63,017 bases of DNA, filler included, from Reclinomonas americana ATCC 50394 (GCA_048213135.1; 22 parts of 22 records of this genome joined end to end with filler, not necessarily neighbours in it); one strand, 5' to 3'. Counted from the whole stretch's first letter, positions 1 through 63,017 are shown. The notes: generated from the sequence alone by a model not told the origin. Numbers and translations are program-made.

Positions 1-9
1 GCCGACCCA

Positions 10-32
10 CCTTCTCCCCCGAGGGGAGAAGG
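10..32. repeat. Palindromic REP-like hairpin CCTTCTCCCC-CGA-GGGGAGAAGG downstream of the ABC operon
   Basis: Perfect 10-bp inverted repeat at the contig edge. Resembles intergenic repeats common in Hyphomicrobiales. Confidence 0.55.
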
Positions 33-49
33 AAAGGCGCGATACTCCG

Positions 50-991
50 TCACTTCAGGAACTGCTGGACGTTGTTCTTGTCGACCAAGACGGCGTCGGT
101 GAAGAGATAGGGGCCGGAGGTGATCGTCTCCTTCGGCTTCTTGTCGACGACGATGGTCTGGATCGCGTCGACCGCCTGCTTGCCCATCTCCTCGAACGGG
201 ATCGAGACGGTGGCAGTGAAGGTCGAGGCCGGGTCGGCGATCCGGGCATAGGTCTCCTTGCCGCCATCGACCGAGACCAGCGGAATCTGGCCTTTCTTCA
301 CGCCTTGCGCCTGCAGGAGGTCGTCGATGATATAGGCTTGGCCGTCGAACGAGGCCCAGATGCCGTTGATCTTGCCCTGGTTCTGCAGCAGCAGCGCCTG
401 CATGCCGGCGCGGACGTCGTCGCGCCAGCTCTGGGTGCGGGCCATCGAGAACTTGCCGAGTTCCTTCACGCCCTGGTTCTCGGAGAGCACGTTGTCGAGC
501 AGCTTGCCGCGGATGCGCGAGGCGACGTTGAGGTCGAAGCGGGCGGTGATGATGTTGCCCTGATAGCCGAGCTGGCCGAGCAGATAGAGCGCAGCCTCGG
601 CGCCGACCTTGTACTCATTGCTCTGGATGTCGAAGAGCGCGTGCGGGCTTGAACCCGACTGCACGGTGATCACCGGGATTTTGGCGTCCTTGGCCGCCTT
701 GAACTGGGCGTCGGCCTCGACCGGCTTGCCCATGGCGATGATGATCGCATCGACCTTCTTGGCGATCAGCGCGTCGAACTGCTCGGCATGCTTGGGCAGC
801 GCCCCTTCCGAGTTCAGCAGCGTGACGGTCCAGCCCTTGGCCTTGGCCGCGGCGGCGGCGGCATTGGCGACGCGGGCATGCGTCTCCGACGAGAACTGGA
901 AGCCGATGACGCCGAGTTCGAAGGCCCCCGCCCCCTGAGCCATCGCGACGACGGCGGCCGCCGCCAGCAGAACCTTCCTCAAACCGACCAT
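50..991 (-). CDS. Sugar ABC transporter substrate-binding protein (RbsB/Peripla_BP_4 family)
   Basis: Signal peptide, 'LIAKKVDAIII', 'LVSVDG', 'PFEEMGKQAV'. Lies next to a permease. Confidence 0.9.
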   Translation of the reverse strand: MVGLRKVLLAAAAVVAMAQGAGAFELGVIGFQFSSETHARVANAAAAAAKAKGWTVTLLNSEGALPKHAEQFDALIAKKVDAIIIAMGKPVEADAQFKAAKDAKIPVITVQSGSSPHALFDIQSNEYKVGAEAALYLLGQLGYQGNIITARFDLNVASRIRGKLLDNVLSENQGVKELGKFSMARTQSWRDDVRAGMQALLLQNQGKINGIWASFDGQAYIIDDLLQAQGVKKGQIPLVSVDGGKETYARIADPASTFTATVSIPFEEMGKQAVDAIQTIVVDKKPKETITSGPYLFTDAVLVDKNNVQQFLK

Positions 992-1024
992 GACGACCTC
1001 TCCCCTCGTTATCGTTGTGAACTG

Positions 1025-1966
1025 TCAGACCTTGAACGCCGCCTTTTTCAACGCGCTGGCCGAGAAGGCGACCGAGCCGATGATGATGACGCCGAGAAAG
1101 ATGTCCTGAACGTAATAGGCTGCGCCCATCAGCACCAAGCCATTGCCGAGCACCTTCAGCACCAACGCCGCGAAGACGGTGCCGGGGATGTTGGGCTTGC
1201 CGGGCTCGAACATGGTCATCCCCAGCAGCACGGCGGCGATGGCGTAGAGCAGGTAATCGCCCGCCATGTTCGGCGCGGCCGAGGACAGGTTGGCGGCGAG
1301 CAGCACGGCGGTGATGCCGGCGCAGAGCCCGGTCAGCAGCATGCCGATGCGCTTCATCCTGAAGGTGGCGATGCCGGAGAGCCGCGCCGCCTCGTCGGCC
1401 TCGCCGGTTGCGACCATATGGGCGCCGGTGCGGGTCCATTTGATCAGGCCATAGGTCAGGAGGGTGACGGCGGTGAGCCAGATCAAGAGGTTGGGGATGC
1501 CGAAGCTCGTGCCACGAGCGAGGCCGGTGAACGAGACCGGCCAGCGCCCGACGAAGGCGACGCCCTGCGTGATCATGAAGGCGAAGCCCCTGGCGATCGC
1601 CGCCGTACCGAGGGTCATGATCAGCGAAGGCACGCGCAGCACCGTGACGCCATAGCCATTGGCCGCGCCGCAGAGGAGCCCGACCAGCAGTCCCGCCGTA
1701 ACCGCGAGCGCCGGGTGCTGCTGGCCCTGGATCAGCCAGCCGGTGACGACGGCCGAGAGGCTCGCGACCTCGGCGATCGAGAGGTCGAGCTCGGAGACGA
1801 TCAGGGCGAGCGTGAAGCCGATCGCCAGGATGGCGAGGAAGCTCGTATCCTTCAGCACGTTGACGATGTTCATCGTCGTCGCGAAGTTCGGCGCGAAGGC
1901 GACGAAAAAGACGATCAGGACGAGGCCGGCGAGCGCGGTGCCGTAGCGGCCAATGATCTCGCGCAT
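1025..1966 (-). CDS. Sugar ABC transporter permease (RbsC family)
   Basis: Multi-TM protein with 'ELDLSIA', 'VPSLIMTLGT', 'EAARLSGI', 'AIAAVLLG'. Confidence 0.92.
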   Translation of the reverse strand: MREIIGRYGTALAGLVLIVFFVAFAPNFATTMNIVNVLKDTSFLAILAIGFTLALIVSELDLSIAEVASLSAVVTGWLIQGQQHPALAVTAGLLVGLLCGAANGYGVTVLRVPSLIMTLGTAAIARGFAFMITQGVAFVGRWPVSFTGLARGTSFGIPNLLIWLTAVTLLTYGLIKWTRTGAHMVATGEADEAARLSGIATFRMKRIGMLLTGLCAGITAVLLAANLSSAAPNMAGDYLLYAIAAVLLGMTMFEPGKPNIPGTVFAALVLKVLGNGLVLMGAAYYVQDIFLGVIIIGSVAFSASALKKAAFKV

Positions 1967-1968
1967 CG

Positions 1969-2748
1969 TCAGGCGGTTCCCTTGGCGATCGCCGAGATCG
2001 GCGAGAGGATCTCGATGCCGCCGGTGACCGGGAGCAGCGCGCCGGTGACGAAGGCGGCGGCCGGCGAGAGCAGGAAGGCGATGACCCCGGCGACATCCTC
2101 GGGACGGCCGAGCCGCCCGAGCGGGGTACGCTGCGAGGCGCCCTCGACCAGCGCGTTGAATTCCTTGGCGAAGCCGCCGCGCACCATCGGCGTGTCGATG
2201 ATCCCCGGGGCGACCGCATTGACGCGAATGGCGTGACGGCCGAGTTGCTGGGCCATGCCATAGGTCAATGTCGCGACGCCGCCCTTGGCCGAGCCATAGG
2301 CGAGGTTTGCCCCGCCATTGCTATGGGCGATCGAGGAGATGTGGACGATGGCGCCGCCCTCGCCCTGCTCGATCATCCGACGGGCGGCGGCCTTCGAGAC
2401 GCGGAAGACGGCAGAGAGGTTGATGTCGACGAGCCTGTCCCATTCCTCGTCCTCCATCTCGACCATCGGCACCGGGCGCGAGGCGCCGGCTCCGGTGACG
2501 AGATTGTCGAGCCTTCCGAAGCGCTCGACCGCGAGCTCGACCAGCGTGCCGGCGAGATCACGATCACGGACATCGCCGGTCATGGCGGCGACGTCGGCGC
2601 CTTCAGCCTGAAGCCGATCAGCCAGCTCGACCAGCGGAGCGGCCTCCAGCCCGGAGAGGACGAGCCTGTGCGACGGTGCCAGCGTCATCGCGAGCGCGCT
2701 GCCAATACCGCCGGAAGCGCCAGTGATCAGGGTGACAGGCTTCGGCAT
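1969..2748 (-). CDS. SDR family NAD(P)-dependent oxidoreductase
   Basis: TGASGGIG Rossmann motif, YGSAK catalytic motif, 'IRVNAVAPG'. The likely start is MPKPVTL at 2748, not 3015. Confidence 0.92.
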   Translation of the reverse strand: MPKPVTLITGASGGIGSALAMTLAPSHRLVLSGLEAAPLVELADRLQAEGADVAAMTGDVRDRDLAGTLVELAVERFGRLDNLVTGAGASRPVPMVEMEDEEWDRLVDINLSAVFRVSKAAARRMIEQGEGGAIVHISSIAHSNGGANLAYGSAKGGVATLTYGMAQQLGRHAIRVNAVAPGIIDTPMVRGGFAKEFNALVEGASQRTPLGRLGRPEDVAGVIAFLLSPAAAFVTGALLPVTGGIEILSPISAIAKGTA

Positions 2749-2869
2749 CAGCCGACCTTGCCGACGACCGGGGAGAGACGAAACGCGGCGATGCGACGCG
2801 AAGGCGACATGGACCTCTCTCTGGAAACTGGTTCGATCTGGGTAAGACGCCAACTCACCAGCCGCAACG

Positions 2870-3070
2870 TCAATCGGCGTGCAGGCTCGCGGTTGCAGAC
2901 GCATGGCGCGCGAGGCCGGCGAGCGGACCATCTTCCTGTGCAGCGGCGACGAGATCGCGAGAGATCGGCACCAGCGCATCCTCGGCCCGGCGGAATAGGG
3001 CAAAGAGCGCGTCATAGGGCAGCTTGCGGGCGGGATCGGGCTCGAAATGACGCGCGACGGTGACGAGCGC
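2870..3070 (-). CDS. C-terminus of FGGY/xylulokinase-like carbohydrate kinase (5'-truncated)
   Basis: Manual translation gives ALVTVARHFEPDPARKLPYDALFALFRRAEDALVPISRDL, a typical FGGY C-terminal 'FEPDP...YD.LF..FR' helix. Not in the ORF track. Confidence 0.6.
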   Translation of the reverse strand, partial: ALVTVARHFEPDPARKLPYDALFALFRRAEDALVPISRDLVAAAQEDGPLAGLARHASATASLHAD

Positions 3071-3198
3071 NNNNNNNNNNNNNNNNNNNNNNNNNNNNNN
3101 NNNNNNNNNNNNNNTTAATTAATTAANNNNNNNNNNNNNNNNNNNNNNNNNNNNNNNNNNNNNNNNNNNNCCCCCTTGCCCCTTCCTACTTTGCGCAG

Positions 3199-6100
3199 GA
3201 CGAGCTGGACTGCTTCTTCGTAAAGAAAATGCAGGCCAGCATGGTGGAGCGCACCAACGCCTCCAACACCGTCAACTCCATCGCACGGATGAACTTTGAG
3301 TGGCAACGGTCGCCTGCGCGCTTCCACTCGCTGCAGGCGCGAGTCGACAGCGCCATCACCGCCGACGAGGCCAGCTTCAGTTCGGCACTGCGAGATACGG
3401 GAGTTTCGTACTCTCCATCAGCAGTCATCTTGTCCCCCCGTCTCTCACCTTCACCCTCTCACCGCAGGTTCTCAACACCAAGGATCACACCAAGTGGAAC
3501 TGGCCGCGCATCACCAGCGTGCTGGAGGGCCCACTGCGATTCCCAGAGCGCGTGGTCGACACGCTTGCGAAAACCAAGTTCTTCAAGCGCATGATCTCTT
3601 TCTACACGCCGGAGAAGCGCATCTTTTCCGAGATCCCCTTTTTGAGTGTTGCGTGACTTGTTGCGTGGAGAAGGGAGTGGGGAGATATAAGCTGATCTCT
3701 CTCTCTCGCACCTCATCAGGAACACGCGGTGTACTCGCGAGCCATCACCGCCCTGGTCGACTCGCTGATGGTGTGCAACGAGGGCGCCGACTATTTGGCG
3801 CGCAGCCCGCTGGCCGCGCAACTCACCAAGCATCTGGCGTACGAGTGCGAGTCGCTGCAGTCGCCGATTCCGTATCGTGTGTTTGATCCAGATCGATTGG
3901 TGAGGAGGTGGGGGAGCGAGGGGGAAGGGGGGAGGGTCGGCAAGGAAAGGTGGAGCGGATAGGTACAAGTGGGCAGGATGTGGGAGAGTTCATTCCACGC
4001 AGATAGTGGACAACACTCTCTCTTTCTCAGCGAGTGTGCGATTTTAACGCATACGTCGATGTCGATCTGCGCCATAAGCAGATGATGGACTTCTTGCTCA
4101 TATTGCGTTCTCCTTCGTGCAGTCACGCACCATGTGTCGCGAATACCTCGCGCTGGTCGGCCGACTGACGGCCTCCAAGCGTGGCATGAGAATATTGCTC
4201 GACACCAAGGTGCGCCCACTCTTGCCCTTAAACAGCCCTTCCCCACTCCTTGCTAATGTTCACCGCGCAACAGATGTTTGAATCACTGAAGGCACTCGTC
4301 AGCAAGAGTCTGAGGAGGGAGGACATTGGCCTGCTGATTGTCAAGTACTCGGACTTTTTCTCGGCCGATGCTCTTGTGTTGCGTTGCCGCGAATGCGAGT
4401 GGCGATGCGGCGATCATGGTGCTGACTCGGAGAGCACAGATATGAACCCACGCGCGATCTGCTGTCGGTGGCCATGACCACGGGAACGGATGTTGCGTTT
4501 TGTGAAAAGAGGGAGATCTTATGCCATCTCTCCATATCTCTGTTGATATGTCCTGCTGCCTGTCTGTCGCTCGCTGAGTGCGAGTGCGTCGTTCTCTCTG
4601 TATTTCTCTCTGCTTGTTTCTCACTATCTGTATCTCTCTATTTGTTTCTCGCTGTCTTTATCTCTCCGTATTTGTATCTCTCTCTATGTCTCTCTGTTTG
4701 TATCTCGTTTGTATCTCACTGTCTGTATTTCTCTCTGTTTGTGTCTCACTCTCAGTATCACTCTTGTGTCGCACTGCTTGTCTCACTGGTTGTATCTCTC
4801 TCTTGTATCTCACTTTCCTATCTCTCTCTCTCTCTCTCTGCGTGTGTCTCACTGCTGTATCTCTCTCTGTTTGCGTCTCACCACTGTATCTCGCTCTACT
4901 TGTGTCTCACTGCTGTATCTCTCTCTGTTTGCGTCTCACTGCTGTATCACTCTTTCATTTTCGCTGTTTGTATGTCTCTCTCTCCCTCTGTCGTGTCTAC
5001 TTATCGCGTTCTCTCTCCACTTTTGTTTCCCTGTCTGCGTCTATCCCTCTTTCTGTTTTACTGTACTCCCAAGTTTCTCTCTTTCTTTCTCGTTTTCTCT
5101 CTTTCTCTCTTTCTCTGTCTGCTTCTCTGCTCTTTTCTTTTTACATACTCTCGCTCTTTCACCCTCTCCCTCCCCCTCTCTCCCTTCTCCCTCACCCATC
5201 TCTTCTCTCTCATACCCTTGTACCCACAGAAAATCCGCTACCTCGCCACCATGGTGCTGCGCACGGTGCTGAGAAAGCGACTGCCCGATTTTGAATCATT
5301 CGGCATTCTCCGACTGGTTACACAGGTGCTGCTTTGCTATTTCTGTTGTGAGAGGGAGAATGAGAAGAAGAGTGGGAAAAGAGAGAGGGGAAGAAGAGAA
5401 GATGAAGCAGTGGCATATGCCTTTTTCAATTCTCTCTCTTTTCTCCCTTCTCTTCTTTTATCTCTGTGTGAGTGGAGAGAGAGTAAGTGAGAGGAAGAAG
5501 TGATCCACAACCTTCAGTCTTCCCTCCCAACTCTCCCTTCTCCACTTCAATCTCTGTGTGAGTGGAGAGACTGAGTGAGAGGAAGAAACAATCCACAACC
5601 TTCCCTTTTCTCGCCCAACGCTCCTTCTCTCCCTTCCTCTCTTCTATCTCTGTGTGAGTGGAGAGAGAGTGAGTGAGGAAGAAGCAATCCACATCCTTTC
5701 CTCTTCTCTCCCAACTCTCCTTTCGCACCTCTTTCTCTCTCTTCTCCCTTCTCCCCCTCCTCTTTTCTCCTTTCCTTCTCCCCCTTCTCTCCCTTCCTCT
5801 CCCTCCTTCCCCCTCGTTTCCCTTACCACCCCACCGCTCAGCTGGAGGACCCGTGGGAGGAAGTATGCAAGGCCGCCACGCTGATCCTGCAAGAGGCGGT
5901 GAACGACTCGTACAACTTGACCGCCTTTGCCAATGCGCGGCCGCCGTTGAGGGCACTCAACGAGCATCTGGTGACCAAGTTGCGTAATCTGCAGAACGAT
6001 TGCCGTCGACCGTCACTCACTCCGGCGTGCAGGCTGCTGTCGATTCGCGAGGGTCTCACGTACTTGTGTCAAACGGGGTGGGTGGATGAGCATCTGGATG

Positions 6101-9100
6101 CTTGGATTGTGCGGGCGAATGATGCGTGGGTGGACGCGCTGGAGTCGCAGCTCGAGGAGATCATGTCGCGGGGGGATGTGCGGTCGAGGGCCTCGGATTT
6201 GGTGTTTAACAGGAAGTGCGTGAGACGGGAAGGAAGGGGGAAAGGAGGGGGAAGGGAGAAGTGTGGGGAGAGGAGAGAAGAGGAGTGATTGAAACGATGG
6301 GAAGAAAAGAAGGAAGAGAGATCAGGAAAAGAGGGTATAATCAAGGAGGAAGAGGGAGAAGGAGGGAAGAGAAGAAGAGGAGAGATCAGGAAGGAAGAGA
6401 GAGATCAAAGGAAGAGGAAAATGGAAAGTTGAACCAGGAGAAGCGGAGAAGAGGGAAGACGAGGTGAGAGATGAAGAAGAGTGATGAATGAAAAGAGAGG
6501 GACACGTGGTATGAGACAAGATGACGAAGGAAGAGAGAGATCAACAAGGCAGATGAACAAGAAAAGAGAAAGAAGGACGAGAAATTCAAGATCGCAACGA
6601 GAGGTCAAGAAGGAGAAGGAAACGGGAATGGGACAGAGGGGAGGATGAAGAGAAAGACAAATAAGCGAAAGAGAGACAGATGGAATAGGGGAAATGGAAA
6701 GTGGGTAGAGAGAGTGTTAGGGAAGACAGATGAGGGAACACAGAAAGGAGATCAACAAGGAAATGACAGGCACACAAGAGGCAGTGTAAAGAGGAGAAGC
6801 AGAGAATCGATGAGATGGAAGACTGAAGGACAGAAGATTGAAGAAAATGGCAAGACAATGGTTAACAAGAAAAATGAGAGATTTCAAAGGAAGCGGAAGT
6901 TAATAGGTGAGAAGCGTCGAAATAGACGATGGGAAGAAGACAAAGATAGAAGAGAATGACAAGACAAAGATCAACAACAAAGAGATAAAGATGGAAGGAG
7001 AAAGTTGACGGAGGAGAAGAAGAGTAGATGAAAGAAGGGAAAAGAAAGAGAGAAGAGAATAATAAGATAGAGATCAACAAGAAAAAAAGGAGAGAGAAAA
7101 AGGAATGGAAGAAGTCCTCCTCCATCCCCTCTTCCTCTCGCACTTCTCTCTCCCTCCTCCTCTCTCTCTATCCCCTCTTCCCCACTGTTCCCTCTTCCCC
7201 CGTATCCCCTCACCCTCGTCGCCTTCCCCTTTTCTTGTAGGTCCGGTCGCGTCCGCCTGGAAGCACACCTGCTGGGCGAAATGTGCAAAACGGTGATCGG
7301 CGCAGACATGATTGGCGCACGCGGCGTCTTCCGGCAGTACGAGCAAGCGGTGCTGGATTACTACCAGCGCTGCCGCGATCCTGCACGACGCGACAATCTG
7401 GCCATGGCCGACTTTTTCGTTGTGCGCTCGGCGCTGTGGGCTGTGGTGCGTGCGCAGACGGAGAGAAGGAGGGAGGAGGAGAGAGAGGGGGGTGGTGGGG
7501 TGGGTGAGGAGGGTAAGAAAGAGAAGAAGAAGAAGAGACAGCGAGAGAGAGGGTGAGAAAAGAAGAAGAAGAAGAAGAGACAGCAGAGGGAGAAAGAGAG
7601 AGAGAAAGAGTGGGAGTAAGAAAGACAGAGAGAGAGAGAGAGAGGAGGAGCGAAGAAAGATTAGTGTTGAGAGAGAAGGAGAGAAAGAGAAAGAGAGGGA
7701 GAGAGAGAAGAAGAAGAAGAGAGAGTGACACACACACAAGCACACAGATTGTGAGAAAAAGGGAGGGAGAGTGGGAGTAAGAGAGAGAGGGGGGAGGGAG
7801 CGCGAAAGATTTTAGTGTTTGAGAGAAGGAGAGAAAGAGAAGGATAGAGAAAGAGAGAGCCGGAGACCAATGAGAAGGATAGACAGATGTAGTATGAGAG
7901 AAGGAGAGGGAGGAGGAGAAGAAGAGAGAGAGACACACACAGAATATGAGAAAGGGAGAGTGGAGTGAGGGAGAGTGAGAGGGAAGGAAGAGACGGAGAG
8001 CGATGGTGTGAGAGAGATGGACAGAGAAATGGAGTGGGGAGAGAGTGGGAAAGGAAGGGAGAGAGAGAGAGAAGGCGAGACAGAGAAGTGATATTTTGCT
8101 TCTCACGTGTTGATGTTGATTCAGATCACCTTGTTCTAACAACTCTGTTCTCAAATCAGGGTCAAATGATGTCATCGCAGTCGGGCTACCTGCTGGCGCG
8201 CAGTTCGGCAGTGCTGCCGGCGATTGTGACGCTGGCTGAGACGGCCGATTATCTGTCACTCAGAGGGTGCGTGTTATTTACCTCTTTTCGTTCGTCGTGT
8301 CTTCTCACTGCATGACTCCCGCCCAGTACCTGCTGCTACGTACTCGGCCTGATCAGCAAGCATCCAGACGGTCGCGCGGCGCTGTCGGCTCTCGGTTGGC
8401 AGAGCTATGCCGATCGACGGAGTTCGCTGGCCATCCCCAAGGACCCCACCGCGTTCCTCTCGGTGTGTTGTATGATGATGATAGTGTCTCAGCGCCTTTG
8501 ACTCATGTGGTGTGCAGATCCCGGAGGTGGAGTACGAGGGCTCGTCGGCGTTCGAGGACACCCCGCAGTATGTGCGATTGATGGACAGTGGGTTTATGGA
8601 GGGCAAGGATACGCCGAAGGTGGCACGGGATATTCTCGCCGAGGTGCTGCAGTTGGGGAGCTCGGTGACGGAGGATGCGCATTTCAAGACGCTGACCAAG
8701 TGAGTGGGAGGGAGGGGGAGGAGGGGGAGGAAAGGCATCGAGAGAAAAGGGAGGGAACAAGGGAAGAATTGCGCGTGAGCCAGATGGATCGCGCAAAAGC
8801 CTGCACCGCGAGACAAAACACGCACACAGTTCCTGTTGCCCTGGATCGCCGTCCATCAAATGCTCACCCTTCTCTTTCTTTTGCTGCAGGCTCCACGCAC
8901 GGCATCCCGCCGAATTCCAACACCCGAGTGTGCTAGCGCGTGTCATGGTGGTCGTCGAGAGATATCACCTGACGCTGGCGTCGGTGCGACAACTGCAGGC
9001 GTTGTTTGAGTTGCGTTGGAACTTGGCAAGTAGAGGCAGGGAGAGGGACTGCGTGAGACAGATAGAAGCGACCCGAGGTTATTGTGGTGAGCGTCATGCA

Positions 9101-9596
9101 GTTTCATTGATGCGTATCTCTCTTTCTCTCTTGTCTCTCTCCTGATGTCTCTCTTCTCGCTCGCACACATTCTTGTCTCTCCTCTCTCTCTCTATTTTCT
9201 CCTCTGTCTCTCTGTCCTCTCGCTCATTCCTCTCTCTCTCTCTTTTCTGTCTCTATTTCCCTCTGCTCTCTTCACTTCCCTCCCTCTTTTCTCTCGCTCT
9301 TTCCTGTGTCTCTTTCCTGTCTATTCTCTCTTCATTTCACTCTCGCTTTCTGTTTTTTCTCTCTCTCTCTTTCTCTCTCTTTCCTCGCTCTCTTTCCTCT
9401 CTCTTGCCCTACTCTCTCTTTCTCTCTTTCATCTCTCTTCACTCCTCTCGCGTTCTTCCCCTCTCGTTTCTGTCTTTCTCTCTCTATCTATGTTTTTCCT
9501 TGTCCACCCTGCTCACATGCTTGCGGCTCGGGCAGATTGGTGACGCTGCAGGGACACGACATGCCGGACTTTGACAAGGTCGTCGGTGTTGAGTGA
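3199..9596 (+). CDS. RICTOR: Rictor/Avo3/Pianissimo (TORC2 subunit), multi-exon, 5'-truncated, eukaryotic
   Basis: Spliced peptides 'VLNTKDHTKWNWPRITSVLEGPL...TKFFKRMISFYTP', 'HLLGEMCKT', 'SALWAV/GQMMSS', 'LSLRG/TCCYVLGLISK..G...L..LGW'. GT-AG introns include 3403-3467, 3648-3719, 5326-5841 and 6216-7240. Confidence 0.88.
4740..4950. repeat. Degenerate intronic minisatellite (GTGTCTCACTGCTGTATCTCTCTCTGTTTGC-like unit)
   Basis: Several near-copies of 'gtctcactgctgtatctc' inside a Rictor intron. Confidence 0.7.
5460..5700. repeat. Three ~90-97 bp tandem copies starting TCTCTGTGTGAGTGGAGAGA in a Rictor intron
   Basis: Copies start near 5461, 5551 and 5648. Each is followed by 'gtgag..gaagaa..atccaca'. 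Confidence 0.75.
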
Positions 9597-10220
9597 GGAT
9601 GAATGAAACCTCGTGTAATAACTCAATGAGCTCCTGTTGCGACAAGCATCCCATGGACAACATGTGATCGTGACGCGAACAGAGCGTCCCGCGGGTGTTT
9701 TTGACGCTTGCCTTCCTTCATGTCTTGCCAATCAAGAGCGTCTTGCGAATCAAGAGCGGTGGAAGTCACAGAGCTCGCAGGTTTTCCGCTAGGCGAATAA
9801 TACCGAGGCGAACTGTACCTCAGTGGGCCAGGGGTCGCAAAACACCGCAGTCACGATGGCCTGGCACCGAGCACAGGTGAAACCTTCGAAACTTCAATCG
9901 AGTCCCGCAGGACGGAACAATCACCGATGACGTCACTTTCGTGTCACACGCAGTCAGGCAATCTCCGTGGCGTGCATCCACTCCCACACCTCTGTGCGTC
10001 TTGCCTCTGTGTGTGTGCTCGTGTGCATTCGCTGCTTGCATTGCGCCACGCTCTCGCCTTCCTTTCTGCGTGCAAGTGTGTGTGCGGCCATTTCACACAC
10101 ACGCAAACTCACACATACGCACCCACACACACGCAATCAACCGCCTCTTCGACGTGCATCACGCTGCGTGCATTGACGTGGCGCAAGAGAGCAACTTGAT
10201 TCCACTCTTGCTCTTCAACA

Positions 10221-11727
10221 ATGACCTCAATGACGGCGAATGACGGACCTCTGTCATCATCATCCACCTTTCTGTCGATGAGCATGCTGGGACCGGCATC
10301 GCCTTCTCCGTTTACCGGCGCCGGCATGCAGCCTTCCATGGAAGCGGTGTCTGCGCGCCCGAATCCATTTGTAACGGGTAGTTGGCTGTGGGCCGCGTAC
10401 GAGGTGCTCGCCGAGCGCAAGGGAAAGCCCATGGGAATCCGGGATTTGGCGCACGCGGTGATCTCGTCGGGCAAGTTTCGATCGGATAGGTGAGGAGGAG
10501 GAGGAGGATAGGGGAAGGCGGGAGAGGAGAAGGGAGGACAAAGTGTAAGAGTATGCAGCATTGGGAGAACATTTGCAGATACGACGTGACCTCGTTGTCG
10601 CGCGACCTGGCAGAGCACATGATATGCAGAGAGTGGGGCGTTGTTCGTCCGAGTGAACTAGCATCACATCGCAGCGTCAGAACGTGGACCACGTGTGTGT
10701 GTGTGTGCATGCGCGACTTGGCAGAACAGAAGCTATGCAAAGAGTAAGCTGTTTCTCCTTCGAGTGAAACAGGGGGAAGCGAAGAACAGAGAAAAACGTG
10801 GTCTCTTTACCATGCGTGTTGCAGAGCAGATATGCAGAGAGTGATCCGTTGCTTCGTCGACGAACTTACAGAGCTTGGGGCACCGCAGTGCAGCGACATA
10901 TTGTGGGCCCACTTGTGTTTGTTTCTCTCTCTCTCTCTCTTTGTCTATCTCTTCGTAGAGCATATGATGTGCAGAGAGTAAGCCGTTGTTTCTCAGAGCT
11001 TTGGGCGCCATTGGGCACCGTGTGAAATGGGACAGAAGAGTATTCGGAAGGAGTGAGCCGTCGCAGAGCTGGGAGATCTGTAGCGCAGCGACAGAACGTG
11101 GACCGCATGTGTGCCTGTGACATAGCAGAACAGAATGCAGAGAGTGAGCCGCTGCTTCTTCGACTGAAGCAGGAGAGGTAGTGCAGAAGAACGTGTGTCC
11201 GTGTCTTTGAGTGCTGTTGAGCGATGATATGGAGGGAGGGGGCCGTCGAGAACTGGGGTGATCACAGCGTTGCGATTGGCCGTGGGCATCGTTGGAGCTA
11301 AACAAGAGACCAGCAGAGACTGAAGAGATGCATACCTTCTTGTCTTCCGTCTGGAGCTCAGAATAGAAGACTGCAGAGACTGAAGAAAAGCATACCTTCT
11401 TGTCTTCTGTATTTTCTTGACTGTGAGAGAGTCTCTCTCTCTCTCTCTGAGAGAGCATGTCTATCCTGCGATGTTTTCTTTTCGATCCTTCCCCTTTCCC
11501 TTCCTATCTCTCACCCCTTCCCTTCCCCCCACCACAGCGCCGACCCCGCCCTCTCCCTCAACGTGGCCGTCATGTCCGATCTCCGTTCCGCCACGCCCTC
11601 GTTCTCCCGCGTCGGCGTCGGAATGCAGGCTGTCATTTGTCTACGAAGTGAGTTGCCTGCACATCTCCTCCCCATCTTGCTTCCCCCTCATTCGCTTGTT
11701 TCACAGATGTGGAATACCAGCAAGATG
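10221..11727 (+). CDS. HARE-HTH (ASXL/HB1-type winged helix) domain protein, N-terminal exons, 3'-truncated
   Basis: Exons 10221-10489, 11538-11647 and 11707-11727 join in phase to give 'SWLWAAYEVLAERKGKPMGIRDLAHAVISSGKFRSDSADPALSLNVAVMSDLRSATPSFSRVGVG'. Confidence 0.6.
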
Positions 11728-11986
11728 GTGAGTGTGCTCGATTGAAATGAATTAGCAAGAGGGAGACACGCGAGAGGCAGAAAGACAGAGGCTCAGGAAG
11801 CAGAAGACGATGGAGTAAGACGAGAATGCCATTCACTCGCGGCTCGTGAGAGAGAGAAGGGGGACGAGGCAAGAGGAGCATGTGTGNNNNNNNNNNNNNN
11901 NNNNNNNNNNNNNNNNNNNNNNNNNNNNNNTTAATTAATTAANNNNNNNNNNNNNNNNNNNNNNNNNNNNNNNNNNNNNNNNNNNN

Positions 11987-12083
11987 CCGCGTACGTGGCA
12001 GCTAGGCCGTGCAGCCGCACACCCACGGGGATGAGCCACGGGTCGAACCAGCGGTGGCGCTCGGGGATAGGCTTGATCTTCAT
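11987..12083 (-). CDS. N-terminus of hypothetical protein (MKIKPIPERHRWFDPWLIPVG...), 3'-truncated
   Basis: ATG at 12083 with an open frame to the contig end, downstream of the recombinase. Confidence 0.35.
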
Positions 12084-12234
12084 GTCAGCTAGCGAGTTCG
12101 CGGAACGATAAACCGATGCAGACCCGGGCGGGGACAGGCAGTCGAAAGCTCGACTCTGAACGATGCCCGGCGCGCCGGTTTATTTCCTAGGGTGAGGGGT
12201 AATTGGAAAGAGCCGAGGAGCTGCACATCTTCTC

Positions 12235-12921
12235 CTAGTGTGGGTGGTAATCGGCGAGCCGCTCCAGCACGCGGGACACTTGCACAGGCGACCAAGCTCC
12301 GCCCCGAGAGGTCGGGATGCCCTTTTCGTTCAACGCGCGGGCAAGCGCGCCCAAGGAAGAAACCCCGGCCGCGGCTAGCTCCCGCAACATCGGTTCGAGA
12401 TCAGCCGCTCTGGCCTGGGCTCTGGCGCTCTGGAAGGCCCGTCCTGCGTCCTGGGCGTTGCGTGACGGGGTAACTCCACGATGGCCGCCTAACACCGCTC
12501 CTCGCGCCTTTGCGGCGGCCAGCGCGGCCTTGGTGCGGGCAGAGATCATCTTACGCTCGGCCTGCGCCACGACCGCCATGATTCCGACCACCATCTCGTT
12601 CGCCTCAGGCATGTCGACCGCTGTGAAGCCGACGTCCGACTTCTGGAGGCCGAGGAGGAAATGCGCGTCGCGCGACAGGCGGTCGAGCTTGGCGATCAAC
12701 AGCCGAGCACCATGCAGCCGACATAGTCGCATAGCCTCGGCGAGCTTTGGGCGATCTGAATTGCTGCCGCTCTCGACCTCGATGACCTCGGCCACGAGTT
12801 CCCAGGCGCCGCCGTTCAGGAACGCTCTAACCGCCTCTTGCTGAGCCTCCAGACCCAACCCGGAGCGCCCCTGCTTCTGGGTCGATACCCGGTAGTAGGC
12901 GACGAACTTGCCCTCTGCCAT
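12235..12921 (-). CDS. Serine recombinase/resolvase (PinE-like) with C-terminal recombinase-type HTH
   Basis: 'YYRVSTQKQ' catalytic Ser, 'EVESG', 'KLDRLSR', 'ISARTKAAL', C-terminal 'LARALNEKGIPTSRGGAWSPVQVSRVL'. Confidence 0.93.
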   Translation of the reverse strand: MAEGKFVAYYRVSTQKQGRSGLGLEAQQEAVRAFLNGGAWELVAEVIEVESGSNSDRPKLAEAMRLCRLHGARLLIAKLDRLSRDAHFLLGLQKSDVGFTAVDMPEANEMVVGIMAVVAQAERKMISARTKAALAAAKARGAVLGGHRGVTPSRNAQDAGRAFQSARAQARAADLEPMLRELAAAGVSSLGALARALNEKGIPTSRGGAWSPVQVSRVLERLADYHPH

Positions 12922-12924
12922 GTC

Positions 12925-12960
12925 TTACATCCGTCTCGATGAGCGTTGAGACAGATGTAA
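12925..12960. promoter_or_regulatory. Inverted repeat immediately upstream of the recombinase start (candidate res/att or autoregulatory site)
   Basis: TTACATCCGTCTC-N10-GAGACAGATGTAA with a 12/13 arm match. Confidence 0.6.
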
Positions 12961-12994
12961 AGACCGACCTGAGCTGGCGTCAATGCGGAGTGCA

Positions 12995-13444
12995 TCAGGC
13001 GGCCGGGAGCTTGTTGAGCTTCCCCAGGTTGCAGGGCCAGCAGATGATCCGCGCGTTCTCATAGGAGTTGTCCCCGCCGTGCTGCGGCGAGACATGATGA
13101 TCGAAGTGCCACGGCGTGTTCGGATGCTGCGCATGTGGTTTTATTTCCGACCACGCAGTGCTGCAGCGCGGGCACCGCTCCGGATGTTCGGCCACCAGCC
13201 GGCGTTTGACCTCGACGGAGAACCGCGGCGTCCGTGCGCTGTACTCCTTGCTCCGCTTGCGCTGGCAGACCATGCAGCGGTTGTGAGAGTTCCAAGGCGT
13301 CTCGGTGGCGCAGGCCGGGCAGTACTTGCGGGGGCGCTCGGCAAGCGAGATCCGCCGCCCGCCTTGGCCTTCTGATGGGGGCACGGGGGGAAGGTCGATT
13401 GTCCCACCTTGTGGTAGCGACTCAGATTTTTCCGCCGAAACCAA
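12995..13444 (-). CDS. HNH endonuclease with extra N-terminal zinc finger (start uncertain)
   Basis: CPAC..CMVC, CPRC, 'DHHVSPQHGGDNSYENARIICWPCNLGK'. Confidence 0.85.
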   Translation of the reverse strand: MVSAEKSESLPQGGTIDLPPVPPSEGQGGRRISLAERPRKYCPACATETPWNSHNRCMVCQRKRSKEYSARTPRFSVEVKRRLVAEHPERCPRCSTAWSEIKPHAQHPNTPWHFDHHVSPQHGGDNSYENARIICWPCNLGKLNKLPAA

Positions 13445-13516
13445 GCGTCGATGAGGCGCTCTATCGGCCTGGGCTGTAAGTTGCAGATTCCGACGCGACC
13501 GGCCGGGTAATCCAAT

Positions 13517-13565
13517 AATTAACCGGCCACTGTTCCGAGAATTAACCGGTCGGGATTCCGAGAAT
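13517..13565. repeat. 23-bp-period direct repeat running into the contig end
   Basis: AATTAACCGG at 13517 and 13540, TTCCGAGAAT at 13533 and 13556. Confidence 0.7.
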
Positions 13566-13665
13566 NNNNNNNNNNNNNNNNNNNNNNNNNNNNNNNNNNN
13601 NNNNNNNNNTTAATTAATTAANNNNNNNNNNNNNNNNNNNNNNNNNNNNNNNNNNNNNNNNNNNN

Positions 13666-16511
13666 TGGTGTGCCCCGAGCACGTCGAGTGTCTCGGCGGC
13701 ACTGCGGTACTCGTGGCGAGTACCTACTGGACGTTCCCTCTGGATGCGGACTGGATAATACAGCCGGTACACGCGCGCGGTACCACGGGAGCCACCGTCC
13801 TTCCGCCAGCCAACGGAAAGCTAGTGGCCTACCCGTGTCCTTTCAATTACTGCGAGCGACCCGACAGTGCCTCAGTGGTAGCAACTGACGACCAGCCCGC
13901 TGATTACTGCAATGAGGAGTCTGAACGAGATCCCAAGTCACCGATGTGCGGTGCTTGTCGGGTGGGTGGGAGGAGAAGGGGAAGGGGGAAGGGCGGGAAG
14001 GGAAGGAGAAGCGGGGAGAGTAGTGAAGGGAAGGAAGGGTGAAAGCAGACAGAGTGCTGGAGAAGAGAAGGAGAAGCGGGAAGAGTGGCGAAGGGAAGGG
14101 GGGAAGAGTGGTAAAGGAAGGGGAAAGCAGAAGGAGTGAAGGAGAAACGGGGGTGAGAGGAGGAACAGGGGAAGGGGGAATGGGAAAGGAGAAAGAGGGG
14201 AAGAACGGGGAAGACTAGTAAAGAAAGGGGAAAACAGAAAGAGTGGGAAGATGAAGAGTGAGGATAGTGCGAAGGGGGCGAAAGTCGATGAGTGATGGTG
14301 AAGGTTGTGAGACTGAGAGCAGTGGGGTTGCGAATCGTAGAGTTGGGGTGCGGTAAAGGGTGAGAAGGAAAAGGAGACGATGAGATGATGGGTGGTGGGT
14401 GTTCGTCGCAAAGTGACAGAGAATTTCGTGATTGTACTGTGGCAAGAGGAGGGAGTATGGCGCGAGTGAGTTGCAGTGAAATGTTACAGAAAGTTGGCGT
14501 GCGATGAGCAAGAACGTAGAAGGGCGAAGACAGAAATCGTGAGAGAGACGACGATGGTGGAAAGTTGTGAACGCCGCCGTACCGGAGCAGAATGCACGAG
14601 AGATGAGAGGTGATGATGAGGCGTATGTGCGAGAGATAGAGAGTGGACGAGGGTTATGAAATCAACAGCGGAGGTGCTGAGGAAGTCTTTGTTAGAGAGA
14701 AACGACGATGATGCAGGAGAAAAGTGATTCTTAGCTGTCTGTCTTCTCACTTATCCACCCTCCTTCCACCTCACGCCTCTCCTTTTCCCTCTCACTTGGC
14801 GACAGAGTCGCCTCATCCTCTTCCTCCGCGAACCCTTCCTGTTCCACATTGTTGACCTCTGTCCGTAAGAATATCACCGATTTTGTGACCTGTTCTCATG
14901 GCGTGTGTTGTTGATGTACATGGCAGGCGGGTTTCGCGCACTGGCAAGGCGAATGTGTGCCGTGTGAAAAAACCACGGCGCTGGCGCGCTTCGTCACCTT
15001 GGCGAAGATGTGGGGCTTTGTCATTTTCACGCACTTTATCTTTCAGGGTGGTGGTGGTGGTACGTTTACATGCTTTACCAGAAACGCCATGCGCCACACT
15101 GTCTCAGTCTGAGTGTGTGCCCACAGCGTCGGCGGAGATGTTGATTTTTACGCTCCAGACGACCGCGCAGCTCTTCTACCCCAATATGGCACTCTTCTCG
15201 GTCACTGAGCTTCTTGACTTTGCGGTGCCCGCCTTCTTTGACGTCGGCTGTGCCTTCAACCTCGACGCCGCTTCGGACTTAGTCGGTCACACGGTCACGC
15301 AACTGTCGTACCTGCTGATGCTGTGGTGCACATTCTCGGTGCACCGCCTGCTCAGCTGGCTCCTGGTACGGTGCACTACCACCAAGACCAAGGCCACCGC
15401 ACCGATTTCACCCGTAATACCGAGACCAATGTCGCCTGACGCGGATACGTCACCACTGGCGGCACCGCTGCAGCGAACCTCGTCCATGGCGCGTTTCGCT
15501 CAGTGGGCGCGTCAGACCGCATCGGTCGACTCGTACATGACGACGACGGTGATTCTGCTCATCGGCTGCTACGAGGGTCTGGCGGAGACAGCGCTCACGT
15601 TTTTCACGTGCACTCGAGTGGGCCAGTCGAGTGTGGTACTCTTTTCGCCCAGCATCGTCTGCTACGAGGGAGCGTGCGTCGTCTTGATTTTGCTGCGGCG
15701 TGCTTGATACCGGACTGATTCGATGTATGTCACACATAGGTGGAACAAGCTGCTGCCGATGTATATCATTCAGATGGCCGCCGCCGCCTCGGCGCCAGTG
15801 CTGGTGGCGATATGGACTGTGCGCCTTCGAAGTCAGCACCGCCTGCACGACCCGCAGGTATGTTTGGCCAGTGATTCGCCACACTCCTGTATCAGTTTGA
15901 TGATGGCTTGTGGCGCAGGTTATGAGGCGGTATGGAGCACTTTACGATCATTTCCGGCCACGAGTGGTGTGGTATCAAGGTGCGGCTAATGGCGAGAAGG
16001 GGGAAAGGGGAGAGGGGCAGGAGGTCGAAGGGTGTGTACGTGTGGGCAAGTGAGTGTGACAGTTCGTGGCGAATGTGAGTGTGTGAGCGCGTGAGACACG
16101 AAGACCATGAAGCGGACGAGAGGGAGAATAGCAAAGAGACGAGATGAAACATATGCCAAGGAAGGACAGTGGAGAAGAGAAGAAGTGACTGAAGAGGAGG
16201 AGGATGAGGATTATCCGTGGGTACTGGAGGAAATAGATGAAAACTTCGTTTCGATCGTCTCTCGCTTGTCACGTTNNNNNNNNNNNNNNNNNNNNNNNNN
16301 NNNNNNNNNNNNNNNNNNNTTAATTAATTAANNNNNNNNNNNNNNNNNNNNNNNNNNNNNNNNNNNNNNNNNNNNGGCCCGAGTTGGAAGGTGTAGAGTT
16401 CCAGTCGAGTGTTTCTCTCTCTGCGAATCTGTGTGGGAGTGAATGGTTGCAGACAAGCAGTATGTCACCACGAAACTCGAGTGGTTTCGACACTGCACTG
16501 CTTACCGAACT

Positions 16512-16560
<49 letters not shown>

Positions 16561-17286
16561 AACGCTATGCTGTGACTGACACTGACGATTCCTTGTCGCA
16601 GGATACCAGCTCTCTCGGCGACTGATCGTGCTCGGAACCCTATTCCCGATTGCAGCGATCAACGCGCTCGACGTGTTGCCACTGGCCTTGTGGGTAGTTT
16701 GCGTACTATTCTTGACGGTACACCTGGCTGTGCAACCGTACGAGCACCGCCTCTACAACATTCTCGAGGCCATTGGCTTGGGCGGCCTGGTGGCCATCGC
16801 CACCATCTTTTCGTCGTCGGTGTCACTCGACTTCAAAGTACGCACCTCCATCGCTCTGCTTCTGATCGTGGGTGCCGTCCTTGCGGCACCGCTCGCGTTC
16901 GACGCACTGAAGATGCTGCGCAATGTGTGGCGGAGAATACGACGCAGGTGCTGCGCATGCGGCAGCAAGTTGGTGCAGAGCAAGCTGTCGGCGTTTGAAG
17001 GTGCGTGGTGGTGGGACTGAGTGCTTCCTCTCGCTCAGCCGTATAATGGGTGGTTGCAAAAACAGAGGCGGACAGTGGTAGCAGCTCACAGCACGAGTTA
17101 CCGCTACTGAGCGTGGCGCCCGGAACTCCGCACTCTGCACCGGCACTATTATCATTCGTGGCGCCGGCGGGTGTTTTCAGTGCAAAGAACGACGAGGACA
17201 GCTCAGAGGGTGTGGACCGCGGTGATGAATTGCGGCTTGTTGCGTGTATTCTTGGCGGTGTACGTGTGCAACAAGAACGGGGGTGA
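13666..17286 (+). CDS. Cys-rich ectodomain multipass membrane protein (eukaryotic, multi-exon, spans an assembly gap; 3' end approximate)
   Basis: 'YPCPFNYC..R...MCGAC', several TM exons, 'LFSPSIVCY', 'RYGALYDHFRPRVVWYQ/GYQLSRRL', 'VQPYEHRLYNILE'. Confidence 0.7.
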
Positions 17287-17706
17287 ATGAGTAACCCGCC
17301 GTGGAATACAGTTCACACCGAGTCGGCGAGCACGCTTGCTCAGCGCCTACGGAGTCTCGCCGCTGCACGAGTCGCTGCCACCGGCGCCTCCATTGCCAGC
17401 GACACCACCGCGACTGCCAGCCGCGCCGCGACGGGTGTTGTTGATCGCGTCATTCGAAGAGAATGGTGACACGAGTATTTTGAGTGGCCACCACGAAAGA
17501 GAAATGCGAACTCAAGCACTGTCTAGTGCAGGGTTCATGTCGTGATTGCTGTCAGTACGTGATATCTCAACAATCATAAATAAATGCTGGAGATGGAGTT
17601 GGAAGACAGTTAGTCAACAGCTACCAAGGAAAGAAGAAGTTTGAGAAGTGGAACCATGATATTCCAACAGTGGAAATCTGGATTTGTACAATTGTGCCTT
17701 GGTCAT

Positions 17707-18010
17707 TGTCGGCAAGGGATATGTGGACATTTGTCGCATTATTGGAATGTGGTGAATGAAGTGTTTTTCTTTTCGCATGTGTGAGGCACAGAAAGACAAC
17801 GTTACGCGAGTCGACAAGGAAAGAAAAAACACTTCATTCACCACATTTCGATAGTGATAGTTACTGTTTAGTATACTGAGGTTTCTGGAAGAGAAGAACG
17901 GAGCAGTCACAACCGTAATCCGATTGTATCTGTCCGTTCTTCTCTTGTTTGTATTCACAAAGAGCAGAAGTTTCAAAATGCGACAAATGTCCACAAATCC
18001 CTTGCCGACA
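17707..18010. mobile_element. MITE-like element with 34-bp terminal inverted repeats and a nested ~28-bp inverted repeat
   Basis: 17707-17740 and 17977-18010 are 33/34 complementary. The inner pair is 17746-17773 and 17820-17847. Confidence 0.6.
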
Positions 18011-18115
18011 CAACAGTGTGGCGATCTTGCACGAGGCTCAGAAGCACACACGGAGGCACACTTCTACACCGAGAAAGGGAACTGGAGCGGTGGTGACGTA
18101 CCAATTGTACATGTT

Positions 18116-18410
18116 TTAAAGACAGCTGTTGCTTGCATGCACCGATGAGAGGCACACGTGGCGATCATCAGCAAAGGCGGATACGTGAACACAGATGGAG
18201 GGATCCTTGGCAAAGCGGTATCCGACTTCCAGCTGCTTGACGCGGCGGATGAAGATCGAGGCCACGAGGTTGAAGATGAACGGATTCAGCACGTCGCCTT
18301 GGGGAACGCCGATCTTCTGATGCATGATCTTGGTGTGGAGGCCGTCCTTGCATGCCGCGAAGAACGGCATGTACCGCATCAGTCTGCCACCATGTCGATT
18401 ATGTAGGGAC
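18116..18410 (-). pseudogene. Non-LTR retrotransposon reverse transcriptase fragment
   Basis: 'GVPQGDVLNPFIFNL' (RT motif 4) and 'AFADD' (motif 5). Truncated and disrupted. Confidence 0.85.
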
Positions 18411-18816
18411 GCGTTCAGTGTTCATACTGTAACTCCCGCTCACAACGTATTGGTCATTGTGAGTGACGGCGACGGAGCACACTCACTCAGTGTGTCCCCC
18501 CAATCGAAGTATTTCTTCTCCACCCACTAGAAAGTTACACACACTCGCACGGTGTGGACTGAATAAACCACGCCGGTGTACTGTATCTCTTCAAAGGCCT
18601 GTGCCCATCCACATTCATAACAAGACACAGCCGCAGCAACGCCGGCGAACGTGTAACCTCCAGACGAGCGCACTGGTAGAGCTCACGACTTTCACTGGAC
18701 TAAGAGGTGGAGGTGCAGCTCCTCAAGCCATAAATACAAATTCAGTGTGATTGCTCCCTCACACAAAACATCAAACTGTTCCAGGAGGCTGTAAAGTGTT
18801 GGGGAGAGAGCCTCCC

Positions 18817-19285
18817 TTAAAGCGCCATCACCACTACCAAAGCCACTATGAGCGAGAGCAGAGTGGTGGCGGTCGTCATTGCACTGGCTCCACCATTGCC
18901 GGTCTGCGAGGCTGTGGCCACAGACGCGCCGGCCGAGGGCGACGATTGGCCGTACGAGTTGACAGCCACCACAGACACAGTGTAGGTGGTATCCGGCTGC
19001 AAATTGTTCTGCGTGTAGGTGAAGGACGACGCACGAGTGGTGGTGGTGGTCGGTCGCAACGCGTCCACCACGCCAATCAAAATCTTGCTGTTGTCGTTCG
19101 GGAAGAAGCGAATGCGGTACTGCTGAATGGTACCGAGGCCAGTGTAATCGGGAGGATTGATGGTCAATGTGGCTGAGGTTGCTTGCGGCGGTGCAGCAGA
19201 AGTCGGTGCCGGAGGTGCCGCAGCCGTGGCTCCTGTGCAACGCACGACAAAACAAATGTAAGTGCGAATGCTTGCATGTACTATG

Positions 19286-19358
<73 letters not shown>

Positions 19359-19576
19359 NNNNNNNNNNNNNNNNNNNNNNNNNNNNNNNNNNNNNNNNNN
19401 NNTTAATTAATTAANNNNNNNNNNNNNNNNNNNNNNNNNNNNNNNNNNNNNNNNNNNNGGTCGGCGACGCGTCGGTCGTCCGTCGTCGTCGACGAACCGA
19501 ACCGAAACCGAAAACCGTAAAACTAAAGTAAGTACGTACGTACGTACGTACGTACGTACGTACGTACGTCGTCGTC

Positions 19577-19651
<75 letters not shown>

Positions 19652-22500
19652 CCATGGTGGCAGGCGCCTGTGTCGGAGTGCCCACATTAGTGGGATTGTT
19701 GGGCGCGGGCGCGGTGCCCTGGGAGCCCTGGCCGAGACCGACAGCATTCTGGCCGAGTAGCACCAAGCGGTACACCGACGACGGCTTAATCGTGTACACG
19801 ATTTGCGCGCACTGTGCCGACGTACTGGGCACGCTCGTCGGCGATCCCACCAACGCCGAGTTGAGTCGCAGACCATCAGAGACACTCGGCGTGCTCGACG
19901 ACGGCAAGAAGCGCGTGGCCCACTCCCAGTACACCACGTAGTACGACGTGGCGCCAGCAACTGTACCCCACGACAATCGGTACTCGTTCGCCGACACAAA
20001 GTCGATTGTGGGCGGCGTGGCTGCGGCGGGAATACCGACCATTGTCGCGAGAGGCGCTGCTTGCACGTAGATCGACAGCGAATTGGCGCCTGTGCCGGCG
20101 GCGTTGGTGGCATTCAGGTAGAATCGGTAAAAATGGCCATTCGTGACGGTCACCGAGGCCGTGTTGTCGGTGGCACCCACGCCACCAGTCATGGGAGCGG
20201 CGGCACCGGTTGCCACCGCACCTGTCAGAGTCTGCGCAGTAATCGGCTGTGTCACCGTCGTGTCACGCGTCCACGACAGTGCAATACTGGTGCCGGTGTT
20301 GGAGGTGACCACAAAGTTGGTGGGATTGTTGGGCGCACGGCCGGTCAGAACGCTGCTGTTGAGACCGTTGCCGTCTGTGGCACCGGCAGCAAACGAGGCG
20401 GTGGTCGAACAGGCGCCAATCGCATTGACTGCGCGCACGTCGATTGTGTATGCCGTGTTGTCCGCAAGGCCCGAGATGGCCACCGCCGTCGTGGTGGTTG
20501 TGTTGGTGAGGACGGCAGTTGACTGCGAGGACGTTGGACGCCAGCTCACGCTCCATTGTTGTACGGTACCGAGGCCACCGGTCTCTGCCGGCTGCGACCA
20601 CGACAGCCACAGCGAATCGGAGCGTTTCGCCAACACGTCGGAAGAAAGCGTGGTCACAGCGCCGGGAGCCACCGGGAATGCATTCGTTGTCACCGTCACA
20701 GAAGTTGCGCTCTGAGCCGACTGATAGCCGTTGAACGACACGGCCGTGAACGCGTACTGAGTATTGGCAAAGAGTCCATTGACGAGAAGTGTGGACGACG
20801 TGGTGCCGAGGGAACCCGTGAACTGCACCACCGCGCTGTTCGGCAGCAGACCGGCCAGCGTGCTGTTGGTAACCGGTTGCACAATGACCTAACAAGCGAG
20901 AATCAACATGAGCAATCGGAACACTCAAGACAAGTAGTGAGTAAATGATAGAGTGTGTGTATGTATGTGTGTGTGTGCATGATTCCTGTGCAGGTACACC
21001 CCCTCCACAGTGGTGCACTTGCCTGCATTCCCAGTGTGGCCATGGTACTGTCGCTCGTGGAGAGATCGGCTTGCGTACCGATGGACGTGGAGGGCGTGAG
21101 CAGCGTGAACGACACGTATCCGGAGCCAACAACACTGGTGGCCATCACGGGCAGGGGGTACGGTCGGACAATGGCATTGGCGGTCTGTGCCAGCGCCGCA
21201 GAGAACGGACCCGACTGCGCCAACACCGAGCCTGCACTGGTCGCGGTGTTGCTGGCACTGACCGCATACGAGTACGGCTTGCCCGGAATCGTCGGGAAAG
21301 AGTACGTGGTCACTACGGACGCCGACCAAGTGTAGGTCTTGGAGCAGCCGTGTGCCGTTTGCATCAATGCATAGCCGCTAATGGCGGTGCCACCAATGCC
21401 GACGGGAGACGACCACGAGATATTCGTCAACGTATCCTGATAAAAGTTGCCGCCAAAGAGCGCCGCCGACGCGCCGCCCATCGAATTCAACACCCCACCG
21501 GCGAGTGACGGCGCAGCAGGGGCCAGCGGTGCATCATCTGAGGGAGTTGCAGTGAGCAGGAAACCGCCTGGGAAGCAAGCGAAGCAATCACGCGCGCCCT
21601 CGCACGCAACTGGCCGCGTGCGTAGTCTGCGTCACCGTGGCAGCCGTGGTCGAACTGCCGACAGCACTCGTGGCCAGCACCTGATATGTGTAGGTCGAAT
21701 TCGGCGTCAACGCGCTGCATGCACGTGTACCACATCAGTGAGCAAACCTGCACCGAGGAGCGACACGGCGGTCAATTGACTATCGTACTCACCTGTCGCT
21801 ATACGACACCACATCACCCAGGGTCGGCAGTGACACGCTCGCCAACATGCTCGGCATCACCGAGCCCGTGCCGCGCATCAACGTAAATTGTGTCACAGGC
21901 AGTGAGCCAAACACCTGTGGTGCCGTCCAACTAAGAGTAATCGAGGTCGAACTGTACTGCACAATCGACAGTGCGGTGGGCACAGCGGGCGGCACACTCG
22001 CCGCGGCCGAGGTGGTCACCGTAATCGGGGCGCTAAACTGACAGCTCGTCACTGAGGCCGATGTGGCGTCGAACGGCGATGCGGGGAACGCCGTCGAGAA
22101 CTGATTATCGGCACACACCATCAGCGAGACGGTGGAGGCGGAAGGCAAGCCGCTGACCACGTCGACAGCATAGGTCGGGTTGATGGCAAGTGCCGCACCA
22201 CCACTGCCTCCGTTCAGATCCGGCATCAGTAGCGATGAGCTACTGGTGGCGAGCGCAGCGCCAACAACGGCGGCGGTCGACTGCGTTGGACTGTTGCTGT
22301 ACCACACAACGCGGAAGAGCGGCAGTCCTGGATTGGGCGTGGAGATATTGGCCTGCGAAGCGCCAGCGGTCTCCAGATTGTCACCACCAACCACTGCCGG
22401 TCGTGCAAACGTCACGCGCGTGCTGTTGCTGGTAATACGACTCGCAGAAACACTCTGCGGCGCCGCCGGCACATCTCCGTTCGCCTCAGTTTGTACAGAA
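18817..22500 (-). CDS. Large Ser/Thr/Ala-rich fibronectin type III repeat surface protein with predicted GPI signal (eukaryotic, multi-exon, 5'-truncated, spans a gap)
   Basis: Repeated FN3 signatures 'LSW..P', 'L..NT.Y...V.AVN..G'. C-terminus 'GNGGASAMTTATTLLSLIVALVVVMAL*'. Confidence 0.8.
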
Positions 22501-22600
22501 NNNNNNNNNNNNNNNNNNNNNNNNNNNNNNNNNNNNNNNNNNNNTTAATTAATTAANNNNNNNNNNNNNNNNNNNNNNNNNNNNNNNNNNNNNNNNNNNN

Positions 22601-23233
22601 CGTGCCGATGAGATCGCGGCGCATTGGGCCGGGATCAGCGCCGGCAAGCCTTCGATGTTCAACGGCCGCGTCATGCTGCAGCACCGCGCTGCGATCGAGG
22701 GCGGCGTGTTCCACGCCGGCTATTTCGAGGCCGATTATGCCGCCTTCATGAGCTGGCGCGATTTCGGCCAGCCGGGACCGGCGATCCGCAACGGCTTCGC
22801 CATGGCGGCGCTCAGGGCCGCCGACGGCGCCTTCCTGCTCGGCAAGATGGGTGATCACACCGCCAACCCCGGCAAGGTCTATTTCGCCGCCGGCACGCCG
22901 GACCGGGAGGATGCCCGCCCGGACGGCACGCTCGATCTTGCCGGCAGCGTCACCCGCGAGCTCTGCGAGGAGACCGGGCTGACGCTCGACGAGATTGCCG
23001 TCGAGGAGCGCTGGACGGCGGTGATCGTGCCGGGGCGAGTTGCCTTCATGCGCCCGGTCGGGATCGACCTGCCGGCTGACGAGGCGCGCGACTTGATGCT
23101 GGCGCGGATCGGTCGACAAGACGAGCCGGAATTGTCCGATATCGTGATCGTCCGCAATCTCGCCGATTGCGCGGCTTATGACATGCCGCCCTTCATGACG
23201 TCCTATCTCGCACATATCTACGGGCGGGATTGA
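22601..23233 (+). CDS. NUDIX hydrolase (5'-truncated)
   Basis: 'AGTPD...SVTRELCEETGL' Nudix-like box. Confidence 0.85.
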   Translation, partial: RADEIAAHWAGISAGKPSMFNGRVMLQHRAAIEGGVFHAGYFEADYAAFMSWRDFGQPGPAIRNGFAMAALRAADGAFLLGKMGDHTANPGKVYFAAGTPDREDARPDGTLDLAGSVTRELCEETGLTLDEIAVEERWTAVIVPGRVAFMRPVGIDLPADEARDLMLARIGRQDEPELSDIVIVRNLADCAAYDMPPFMTSYLAHIYGRD

Positions 23234-23256
23234 CCCTTTACCGATCGAGGTTGCCG

Positions 23257-23712
23257 ATGGCCGATGCGTCCGAAGTCCTTGCCCTGCCTGAAGGCAACCC
23301 GTTCGGGCGCGCCTGGGAGACGCCGTTCGGCCTGCCGCCCTTTGCTGAGATCACGCCAGAGCACATCAAGCAGGCTTATCCGGCGGCGCTGGAGCAGCAC
23401 CGGGCCGAGGTCGAGGCGATCAAGGCCGAGAAGGCTGCGCCCAGCTTCGCCAACACGATCGAGGCGCTCGAACGCTCCGCCCGTGGCATGACCCGGCTCG
23501 GCGGCGTGTTCTACAATCTCGCCGGAGCCGACACCAACGAGGCGCTGCAAGCGATCGAGCGCGAGATTTCGCCGGTGATGTCGCGGCACTGGTCGGCGAT
23601 CATGATGGATCACGAGCTCTTTTCTCGCGTCGATGCCGTGTTCGAGGCGCGCGAGAGCCTCGGCCTGAGCGAAGAGCAGATGCGCCTGCTGGAGCGGACG
23701 CATCGCGGCTTC
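23257..23712 (+). CDS. dcp: M3 family peptidyl-dipeptidase Dcp, N-terminus (3'-truncated)
   Basis: 'NPF..W.TPFGLPPFAEI', 'PSFANTIEALERS', 'VFYNLAGADTN'. Confidence 0.85.
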
Positions 23713-23811
23713 NNNNNNNNNNNNNNNNNNNNNNNNNNNNNNNNNNNNNNNNNNNNTTAATTAATTAANNNNNNNNNNNNNNNNNNNNNNNNNNNNNNNN
23801 NNNNNNNNNNN

Positions 23812-23892
23812 NGAGTTGATCACCCCGGGGTGGGCGGGAACCACGACCTCGTCGAACTGGAAGGAAACGATCGTTCCGTCGGCAGATTGCAT
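23812..23892 (-). CDS. N-terminus of a probable catabolic enzyme (MQSADGTIVSFQFDEVVVPAHPGVINS), possibly enolase/mandelate racemase family
   Basis: Manual translation. Lies downstream of the RpiR gene and its operators. Confidence 0.4.
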
Positions 23893-23938
23893 GGCTTGGC
23901 TCGTCTTCTGTCGTTGGCGCATGACGCGGCGCCCGGCT

Positions 23939-23955
23939 ATGTAGCTAAATTACAT
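23939..23955. promoter_or_regulatory. HexR/RpiR-like operator ATGTAGCTAAATTACAT
   Basis: TGTA-N7-TACA palindrome upstream of the truncated gene. Confidence 0.65.
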
Positions 23956-24165
23956 TTATTGTCAATCAAGAAGATGAAAGCCTGTGCGATTTGCTCGGGT
24001 GCGCCTTGATGGAGAGGCGCTTGCACATGCCTTCAGGGTGCCATCGGAGGTCTGCTCTTTGGCGAGACTGTACAGTTTATCGTGTTGAAATAGTTATCTA
24101 TTGACGCGATTTCTCCCATGGAAGGCTCGCGCCGAGCGACCTCGTTCCCTTCACTGGAACTGAAA

Positions 24166-24182
24166 ATGTAGTAAAATTACCA
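24166..24182. promoter_or_regulatory. Second HexR/RpiR-like operator ATGTAGTAAAATTACCA
   Basis: Near-copy of the site at 23939. Confidence 0.55.
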
Positions 24183-24191
24183 AAACTGAGA

Positions 24192-24864
24192 TCAATCGCC
24201 GATCGGCTGACCGTCGGTGCTGCCGTGCAGGGCGATCAGGGTGGCGCGGGCGCGCCAGAGCTTCTTCGAGACGATCTTCATGCGGCGGGCGCCCAGCAGC
24301 GTCGCCATGCAGTCGAGCAGGAAGAGCTGCCCGTAGCGGCCGCGGTTGGGCATGTAGAAGAACTTCTCCTCGTCGAAGGCCTGCAGCGGCACCAGCACGC
24401 TGGCGAGTTCGGCGAGCGGGCTCGGCGGATGGGTGACCGCGACGACCCCGGCGCCCTGGCTGCGGGCGATCTCGGCGCTGTCGAGCAGCGAACGCGGCTT
24501 GCCGGTAACCGAGAAGATCAGGAGCACATCCTCGGGCCCGCAGGTCGCGGCCATGACGCGCTGCTGATAGGGGTCGGCGGTCGAGGAGGCCGCCACGTCG
24601 AGGCGGAACAGCCGGTTCTCCGCCTCGGCGGCGACATTGGCCGAGCTGCCGCCGACGCCGAAGCAGAACACCCGGCGGGCCTTGTCGAGCACGTCGACGG
24701 CCGCTTCGATCGCCTGCGGATCATGGTCGTTGAAGGCCATGGCCAGTGCCTGCACTGTCGCATTGTAGACGTGCTCGGCGACCTCGTTGCCGGTATCGGC
24801 CGGCTGCTGGCGCTCGGCGGCGAGATACATCCGGCCGATCGCGTATTCCTGCGCCAGCCGGATC
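24192..24864 (-). CDS. MurR/RpiR (HexR-like) transcriptional regulator, SIS domain (5'-truncated)
   Basis: 'FCFGVGGSSANVA', 'IFSVTGK', 'SPLAELA'. Confidence 0.9.
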
Positions 24865-24964
24865 NNNNNNNNNNNNNNNNNNNNNNNNNNNNNNNNNNNN
24901 NNNNNNNNTTAATTAATTAANNNNNNNNNNNNNNNNNNNNNNNNNNNNNNNNNNNNNNNNNNNN

Positions 24965-26966
24965 CTCGTCGCGCCGTGACGGCCAGTACAAGTCCGAGTC
25001 GTTTTGCAGCAACTCCGGAAATCTGCTCACGATACGGGCGGCGTGAGAAGTGACAACAAGGCAACCTCGGAAATAGATCGACGACTCACCTGTCCACCAG
25101 CGCCTGCTCATCGTCGGTCACTCGCAAGCGCCAATGTCTCTTGCCGGGCACCAGTTCGGCCACCTCCGTGAACAAGAAGCTGTGGAATGCATGAGTCGCT
25201 GCGCGGTCTCGCCGCTCTCTGTCTTCAAAGTCACGTAACTGGATGATTTCGCGATCGACATTCATGAGCTCCGTCGGCAGATTCCTCTTCTCCACGAATT
25301 CGTGATTGACAAACTCGAGCAGAATGCGATCACGGATCTCCACCATGTACGGCAGCTCCGGGAAGACAAACTCACTGTGCCGTCGTGTGTGAGTGATGAG
25401 CATCCCCTGCGAAGCGCTTTTCTGTGTCGACGCCGTACCTTCGATACACCCATGCTCCGCGCACCATGCAGGCCACGGCACGCAGTTCACGCACAACATC
25501 CACAGCCGCATGCTCCTCTGTTATGCACAGAGCCTCCACACGAGAGAACTTGACGATGCGAGCTTCGTGTCGTGAAAGAAACATGAGCAATGTCCCACAT
25601 CCACCGCACTTACAACGCGCAACACACACACCTTCCTCCAACAACAATCGGATGCGCTCCCGCAACGTCCGGATCTTCGGCAAACCAGTGGCCGAGAACA
25701 GCGATGGTCTGCTCACCACCATGGTCAATCAGTCACCCTTTCCCCCTCCAATCACGCCAGACAGGCATCGTACCGAGGCATCGTGAATGTGGAGGCCACA
25801 TCGGCAATCGGTCGCAGCTTGAGACCACCCTTGGCCGCCAGCTCGGCATTGATGTTGTGATTGAGTTGCGCCTGGCTGTTGACTCGTGCCGAGTGATCCG
25901 CGGCACCTGCTCGTGAGATGGAATGTAAGCCACAGACAACAACAACCCGCGCCAAGGAAAATGACACACTTCTGACTCCCTGGCCCCCCGCCGTACGATC
26001 CTCCATGGGACACAGTGCGTCGAGGAACGCTTGTGGCGACATGTCGAATGCGGGTCCCTGCAGTGTGCGATGCAATGAGACCAGACATTAGTATCTTCCC
26101 CCGCACAAGTCGCGTACCGAGCGCATGTGTCGCGGCTCAGCGGCAAGTCGTTGCCGCATCTCCTGCGATCTCCGATCCTGCAGCACGGTCGTGAGGACCA
26201 CCTCACGCAGCCGACACGCACACACACATGCATGCATGCATGCATACACACACACACCGAAGGCGGTCGGTAGGCATACTCGATAAACTTCTCCTCGCGT
26301 TCTCGCTCCACCATGTACGGATACGATCGCATGTAGGCCTCCAGTTGTCGATGACTCTCGCGTCGCTTCGGTTCCGGCGACGCACCGGCCATTGCCGCCG
26401 ACGAGCCTCCAGAAGCACTACTCACACCGCACAGAGATCAGAGCATGGCACAGGCCAGGACAAGAGAGACAGAAGAGAGGCACTCACCCATCGACCTTCA
26501 TCGCGGCGCGTTCCATGCTCGACGCCGCCGCAGCAGCAGCCGAGGCCGACGCCGAGGTGCTGGTGGTGGTCGCCGCCGCCGTGAACGCCGACTGCGGATC
26601 GTCTTCGGAACCCGGCGTGAACTGCAGCGTCGTGTGCAGCGGCGTCAGGTGCACCGCACCTGTGCACACGCACACATGAGACAGCACGTCTCTCTGCTTC
26701 CTGCGGCTCTCGCTCTCACTGACCATTGTNNNNNNNNNNNNNNNNNNNNNNNNNNNNNNNNNNNNNNNNNNNNTTAATTAATTAANNNNNNNNNNNNNNN
26801 NNNNNNNNNNNNNNNNNNNNNNNNNNNNNCCGCGACGATGGCGGCGACCGCGACCACTGCCCTCACTGTCGCTATCACTAAAGGCATCCTCGTCGGCAAG
26901 AAGCTGGTCGAGGATGCGAGCGGCAGAGGGCACTGCGGCCTCTGGTGCAGGCGGGTCCACCTCCAT
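24965..26966 (-). CDS. POLR3E: RNA polymerase III subunit RPC5 (multi-exon, spans a gap, 3'-truncated; first exon assigned by position)
   Basis: 'GAVHLTPLHTTLQF', 'RSYPYMVEREREEKF', 'LRERIRLLL..ARIVKFS', 'AVACMVRGAWVYRS', 'RDRILLEF' match remembered RPC5/Sin motifs. Confidence 0.75.
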
Positions 26967-27066
26967 TCACACGCACACACACACTATCGATCGCCAAACG
27001 AGACGGAGACAACTCGCCGCGTTGCATGACACCGGGACTTCTACATTGTCGCACCTCCGTCGTCGC

Positions 27067-29119
27067 TTACAACACGTAGCGCGTGAGGTCGGTCTTCAGC
27101 AGCATATCGCCGATCCGCCTTCGCACAAATGCCTTGTCCACAATCACCGTCTGCAAGGTCAATAGAACACAAGTTCAGCACCTGGGTTTTCTCCCGATTC
27201 TACCTGTACCCGTCACTGACCGTGTTCTTGGCCATGTCGGGTGCGTCGAAGCTGACTTCCTCCATGACGCGTTCCATGATGGTGTGCAGACGGCGGGCGC
27301 CAATGTTCTCCACGGTGGTGTTGACTTCGGCGGCGAGGCGGGCGATTTCGTCGACGGCGTCGTCGGTGAACTTGAGAATGACGCCCTCGGTGCGCAACAG
27401 CTCCGTCTGCTGCTGGATAACGTTGTTTTCGGGTTCGCGCAGGATGCGTGCGAGGTCGTGCCGGGTGAGTGCTTTGAGTTCCACGCGAATCGGTAGGCGA
27501 CCCTGTGTGCATGTTGTTGTCGTGAGTTTCCTCCAGTCGTGAGTGCGCGTCGCGTTTCACGACAATCACGCAACTTGCTGCTCCCCGGAAAGCACACACA
27601 CACATGAACAAAGAAACAGGTTAGTAACACAACCGCTAATGACGACGACAGCAACAGTGCAGCGGCTCACCAGCTCCGGCAACAGATCCGACGGCTTGCA
27701 ATGTGTGAACGCTCCCGAGGCGATAAAGAGAATGTGCTCGGTCGACACGTTGCCGTACTTGGTGGAGATGGAGCATCCTTCGATGAGTGGCAGCAGATCC
27801 CGCTGAACGCCCTCGGCACTTGCGTCGGCTCCGTCGCGCGAACCCACCGGCGTGCAAATCTTGTCAATCTCGTCAATTACCACAATGCCCGACTGCTCCA
27901 CCAGCTCAATGGCCGTACGCGCCACCGTTTCCTCATTCACCAGCGCCTCCGCCTCCTTCTCTTCGAGGATGGGGCGCGCCTTCCGCACGGTCATCATGAC
28001 CCGCCGTGTGGCCGAGCTGCCCATCATTTGCCGAAAGTTGGAGACCAGGTCGTCCAGTCTCTGTCGCACCACACTGACGACGTTACCATCTCGTCGCGGC
28101 TACCACGATGACACTTGCCGTCACGCAACTCCCAGTCCCGAGTCACCGCCGGCGCCACCGCCACCGTGACTGGAGCCGCCGAGTACGCCGTCCATGAGAT
28201 CGCGACCGCCACCGCCCGAATGGTGCACCGGCACATCCACCGCAATGATTCGATCCTCCAGCTGCCCATCGCGTAGCATGTTGCGGAAGGTGTCGCGTGT
28301 GGCCGGTCGACTGTCGGGTCCCGTGAGAGCCTCCAGAATGCGCTCCTCCACCGCCAACACCACATCCTCGGAGAGACCCTCACGCATCTGCCCCTCCCAT
28401 TCAAGATGAGGCTTCACTGGAGAAGCGTCGCCCTCTCCGCTTTCTCACCTTGGTGCGCGTCCTCACAATCGCACTCTCCACCATGTCGCGAATGATCGAA
28501 TCCACATCGCGTCCGTGGAAGCCGACCTCGGTGAACTGCGTGGCCTCCACCTTGTGGAAGGGCGACTCGCACAGCTTGGCCACTCGTCGGGCGATCTCGG
28601 TCTTGCCAACACCTGTCGGTCCAATCATGAGAATGTTACGCGGCACATACTCGTCGCGCACGCCGCGCGGCAGCTGCGTTCTTCGCCATCGATTGCCTGC
28701 ATCCACTCTCAGTCGCACGCATGCACACAGTGTGCAGCAGGGGGGGGGGCTGGAGGACGCAACGCAGAGCAATGGCGACAGCGCGCTTTGCATCCGTCTG
28801 CCCGACAATGTGACGATCCAACTCGGCCACCACCTTGCCTGGCTTCAGGTGACCCAGTGCTGCGTATGTGTGTGTGCGAGCGATGAGTGTGCGAGTCACA
28901 CACACACGCATACTCTGCGTGCACGCAACACTTTCTAATCTCGCGAATCGTGACCGACTCCTCTGCATCGTCGAGTGTGGTCGATGATGCTGTCGTGCTG
29001 CCTGCTTCCACAGTCGACTTGACTGTGCTTTCAGTGGTGCCAGTGGTCAGCAGCGCTCGTCCGCCTGTCACCAGCAGACGGCCTGGTATGCGACACAGTC
29101 CGCGCTGCAAGAGCAACAT
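27067..29119 (-). CDS. hslU: HslU/ClpY AAA+ ATPase subunit, intron-containing, with mitochondrial-type presequence
   Basis: '[19 protein letters not shown]', '[18 protein letters not shown]', 'DEIDKI', '[13 protein letters not shown]', 'ENIGARRL', C-terminus 'DLTRYVL*'. Short GT-AG introns. Arg/Leu-rich N-terminus. Confidence 0.93.
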
Positions 29120-29136
29120 GTTCGTTCGTTGTGACT

Positions 29137-30414
29137 TCATTGAGACGGACGCGAGGACACTTCATCGTCGTCGTCGTCTTCGTCGTCGTCCACGTCGGCC
29201 ATCTCAATGGCCAGCTTCGGGTAGCCGGACCAGAGAAGTAGAGGTGAAGGCGACGCCGCCGTTGCGTGCTCACGCAGCGACTCGACAAACATCATGACTC
29301 GCATCGGCACATTGGTGGCTTGCAGGAAGTGCTGCACGTCGGCCAGCTTGTCGCTTTCCACCGACAACGAGAAGAACAGTCGTTTCCGGTGCTCCGCGGC
29401 CTGCGTGCACGATTCAGCGTGTGATCGAGGCGGTGGAAGTGGAGGCAGCATAGAAACGCAACAGGTTCGCCGTTGAGTTGCAGCAACTGGCATTCGAGGT
29501 ACGCCAGCTCCACGACCACCGACTTGAACCCGGCCGCGAATGCCTGCACACGGCGCTTCTGCACGCCCACCAAGTGTTGTGGCACCCTGCGCCCGGAGAA
29601 CAATGAGGAACAATCCCGACTGCGGGCGGAGTGAGTGACAGAGAGAAAGAAACGCAACGCTGGTGGCTGTGGCGACTCGGCTCGCCGCGGTGCGTCATCC
29701 TCGCCAGCCGCCGACGAGCCATGCTCCGTCAGAAACACTGTCGAGTCGCTTCCGGCCGCCGCAGTTGTCGCGACCGCGTCAACCACGTGCCTTCCTCGTG
29801 TGCTGTTGTTGCTCACATATGAGCGCGCAACAGCAGCCGCATGGCCGCACACCCGCACTCACCGCTGCAAGTACTCCTCCACCGGTCGGCTGTACTTGCT
29901 CTTCATCTTGCTCTGCACCAGGCGATCGAGCACCTCCAGCACATCTTCCACCCTGATCGGGATGCCTGCGTTGCCGTTGTCAGTGACTGAATGACTGACT
30001 GAGTGTGCCGCCCCACACTAGCACACCATCCGCAGGCGAACTGTACTCCACCGACCACTTCTTCCACCGATCCACCATCTGCGGTGGCGATGTGGTCTGT
30101 CGCCGCTCCTCGTCGGCCGTCTTGCATCGTCGGACCTTGACCTCCAAATCGCCTTCGCGCAGCTTGACCCCGATCCTGCGCTCCACACGCATGAGCGAGC
30201 AAGCACACCACCACCACCATCATACCTCGCTGGCGAGCACAGACCGCGTATCACAAGGCACATAAATGTCGGTGCGCTGCGGCGGCAATGCTGCGACGCG
30301 CTGTGTGGACATGCTGTCGAGGGCTGTCAGTGAGCGCAGGGTGGGCCCGTGCTCGGCGATGGCCGCGGGTGAGAGCGCCGTGCACTCGACAAACACACGC
30401 CACTCGAAGCCCAT
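29137..30414 (-). CDS. CYTH-like (triphosphate tunnel) domain protein, multi-exon
   Basis: 'FEWRVF', 'RTDIYV', 'GVKLREGDLEVKVR', 'WKKW', 'VQKRR', 'SVES', 'SGYP'. Intron 29401-29462 restores the frame. Confidence 0.55.
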
Positions 30415-31189
30415 TCTTGCCGGATCTTATCTCGTCGTGTTGGTTTCTGGCAATGAATGCAATGTCCTCCTCCGAGGCCGTCGTCGTGTCGTCGTCGTCA
30501 TATAGACTGCGAAAGCGAAAGCGCTCTTTCTGCGGATAGATGTACGTCGTTGTACATCTAATCACCGACGCGAGCAAGAGTGGAAGAGATCAGCGATGGA
30601 AGCGACGTCGCCAGAATTCAACGCTTGGTGTCCCAAGGCCCACAACCGCAGCGACAGTCGAGTGAGAGAAGGCAACTCGGTCGCAGTGCACGAGTATGAG
30701 CGAAGTTTAGTGTGCGTGTGCCCTGTGTGCTTTCTCGCGAAAAGTGACAGTGCTTACACTCGTGTGTGAACCGTCGACGCACGGTGCCTTGCATGCGTGC
30801 GTGACAGTGGACTGATTGTCGTGAGCACACGCGTATGCATCGGAGTCTTGTGTTGCAACGCTCGGTAGTGGTCAGGTAGCGAGAATTCTACCTGCGACTT
30901 GCGAAGTCGTCACCCTTCTTCGGTCGGTGGATCGTGTTCCTTGTTCTCAAGCACCCAGATGAAGCGAGAGTGGTAACTGAGAGCGCTATGTTGGATTTGT
31001 TAAAGAAGACGGGGCATAGCGCACTGTCGCCCTTCCTCATCTTCTTGGTTTGGACAGTCGTTGTTCGGGGTGCGTTTTTCTCTTCATGTATTGTTGCACA
31101 CTGCAGATATTCTTCTGTGTGCTCGCTCGTGTCTGTGCGTCTTCCTATCTACAACATCACAGAGCTCGAAGCAAATGTGTCTCCCACAG

Positions 31190-32749
31190 CAGCAAATCAG
31201 CCGATCGTCGTGCGAGTGGCCTCGGGCGCCGGCGAACTGCTGCCGGTATACTTCTGAGGAAACTGCTGGCTGACCTCATCCTGTCGGCGGTGGAGCTCTA
31301 CAAGTCCGTGCTCGCCAACCTCGACAGCAAGCTCCGCGACTGCATCCGTCTCTGCCTCGGTCTCGGCAACGACTCCGGCACCCCCTTCCTCTGCACTCCG
31401 CTGTCGAAAGGTGGTCTCGGCCTGTACTCCAACTCGGCGGTGAAGCTGTTGACACCCCGCCGACCGCTGACTCGCCGTGTGGCGGAGCATGCATGCTCCA
31501 CTGCTCGGTGAAGGCGGCCGGTGGTCGTGTTTACGACTTCTCGCCGTTGCCGACTGCTGGTTTGGTGGCCAAGTACCGGCGCAGACGAACGAGGTCACAG
31601 ACGTCAATCGCCAGCAGCTGCCAGTTGCCACGCCACAGCGGTATTTCTCTGTGTGTTTGTCTCCTGTTGCTCCTCCGGCTGGTGCTGCTGCTGTTGCTCT
31701 TGGTGCAGGTACTCGGTTCCAAGTGGCCACTGATCCGAATGCTCCTCGCCGCGCTGTTCGCTCCAATCTGATGGGTGTTGCTCTCGGGCACGCTCTGAAG
31801 TTGGGTACAAGTGTGGAGGTGCATCCGGCGGCTGCTGCTGCTGGTCAGCCTCCACTGGCTGGCTGACGGTGGTGTTGTGTTTCCCTTTGCCTCTCGCTTT
31901 TTGCCTGCGATTATCACACTTCATACTCCAAGCACCACATTGTGAGCTGGAAGGCCTTGCGGAAGTGTGGTGCCTTTGTCGACTCTCTGCAGAAGGCTGC
32001 TGCTGGAACCCATGACGTGGTAGCTCAGGGCAACGGCATCACCGAGAAGGAGCAGCGCTTCCTGTGCAAGATGCGGATCAACTCCGTCATGCTCAACAAC
32101 AAGGCGGTGGTGTTCAGCGGCAACCCTGGTGGCCCTGCCTCGCTGTGCTCACTCTGTGGCAAGGAGTCGGAGTCGCTTGCACACTTGCTCAACGGCTGTG
32201 AAAAGCTGAAGGGCTTGTGGACGACGCGTCACGACAACGTGCTTGGCGTCCTTCAAGCCGCTCCAGTGCGGCGCCCCAAGGTGGACGGTGTGGCGTGCCA
32301 GCTGTTGCCTGCGGCGGTGGACATTGCGAACCACACAAACTTGGCCAGGCTCAAGCCGGACCTCGCCCAGCTGGTTCATACCAGAGAGGGGACTGGAGAG
32401 ATCTGCTCGGTCCAGGTGGTGGAGTTGACGTGCCCCTTCGCCAACGAAGACTCGGTCAAGTCTGCTGTCAACGGCAAGAAGGCCAAGTACGAGTCGTCGG
32501 TCAAGGCCATCAAGCTATCATGCCAAGGTCGAGCTGGTGATGCTCCCTGTGACCTCGATTGGCACGGCTCCGGCCTTGGTGTTGACTGGCCTCCGTCGTC
32601 TCGGCGTGCGCAACGTCCGCCAGTGCATCTCTCGCCTTTGCACGACGAGCTTACGTACAAGTTACTCGATGTTTGTCCAACGATGCAAGGGAGTGGGTGG
32701 TGCACAGGTTCAGGCTGGAGTGCAAGCATTCCCTGCTGGTGTGGTGTGA
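31190..32749 (+). mobile_element. 5'-truncated, frameshifted R2/NeSL/R4-like non-LTR retrotransposon (RT thumb, CCHC knuckle, restriction-like endonuclease)
   Basis: 'GGLGL' thumb motif, 'CSLCGKESESLAHLLNGC', 'RHDNV', 'KPDL', 'ELTCP', 'KKAKY'. Confidence 0.88.
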
Positions 32750-33003
32750 GAGAAGTAACAGTTCCCCAATGCTTGCCCCACTGTTCTTCTATATCTTTTT
32801 GTCTTCTTCGTGGTTACCACGATGGTGAATGAAGTGTTTCGTTGTAAACATGGCGCCGCGGCGTTGAAGCAAGCATTCATGCATGACCGCCATGCAGTCG
32901 GCGCCGGCGTCACACGCGCGGTGAACGTTAACAGCACACTGCGGTTAACGTTACCGTGGTTTCTACAGTGAAGATCGCAGTTCTCGACTTGTTGGAGCGC
33001 TCG

Positions 33004-33044
<41 letters not shown>

Positions 33045-33217
33045 CGAACCTGCATGCTGCTCGCCTCATTGTTTTGGATGCTGTGCTCTACGGAAAGGGG
33101 GGGGTGGGGAACAAAGTNNNNNNNNNNNNNNNNNNNNNNNNNNNNNNNNNNNNNNNNNNNNTTAATTAATTAANNNNNNNNNNNNNNNNNNNNNNNNNNN
33201 NNNNNNNNNNNNNNNNN

Positions 33218-35162
33218 CTTGATGACCTCGACCGAGTCGAACTTCCTGAGCTGGATCAAGACCTCCGACGTCTATGATCCCGACCGGATCAATTCCGATC
33301 TGGAGCTGATTCGCCGTTACTACCTGAAGAACGGCTATGCCGACTTCCGTATCGTCTCGAGCGATGCGCGCTTCGACGATGCGGCCGGCGGCTGGGTCGT
33401 CGACATCGCCGTCGACGAGGGGCCGCAATACAAGGTCGGCAACGTCTCGGTCGATTCCCGGCTGCGCGATGTCGATCCGGCTGCGCTGCAGTCGCTCGTG
33501 AACACCTCCGCTGGCGACACCTACAACGCCGAGGCCGTTGAGCGCTCGCTGGTCACCCTGACCACCGAGGTCGCCAAGCGCGGCTATGCCTTCGCGCAGG
33601 TCCGCCCACGCGGCGAGCGTGACGCGGCCGGCCAGCAGATCGGCATCACCTATGTGGTAGAGGAAGGTCCGCGGGTCTATGTCGAGCGCATCAACGTGCG
33701 CGGCAACACCCGGACCCGCGACTATGTCGTCCGCCGCGAGCTCGATCTCGGCGAAGGCGATGCCTACAATAAGGTCTTCATCGACCGCGCCGAACGCCGC
33801 CTGAACAATCTAGGCTTCTTCAACAAGGTCCGCATCACCAACGAGCCGGGCAGTGCGCCCGACCGGGTGATCGTCAACATCGATGTCGAGGACAAGGCCA
33901 CCGGCTCGTTCTCCATCGCGGGCGGCTACTCGACCTCGGACGGTATCATCGGCGAGGTCTCGCTCTCGGAGTCGAACTTCCTCGGCCGCGGCCAGTTCGT
34001 CCGTATCGCCGGCACGATGGGCCAGCGTACCCAGGGCATCGACTTCTCGTTCACCGAGCCCTACTTCCTCGGGCATCGGATTGCGGCGGGCTTCGACCTG
34101 TTCTCGAAGTTCAACGACAACACCAATATCGGCTATTTCGAGAGCCGGGTGACCGGTGGCCAGGTTCGCTTCTCCTTCCCGATCACGGAGGAGTTCTCGA
34201 TCACGCCGCGCTATTCGATCTATACGACCGAGATCAAGATCCCGAACACCTTCTCGAAGCCGTATAACGATTGTACCTTCCCGCTCGACGGGATCACGCC
34301 CGGAACGCCTGGCGGGTCGGCGGCGTCGCAGACCTTCAGCTGCTTGACGAATGGCGAAGCGACGGTTGCGGTCAAGGAGGCCCAGGGCACGACCTTGACC
34401 TCGCTGGTCGGCCTGAACTTCAACTACAACTCGCTCGACAACTACCAGAACCCGCGCAACGGCTTCGTCGCCGAACTCAAGCCGGAATTCGCTGGTGTCG
34501 GTGGCGATTCGAAGTTCCTGCGCGTCAGCGCCGATGCCCGCTACTACAAGGAGTTCCTCGAGGACTTCGTCGGCATCGCCCGTATCCAGGGCGGTCACGT
34601 CCAGGCCACGAGCGGCGATCTGCGCATGATCGACCACTACTTCCTCGGACCGACGCTGGTGCGCGGCTTCGCGCCGTCCGGCATCGGCCCGCGTGACCTG
34701 CGCAACGATCCGACCGCGAACGCGCTCGGCGGCACCACCTATTTCGGTGGCTCGCTCGAAGTGCAGTTCCCGATCTTCGGTCTGCCGCGCGATCTCGGCC
34801 TGAAGGGCGCGATCTTCGCCGACGCCGGCACGCTGTTCAATTATGACGGCGGCCGCAAGGTTGCTGGCAACTTCTGCCCGGCGGGCAGCGAGGCGCGGCA
34901 GTTCAACGTCGCGATCGACCAGACCTACGGCCTGCCGTTCCAGAACAACATCGCCTGCGTGCGCGACAAGAACGTGCTGCGCTCGTCGGTCGGCGTCAGC
35001 TTGCTCTGGCAGTCGCCGCTCGGGCCGATCCGCTTCGACTACGCCTATGCGCTGTCGAAGGATGACGGCCAGTTCGGCACCGATCCGGTTACGGGCCTCA
35101 CCGGCAAGTTCGGCGGCGACCGGGTCCAGGCCTTCCGCTTCTCGGGCGGCGCCCGCTTCTGA
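33218..35162 (+). CDS. bamA: Outer membrane protein assembly factor BamA (5'-truncated)
   Basis: POTRA repeats 'YYLKNGYAD', 'GNTRTRDYVVRRE', 'VRGF', C-terminal Phe. Upstream of lpxD. Confidence 0.97.
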
Positions 35163-35200
35163 CCGGCGGGGCGCTTCCGCGCCCTGCAACGGATCAACTT

Positions 35201-36363
35201 ATGGCAGATCCCAATTTCTTTCCGATCGCGACCTCGCTGTCCTTCAGCGAGGTCGCTTCCTTGTCGGGTGTAACCTTGCCCGAAAGCGCTGAGCCCGAGC
35301 GCCGGATCGAGGGCGTTGCGCCGCTCGAAACCGCCGGCGGCAGCGATGCCGCCTATATGGACAATCCGAAATATGTCGCGGCCCTGGCCGGAACGAAGGC
35401 CGCGCTCTGCTTCGTTTCGGCGCGCTTCGCGTCGCGCGTGCCGGCCGGCACGGTCGCGTTGGTCACGCCGGTGCCCTATCATGCCTTNNNNNNNNNNNNN
35501 NNNNNNNNNNNNNNNNNNNNNNNNNNNNNNNTTAATTAATTAANNNNNNNNNNNNNNNNNNNNNNNNNNNNNNNNNNNNNNNNNNNNCCAAGCTGCTGTC
35601 GACCTTCCATCCGCAAGCGCTGCGGCCGGGCTCGATGTTCGGCTCGGCCGGGGTCGCTCCTGGCGCCTTCGTGCATGCGACGGCACGCCTCGAAGCCGAT
35701 GTCACGGTCGATCCGGGCGCGGTGATCGGCCCCGGCGCGGAGATCGGCGCCGGCACAGTGATTGGTCCGGGCGCCGTGATCGGCCCGCAGGTGCGGATCG
35801 GGCGGCATTGCGCCGTCGGCGCCGGCTCGACGCTGCAGGCGGCCTTGATCGGCAACCGTGTCATCATCCATCCCGGCGTGCGGATCGGCCAGGACGGCTT
35901 CGGCTTCGCCATGGGCCCGAAAGGGCACATGAAGGTGCCGCAGGTCGGCCGCGTCATCATCCAGGACGATGTCGAGATCGGCGCCAACACGACGATCGAT
36001 CGCGGCGCCAGCCGCGACACGGTGATCGGCGAGGGCAGCAAGATCGATAACCTCGTCCAGATCGGCCATAACTGCGTGGTCGGCCGGCACTGCGTGATCT
36101 GCGCCCAGGTCGGCATGGCGGGCTCGAGCACGCTCGAGGATTTCGCCGTGCTCGGCGGGCAGGTCGGTCTGGCGGGTCATCTGACGATCGGGATGGGCGC
36201 GCAGATCGCGGCGCAGAGCGGCGTCGCCGGCGATGTCCCGCGCGGTGCGCGCTATGGCGGCTACCCGGCGCAGCCGGCGCTGAGCTGGGCGCGGGAGGCT
36301 GCCTTGCTCAAGCAACTCGTGGCCAAGCGTGGCAAAGGGCCGAGTGGCGGCGAAAACGCTTGA
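35201..36363 (+). CDS. lpxD: UDP-3-O-acyl-glucosamine N-acyltransferase (split by the gap 35488-35587)
   Basis: 'GQDGFGF', 'KVPQVGRV', 'IDRG', '[11 protein letters not shown]', hexapeptide repeats. Confidence 0.95.
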
Positions 36364-36452
36364 TCTCACGCCGACTTCCGGCAAAAGCAGCTTTACATGA
36401 CAGGTGACGTGCTTCGGCGCGGGGCGCAGGGCGTTCGAGGAGAGACGACACG

Positions 36453-36911
36453 ATGACGGATGCGACGAAAGCGCTCGGCGTGGCCGATATCCAGAAGATC
36501 ATGGCCTGCATTCCGCATCGCTATCCGTTCCTGCTGGTCGACAAGGTCGTCGAGATCGACGGGGACGCGTCCGGCGTCGGCATCAAGAACGTCACTTTCA
36601 ACGAACCGCAGTTCACCGGGCATTTCCCGGGCCGCCCGGTCTTCCCCGGCGTTCTGATGATCGAAGCCATGGCGCAGACCGCGGGCGTGCTCGTCGTCAG
36701 CGCGCGCGGCAATGACGATCTGGCCGTCACGACCGTGCTGTTCACCACGATCGACAAGGCGAAGTTCCGCAAGCCGGTCGTTCCCGGCGACACGCTGCGC
36801 TTCCACCTCACCAAGATGGCGCACAAGCGCAATATCTGGTTCTACCGCGGCGAGGCCAGGGTCGACGGCGTGCTGGTGGCCGAGGCCGAACTTTCCGCCA
36901 TGGTCGTGTGA
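36453..36911 (+). CDS. fabZ: 3-hydroxyacyl-ACP dehydratase
   Basis: 'IPHRYPFLLVD', 'GHFP..PVFPGVLMIEAMAQ'. Confidence 0.97.
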   Translation: MTDATKALGVADIQKIMACIPHRYPFLLVDKVVEIDGDASGVGIKNVTFNEPQFTGHFPGRPVFPGVLMIEAMAQTAGVLVVSARGNDDLAVTTVLFTTIDKAKFRKPVVPGDTLRFHLTKMAHKRNIWFYRGEARVDGVLVAEAELSAMVV

Positions 36912-36965
36912 GCAAGGGCACCGCGATGCACGCTCCCGTTCCAGACCAGCCGCAGGATACCGTCA

Positions 36966-37774
36966 TGAGCACATCGATCCATCCGATGGCGATCGTCGAT
37001 CCGGCCGCCAAGCTCGGGGCCGGCGTCAAGGTTGGTCCGTTCTGTACGGTCGGCCCCGATGTCGTCCTTGGCGACGGCGTCGAGCTGATCAGCCATGTCG
37101 TCGTTGCCGGGCGTACGACGATCGGACCACGCACCAAGATCTATCCGTTCGCTTCGATCGGCCACCCGCCACAGGATCTGAAGTACAAGGGCGAGCTGTC
37201 GACGCTGGCGATCGGCGCCGATTGCGTGATCCGCGAAGGCGTGACGATGAATCCAGGCACCGAGGGCGGCGGCATGAAGACTGTCGTCGGCGATCGCGGC
37301 CTGTTCCTGGCCAACTCGCATGTCGGTCATGACAGCGTGATCGGCAACAACGTCATCTTCTCCAACAACGTCATGTGCGCCGGGCACGTCACGGTCGGCG
37401 ATTTCGTCATCGTCAGCGGAGGCACCGGGCTGCAGCAGTTCGTCCGGATCGGTGATCACGCTTTCATTGGCGGCGGTTCGGGTGTCCTGCTCGACGTCAT
37501 CCCGTTCGGCATGGTGCGCGACAACCCGGCCCATCTCGCCGGGCTCAATCTCGTCGGTCTGAAGCGCCGCGGCTTCTCGCGCGAGCAGATCCATGAGCTG
37601 CGTCGCGCGTATCGCCTGCTCTTCGCCGACGAAGGCACGCTCGCCGAGCGCGTCGAAGACGTCGCAGCCGAGTTCGCCGAGCATCCGCTGATCCACGAGA
37701 TCCTCGACTTCATCCGCGCCGGCGGCGACCGGGGGATTTCGGTGCCGCGCGACGTCAACGCGCCCGAGCGGTGA
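36966..37774 (+). CDS. lpxA: UDP-N-acetylglucosamine O-acyltransferase (start may be 36908, 36926 or 36966)
   Basis: 'IHPMAIV', 'PQDLKY', 'SHVGHD', 'GLNLVGLKRRGF'. Confidence 0.95.
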
Positions 37775-37871
37775 CCACGAGGACAGCGGATCCGGCCGGA
37801 CAGCCGCAGGGACGGCGCGTCGCCGTCCTGGCCGGCCGTGGCGAGTATCCATTGCGGGTTGCGGGCGCAGC
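37771..37871 (+). CDS. lpxI: UDP-2,3-diacylglucosamine diphosphatase LpxI, N-terminus (3'-truncated)
   Basis: GTG start overlaps the lpxA stop. 'RVAVLAGRGEYP'. Canonical alphaproteobacterial gene order. Confidence 0.7.
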
Positions 37872-37971
37872 NNNNNNNNNNNNNNNNNNNNNNNNNNNNN
37901 NNNNNNNNNNNNNNNTTAATTAATTAANNNNNNNNNNNNNNNNNNNNNNNNNNNNNNNNNNNNNNNNNNNN

Positions 37972-39769
37972 CGGTTGCAGTCGCCATCGCAGGCGCATCG
38001 TTCACGCCGTCGCCGACCATGGCGACCTTGCCTTGCGACCGAAGCTTCTTGATCGCCTCGACCTTGTCTTCCGGCATGAGATCGCCCCAGGCCTCGTCGA
38101 TGCCCACTTGGCCTGCGACCGCCTCGGCGACCTTCTGGTGATCGCCGGAGATCATGATCAGCCGCGTGATGCCTAAGTCGTGCAGGCGGGCGAGCGTAGC
38201 CTTTGCAGCCTCGCGCGGTGTGTCCATCAGTCCAATCGCACCCATATCGCTGTCGCCACGCCGAACCACCATCGTCGTCCGGCCGCTTTCTCGAAGGGAT
38301 GCGATCGCCTGTTGCATCGGTTCGGAGAGGGGAGATACTCCCTCCATCCCAAACATCTCCGCCTTGCCGATCAACACCGTCTCCCCGTCCAGACGCGCCG
38401 ACACGCCCCGTCCGGTCAGACTGTCGAGATCGGTCGCTTCCGGCAGCGTCTTGTCACCGAGCCGCTCGCGTCCGTCCCGCGCGATCGCGCGGGCGAGAGG
38501 GTGGTCGCTCAGGCCCTCGACAGCAATTGCAACCGTCAGCAGTTCATCCTCTGTCACGCCGGGAGCTGGCACGATATCGGTGATACGCGGGTTGCCGGAC
38601 GTCAACGTGCCCGTCTTGTCGAAGGCGATCGCCGTTAGCGATCCCAAATTCTCCAGCGGAGCGCCGCCCTTGATGAGAACGCCGCCGCGCGCGGCGCGCG
38701 CGACCCCCGATAGGACCGCGCTTGGGGTGGCGATGGCAAGCGCGCATGGACTGGCTGCAACGAGCACCGCCATCGCCCGATAGAAGGTATCGCGGAACGG
38801 TTCATCAATGACCAGGCCAGCGAACAAAAGAGCTACCGCCAAAGCCAGCACCGAGGGCACGAAGATGCGCTCGAATGTGTCAGTGAAGCGCTGCGTCGGT
38901 GATTTCTGGGTTTCGGCCTCGCTGACCATTTTTACGACTTTGGCGAGCGTCGTGTCTGAGGACTTGCGGGTGACCTCGATTTCGATGACGCCGCTACCAT
39001 TGATCGTTCCGGCAAAGACGCGATGAGCCGCGGCGACATTGTCGGGATTGGCGCGCGCCACCTCCGCATCATCGACGGGACGCTTGTCCACGGGGATGCT
39101 TTCGCCCGTGACGGGCGCCTGGTTGATGCTGCCGTTGCCCTTGATCAGAAAGCCATCGGCCGGGAGCCTCGAATCCGGCTTTACGACGATGATGTCTCCG
39201 ATCTCCAAGGTCTCGACCGGCACATCTTCAAGATCGTTTCCACGTCGCCGTAGCGCGGTCCTTGGCGCCAGTTCCCCAAGAGCCTCGATTGCGCGCTTGG
39301 CGCGTCCCATGGCATAATGTTCGAGAGAATGGCCGAGGCTGAACAGAAAGAGCAGCAGCGCCCCTTCCGCCCATGCACCAAGCGCGGCAGCCCCGGCTGC
39401 TGCCACCAGCATCAGGGTATCGATCTCGAATTTCTTCAGTCGAAGGTTCTCAATCGCCTCGCGAACCGTGAAGAAGCCGCCGAAAAAATAGGCTCCCATA
39501 TAAAAGGCCAGAGGCAACCAGGCCGGAACACCGAGAGTTTTCTCGATGACATAACCGGCGATTAGCAAAGCCCCACAGAGCAGCGAAAAAATCAGTTCGG
39601 TGTTCGCCCCAAAGATGCCGGCCTCATGGTCGTGGCCGCCCTCCTTTTTACCATGGCTGTGCTGACCGGGCGAATGGTCATGACCGGCGTGAGCATCCGG
39701 CTTAGTGGCGGCATTCGACTTCATGGCATCATCACCAAAGCTATCTCTTTTCAGCTCATTATCGAGCAC
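37972..39769 (-). CDS. Heavy-metal P1B-type ATPase (Cd/Zn/Co), 3'-truncated
   Basis: His-rich N-terminus, TGES, SPC metal motif, DKTGT, 'SDHPL', GDGVND. Confidence 0.95.
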
Positions 39770-40024
39770 GGCGTCTCGCGGAGCCGGCCGGCTAAATCTC
39801 GCTCGTCCAACGCCGCCGAGTGTGTGCCTTTGTGCCGGGTTGCATATTCTGCCTCAGGCGACGATCGAGCCTGGATTTTGTTTGCGTGAAGGATTCAATT
39901 CAGACGACGCATAGGTATCGTCTTTTCAGATCGTGTCACCATCCGGCGCATGTTATGACAATAACAGGCACGGTTCCGAAGAGTTGCCGGCTCCCAAGCA
40001 TCGCCGGCGAGCTCTAAACGATCG

Positions 40025-40333
40025 CTATTCATCTCGCTCGCCAGGCTCATCGCGCCTGCCGTGAGGATGGTCGGGCACGCATTTTCCGGCCATGCAAACA
40101 ACCCTGACAATCGTATGCGAGGTACCAGCACACGTCGCCTCGTAAACCAGAGCTTTGCCGATCGGGGGCAATCTCTCGATACTCAATTGCACGCAGCCGG
40201 CCTCGGCCAAGGCGCTGTTGATGCCACCATCCGCAGCCTGAGCTTTGGAAATCATAATGCAGCTGAGCACGATCAAAAGGCTAGCAAAGATCATCTTCAA
40301 CTGGCGTGAATAACGCTTCAAGTTCAGTACCAT
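40025..40333 (-). CDS. Small exported Cys-containing hypothetical protein
   Basis: Signal-peptide-like N-terminus and four Cys in the mature part. Lies between czcA and the ATPase. Confidence 0.55.
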   Translation of the reverse strand: MVLNLKRYSRQLKMIFASLLIVLSCIMISKAQAADGGINSALAEAGCVQLSIERLPPIGKALVYEATCAGTSHTIVRVVCMAGKCVPDHPHGRRDEPGERDE

Positions 40334-40496
40334 CTCATAGGCCTCTGCTCTTCCGGCACAGCGGTTAGGTTGATCATTGCCTCATCTGGCGTTTGCAAAA
40401 TTTTGGCGTGATAAGACCCTTCCAGGCGCGCCGCACCGGCTCGTCTTCGTGTGCGATCCCACGATTCCATGTCTTGCGCATCAAAAACTCGCACGA

Positions 40497-43400
40497 TTAT
40501 TCGCCTGCGGGATGTAAAACGATCGGCCGCGGAAGAGCATCCGCGGCGACTTCATGCTCATCATTGCGCCGGTGCGGCTGGCCTGAGAAACGCGCATAGA
40601 GTGCCGGAAGCACGACGAGCGTCAGCAGGGTCGCACTGATAAGCCCGCCGATGACCACCGTGGCGAGCGGCCTTTGGACCTCGGCCCCCGTTCCAGTGGC
40701 GAGCGCCATCGGAACGAAGCCCAAGGATGCAACGAGCGCAGTCATGGCAACCGGGCGCAGTCGCACCATCGCCCCTTCCAGAATGGCCTCACGCTTCGGC
40801 ATACCTTCGTCCATGAGCTGCTTGATGAACGTCAGCATGACCAGGCCGTTCAAGACCGCGACGCCCGACAGCGCGATGAAGCCGACGGCTGCTGGAACAG
40901 AAAAGGGCATGCCGCGCAGCCACAGGGCCGCGATTCCACCTGTCAGCGCCAAGGGCACGGCGCTGAACACCAGAATAGCGTCTCGCGCCGATCCAAGCGC
41001 TTGGTAAAGCAGCAGGAAGATCAAGAAAAAGCAGCCCGGTACGACGATCATGAGGCGCTGGCGCGCGGAGGCGAGGTTTTCAAATTGCCCGCCCCAGCTC
41101 ACGTAATATCCTGCCGGCAGCTGGACCTGTTCACCGACCTTGCTTTGAACTTCTGCGACGAGCGAACCGATGTCCCGATCCCGCACGTTCGCGGTCACGA
41201 CGATGCGCCGCTTGCCGTTCTCGCGAGAGATCTGATTGGGCCCTTCCGCCACCGCAAAGGACGCGACCTGCTTCAGTGGGACCGACGACCCACGTCCGGT
41301 CGCCGTTGGCGGAAGCGGGACCGGTATATTCTGCAACGCCTCCAGATTTTCACGCCGCTTGTCGTTGAGACGAACCACGATCGGAAAGCGTCGATCTCCC
41401 TCGAAGACATAGCCAGCCTCGCGTCCGCCGATGGCGGCGCCGATGACTTCCTGGACGGTGAAAAGGCTGAGGCCAAGACGCGCGATCTCTGTCTTGTCGA
41501 CCTTGATTTCAAGGAATGGCAGGCCGGTGGTCTGTTCGACCTTGACGTCCTCAGCCCCTTGCGTGTCGCGCAGAACCGTCGCGATCTGGTTTGCGGCTTG
41601 GAGCATCGGCCCAAATTCCTCGCCGAACACCTTCACCGCGAGGTCGCCACGCGTTCCCGCCAGGAGTTCGTTGAAGCGGAGCTGGATCGGCTGCGAGAAC
41701 TCGTAGTTGTTTCCCGAAAGCTGCGAGAGCGCCTTTTCGATCTGCTCTTGCAGTTCGGCTTTGGGCTGCGCGGGATCAGGCCATTCCGCCTGGGGCTTCA
41801 AGATGATGAAGGTATCGGATGAATTCGGTGGCATCGGGTCGGCCGCCACCTCCGCCGTGCCCGTTTTGGAAAAGACATAGGCAACCTGAGNNNNNNNNNN
41901 NNNNNNNNNNNNNNNNNNNNNNNNNNNNNNNNNNTTAATTAATTAANNNNNNNNNNNNNNNNNNNNNNNNNNNNNNNNNNNNNNNNNNNNTGGCCCTTTC
42001 GACCTTGATCTGCATCGCTTGCGACTGAGACAGCGAAGTGGACGGGATCCGCAATGCGTTCATCGCGATGTTTTTCTCGTCCAGGGTCGGAATGAATTCC
42101 TGGCCGAGCCCTGTGAACACGATGCCTGACAGTACAAATAGCCCAACCGATCCGAGGATGAATGCCATCGGCCGCCGCACCGCGCCTGCCAGCATCGGCC
42201 GGTACCCCGTCTTCATGGCACGAATGAAGATGTTGTCCTTCTCCTGCACCCGGCCGGTGATCGCGATTGCGATGCAGGCTGGAACGAAAGTCAGTGAGAG
42301 GATGAAGGCTGAAACGAGTGCGATGATGACGGTCAGCGCCATCGGTTCGAACATCTTGCCCTCGACGCCGGTGAAGGTAAGAAGCGGGACGTAGACGAGA
42401 ATGATGATGGCTTGCCCAAAAAGCGACGGTTTGATCATCTCCTCGGCCGACTCGATGACCGTGCTGAGGCGCTCGCCTTTCGAGAGCTTGCGTCCGAGTT
42501 CATGTTGACGTTCAGCAAGGTGTCGAAGGCTGTTTTCGGCGATGATAACGGCGCCATCGACGATCAGCCCGAAATCGAGCGCGCCGAGGCTCATCAGGTT
42601 GGCGCTGATGCGGCCTTGGACCATGCCGGTCATCGTCATGAGCATGGCGATGGGGATCACCATGGCGGTGATGATGGCAGCCCGGATGTTGCCGAGGAGC
42701 AAGAACAGCACGACGACGACCAGCGCCGCCCCTTCGGCAAGATTCTTCGCGACCGTCTTGACCGTGGCATCGACGAGCAACGTGCGATTGAGCACCGTCT
42801 TAGCTTCGACGCCAGGAGGCAGCGAACGAACGATCTCCTTCATCTTGGTATCGACCGCCGCCGCAACGGTGCGGCTGTTTCCGCCGATCAGCATCAGCGC
42901 GGTGCCGACCACTACCTCTTGGCCGTTCTCGGATGCGGACCCGGTTCGCAAGTCGCGCCCGATCCGCACTTCAGCAATATCCTTGACCCTGATAGGGACC
43001 CCGCCGCGGGTCGCTACAACGACGTTGCCGATCTCGTCCATGCTTTCGAGGCGGCCCGCGGAACGAACGACGTAGCCTTCCCCATTGTCCTCGAGGTAGC
43101 CGGCACCCCGGTTGGCGTTGTTGGTGTCGAGCGCCGCAGCAATGTCGCTGAAGGACAGGTTGAGACCAACCAGCTTCGCTGGGTCGGGCTGGACGTGATA
43201 TTGTTTCTCGTAGCCGCCGATGCCATCGACGCCGGCGACGCCCAGGACAGTCTTGACCTGGGGACGAATGATCCAATCCTGAACCGTGCGCAGATAGGCT
43301 GCACGTTCAAATTCTGTGGTGAGACTTTGACCCTCAGGGGTCAGGAAGGTTCCATCTTTTTGCCAGCCAGGGCGACCATCGTGGACCGGGGCTCCGTCCG

Positions 43401-43849
43401 AAGGCTTCTTGTACTGGACCGCCCACATATAGATTTCGCCTAGGCCCGTCGAAATCGGGCCCATGCGCGGCTCGGCTCCAGGCGGAAGGCTTGCCTTGGC
43501 CTCGGCCAGTCGTTCGTTGACCTGCTGCCGGGCGAAGTAGAGATCGGTCTTTTCGATTGAAGACGGCCGTGACCTGCGAGAAGCCGTTGCGCGACAGCGA
43601 ACGAGTGTATTCGAGGTTCGGGATGCCTGCCAGGGCGGTTTCGACCGGATAGGTGACCTGCTTTTCAATATCGAACGGCGAGAGCGACGCTGCGGTCGTG
43701 TTGATCTGGACCTGATTGTTCGTGATGTCAGGAACGGCATCGATGGGCAACTTCGTCAAGGAGTAGCCGCCGAAAGCCGCCGCCAGGAGCGACAGAAGGA
43801 GCACGAGCCAGCGCTGATGCACGGAGAAAGCGAGAATGCGGGCGATCAT
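40497..43849 (-). CDS. czcA: CusA/CzcA heavy-metal RND efflux permease (split by a gap; frameshift near 43556)
   Basis: 'LPIDAVPDITNNQVQ', 'ANLMSLGALDFGLIVDG', 'RLRPVAMTA', 'GAEVQRPLA'. Confidence 0.93.
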
Positions 43850-43866
43850 GAGGGTTCGATTCCGTT

Positions 43867-45355
43867 TCAGTCGTCGTGCTTGGCTTCGGTCTTGCCGAGT
43901 TCGGCCTTCAGCAGAAAGGTGTTCTTGACCGCAATCTCATCGGCAGAGGACAGTCCCGAAAGGATCTCCACCACCGCGTCGTCTGCTTGCCCCACCTTCA
44001 CGTCCCTGCGCTGGAAACCCTCAGGTTTGCGCACGAATACAACACGTTCGCCGCCGATCGTTTGCAATGCCGCACGCGGCACGAGGACCTTCGCAGCCTC
44101 GCGGGCGATCTCGATCTCAGCCGTGATGAACGAGCCAGGGCGCCAAAACAGATCTTTGTTCGCGAGCGAGGCGACAACGCGCGCCGAACGCGTTTCCGGA
44201 TTCAAGATCGGGCTTACGAACATGATCTTGGCTTCGGCGCGCCTTTCGTCGTCTCCGCTTGTCGCGATCGAGACTTTTGCGCCCTCGCGGACTTTGCTGA
44301 GATCGCCTGGGGTCACTGTGAGGTCAATCCAGACAATGGAGAGGTCGGCCACGGTATAGAGATCGGCGGGATCGCCTTCCTTGCCGACCGCTGTACCGAC
44401 ATCCACCTTGCGATCGACGATCCGCCCCGGCATTGGAGAGCGAAGTTCGTACTGGCGCAGGCTCGATTGACCTGATCCCCCCGTGTCCTGCCTGGCCGCA
44501 TTCGCAACTTCTGTCGCATCCACGCCGAGAGCGGACAGTTTCTGACGGGCCAGATCGACGCGCAGTTGCGCCTCGGAATAACTTGCCCGGACCTGCAGAT
44601 ATTGCTGCTCGGCCGAAATCCGCTTGTCCCACAGGCCCTGCGCACGATCAAAATTCGTTTTCTGCAGGTCGAAATTCACCGACGCGGTCAGGTATTCGCT
44701 CTTGGCATCGGCAACCTCGCGGCTGTCCAGAACCGCGACCACTTCCCCCTTCTCGACCATCCTCGCCGAGCTGCTTGCGCTACGNNNNNNNNNNNNNNNN
44801 NNNNNNNNNNNNNNNNNNNNNNNNNNNNTTAATTAATTAANNNNNNNNNNNNNNNNNNNNNNNNNNNNNNNNNNNNNNNNNNNNGGGACTGTCCAGTAAA
44901 CCGCGACCACTCCCCTTCTCGACCATCGCGCCGAGCTGCTTGCGCATTTCCGCGACCGTGCCGACCACGCGTGCCGGCACCCGAGCGATCCGGTTGAGGT
45001 CCGGCGTGATCGTGCCAGGCACAATGATATGGCGGGACAGAGCGCCTCCCGCGACGGGGGCAATTTCGATCTCCTGCGCACTGATCTGGTCTTGCGTCAG
45101 CGTGATCACGCCTTCCGTCGATGCCTTGTCGTCGCCGTTCTCAGGCTGCCCGGGCGCGCTGCTCCCGGCTTTTGAAGTCTTGCCGCCGCCCTGGGGACGA
45201 GCGTTCGTTCGATCCTGGGCCCGAGCTTGTTCGACACCCGGCGACGGCTTGAAGCCGACGACACTGCGGATGGCCTGGCCCAGGTAAGGCACGAAAGCGC
45301 CAACGACGATGCCGGCTACGGCAACGAGCGCGAAAAGATAAGCCCGCAGGGTCAT
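43867..45355 (-). CDS. czcB: CzcB/CusB-like RND membrane fusion protein (split across two overlapping contig ends)
   Basis: N-terminal TM, 'ARVPARVVG', 'FLLKAELGK..A.HDD'. Directly upstream of czcA. Confidence 0.9.
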
Positions 45356-45708
45356 TCCATATCCTCTAACGTCACGTTTCGCGCCGGCTACGCCAGCTCG
45401 CATTGAAAGGCATCAAGAGTCACAAACGAGCTCGCGCTTACCGAATTCTTGTCCCATGCCGAAGCGACACTCGGTCAGCACTGCGTAGACCAAGCCGCGG
45501 CACGACAATTCAAGCTGGCAGCGAATGCGCCCGCCTAGATGACGATAACGAGCTTCTAGCACTCGCCAGGTGTTGGTTGTGCGGCAGGAGCCGTGTCGAT
45601 CCGTGCGGGCGCAGCCCAATATGAGCCACTCGGTTTGTTTTGGTGATTAAAGAGTCGCAATCTGCGAAATCGTGTGCCGGCGAAAGGCTGCTGGCCTATA
45701 AGGCAACC

Positions 45709-46176
45709 ATGATTGGATCCGCGACCACCGCTGAAATGCTCTCCCATGTCATGAGCCTTGCCGTAGCATATGCGCTTGCGCTGCCCATCGGCTGGAATCG
45801 GGAACGCGAGGAACGCAGTGCCGGCATCCGGACGTTCCCGCTTGTCGCAATGGCGGCATGTGGGTTCGTGCTCGTCGCCATCGGAGTGCTGGGGGCCAAT
45901 TCTCCTGGTCAGGGACGCATTCTCGAGGGGCTGATGACCGGGGTCGGCTTCATCGGCGGCGGTGCGATTTTGAAGCACGGCACCCAGGCGTTGGGTACGG
46001 CGACGGCTGCAAGTCTCTGGGCGACCGGAGCCTTGGGAGCAGCTGTCGGCTACGGTCTCTATGATATTGCTGCGATCCTGACTGCCGTGACCTATGTGAC
46101 CTTGCGGTACTCGGCGCCACTCAGGAAAGAGCTCCCCGATACTGGCGCACGGGTCACGCCTTCCGATAGAGAGTGA
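45709..46176 (+). CDS. MgtC/SapB family membrane protein
   Basis: 'IGWNRE....SAGIRTFPLVA', 'GVGFIGGGAI', 'TATAASLW'. Confidence 0.9.
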   Translation: MIGSATTAEMLSHVMSLAVAYALALPIGWNREREERSAGIRTFPLVAMAACGFVLVAIGVLGANSPGQGRILEGLMTGVGFIGGGAILKHGTQALGTATAASLWATGALGAAVGYGLYDIAAILTAVTYVTLRYSAPLRKELPDTGARVTPSDRE

Positions 46177-46391
46177 CGCGCGCCGATAAGACCGGATGAG
46201 CGGTTGCCAGGTTCGGTTTGGGGCGGTCCTCGTCCCGTGAAGCTCGTGCTTTCCCCAGCGCCCGCTCAAACAGGCACCTGAGTGCGTCATAGCCTTCGAA
46301 GGCTGGCTTTGTAGCGACATCAGCTTTCCCACACCGCATGCTCGCTGGCTCGTTTGAGGCTTTTTGGCCCACGGTAGCATGAGGATAAAGT

Positions 46392-46656
46392 TCAATCGAA
46401 GATGCGCCCCAGAAATCCGCGCCGGCCACCATGCCCGCCTCCGCCATGGCCACCGCCGCCGTGACCGTTATCTCCGTGGCCACCGCGTGAGTCCCAGCTC
46501 TGCGGTACGTTCTGGGTAGGATAGGCCGCCGGATAGGGCTGCGGCGGCGACCTGCCCCACGGAGCGGTCGCGCCGGGCGGCTGAGCAGAGTCGGCAGCTT
46601 GCCCGCTTGCGGCCCGGTCCATGCCGAAGGGCGCATCCTGCTCCTTGACGCTTCGC
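46392..46656 (-). CDS. C-terminus of a probable zf-TFIIB-family protein with Gly/His-rich tail (5'-truncated)
   Basis: Low-complexity linker ending 'GGHGGGGHGGRRGFLGRIFD*'. Confidence 0.45.
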
Positions 46657-46857
46657 NNNNNNNNNNNNNNNNNNNNNNNNNNNNNNNNNNNNNNNNNNNN
46701 TTAATTAATTAANNNNNNNNNNNNNNNNNNNNNNNNNNNNNNNNNNNNNNNNNNNNTTCTGAAAGCAGAAACCCCGAGAACGCTCGGCGGAGGGGCAGGC
46801 ACCGACACCACCGGCATCTGCCCCCTCAAACCCCGTCGATGGACGGCCAAGGAAGCG

Positions 46858-48882
46858 TCAGGAGCCGCTGCGACCCTCGCCATGATCCTTGATTTGACGG
46901 CTGACGTCGTCGATCGCCGCTTGGGCCTCAGCACTCAGATTGGCCAGCATATCGGTCGGCATCAGCTCGAGCTGCTCGGTGGCGGTCCTATCGGCATTCG
47001 CCTGGATCAGGGCGGAAATGCTGACGTTCCGGGCGCCAGGACGTATCGGCAGTGCCAGCAACCGGGAAGGGGAGGGTGAGGGCTCCTTCGTCCGCTCTCC
47101 ACTGTTCGCGACCTTCGGGAGCGGAGCCGCTTCTGTTGGGGGCCCGGGTCTGAGCTCGACGATTTCGTCGTCATCGCTCTCATCGAGGCGCTCCGGAACT
47201 GGAGCCGCCTCCTGTTCAGGCGGTGGCGGCGTCTCCTCGATGATCGCGCCCGGTCCATTGAAGTCCGGCGCGGAGGCGGCAGCAGGTGCGAGGCTGGATC
47301 GAACGGGAGGCAGCACCTCGGGCTCGACGAGACCAATCGGCGGGTGGGAGACCGCCGGGACGGTTTCCCGGGCAAGCTTGGCTTTCACCTCCGCCAGCGA
47401 GATCAGCGGCTGCGTCTCCCAGGCGGGGAGGGGCGGCACTTTCAGCCGCCGATCACGGAATTTCCGATAGATCGCCTTGAACGGCGCGTCGCGGAAGTAG
47501 GTCAGCTTGCCAATCACGAAACCCGGAGCGTTCGGTACCAGCACGATCGCGCGGTCGGACGGCATCTGGCGCAATTCCTCGGCGGTGCGCAGCGCACGTT
47601 CCTGATAACTGACGCTCTTGTCACGGCTGGCGAAGATGCCTCTGCCGGCGCGGATGATCGGGGTCCGAACCTCGATCGTGGTCGAGCCGAGCATCTTGGA
47701 GACATATTCCGAGGTCTCCAGGTCGTTCATGCGGATGAAGAGCTTGACCTGGCAGGCGGAGACGGTGGTCTGCCGCGTCGCGCGGCCATAGAGCTCGTCG
47801 AGCTGCGCCAGGTCCTGAAGGATCAGAACCATGCGGAAGCCATAGCCGGCATTGATCGTGAGCTTGGAGACCAACGACACCATCTNNNNNNNNNNNNNNN
47901 NNNNNNNNNNNNNNNNNNNNNNNNNNNNNTTAATTAATTAANNNNNNNNNNNNNNNNNNNNNNNNNNNNNNNNNNNNNNNNNNNNGTCGCGGATATTGGT
48001 CAGCACGCGCAGGAATTCCACGCCCGTCGCGGTCAGGTTCGTGACCGCGCGAAGATGGCGTTGACCCTCATAGCGCGGGCTGGCGATGACATAGCCGATC
48101 AGGGCGGTGAGCAACTGGCGGCCGGTCCGAGCCCAGATCTCCGAGGCTCCGGTTCCCTCGGGTACAATGAAGGACGCCACCACGGCCGTGTCGGTCGCCA
48201 TGTGCGCGTCGCGACGGATGAAGTCGAGGGGATTGAAGCGATGCGTTTCCCGCTCGCCGGGCGAGAACATGAAGACCTTGTCGCCGAGCGCCTGCCGGTG
48301 GGCACCGATGGCCTCGAACAGTTCGCGTTTCGGATCGAACCAGACCGAAGATCCACGCCAGCTATAGCCGTTCGGAATCACAAAGCTGACGCCCTTGCCC
48401 GATCGGGTCGGGCCGACAACGAGCACATGGGAGGGATCGTCCGAGGTGATCGTCGCGCCGCTCAGCCGGCCGAGGATCAGGCCCTGCCTGGCAAGAAGTC
48501 CCTTACGGCCGGCATCGATCAGAGTGCCGAAACGCGCATTGCCGTGATGGGTGGGCTTGCGCATCACAACCGCGAACACGGCGATGCCTGCCGCAAGCGC
48601 GATCGTCACGCCAACCGCGATCAGCCCGCGCAGGATCGTCTCGGAGCGTGTAGCGGGGTAGGCGAGCCGTTCCGAAAAATGCTCCCAGGCGACGAGCAGG
48701 GCACCCGGATCACGGCGGCTGTTCTGAAACTGGAGGAGCGCCCAACGTGATTTACCCTCGCCGGCCAAGGCGGGATTCCAGCGCGCTGTGACGACGAGCT
48801 CGTAGGCGAGACTGGTCAAGAGGAAGGCGGCGATGAGCGCAAGTAGCGCAATCAGCAGCCTAAACGCGTAAACCCGTGACAT
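46858..48882 (-). CDS. virD4: Type IV coupling protein VirD4/TraG (split by a gap)
   Basis: 'HGNARF', 'GPTRSGKGVSFVIPN', 'DPKRE', 'FNPLD', 'ILQDLAQL..LYG'. Confidence 0.93.
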
Positions 48883-49906
48883 GACCGGGCCCCTCTCTGG
48901 CCGCCTGCCAATCGGCCATGCGGTTGAAAAAGATCGCGGAGGTGCCCCGCCAGCCGCCGCGGCGGGTCTGCTGGATGACGATCGGCAGGACCGAGCGGAT
49001 GTAGTCGACGATCTCCGATTTCCGCAGGCCGAGGCCGGCCTGCATGACCATCAGGGCGAGCTGCTCGAAGGCGCCATGCGGACTATCGGCATGGATGGTG
49101 GTGATCGATCCGGGGTGACCGGTATTGACGGCGCGCAGGAAGGAATAGGCTTCGGCCCCGCGGATCTCGCCGAGGAAGATGCGATCCGGCCTCAGCCGCA
49201 TGGCGGCCTGCAGCAGGCTCTCGATCGTCACGCGCGCCTGGCCCTGGTCGCCCTTCGAGGCGACGAGCGGGAGATAGTTCGGCTGGACCGGTTTCACCTC
49301 GCGCGTGTCCTCGATGGTGATGATCCGCTCCTCCGGCGGCACCTCGTGCAGGATCGCGTTCAGGAAGGTCGTCTTGCCGGAGGACGTTCCGCCGGAGAGC
49401 AGGATCGAATAGCGCTCGGCCACGGCGAGGCGGATGAAGCTCTCGATCTCGCCGGCGTCGAGATGTTCGCAAAGACAAATATCGGCCGCGCTCAGCGCGT
49501 TCGGATCGCCGATATCGATTGCCTCGAACGAGCCGCGCTTGCGGTACTCCTGGAGCCGCATGTCCTTCACGACCTGCTTGCGGATCGCGAAGGCGCCGCC
49601 ATTGGTCGTCGCCGGCGGCAGCACGCCCTGGAAGCGCTCGCCATCCGGCAGGGCCGCAGAAAGCAGGGGATGCTCCTCGTTGACGGATTGACCGCTGAAG
49701 GCGGCGACGCGCTCCATCAGATGGCGTAGCGCGGCGCGGCTGAGCTCCGGCACGGCATGGCGCTCCATTTCGGTGCCGCCGGCAACTTCGACCCAGACCT
49801 CTCCAGGCCGATTGGCGCAGATCTCGACGACCGTGTCGTCATCGAGCCAGCGCCTGATCGGCTCCAGCGCGCGGCTCAGAAAGACGGTCCGGGTCGTGTC
49901 GCTCAT
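48860..49906 (-). CDS. virB11: T4SS ATPase VirB11
   Basis: 'GGTSSGKTT', 'IEDTRE', 'RLRPDRIFLGEIRGAEA', 'NTGHPGSITTIHA'. Confidence 0.96.
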   Translation of the reverse strand: MSDTTRTVFLSRALEPIRRWLDDDTVVEICANRPGEVWVEVAGGTEMERHAVPELSRAALRHLMERVAAFSGQSVNEEHPLLSAALPDGERFQGVLPPATTNGGAFAIRKQVVKDMRLQEYRKRGSFEAIDIGDPNALSAADICLCEHLDAGEIESFIRLAVAERYSILLSGGTSSGKTTFLNAILHEVPPEERIITIEDTREVKPVQPNYLPLVASKGDQGQARVTIESLLQAAMRLRPDRIFLGEIRGAEAYSFLRAVNTGHPGSITTIHADSPHGAFEQLALMVMQAGLGLRKSEIVDYIRSVLPIVIQQTRRGGWRGTSAIFFNRMADWQAAREGPGHVTGLRV

Positions 49907-49964
49907 CGTCCTCGGCCGCGATTCGCATAAGGTACGTTATGGAACATATTCCTACAATCCAGAT

Positions 49965-50316
49965 TTATTTCACAGAACGTGCACGGGCCCGCTCATGTCG
50001 GATCTCCTGTAGGGCCTCCTTCACCGGGTCCGGATAGAAGGCCGAGAAGTCGAGATCGCGCCGGACGAAGACCATGATGCGCGAGCCCTGGTCGACATGG
50101 ATCGTCGGCGGAATGTGGATGGAGTCGCGCAGCGCTTCCTCGGCGATCCGGTTCAGCGTCATCGAAACCTGCTGCGCGCCGATCTGCCGCGCATAGAGTG
50201 CGTTCTGGTTCGGCTGGCCCTGCACGACCACCGGCTGGCCGGTGGTCGGATCGATGGTGCTGTACTGGTTCTGGCCGGACTGGTTGTCCTGGCCGAGATT
50301 GGCGATGAACTGCGCC
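49965..50316 (-). CDS. virB10: T4SS protein VirB10, C-terminus (5'-truncated)
   Basis: 'IPPTIHVDQGSRIMVFVRRDLDFS'. Confidence 0.9.
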
Positions 50317-50416
50317 NNNNNNNNNNNNNNNNNNNNNNNNNNNNNNNNNNNNNNNNNNNNTTAATTAATTAANNNNNNNNNNNNNNNNNNNNNNNNNNNN
50401 NNNNNNNNNNNNNNNN

Positions 50417-50953
50417 TCCAGCTGTGGCGCCGACGCCCGAAACGCGCTGTTGTCGTTCGGTGCCCGGCGGTCATGGTCTTGCAAAAGCGTCGATGTCGAC
50501 CAGTACGGCCGACACGTCGCGCGCTGCCAGATCGAAGGACAGGACGTCGGACGCTGGATGGTCGCACAAGGGTGGGCGCTCGCCTTCATCCGCTATTCCT
50601 CCACTTATGTCGAAGACGAGAAAGCGGCTCGCGCCGCCCGACGCGGGCTCTGGAGCGGCGCCTTCATCGCGCCGTGGGACTGGCGCTCCCGCAGTACCAG
50701 CACCGTGATCCATGGCGCCGTCAGTGTTCCGGCCGGTGCGCAGAAGCTCCTCCTCAACTCGCTCTCGCAGGCTGGAGCCCCCGCTGGCGCGTGTGCGATC
50801 AAGGGAAACTTCAAGGTGGATGGCTCCTGCATCTACCACCAACCAGGTCAGCGCTTTTACGACGCGGTGCACATGAACGGGTCGGATCGAAAGCGATGGT
50901 TCTGCACGCCGGCGGACGCCGAGAAGGCGGGTTGTCGCGCGGCGCGCTGGTAA
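50417..50953 (+). CDS. SNase-like thermonuclease with C-terminal ExoI/Ada-like Cys domain (5'-truncated)
   Basis: 'DQYGR..ARC', 'MVAQGWA', 'AARRGLWSG', 'CAIKGN..IYH.PG..Y...WFC...A..AG.RA'. Confidence 0.88.
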   Translation, partial: SSCGADARNALLSFGARRSWSCKSVDVDQYGRHVARCQIEGQDVGRWMVAQGWALAFIRYSSTYVEDEKAARAARRGLWSGAFIAPWDWRSRSTSTVIHGAVSVPAGAQKLLLNSLSQAGAPAGACAIKGNFKVDGSCIYHQPGQRFYDAVHMNGSDRKRWFCTPADAEKAGCRAARW

Positions 50954-50993
50954 CGCGCGAAGCGAACGCGGGTTGGCTCGCTGCCTTCGCCGC

Positions 50994-51272
50994 CTAATTT
51001 CGATCCCTGAAACCCATGATCAACGCTTTCATAAGGCGAACGCCCCGGCGCAGGAGCGCCAAGGTGATGAGTCCCAATACGGAGAAAGCGAAGACATATC
51101 CAAGGCCCGGTATCCGGCGCTCGATGGTGTCGGCGGCGATGCCGATGCCGCTGGCGAACAGAAAGAGCAGCAGCAGAGATCCGAGGATTCCGTCGAAGTT
51201 CGGAGCGCCCCCGGACCGGAATACCTGCTGGTTCATCTCATTGTAGGTGTGCGGGTGCCAACGCTTATCCAT
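50994..51272 (-). CDS. Small two-TM hypothetical protein
   Basis: 92-aa ORF with two hydrophobic segments. Confidence 0.5.
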   Translation of the reverse strand: MDKRWHPHTYNEMNQQVFRSGGAPNFDGILGSLLLLFLFASGIGIAADTIERRIPGLGYVFAFSVLGLITLALLRRGVRLMKALIMGFRDRN

Positions 51273-51572
51273 CTGATACCACTCGCGGTTTGACGGAATT
51301 GTGGGACGCTTTCGTCTCGTCCCCTCTGTTCCGTCTCACTCCTGCCCGGCAGGCCTGTTTCCCGTCTCGCTTAATATATTGATCTAACGCGGCCGGATGC
51401 TTTAAGCAATGTTCTCGGCCCATCAGGGGCGTGGGAATTGGCATTCTGCCCCTTGTCATCAGCGGCGCTGCGCCCCTGCCCTGCCGGCAGCGTTGGCCCG
51501 TTCGGCATCAGCGCGACCCGCGACTGGCAAGAGTGGCCAACGCGCGGAACGGAGATCAGTTTGGATGAGGCG

Positions 51573-52154
51573 ATGGCTTCGCGTTCTGACCGGTTGCTTG
51601 CCCCCCTACTCCTCGCGGCGGGAGCTTCCGTCGCGCAAACACCAGTAGCGCCGACGAGCGCGCCCGCGGCTCCGCAGTTGCCAGATCTCTACGCGCCGCA
51701 GTCGACAACCGCGACGGTTCCGATGCGCGTCGAAGTCGTGACGAGCACGACCTTTCGCGACGTTGAAACGAAGCAGCTCTATCGCCTCTATGGCGTCGAC
51801 GCCTGCGATGCCAACCAAACCGCCACTTTCGGCAAGCAGACCTGGCCCTGCGGGGTCGTCGCAACCGCCTGGCTCGTCAACGTCACCCTCAATCGCTGGG
51901 TGGCCTGCACGCCCATCCGGCAGACCGAGACCCTGAAGCTCGGGCGGTGTGCGACCGGCGAGATTCCGGATCTGGCCGCCGAGATGCTGAAGCTCGGCCA
52001 CGCGATCACCCTCCCCTCCCCCGAGGACCGGCTGATTCCGACCTACGCCCAGCTCGAGAAGGATGCGCGCGCTGCCTATCGCGGCATCTGGGCGAGCTCG
52101 TTTCAGATGCCGTGGACATTCCGGCAGCAAGCCAGCCCTCCGAATAAACCGTGA
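51573..52154 (+). CDS. Exported SNase-like protein with degenerate active site
   Basis: Signal peptide, 'YRLYGVDAC', 'WPCG', 'MLKLGHA', 'ARAAYRGIW...PW.FR'. Confidence 0.8.
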   Translation: MASRSDRLLAPLLLAAGASVAQTPVAPTSAPAAPQLPDLYAPQSTTATVPMRVEVVTSTTFRDVETKQLYRLYGVDACDANQTATFGKQTWPCGVVATAWLVNVTLNRWVACTPIRQTETLKLGRCATGEIPDLAAEMLKLGHAITLPSPEDRLIPTYAQLEKDARAAYRGIWASSFQMPWTFRQQASPPNKP

Positions 52155-52774
52155 CGGATTTGATCATCATGTGCCGGTACGTTTTGCCAATTGGGATCGC
52201 GGTTGCAGCCGTCACGCTGGCGGGCTGTGCCTCGCAGCCAGCGCACGATGCGCAGATCTCGTCGCCGGCCACCAGCGCCTACCTCGCGCCCGAACAGGTC
52301 GACCGCGGCAGACAGGAATACGGCTCCGGCTACGAGCGGTTCCCACCTGTCATGACCGCGCGCACCGGCTATCCGACGCGGAACCAGGCCAATACAGCGC
52401 TGCGGCTCTCGCGCTGGGGAACGGTGCCGATCCGAACGCTCGTCACGAAAGAGGGCATCAAGACCATCGCCATACCCGCTGCCCTCCCCGACACCGTTGC
52501 CCATCGCGTTCGTCTGTTCGCCTGTCGGCCGGGGGCCCTGGACGGCGTGACCGGCCGCGTTCGGACCTATCGCGGCCCCGTCGTCGTCTGTGCCTCCGAT
52601 CTGTTCGGCGCTGATGGCGCGGTCCTGGCGCGCGTTCCGCTCAATTTCTACTACTGGCAAAACGCCTGGCGGGTTCAGGATCCCCGGCCGGGCTACAAGC
52701 CGGTGCCATGGGTCGAGAACGAGCCCTCCCCGCCCAGGAGCTCCGGCTGGTTACCCTGGCAGGATCGCTACTGA
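52151..52774 (+). CDS. Hypothetical lipoprotein
   Basis: Lipobox LAGC after a hydrophobic stretch. Starts at the end of the upstream gene. Confidence 0.7.
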   Translation: MTDLIIMCRYVLPIGIAVAAVTLAGCASQPAHDAQISSPATSAYLAPEQVDRGRQEYGSGYERFPPVMTARTGYPTRNQANTALRLSRWGTVPIRTLVTKEGIKTIAIPAALPDTVAHRVRLFACRPGALDGVTGRVRTYRGPVVVCASDLFGADGAVLARVPLNFYYWQNAWRVQDPRPGYKPVPWVENEPSPPRSSGWLPWQDRY

Positions 52775-53010
52775 TCTGTTCACCCATCCGGGCGTTCCCT
52801 TCGGCCAAAATCGTATTGGGCTCGATCGGGTCTCGGACAGACCAGCGCCCTTCCCTTATNNNNNNNNNNNNNNNNNNNNNNNNNNNNNNNNNNNNNNNNN
52901 NNNTTAATTAATTAANNNNNNNNNNNNNNNNNNNNNNNNNNNNNNNNNNNNNNNNNNNNAAAACAATTTCCCTCACCCATAAAAGAACAAACAAATACTT
53001 GCAAGAAAAA

Positions 53011-53256
53011 CAGAGAAAGGCATGCATGTATCGATTTATCATTTGTGTTTGGAGCGATGGCAAGGTGACGCACACTCTTGCCGCATTGTGTGTGCAAGAA
53101 ACGGAAAGACTCCCTCTCCCAACCTCACCCCATAAAAGATCAAACAAGAACCTGCAGAGAAAAGGCATGCATGTATCGATTTATGATTTGTGTTTGGAGC
53201 GATGGCAAGGCGACGCACACTCTTGCCGCATTGTGTGTGTAAGGAACGGAAAAGAC
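53011..53256. repeat. Two ~100-bp direct repeats downstream of VMP1
   Basis: 53011-53110 and 53155-53256 are near-identical. Confidence 0.85.
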
Positions 53257-53276
53257 AACAACACATGGTGGCGCTC

Positions 53277-55655
53277 TTACTCCGCAGCGATCTCAGCGGC
53301 CGGAGCAGGAGCAGCAGCAGCCGCCGGAGCGATGTGCCTCATCTCCTGCGCCTCGCGAGCGTAGCGCGCCTGGGCGATCGAGTGGATGACCTCCACGATG
53401 AACCAGGCGACCGCCAGAGCCAGGAGACCGGTCCAAGCCAGCCCGGCGTAGCGGGCGAAGTCGGTCTGTGATGTGGGGAAGGGGATCAGTGAGAGTTGAA
53501 AGAAAGGGAGGGGAGAAGAATAAGGAGAAGCAGCATTTTCTCATGCAACATGAAAACAAGCTATCGCTTCACGTGTTTCCTCTCACAAAGAGCCCCTCCT
53601 CTCGCTTTCTCCATTCACGCACCTCGGTGCCCTCATTGCGCGACAGCAAGACCAGGTTCTCGGCAAACGAGCCCGCAGTCGGGTGAATGTTACGCATGTA
53701 CGCCAGCGCGCTGTCAATCACCGCCGGAGTCGACGACAGCATGGCGGTGAATGCCTGCAAACGACACGGTCAGGCGCCAAATGTCGAAAATGTGAACGCG
53801 ACACTGGCACTCACCAAAATGTGCGCCTTCAGCAGGCCCTTGCCAATCAGCACGGCGATGAAAAACGTAGGGAACGAAATCAGCGCGCTGCCGCAGAGCA
53901 GGCCACTGAGGTCGAACAGCGGGTTGGGCGTCTGTGTGTTGAGGAGGAGAAGTCAATATGCAGAGAGGAAGAAAGCGGATGCATAAGGATAATTGACACG
54001 AGATGAGCATTCTCTGCGTATAGTTAACGCTCATGCACTCTCTCACTCATGGCAAATACTTCTCCGTTAAATTAACTATTTCTCTCTCGCTCACGCACTG
54101 TACGTCTCCACTTTTTCATTCTCTCCCGTGCACACGTACACTCACAGACACTCGCTTTCTCATCATAAATTTACTCAGTTCTGTCACTCTCTCTCTCTCG
54201 CTCTCACACACTCGCTTTCCATCTTTCCCTCTCGCTCGCCCTCTCGTTCATTCATTCATTCTCTCTCACTCACCATGTGCTCACTGACAACTCATTCTAA
54301 CATTCAGACTTTCTATTCTTTCTCTCTCTTTTACGTCCTCTCTCTCTAGCTCATTAATTCGCTCTTTCTCTCTATCTCACTAACAGCCCTTCATTCTCAT
54401 TCCTAATGCACTCTCTCTCTCTCTCTCAACACACTCTTTGTTTCCCTTTCTTTGTCGCTCACATTTGCACTCACTGACATTCTCACTTTTCTCATCACTA
54501 ATTCACTCTCTCTCTCTCTTTATCCCAGCTCTCTGTCTCTCGGCCTCACTCACGCTCATTGTCTCCCACTCACATTGTGCTCACTCACTCTTCTCTCTCC
54601 CCTCTCCTCACACATTAGCACCTTCCTTTCCTTCTCCCCCCTTTCCCTCTCCCTTCCCCTTCCCCTCTCCTTCCCCTCTTTGACTCACCGCCGCCACTGC
54701 GCTGATCACAATGAACCGCACCAGCCAGTTGCTGCTGGCCACACTCTCAAACAAATCGCGCGTCCAGCGAATGCTGCGCGCCGCCACCCCACCACTCTCC
54801 ACATTCTCCTCGCCCACAATGGCCGACAGTTCGTCACCGGCCTGGCGCGAGGCTCGCGCAATAAAGTACGACGGCAGCTCACCGAGCGCCGTGCCAAAGC
54901 CCCACGCGAGGATCTCGCAGCGCACGAGATTGTACTGCGGTGTGAGCTGCTCCACCAGGGCGGACCACGATTCGGGGTTGCCGGCGGGAGGGTGCTGCTG
55001 CATGGTTTGCAGGATCAGCGGGATGAGGTACAGGGCGCCTGTGTGCAGTCCGAAGCCTGTGTGTGTGGGGGAAAGGGGATGGGCAAGAAGTAAGAAAGGG
55101 AGACAAATGCATGGGATGTGGGGGAGAGGCTTACCGAGACCGCACGATGAGAGGAAGCCGAGGAGGACCCACCATCCGTACTTGATGATTGCGTCGTGCG
55201 ATTGGTTGGCGAACTGACGGAGGGGGAAGGAGGGTGAGATGAGGGGAGGGAAGGGGAAGGGGAGGGAGAAGGGGAGGGGAAAGGAGGGGGAGGGAAGGGG
55301 AAGGGGAGGGAGAAGGTAGGGGAAAGGAGGGGGAAGGAGGGGGAAAGAGGGAAAGAGGGAAAGAGGGGAAAGAGGGAAAGAGGGAAAGAGGGAAAGAGGG
55401 GAAAGAGGGGGAATGAGGGAGAGAGGGAAAGGAGGTGGATCGAGAGAAAAGAAGAGGAAACGAAGAGGAGAGGATGAAAGAGAGCAGAGGGGAAGAGAGG
55501 GACAAGGTGAAAGAGGGAATGTAGTAAGGAGACCATGAAGTTGTTGGGGCATGATGAGCGCAGAACGCGAACTATGAGCAACCAATCATGAAGTACCAAC
55601 TCAACTCCAATTCCCACTCCAATAGACAGCAGTGCCACGAGAAGCACGCTGTTGC
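53277..55655 (-). CDS. VMP1: Vacuole membrane protein 1 (DedA/VTT family), multi-exon, 5'-truncated
   Basis: '[23 protein letters not shown]', '[18 protein letters not shown]', '[13 protein letters not shown]....F.TFF.A.LIGK'. Confidence 0.92.
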
Positions 55656-56528
55656 NNNNNNNNNNNNNNNNNNNNNNNNNNNNNNNNNNNNNNNNNNNNT
55701 TAATTAATTAANNNNNNNNNNNNNNNNNNNNNNNNNNNNNNNNNNNNNNNNNNNNGAGAGAGAGAGAGAGAAACGAGAAGAAGCTGGAATAGAGGCAGTG
55801 ATTGAAGACTAAGTGTGTGTGTGTGAGGGAGGGACTGGGAGAGCAAGTCGGCGAGTGACAGGTGGAGGCAGTGTGTGAGGGGGGACTGAAAGAGTGTGAG
55901 AGCGAGAGGTGACAGATATGGAAGGAGAGAAAGAGTGGCAAGATAGCCAGAGAGGCAAGGTGGCCAGAGAGTAACAAGAGGGCGAGGGAGACTGATTGAT
56001 GAGAGCAGTGTTAGAAGACTGAGAAAGATGGCGAGACTGAGAGCAACAGCGATGGAGGAGAGCAAAGATGTACCAGTGGGCACCTCCCATAGTCGCAGCC
56101 TCCACTTGCTTTCTCTGTACCCCTCTCGTCCTCTGTGCTTGCACTAATCTCTGTTTCTTTCAACGTGCACGATGCCAGCTCCATTGTCAGTTGTTTCTCC
56201 TCTTTCACTCTCCGTTCCTCTCTTCGTCCTTCGTTCCTTCACTTTTCTCTGCGTCCCTTCCCTCCTCTTCCTTCTATACTTTTCACTTTTCTCTTCCTCG
56301 TCTTTCTCTCTTTATCCCTTCCCTTGCCTCGTTCCCATCCCGTTCATCCCATTTTTTGTTGCTCGCTTTGCTCATTCTCTCTCTCGCTTCTCCCCTTGCT
56401 CTCTCTCCCCATTCTTCCCATTGTTCCCCTCTTCCCCCTTTTCCTTCTCCCTTCCCCTTCCCCTTTCCTTCCCCCTTTCCCCTTCCCCTTCCCCTTCCCT
56501 TCTTCTCCTCACCCCTCCCCCTCTACAG

Positions 56529-56972
56529 ACACAATGCATCCAAACCAAACTCGCCATCACTCACGCCCGCAAGCGCACCGAAACCCTCCGCCAATTCCAC
56601 CAACGCCTCTTCTCGCACACCCAAAAGACGCACGAGCGAGCGGCCTCACTGCGCGCCCGCAACGAGGCCCTGCGGCGCGAACTGGAGCAAGTCGACGCCG
56701 ACGTGGAGCAACTGGAGGCGCAACGCGACAAGCTGCAGTGGGACATGGACTTGGCGCGGAAGCAGCTGGAGGCGGAGCAGACGGCGGCGGTGGTGGCCTC
56801 GCAGCGGCGCGACAATGCCGTGCACTTGTTGCACGATTTGCAAAAGAGGGAGCACGATGCGAGGAGGCAAATGTTTGACGCGGAGAGGGATATGGAGGCG
56901 GCGCGCAGTCGGTTGGAGGAGAGCATTACGAAGAGGGCGGATTTGGAAAAGGTGGTGTTGGCGGCCATGTAA
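56529..56972 (+). CDS. Last exon of a coiled-coil protein (eukaryotic)
   Basis: Acceptor after a polypyrimidine tract and a heptad-rich E/R/Q/L sequence ending in TAA. Confidence 0.6.
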   Translation, partial: TQCIQTKLAITHARKRTETLRQFHQRLFSHTQKTHERAASLRARNEALRRELEQVDADVEQLEAQRDKLQWDMDLARKQLEAEQTAAVVASQRRDNAVHLLHDLQKREHDARRQMFDAERDMEAARSRLEESITKRADLEKVVLAAM

Positions 56973-57488
56973 GTGTATTGTTGTTGGAGGAAAAGGGGGT
57001 TGGGGAGAAGGGGGAAAGAGTGAAGGAGGGGAAGATATGGTAGAGGGAGGCCGTACAGCGACCTGGAGTCTCTCGTTTGTGCTGCACGCACCCTTCTCCT
57101 TCTCGACCCCATCGGTTGAATGGATTGCGGCACGTAGAGCAGCTGGAGTACGAGATATTGTGAGTTGTCGAGCGTTACTGGTAGAGGTGTATGTAATCTT
57201 GTTACACCCGTCCATTCGAGCTGCATGTATGATCAGGTGGAGTGCGAAGTATGGGGAAGTTGCCGTGAATGCATGACCTGTCTAGCGACCACAAAAACAA
57301 AAACAGGATGACGCCACTGTCGATTACCTTCGTTACACACTGTGTTCATATGACTCTGGCCTTTCTCACCGAGACGAGAACCTGCAATTACTGCAAACGA
57401 CTCTGCGCTGCCAATCAGCCCGCTCTTGCCCCAATTCCCCACTTTTTTCGCAAAGAATTCTATTTACACACTGTGCTGCTGGCATCAT

Positions 57489-60245
57489 CTACTGGTGGTG
57501 CGCGTGCGACTGCCGTCTCTGCTGCTGCGCCACGTGGTGCATGAGGAAGCGGTAGGCATCGCGTGGTCTCCGCGTGGCCGGTGACACGCGCAGCAGTCGC
57601 AGCACAATCAAAATCGAGAAGCCGAGATACGAGGCCAGCCCGAGGTAGGCGTACGAAAAGTTGCCGTGGAAGACCTTTTCCACCAGCAGCAGCATGGCTG
57701 TGCAGCGGAGAGATGAGCGAAGGGCGAGACAGAGGGAAGAGGCGACTCGTAACGCACCGATTTGCAAGTACGATGTGACGGCCAGCGTGCAGTTGGTAAT
57801 GCCGGTGAGTCGACCAAAGGCGGTGGTCGGGAATCTGCGCAATATCCCGTGTGAGCACACGCAGGCTATGTGGGTGTCGCGGTTATGTGACGCAACAGAT
57901 CGGCAATGTATGCCGTGAAAATGGCCGAGTACTGGCCACGCACGAGGATGAGGAAGAAAATGGCGGCGTACATCAAGTACGGCACAATGTTGGCGGCCGC
58001 CACGCAGAGGCAGTGGCAGATGCCGAGGAGGAGGATGCTGATGAGGGTGGCGCCCATGCCGAATTGTTTCAGGGTCCACTCGGCTGAAAGAGGGGGAAGG
58101 AGGGGGTGAGAGGGGGAGGGGGGAGGAAAAAGGGAAGGGGGAAGGGAAAGAGAGAGAAAGAGAGAAAGAGAGAGACAAATAGTGCCAAGGAAACGAGGTG
58201 GACAGTGAAACCAGATGACCATGAGTGTAGGACAGACTGAAGGTGAGAAGGAAACGGCGACAGACATGAGGACTAGATGACCAAGCGCGCCATGTGAAGG
58301 TGGCGACCAAATGATGGAAGTGAGAACGTGAAACTGAAGGCGAGAGTGAGAAAACGGACGAGATGACGACTTGAGACGATGATGGGAAAGAAAATGAAGG
58401 ATCGAGAGAGGAGAAACGGTGAAGGAGACAGAGAGGGAAGAGGGAGTGGGAGAGGAACGGAGAATGAGGAGAGAGGGAGAGAGAGAGAGAGAGCGAGAGG
58501 CAGAATGGGAGAGAGAGAGGCGGAATTGGAGGAAAACTGAGAGGCGACGACGAAGGATACGAGTGAACAAAGCAATCTGTTGGCGTGAGAGAACAATGCC
58601 ATAGTACAGTTACAAAGCCCTCATTTCTATGTCCTGTATCCCTTCTCTCTCTCACTCCTCCTTCGCTATCACCCGCATTCTCCATTCTGCTGTGCCGTGT
58701 TCTCTTCTCCCTGTTTCTCTGTCCCTCTCCCCCACGCAACAAATGATGACGCTGAACGCCGTGGTCGGATAAACAATCGAGAACACAAAGAGGAACACCG
58801 TGGCCTGCTCCGGCGTGCCGACCGAATTAAAGCTGCACAGAAACGTGTTAGCGTCCATCAGCACAGGATGAAGGAGAGGGAGGACAAAGGCGGAAGACAG
58901 AGAAAGGTAACAGAGCAAAGAGAGCCCCACACTGCGGTGGGGAAGGACAGCGAGGAAGAGAAGAGAAGAGGCAAACACACAATAACAGCGCCTTCACTCG
59001 CTGCGCGACTGAGAGGAGGAGAAAGAGAAAGGACGAAAGCACATTGAGAGCTCACACATCGTTCGCTTGTCACGCGAGAGAGAGGAGATGGAGGGAGTGA
59101 GAGAAACACGAGAGCCCCCCACATCCGCGTGAGTTATGAGTCGAGGGGAAGACAGAGGAGGAAGAGAAGAGAGAAGACGACAACAGACTAAGCGTATGTC
59201 ACGCGAGTTCAGAATGGCGGGGAGGACAGAGGAGGGAGAGAGGAGAGAAGACTGAGCGTGAGTAACGCGAGCTATGAATGGTGAGTGAGGACATTGAGAG
59301 AGAAAAACAAAAACGACAGCAGATTCAGAGACCTGCACATCCTGCCTGAGTTCGAGAAGGGAGGGCAGGGGACAAACATTCAGTAAAGACAAGAGCACAT
59401 GTTGAGCCCACACATCCTGCGTGAGTCAAGACGGGGGGACAAGAGAGAAAGAGGCAAACAATGACAGCAGATTAAGAGCCCCACACATCCTCACGAGTCG
59501 TGCAGGATGCGAAGAGAACGAGAGACAGTGCGAGAGCATGAATCCTTTCATCTGCGCGAGCCAAGAAGAGTGGCAGCGATGAATGAGAACTAAAGACGAG
59601 AGTTGACTGCGGGCCCCTCAGATCTGTCCGCATTGAGCAAGAGCGAAAGATCTAGATTCTCCTTCCATCCCACCCCGTCGCTTCTTCTCCCCACGCCGCC
59701 CCCTTCCCCTTCTTCTCCCCACCCCACCCCTCCCCTTCTCTTGATACCCAGGGACTCACATGAGCGTGGCATTGCCGACGAAGAAATGCGTGAGAATGGA
59801 GATGCCCATCGAGAACATGATGAGCGTGAAAAAGTCGTACGACATGAAGTTTTGGCAGAGAGTAAAGGTCTGCCCCGGCGTCTCAATCTGCGACAATAAA
59901 ATGAGCTACAACTCCACAAGAATCGCTGAGAAAGACACACTCACCACGCCAGAGTGCTTCAGGTGCCACGAGGTCAGATTGCTGAGCGCCAGCGACTTGG
60001 AGATGAGTAGCCTGCGCAGCTCCACCATGTTCTTCACGTCTTCGTTGACGGTGGCGCCTGGCAAGTTGCCCGCCTCCACATCATCATCATCGTCGTCGTC
60101 GTCGTTATCAGAGTCCGAGTCGTGCGTGGGACCCGAAATCTGCTCCAGCAAGCTCGGTCGCCGCCGGTCATCCTTGCTGATCAGTGACTCACCGTGCTGG
60201 TCGTCGCCGTCGTCCGCGTGGCCGTCGTTCTCATAGGCCGCGGCG
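57489..60245 (-). CDS. MFS transporter, SLC43/FMP42-like C-terminal half (eukaryotic, multi-exon, 5'-truncated)
   Basis: Acidic loop followed by TM exons. 'AYIADL/FPTTAFGRLTG'. Confidence 0.7.
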
Positions 60246-60345
60246 NNNNNNNNNNNNNNNNNNNNNNNNNNNNNNNNNNNNNNNNNNNNTTAATTAATTA
60301 ANNNNNNNNNNNNNNNNNNNNNNNNNNNNNNNNNNNNNNNNNNNN

Positions 60346-60401
60346 GCAGCGTGCTGCCCTCCAACGTCGAGGCCGAGATCAAGGACCACGTCACCTTCTG
60401 A
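60346..60401 (+). CDS. C-terminal fragment of an unknown bacterial protein (SVLPSNVEAEIKDHVTF*)
   Basis: Coding-like codon usage, followed by a terminator. Confidence 0.45.
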
Positions 60402-60418
60402 TCTCGATCAGAATCGAG

Positions 60419-60451
60419 GAGCCGGCCGCTTCCGCGGCCGGCTCGTCTTTT
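60419..60451 (+). terminator. Rho-independent terminator between convergent genes
   Basis: GAGCCGGCCGC-TTCC-GCGGCCGGCTC followed by GTCTTTT. Confidence 0.75.
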
Positions 60452-60459
60452 GCAGCAGG

Positions 60460-60609
60460 CTAGCTGCCGCTCTGCGCCTGCGAGGCATCCGCCTCCCGCA
60501 GCGCCTGGGCGCAATCCTCGCAGCAGACCTCGACGATGTTACCGCCGATCGTGACCTTGATCGGGCTCTCGTCGAGCTCGCAATCGCAGGCTGCGCAGGT
60601 TCCACTCAT
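60460..60609 (-). CDS. 49-aa Cys-rich TRASH/YHS-like metal-binding protein
   Basis: MSGTCAACDCELDESPIKVTIGGNIVEVCCEDCAQAL... with a strong AGGAGG RBS. Below the ORF-track cutoff. Confidence 0.75.
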   Translation of the reverse strand: MSGTCAACDCELDESPIKVTIGGNIVEVCCEDCAQALREADASQAQSGS

Positions 60610-60634
60610 GGCCTTCCTCCTTCTCGCGGGCCGC

Positions 60635-61015
60635 TCATTCGGCCGCCCTCAGAAAGACCACCCGGCCCGCCTCCGCGCTGTCGGATTCTTTAGCGATCCG
60701 CTCGGGTTGAACCGAGGCACCGGCACTCAGGCCGCGCAGCACCTCGTCGACGCTTTCGCCGCCCGCCCGGCCCCGCCGCTCCTCGGCGCGCAGCGAGATG
60801 ATTCCGGTCGGATCGCCGAAGAATGGCGCCGCCGTCGCATCGCGCAGATCGCTGTCGCGAAGTCCGAGATCGCGCAGGTCGCGTTCGCTCATGTCGCAGA
60901 GGGTGCGATAGTCGCGCCGCGACTGCAGCCAATGGTCGAACGTGCCGAGAAACCGGCCAAGCATGTCGAACATTGCGAGCACAGGCTTGGCCGATCCGAT
61001 GATGAAGCTGATCAT
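60635..61015 (-). CDS. DUF1127 (YjiS-like) domain protein
   Basis: 'WLQSRRDYRTLCDMSERDLRDLGL'. Confidence 0.85.
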   Translation of the reverse strand: MISFIIGSAKPVLAMFDMLGRFLGTFDHWLQSRRDYRTLCDMSERDLRDLGLRDSDLRDATAAPFFGDPTGIISLRAEERRGRAGGESVDEVLRGLSAGASVQPERIAKESDSAEAGRVVFLRAAE

Positions 61016-61058
61016 GACCTGTCTCCGTCGTTGTGAGACGGAACAAGACACCCGCCAG

Positions 61059-61106
61059 CTGACAGCTGCTGTCAGAATCTTTAGCGATCAGTGACAGCTT
61101 CTGTCA
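61059..61106. promoter_or_regulatory. Tandem TGAC-N7-GTCA palindromic operators
   Basis: CTGACAGCTGCTGTCAG (61059-61075) and TGACAGCTTCTGTCA (61092-61106). Confidence 0.65.
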
Positions 61107-61426
61107 GCGGAGATCGAGCGAGCGCTGGAACTCCGCTGGCGTGCGGCCATAGGCCTGCCGGAAGGCCGCGCTGAAATGGCTGTGGCTGGAGAAACCGAGC
61201 TCGAGCCCGAGCTGGGTCAGGTCGTCATAATCGCCGAGCAGGTCGAGTGCCCGCGCCAGCCGCAGGCGCAAGTGATAGCGATAGAGCGGCACGGCTTCGA
61301 CCTGAGCGAAGACCTGCGTGAGATAGACCGGCGAGACGCCGACCTCCCTCGCGATCTCGGCCAACGTCCAGCGCCGGGCAAGATCGGAGGCCATCGCCAG
61401 CTTGGCCCGGTCGACCAGCTTGCGCC
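61104..61426 (-). CDS. AraC family transcriptional regulator, C-terminal HTH (5'-truncated)
   Basis: 'TLAEIAREVGVSP.YL', 'LGFSSHSHFSAAFRQAYGRTP'. Confidence 0.92.
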
Positions 61427-61526
61427 NNNNNNNNNNNNNNNNNNNNNNNNNNNNNNNNNNNNNNNNNNNNTTAATTAATTAANNNNNNNNNNNNNNNNNN
61501 NNNNNNNNNNNNNNNNNNNNNNNNNN

Positions 61527-62945
61527 CCGCGTCCCTGCCCGAGCGCATGCTCGCCCTCAACCCTGACCAGACAGCATTGTGCCCCATCGCTCAGCGGCAG
61601 ATCGCCCTGGCCCATGAGGGCGCCGAGCCACAATTTCCCGTCCTTACGCCCCGCCGCCAGCTCCGCTGCTGGAATATTGCCGCACAGAACGACGATCTCT
61701 CCCTCTCGTATCGGCTCTTGCAGGATTTCGGCCTCCGGATCGTGGTTCCGGGCGGCGACCCACCACGGCAAGCCCGAGGGAAAAGCCGGGGCGGGAGACT
61801 TGGAAAGAGACACCGCGTCGTCTTTCTCAGACTCCCACGGCTCGATATCGACGGAACCGAGTCGGTCGGTGGACTCCTCGTGGAGCTCGTCGTCCCAATA
61901 GCTATAGACCTTGGGCTCAAGGTTTCCGCCGCAGGTCGTGAACACTCTGACAACGCCCTCTGTCCGCCGGTGACGCATGATCAGCGTCGCTCGACGGCCC
62001 AGACGGAAACGGATCGCGCTTTCCAATCCCGCCGCGACGACGAGCGCATCGTCGGCGATGTCCAGCTGCTCCACATCCCCCTGCGCCACGCCGATCCCGC
62101 CACGGCCGACCGCCAGCCAGCGCGTGCTCTCGGTCGCCACGGCGACGCCTTGGGCCTCAACGGTCACGGACCCTTCACTCGCCTGCGAGATGGCGATGCC
62201 GCTGCCGCCGGCCTCGACGACGCTGAATTTGCCGAAGTGGCCACGAGCGATGCCGATTTTGCGGGGATGTCGGCGGGCGATCGCCACACCGCTATGTGCC
62301 GCCCGCGCATGGCCGCCACTCTCAACCACGGCAATCCCTTCCCTGCCGGCGGACGCATTACCACGCACGCCGGCCAGAGCCACGCCAAAGGCCCAGTATC
62401 CGGACCAGTCGACCTCTGCGAAAAATATCAGAACTCCCGCGCCGCTCCGCCATTCCTGCCTGGGCGACGCCGCAGAAGCCAGCGCGCGCGAAGCCTTCAT
62501 CGCCCGCGATCGCCACGCCGAAATCGCCGGCGGAGGCGACGCCGGTGCGATCCTGGAACGCCGACAGGGGCGTCTTCAAGGGCATGCCGCTCTTGTAAGC
62601 GGTGAATATGTTGAGCGCGGTCCGGCGCGGACCGCGGAACAGCACGAAACCGGAGGCAAAACAGACCAGACCGGGCTCGACCGTCCCGTCCTCGCGCTTA
62701 ACCCAGTCGCAAGGATCGTCCCGATCGATCTGGACCACGGCCCATTCGGAATCGTGGAGATATGCCAGCGCGTGTGGTCCATCGAGGTCCAGCATTCCGG
62801 TGAAGCGGAGCGGCCGCGTGAAATCTCCCCGGGAATACATCGGCCACTCGATCCGCTCGAAGCGACCGAAGGCAGGCAGTGCCGGGCCGTAACCTTGGAA
62901 GGGGCCGCACAGCACGAAACAGGGAAAGGCATTCAACTTCCGCAT
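61527..62945 (-). CDS. Hypothetical protein with Gly/Ala 'A.AG..G.A' repeats, probably one gene frameshifted near 62445 (3'-truncated)
   Basis: GGAGGG RBS before 62945. The repeat pattern continues from ORF 62358-62945 into the frame of ORF 61475-62500. Confidence 0.55.
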
Positions 62946-63017
62946 CGGTCCCCTCCTTCTCTTCAGCCGGCGGCGGCTTGCGCGGCGCGGTACGTCGCCA
63001 GGCGTTCGCGGAGACGA

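Follow-up and report, generated by a model that had tools for sequence, protein, structure and literature searches.

Tight same-strand packing of an orphan gene, a mitochondrial-type HslU gene and a presumed RPC5 gene in Reclinomonas americana

Three genes on the minus strand of Reclinomonas americana ATCC 50394 (GCA_048213135.1), namely an orphan gene, a mitochondrial-type HslU gene and presumably RPC5, are packed with same-strand spacers of 0-17 nt and 100 nt, as an earlier note had said in claiming little room between them. The tight packing of the genes is real and implies that neighbouring genes are transcribed together or that their transcripts overlap; it is a hint in that direction and not proof of the operon that the note had proposed. 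Gene models, reading frames and distances were established directly on the DNA, and from these we infer what is said below of transcripts. The reading of separate genes with overlapping transcripts, in which HslU would be made from its own mRNA, is held at about even probability, and a true polycistron, all forms taken together, is unlikely.

The window, by which we mean the whole stretch of 63,017 nt that was analysed, is made up of 22 contigs and 21 linkers of 100 nt each (44 N, TTAATTAATTAA, 44 N), and Bosea-like bacterial contigs are among the 22 that were joined. The contig of the trio, which also holds a retroelement relic, ends at 26830; that coordinate had been given as the start of the operon-like span and is a contig end only. 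It is followed by an artificial, strandless linker of 100 nt (26730..26829).

The HslU gene (27067..29140, minus strand) was modelled with seven exons (29140 or 29119-28930, 28859-28764, 28696-28449, 28387-28130, 28060-27671, 27502-27221 and 27150-27067), 522 (or 515) codons, a TAA at 27069-27067 and six GT-AG introns. Its identity, as claimed earlier, was upheld by collinear pieces of TIGR00390, by Walker motifs and by homologues found with tblastn. The TIGR00390 pieces lay at profile positions 2-29, 28-111, 195-328 and 321-416 of 441, with 29.6, 131.3, 161.6 and 126.2 bits, giving a rough sum of 448.7 against a cut-off of 362.45; for two of the six exon-bearing HslU pieces, one covering the I-domain and the other the last exon, this profile gave no match, and the last exon was aligned by five of seven eukaryotic HslU homologues in tblastn, to the final residue at the TAA. 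Pfam AAA, AAA_2 and ClpB_D2-small matched HslU pieces as well, and the 522-residue protein carries a Walker A motif (GPTGVGKT, residue 128) and a Walker B motif (DEIDK, residue 334). Identity to eukaryotic HslU was 58-69% over one exon, and the best of the matches listed were from red algae, Plasmodiophora, cryptophytes and haptophytes, not Euglenozoa. The first 30 residues contain 4 K+R and 1 D+E when read from ATG 29119, and 6 K+R and 0 D+E when read from ATG 29140, and 70-77 residues precede the conserved core as an extension (median about 55, maximum about 184, in 78 aligned homologues). Protist mitochondrial HslU, which is of the bacterial type, is alike in the collinear equivalog match, the Walker motifs and the N-terminal extension, and the protein itself is ordinary. 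A model that keeps intron 1 and starts at about 28967 was rejected, the intron scoring -0.19 and the upstream stretch -0.69 per codon; this intron has a GTTGCG donor and a typical length.

The orphan gene (29137..30414, minus strand) was modelled with five exons (30414-30226, 30180-30027, 29965-29863, 29586-29463 and 29400-29137), four GT-AG introns of 45, 61, 276 and 62 nt, and a TGA at 29139-29137, giving at least 277 codons, or at least 834 nt when spliced, with no internal stop. Introns had been claimed for all three genes, and in the first two 10 of 10 modelled introns are GT-AG and 45-276 nt long; splice phases are consistent in the orphan model and the donor GTTGCG is common to the orphan gene and HslU. 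As a donor consensus, GTTGCG did not appear in the titles and opening lines of abstracts that were searched. All five exons were coding-like in the assigned frame (+0.37 to +1.19 per codon) under a codon model trained on HslU exons 2-7 only, and for exons 1, 2, 4 and 5, the four compared in all frames, the two alternative frames were negative. The last exon scored +0.59 per codon, a value reached by 0 of 2000 shuffles, and its other frames -1.0 and -0.79. GC at the three codon positions was 0.66/0.42/0.79 for the whole orphan gene and 0.67/0.39/0.75 for its last exon (29400-29137), compared with 0.65/0.44/0.74 for HslU. An extra exon at 29802-29659 was considered and set aside, being in frame yet not coding-like (-0.09 per codon).

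Thus, of the upstream gene drawn earlier at 30414..29137, the stop, the frame and the coding-like exons stand, and the 5' end is uncertain, the start at ATG 30414 being doubtful, with a coding-like segment 5' of it. That segment (30431..30570, minus strand) is in another frame, lacks an ATG and scores +0.87 per codon, which none of 2000 shuffles reached; it is possibly a further part of the orphan gene. ATG 30414 is flanked by A at -3 and G at +4. One of only three TATA tetramers on the contig is at 30504-30501, about 90 nt 5' of this ATG, and since the stretch is possibly coding no inference was drawn from it.

The label CYTH-like, given earlier to the upstream gene, found no support in any test run (Pfam, custom HMM, hhalign, PDB, Atlas and homologue searches). 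The orphan's alternating charged strands are taken to resemble the CYTH fold. A Pfam scan of the five exon-bearing pieces gave no match to CYTH (PF01928) at E <=0.1; an HMM built from four bacterial CYTH domains scored -0.6 bits against the spliced 277-residue orphan, and hhalign of that HMM with the orphan model returned a probability of 0.07%. The left-out members of the HMM were recovered at E 1e-41 to 1e-50, and its sensitivity to distant eukaryotic members is low. Searches for relatives were likewise negative: none for the last exon among 5729 word-sharing candidates, none confirmed among 589 pattern matches in metagenome contigs, no homologue candidate for exon 2, no usable Atlas match for exons 5 and 1, and nothing below E 0.2 in PDB sequence searches with exons 5, 2 and 1. 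HMMER against 1.84 billion representatives returned three matches, which were taken as artefacts because all are internally repetitive proteins aligned in 5-8 stretches.

At the junction, the orphan TGA (29139-29137) shares bases with ATG 29140-29138, the first in-frame ATG of HslU. The ATGA at 29137..29140 (minus strand) was confirmed by direct reading with both frames verified, and the spacing of 17 nt from the orphan stop to a second in-frame ATG (29117..29119, minus strand), both reported before, was measured again with the same result; a presequence-like N-terminus follows this second ATG. Both ATGs are joined in the HslU frame to exon 2 by a 70-nt GT-AG intron (28929-28860), and the HslU frame is open only from 29161, past a stop at 29164-29162. 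With the stops of the three frames near the junction at 29164-29162, 29139-29137 and 29033-29031, the orphan ORF, whichever frame is read, stops no more than 25 nt short of ATG 29140 or runs past it, so that no one base call would decide whether the transcripts overlap. An exact 50-mer spanning the junction had no occurrence in metagenome contigs.

Downstream, the distance of 100 nt from the HslU stop to the third start (spacer 26967..27066, minus strand) was read as claimed, between TAA 27069-27067 and ATG 26966. The third ORF (26830..26966, minus strand) begins with this ATG after an in-frame TGA and is cut by the contig edge after 45 codons; its frame scored +0.45 per codon, a value attained in 11 of 2000 shuffles, and the 45 codons had no family match in Pfam. 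RPC5-like gene pieces lie on the neighbouring contig (25086..26729, minus strand) as three collinear PF04801 matches at profile positions 117-136 (E 0.08), 283-328 (E 1.8e-4) and 329-404 (E 0.034), with 12.6, 21.3 and 13.9 bits, each under the cut-off of 23.1. Of the third gene named earlier as RPC5, a coding-like ORF does lie 100 nt on, and the RPC5 similarity is confined to the neighbouring contig and below cut-off in each match. The two contigs are inferred to be adjacent, and the 45-codon ORF is presumed to be the RPC5 N-terminus.

Under the preferred reading, the trio would be three separate nuclear genes head to tail, the third probably RPC5. The HslU mRNA would have its 5' end within the orphan last exon or the 17-nt spacer, with translation starting most likely at ATG 29119, or else at 29140; the orphan mRNA would end within HslU exon 1 or intron 1, and the 100-nt spacer would accommodate both the 3' end of HslU and the third gene's leader. 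The ATGA overlap would then be a by-product of packing and not a coupling device. This reading is consistent with an HslU that has its own Met and a basic, acid-poor leader, and with three products that are functionally unrelated. Against it stand the contrast between two successive tiny spacers on one strand and the several hundred bases 5' of the trio, which had no family match, and the failure to find a recognisable promoter, start-site or poly(A) signal, neither AATAAA nor ATTAAA occurring on the contig's minus strand. TGTAA at 27071-27067, which overlaps the HslU stop, is no commoner than chance, and TCCGTCTC, which precedes the HslU ATG and the third ATG, is not enriched in the window (7 occurrences against 4.2 expected, equalled in 8 of 100 shuffles). 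A scan for bacterial promoters and terminators was set aside as not applicable to a eukaryotic host.

The sequence does not favour translational coupling. The orphan ORF measures at least 834 nt and contains 15 ATGs ahead of the HslU start, where composition predicts about 10; a scanning ribosome could not pass it to reach the HslU ATG, and leaky scanning is ruled out. The TURBS motif is UGGGA. TGGGA is absent from the 260 nt upstream (29400-29141), where other pairing with 18S rRNA is possible, and the fold of the junction (29250-29050) is ordinary (z = -0.52). A mature di- or tricistronic mRNA of the orphan, HslU and perhaps RPC5, in which termination-reinitiation, either at the AUGA or at the second AUG 17 nt past the stop, would yield HslU, is accordingly disfavoured by its long, AUG-rich first ORF and by the lack of a TURBS-like motif or unusual structure before the overlap, and we regard it as quite unlikely; it would also, we think, be a poor route to a housekeeping ATPase. 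According to the portion of PMC10275272 available, reinitiation after a long ORF is inefficient and depends on a structured element lying upstream and pairing with 18S rRNA; it is described there as essentially viral, cellular cases being still unclear. In its favour, the stop-restart distance (overlap or 17 nt) lies inside the roughly 20-nt range of viral, TURBS-type reinitiation (PMC10275272, in part), the next spacer on that strand is short as well, at 100 nt, and nuclear polycistrons are on record from green algae, some with stop/start overlap (PMC7896298; PMC11291117), and from fungi (PMC4503453), as far as the extracts of those articles go. The specific form in which one mRNA carries the ORF of at least 277 codons, HslU and perhaps RPC5, and HslU arises by AUGA reinitiation without a TURBS-like element, is very unlikely.

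It is similarly improbable that a polycistronic precursor is resolved by processing, for example by spliced-leader trans-splicing at an AG before ATG 29119. The common strand and very short spacers of the three genes would suit such a precursor, as would the AG at 29136-29135, which is 15 nt 5' of ATG 29119 and is preceded by a pyrimidine-rich stretch. The spacer of 0-17 nt, however, has no room for an orphan 3' UTR and poly(A) site, so that a single precursor molecule could not give both mRNAs; a spliced-leader search had been called for, and neither a spliced-leader RNA family nor any other RNA family was found across the window, and the HslU matches listed do not point to Euglenozoa. The acceptor score near ATG 29119 is uninformative, because the splice-site matrix, built from 10 introns, had no discriminating power (left-out true sites scored -2.0 to 11.8); a reading of weak cryptic splice sites was dropped for the same reason.

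There is also little probability that the orphan ORF is non-working, a decaying or unexpressed relic, and that the stretch serves only as HslU promoter and leader. The unsettled 5' end and the failure of the exons searched (1, 2 and 5) to find a homologue anywhere would fit a relic, against which stand five of five coding-like exons, consistent splice phases, a donor type in common with HslU and 277 codons open throughout. Least probable is a single fused gene, through an in-frame 56-nt intron (29160-29105, its GT and AG in phase with both frames and scoring inside the left-out range of true sites) or a single-base error of assembly within 29161-29140, of the kind suggested by frame switches elsewhere in the assembly (in AcrB beside an A4 run, and at the orphan 5' end beside a G3 run). 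Against a fusion, the N-terminal extensions of the 78 aligned HslU homologues reach no more than about 184 residues, comparison of the orphan protein with 120 HslU homologues found no resemblance (best E 0.23), the Met-led presequence-like segment would fall mid-protein, and the longest homopolymer in the 22 nt of 29161-29140 is 2.

The designation of the trio as a candidate undescribed system was too strong, since overlapping stop and start codons in nuclear bicistrons of Auxenochlorella have already been published (PMC11291117, in the portion available). The likeness to the green-algal loci (PMC7896298; PMC11291117) lies in this overlap, found in some Auxenochlorella loci, and in unrelated products. 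The differences are that, in the parts of these articles available, the algal ORF1 is short (median 291 nt in A. protothecoides) and translation is by leaky scanning, for which a weak ORF1 context is needed, whereas ORF1 of the trio is at least 834 nt long with 15 ATGs and a doubtful start at 30414; nor is HslU here closest to green-algal sequences among the matches listed. In viral and retrotransposon reinitiation at UAAUG or AUGA (caliciviruses, influenza B, SART1; PMC10275272, from extracts), a long ORF likewise ends in a stop that shares nucleotides with the next, out-of-frame AUG, but an 18S-pairing structured element is required. The trio, a cellular locus with introns, has neither the motif named above nor an unusual fold.

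A parallel to the preferred reading is offered by compact genomes. In the part of PMC4815078 available, close neighbours in the compact protist genome of Plasmodiophora brassicae have overlapping UTRs, and mRNAs spanning more than one gene are cited for microsporidia and nucleomorphs. As in the trio, intergenic space is lacking there, with UTRs, promoters and terminators inside neighbouring genes, as would apply here on the preferred reading; mRNAs may hold the sequence of more than one gene, yet each protein is made from its own mRNA (PMC4815078, same extracts). The contig of the trio differs in its introns of up to 276 nt and its retroelement relic. Should the transcripts merely overlap, as is likelier, the trio would be one more case of promoters and terminators within neighbouring genes, and would serve chiefly to warn those who predict genes in this assembly. 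Should the proteins be co-translated from one mRNA, reinitiation after a long ORF would have a cellular example, one that yields an essential organellar protein, and nuclear polycistrons would be extended past green algae and fungi.

The AcrB stretch with the frame switch had no match in two Bosea genomes. On seven other eukaryote-like contigs of the window, a crude codon scan found coding segments to be sparse; the genome may thus be non-compact overall, with the qualification that those contigs possibly come from other organisms, and if it is, the packing of the trio becomes more pointed.

The TGA stop codon (29139-29137, minus strand) of the gene upstream of HslU overlaps an ATG at 29140 that is in frame with HslU (ATGA, 29140-29137), a second in-frame ATG (29119) lies 17 nt after that stop, and the HslU stop is separated by 100 nt from the ATG of a third ORF at 26966, which is preceded by an in-frame TGA. 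These distances, along with the overlap, frames and introns, had been read correctly from the sequence in an earlier note, which took the three genes to be a polycistronic or translationally coupled unit. Upstream of ATG 29140, each of the three frames stays open until at most 25 nt before that codon, or past it (three-frame stops near the junction at 29164-29162, 29139-29137 and 29033-29031), and the close spacing is thus robust to single base errors. With a stop/start overlap (or 17 nt) followed by a 100-nt spacer, either neighbouring transcripts overlap or the genes share one transcript.

Identification of HslU was based on in-order matches to TIGR00390 (the HslU equivalog) in four of six minus-strand ORF pieces (profile positions 2-29, 28-111, 195-328 and 321-416 of 441), with bits summing roughly to ~449 over the pieces against a cut-off of 362. 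One 130-residue exon used as query matched thousands of HslU proteins, with identity of at most 69% among the best 120 of these, and the top named matches among those listed came from red algae, Plasmodiophora, cryptophytes, haptophytes and Holosporaceae; the source organism is hence not represented among the proteins searched. Alignment of seven homologues by tblastn placed the conserved core at ~28863 to 27070, and five of the seven aligned through their last residue, ending just ahead of TAA 27069-27067. In the resulting model, seven exons are separated by six GT-AG introns (61-168 nt), and the coding sequence runs to 522 codons from ATG 29140 or 515 from ATG 29119. Exon 1 (29140-28930, minus strand) is linked in frame to the core via a 70-nt intron whose donor is GTTGCG, and the open HslU frame begins no earlier than 29161. 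Exon 1 was tested with a codon model trained on exons 2-7 alone, the homology-supported exons, and scored per codon against shuffles: the ATG frame gave +0.34 per codon (4 of 2000 shuffles as high), and the other two frames gave -0.69 and -0.68. A start at ~28967 with intron 1 retained was disfavoured by the same model. The leader is basic and acid-poor, and at 70-77 residues it is of typical length (median ~55 and maximum ~184 in 78 aligned homologues).

The upstream gene was modelled as five exons on the minus strand (30414-30226, 30180-30027, 29965-29863, 29586-29463 and 29400-29137; 277 codons). GC content at codon positions 1/2/3 is 0.66/0.42/0.79, compared with 0.65/0.44/0.74 in HslU, and all five exons were positive in the assigned frame under the HslU-trained model (per-codon scores from +0.37 to +1.19). 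The last exon scored +0.59, a value that none of 2000 shuffles reached; for exons 1, 2, 4 and 5, those compared in all three frames, both other frames were negative. Thirty intron frames scored as a control averaged -0.41 and went no higher than 0.43. The unusual donor GTTGCG(T) begins 4 of the 10 modelled introns between 30225 and 27151 (one of four in the upstream gene, three of six in HslU), the hexamer occurs nine times on the gene strand of the contig versus twice on the opposite strand, and none of the papers listed by a literature search dealt with a GTTGCG-type donor consensus, judged by titles and the start of abstracts. Because of the HslU-like composition, the positive scores, the intron-frame control and the shared donors, the upstream ORF is a real-looking spliced gene, and its last exon runs onto the HslU start. 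Immediately 5' of ATG 30414, in a different frame and lacking any ATG, is a strongly coding-like segment at 30570-30431 (minus strand; +0.87 per codon, matched by 0 of 2000 shuffles). Its frame would merge with that of the gene if the G-run at 30412-30410 were wrong by one base in length, and the real start may hence be upstream of ATG 30414.

This gene is an orphan. Its exon pieces had no match in Pfam or NCBIfam, PDB sequence searches, two word-based searches, the Atlas and a metagenome scan gave nothing, and HMMER run in full against 1.84 billion representatives returned three matches only, all repeat-protein artefacts. The earlier designation "CYTH-like" found no support: an HMM of four bacterial CYTH domains scored the full spliced product at -0.6 bits and hhalign gave 0.07%, while left-out members were recovered at E 1e-41 or better; the test has little sensitivity. 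The protein has what we take to be a strand pattern that could fit the CYTH fold, a lead rather than a result.

The window is not one genome stretch but a chain of 22 contigs, with an identical 100-nt linker (44 N, TTAATTAATTAA, 44 N; stop codons in all six frames) at each of the 21 joins. A Pfam scan over its 134 long ORFs identified contigs with bacterial genes (periplasmic binding protein, permease, SDR, BamA, LpxD, FabZ, LpxA, P-type ATPase, AcrB, HlyD, type IV secretion proteins and resolvase), at least 12 in number, and eukaryote-like contigs (RICTOR domain, fn3 domains and HslU); the LpxA ORF has 93% identity to a Bosea sp. record. No RNA families or tRNAs were found in the window. That the context was a chain of bacterial and eukaryote-like contigs from a mixed assembly had gone unrecognised, and 26830, given as the boundary of the trio, is the end of its contig (26830-33117, 6,288 nt). 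AcrB picks up again beyond the linker at 41891-41990 (from profile position 586 to 591), and BamA, LpxD, FabZ and LpxA follow in succession over two linkers, showing that adjoining contigs can be scaffold neighbours. The 45 codons of the third ORF that fit before the contig ends are coding-like (+0.45 per codon, a level reached by 11 of 2000 shuffles) and matched no family. Its naming as RPC5 stands on weaker ground than claimed, since the three collinear Pfam matches to RPC5 are sub-threshold and lie on the next contig; the assignment would be reasonable provided the two contigs adjoin in the genome.

Judging from sequence, we favour separate genes with overlapping transcripts, to which we give about an even chance; such transcripts are on record for compact protist genomes (PMC4815078). 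A true polycistron, all forms together, seems unlikely, and the junction's sequence features speak to translation rather than transcription. Nuclear bicistronic loci with overlapping stop/start pairs have already been published (PMC11291117, in excerpt). In contrast to those green-algal loci, which have a short ORF1, the first ORF here is long, and this is what would make the locus interesting if a shared mRNA were true. Excerpts of PMC10275272 describe reinitiation after long ORFs as dependent on a structured element, located upstream, that base-pairs to 18S rRNA, with a stop-start distance within ~20 nt, and state that cellular cases remain unclear. Production of HslU by termination-reinitiation after the long upstream ORF would fit that spacing. 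Folding at the junction is ordinary (z = -0.52), and TGGGA, the motif of the upstream element, is absent from the 260 nt upstream; this is weak evidence against, because the organism's own 18S rRNA may pair with a different motif. A spliced-leader operon needs room for an upstream 3' UTR, which the first junction does not provide. Fusion of the orphan ORF and HslU by a cryptic 56-nt intron (29160-29105, minus strand) has a GT...AG pair in phase with both ORFs, and matrix splice-site scores neither support nor reject it, but it is unlikely because the Met-led presequence would fall mid-protein and none of 120 HslU homologues has a similar extension. Leaky scanning, the mechanism demonstrated for green-algal bicistrons, where the start context of ORF1 sets the product ratio (PMC7896298 and PMC11291117, in excerpt), is not credible here, since at least 834 nt lie before the HslU start and contain 15 ATGs (~10 expected).

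Inside one contig, at ~43550 (minus strand), the gene for the AcrB-type pump changes frame beside an A4 run (Pfam profile positions 1-96 in one frame, 96-586 in another), which reflects either an indel in the assembly or a pseudogene; given its similarity to the frame switch 5' of the orphan gene, the assembly may contain homopolymer errors. Genes for a type IV secretion coupling protein, a T2SSE-type ATPase and a resolvase are found on the bacterial contigs at 46757-50316 and 11987-13565, and suggest that the bacterial fraction includes a conjugative plasmid or an integrative element. Opposite the trio, on the plus strand at 31254-32623, are coding-like ORF pieces that match zf-RVT weakly (E 5e-4; 21.1 bits, under the cut-off) and show what we take to be a CCHC plus endonuclease-like pattern, probably a non-LTR retrotransposon relic.
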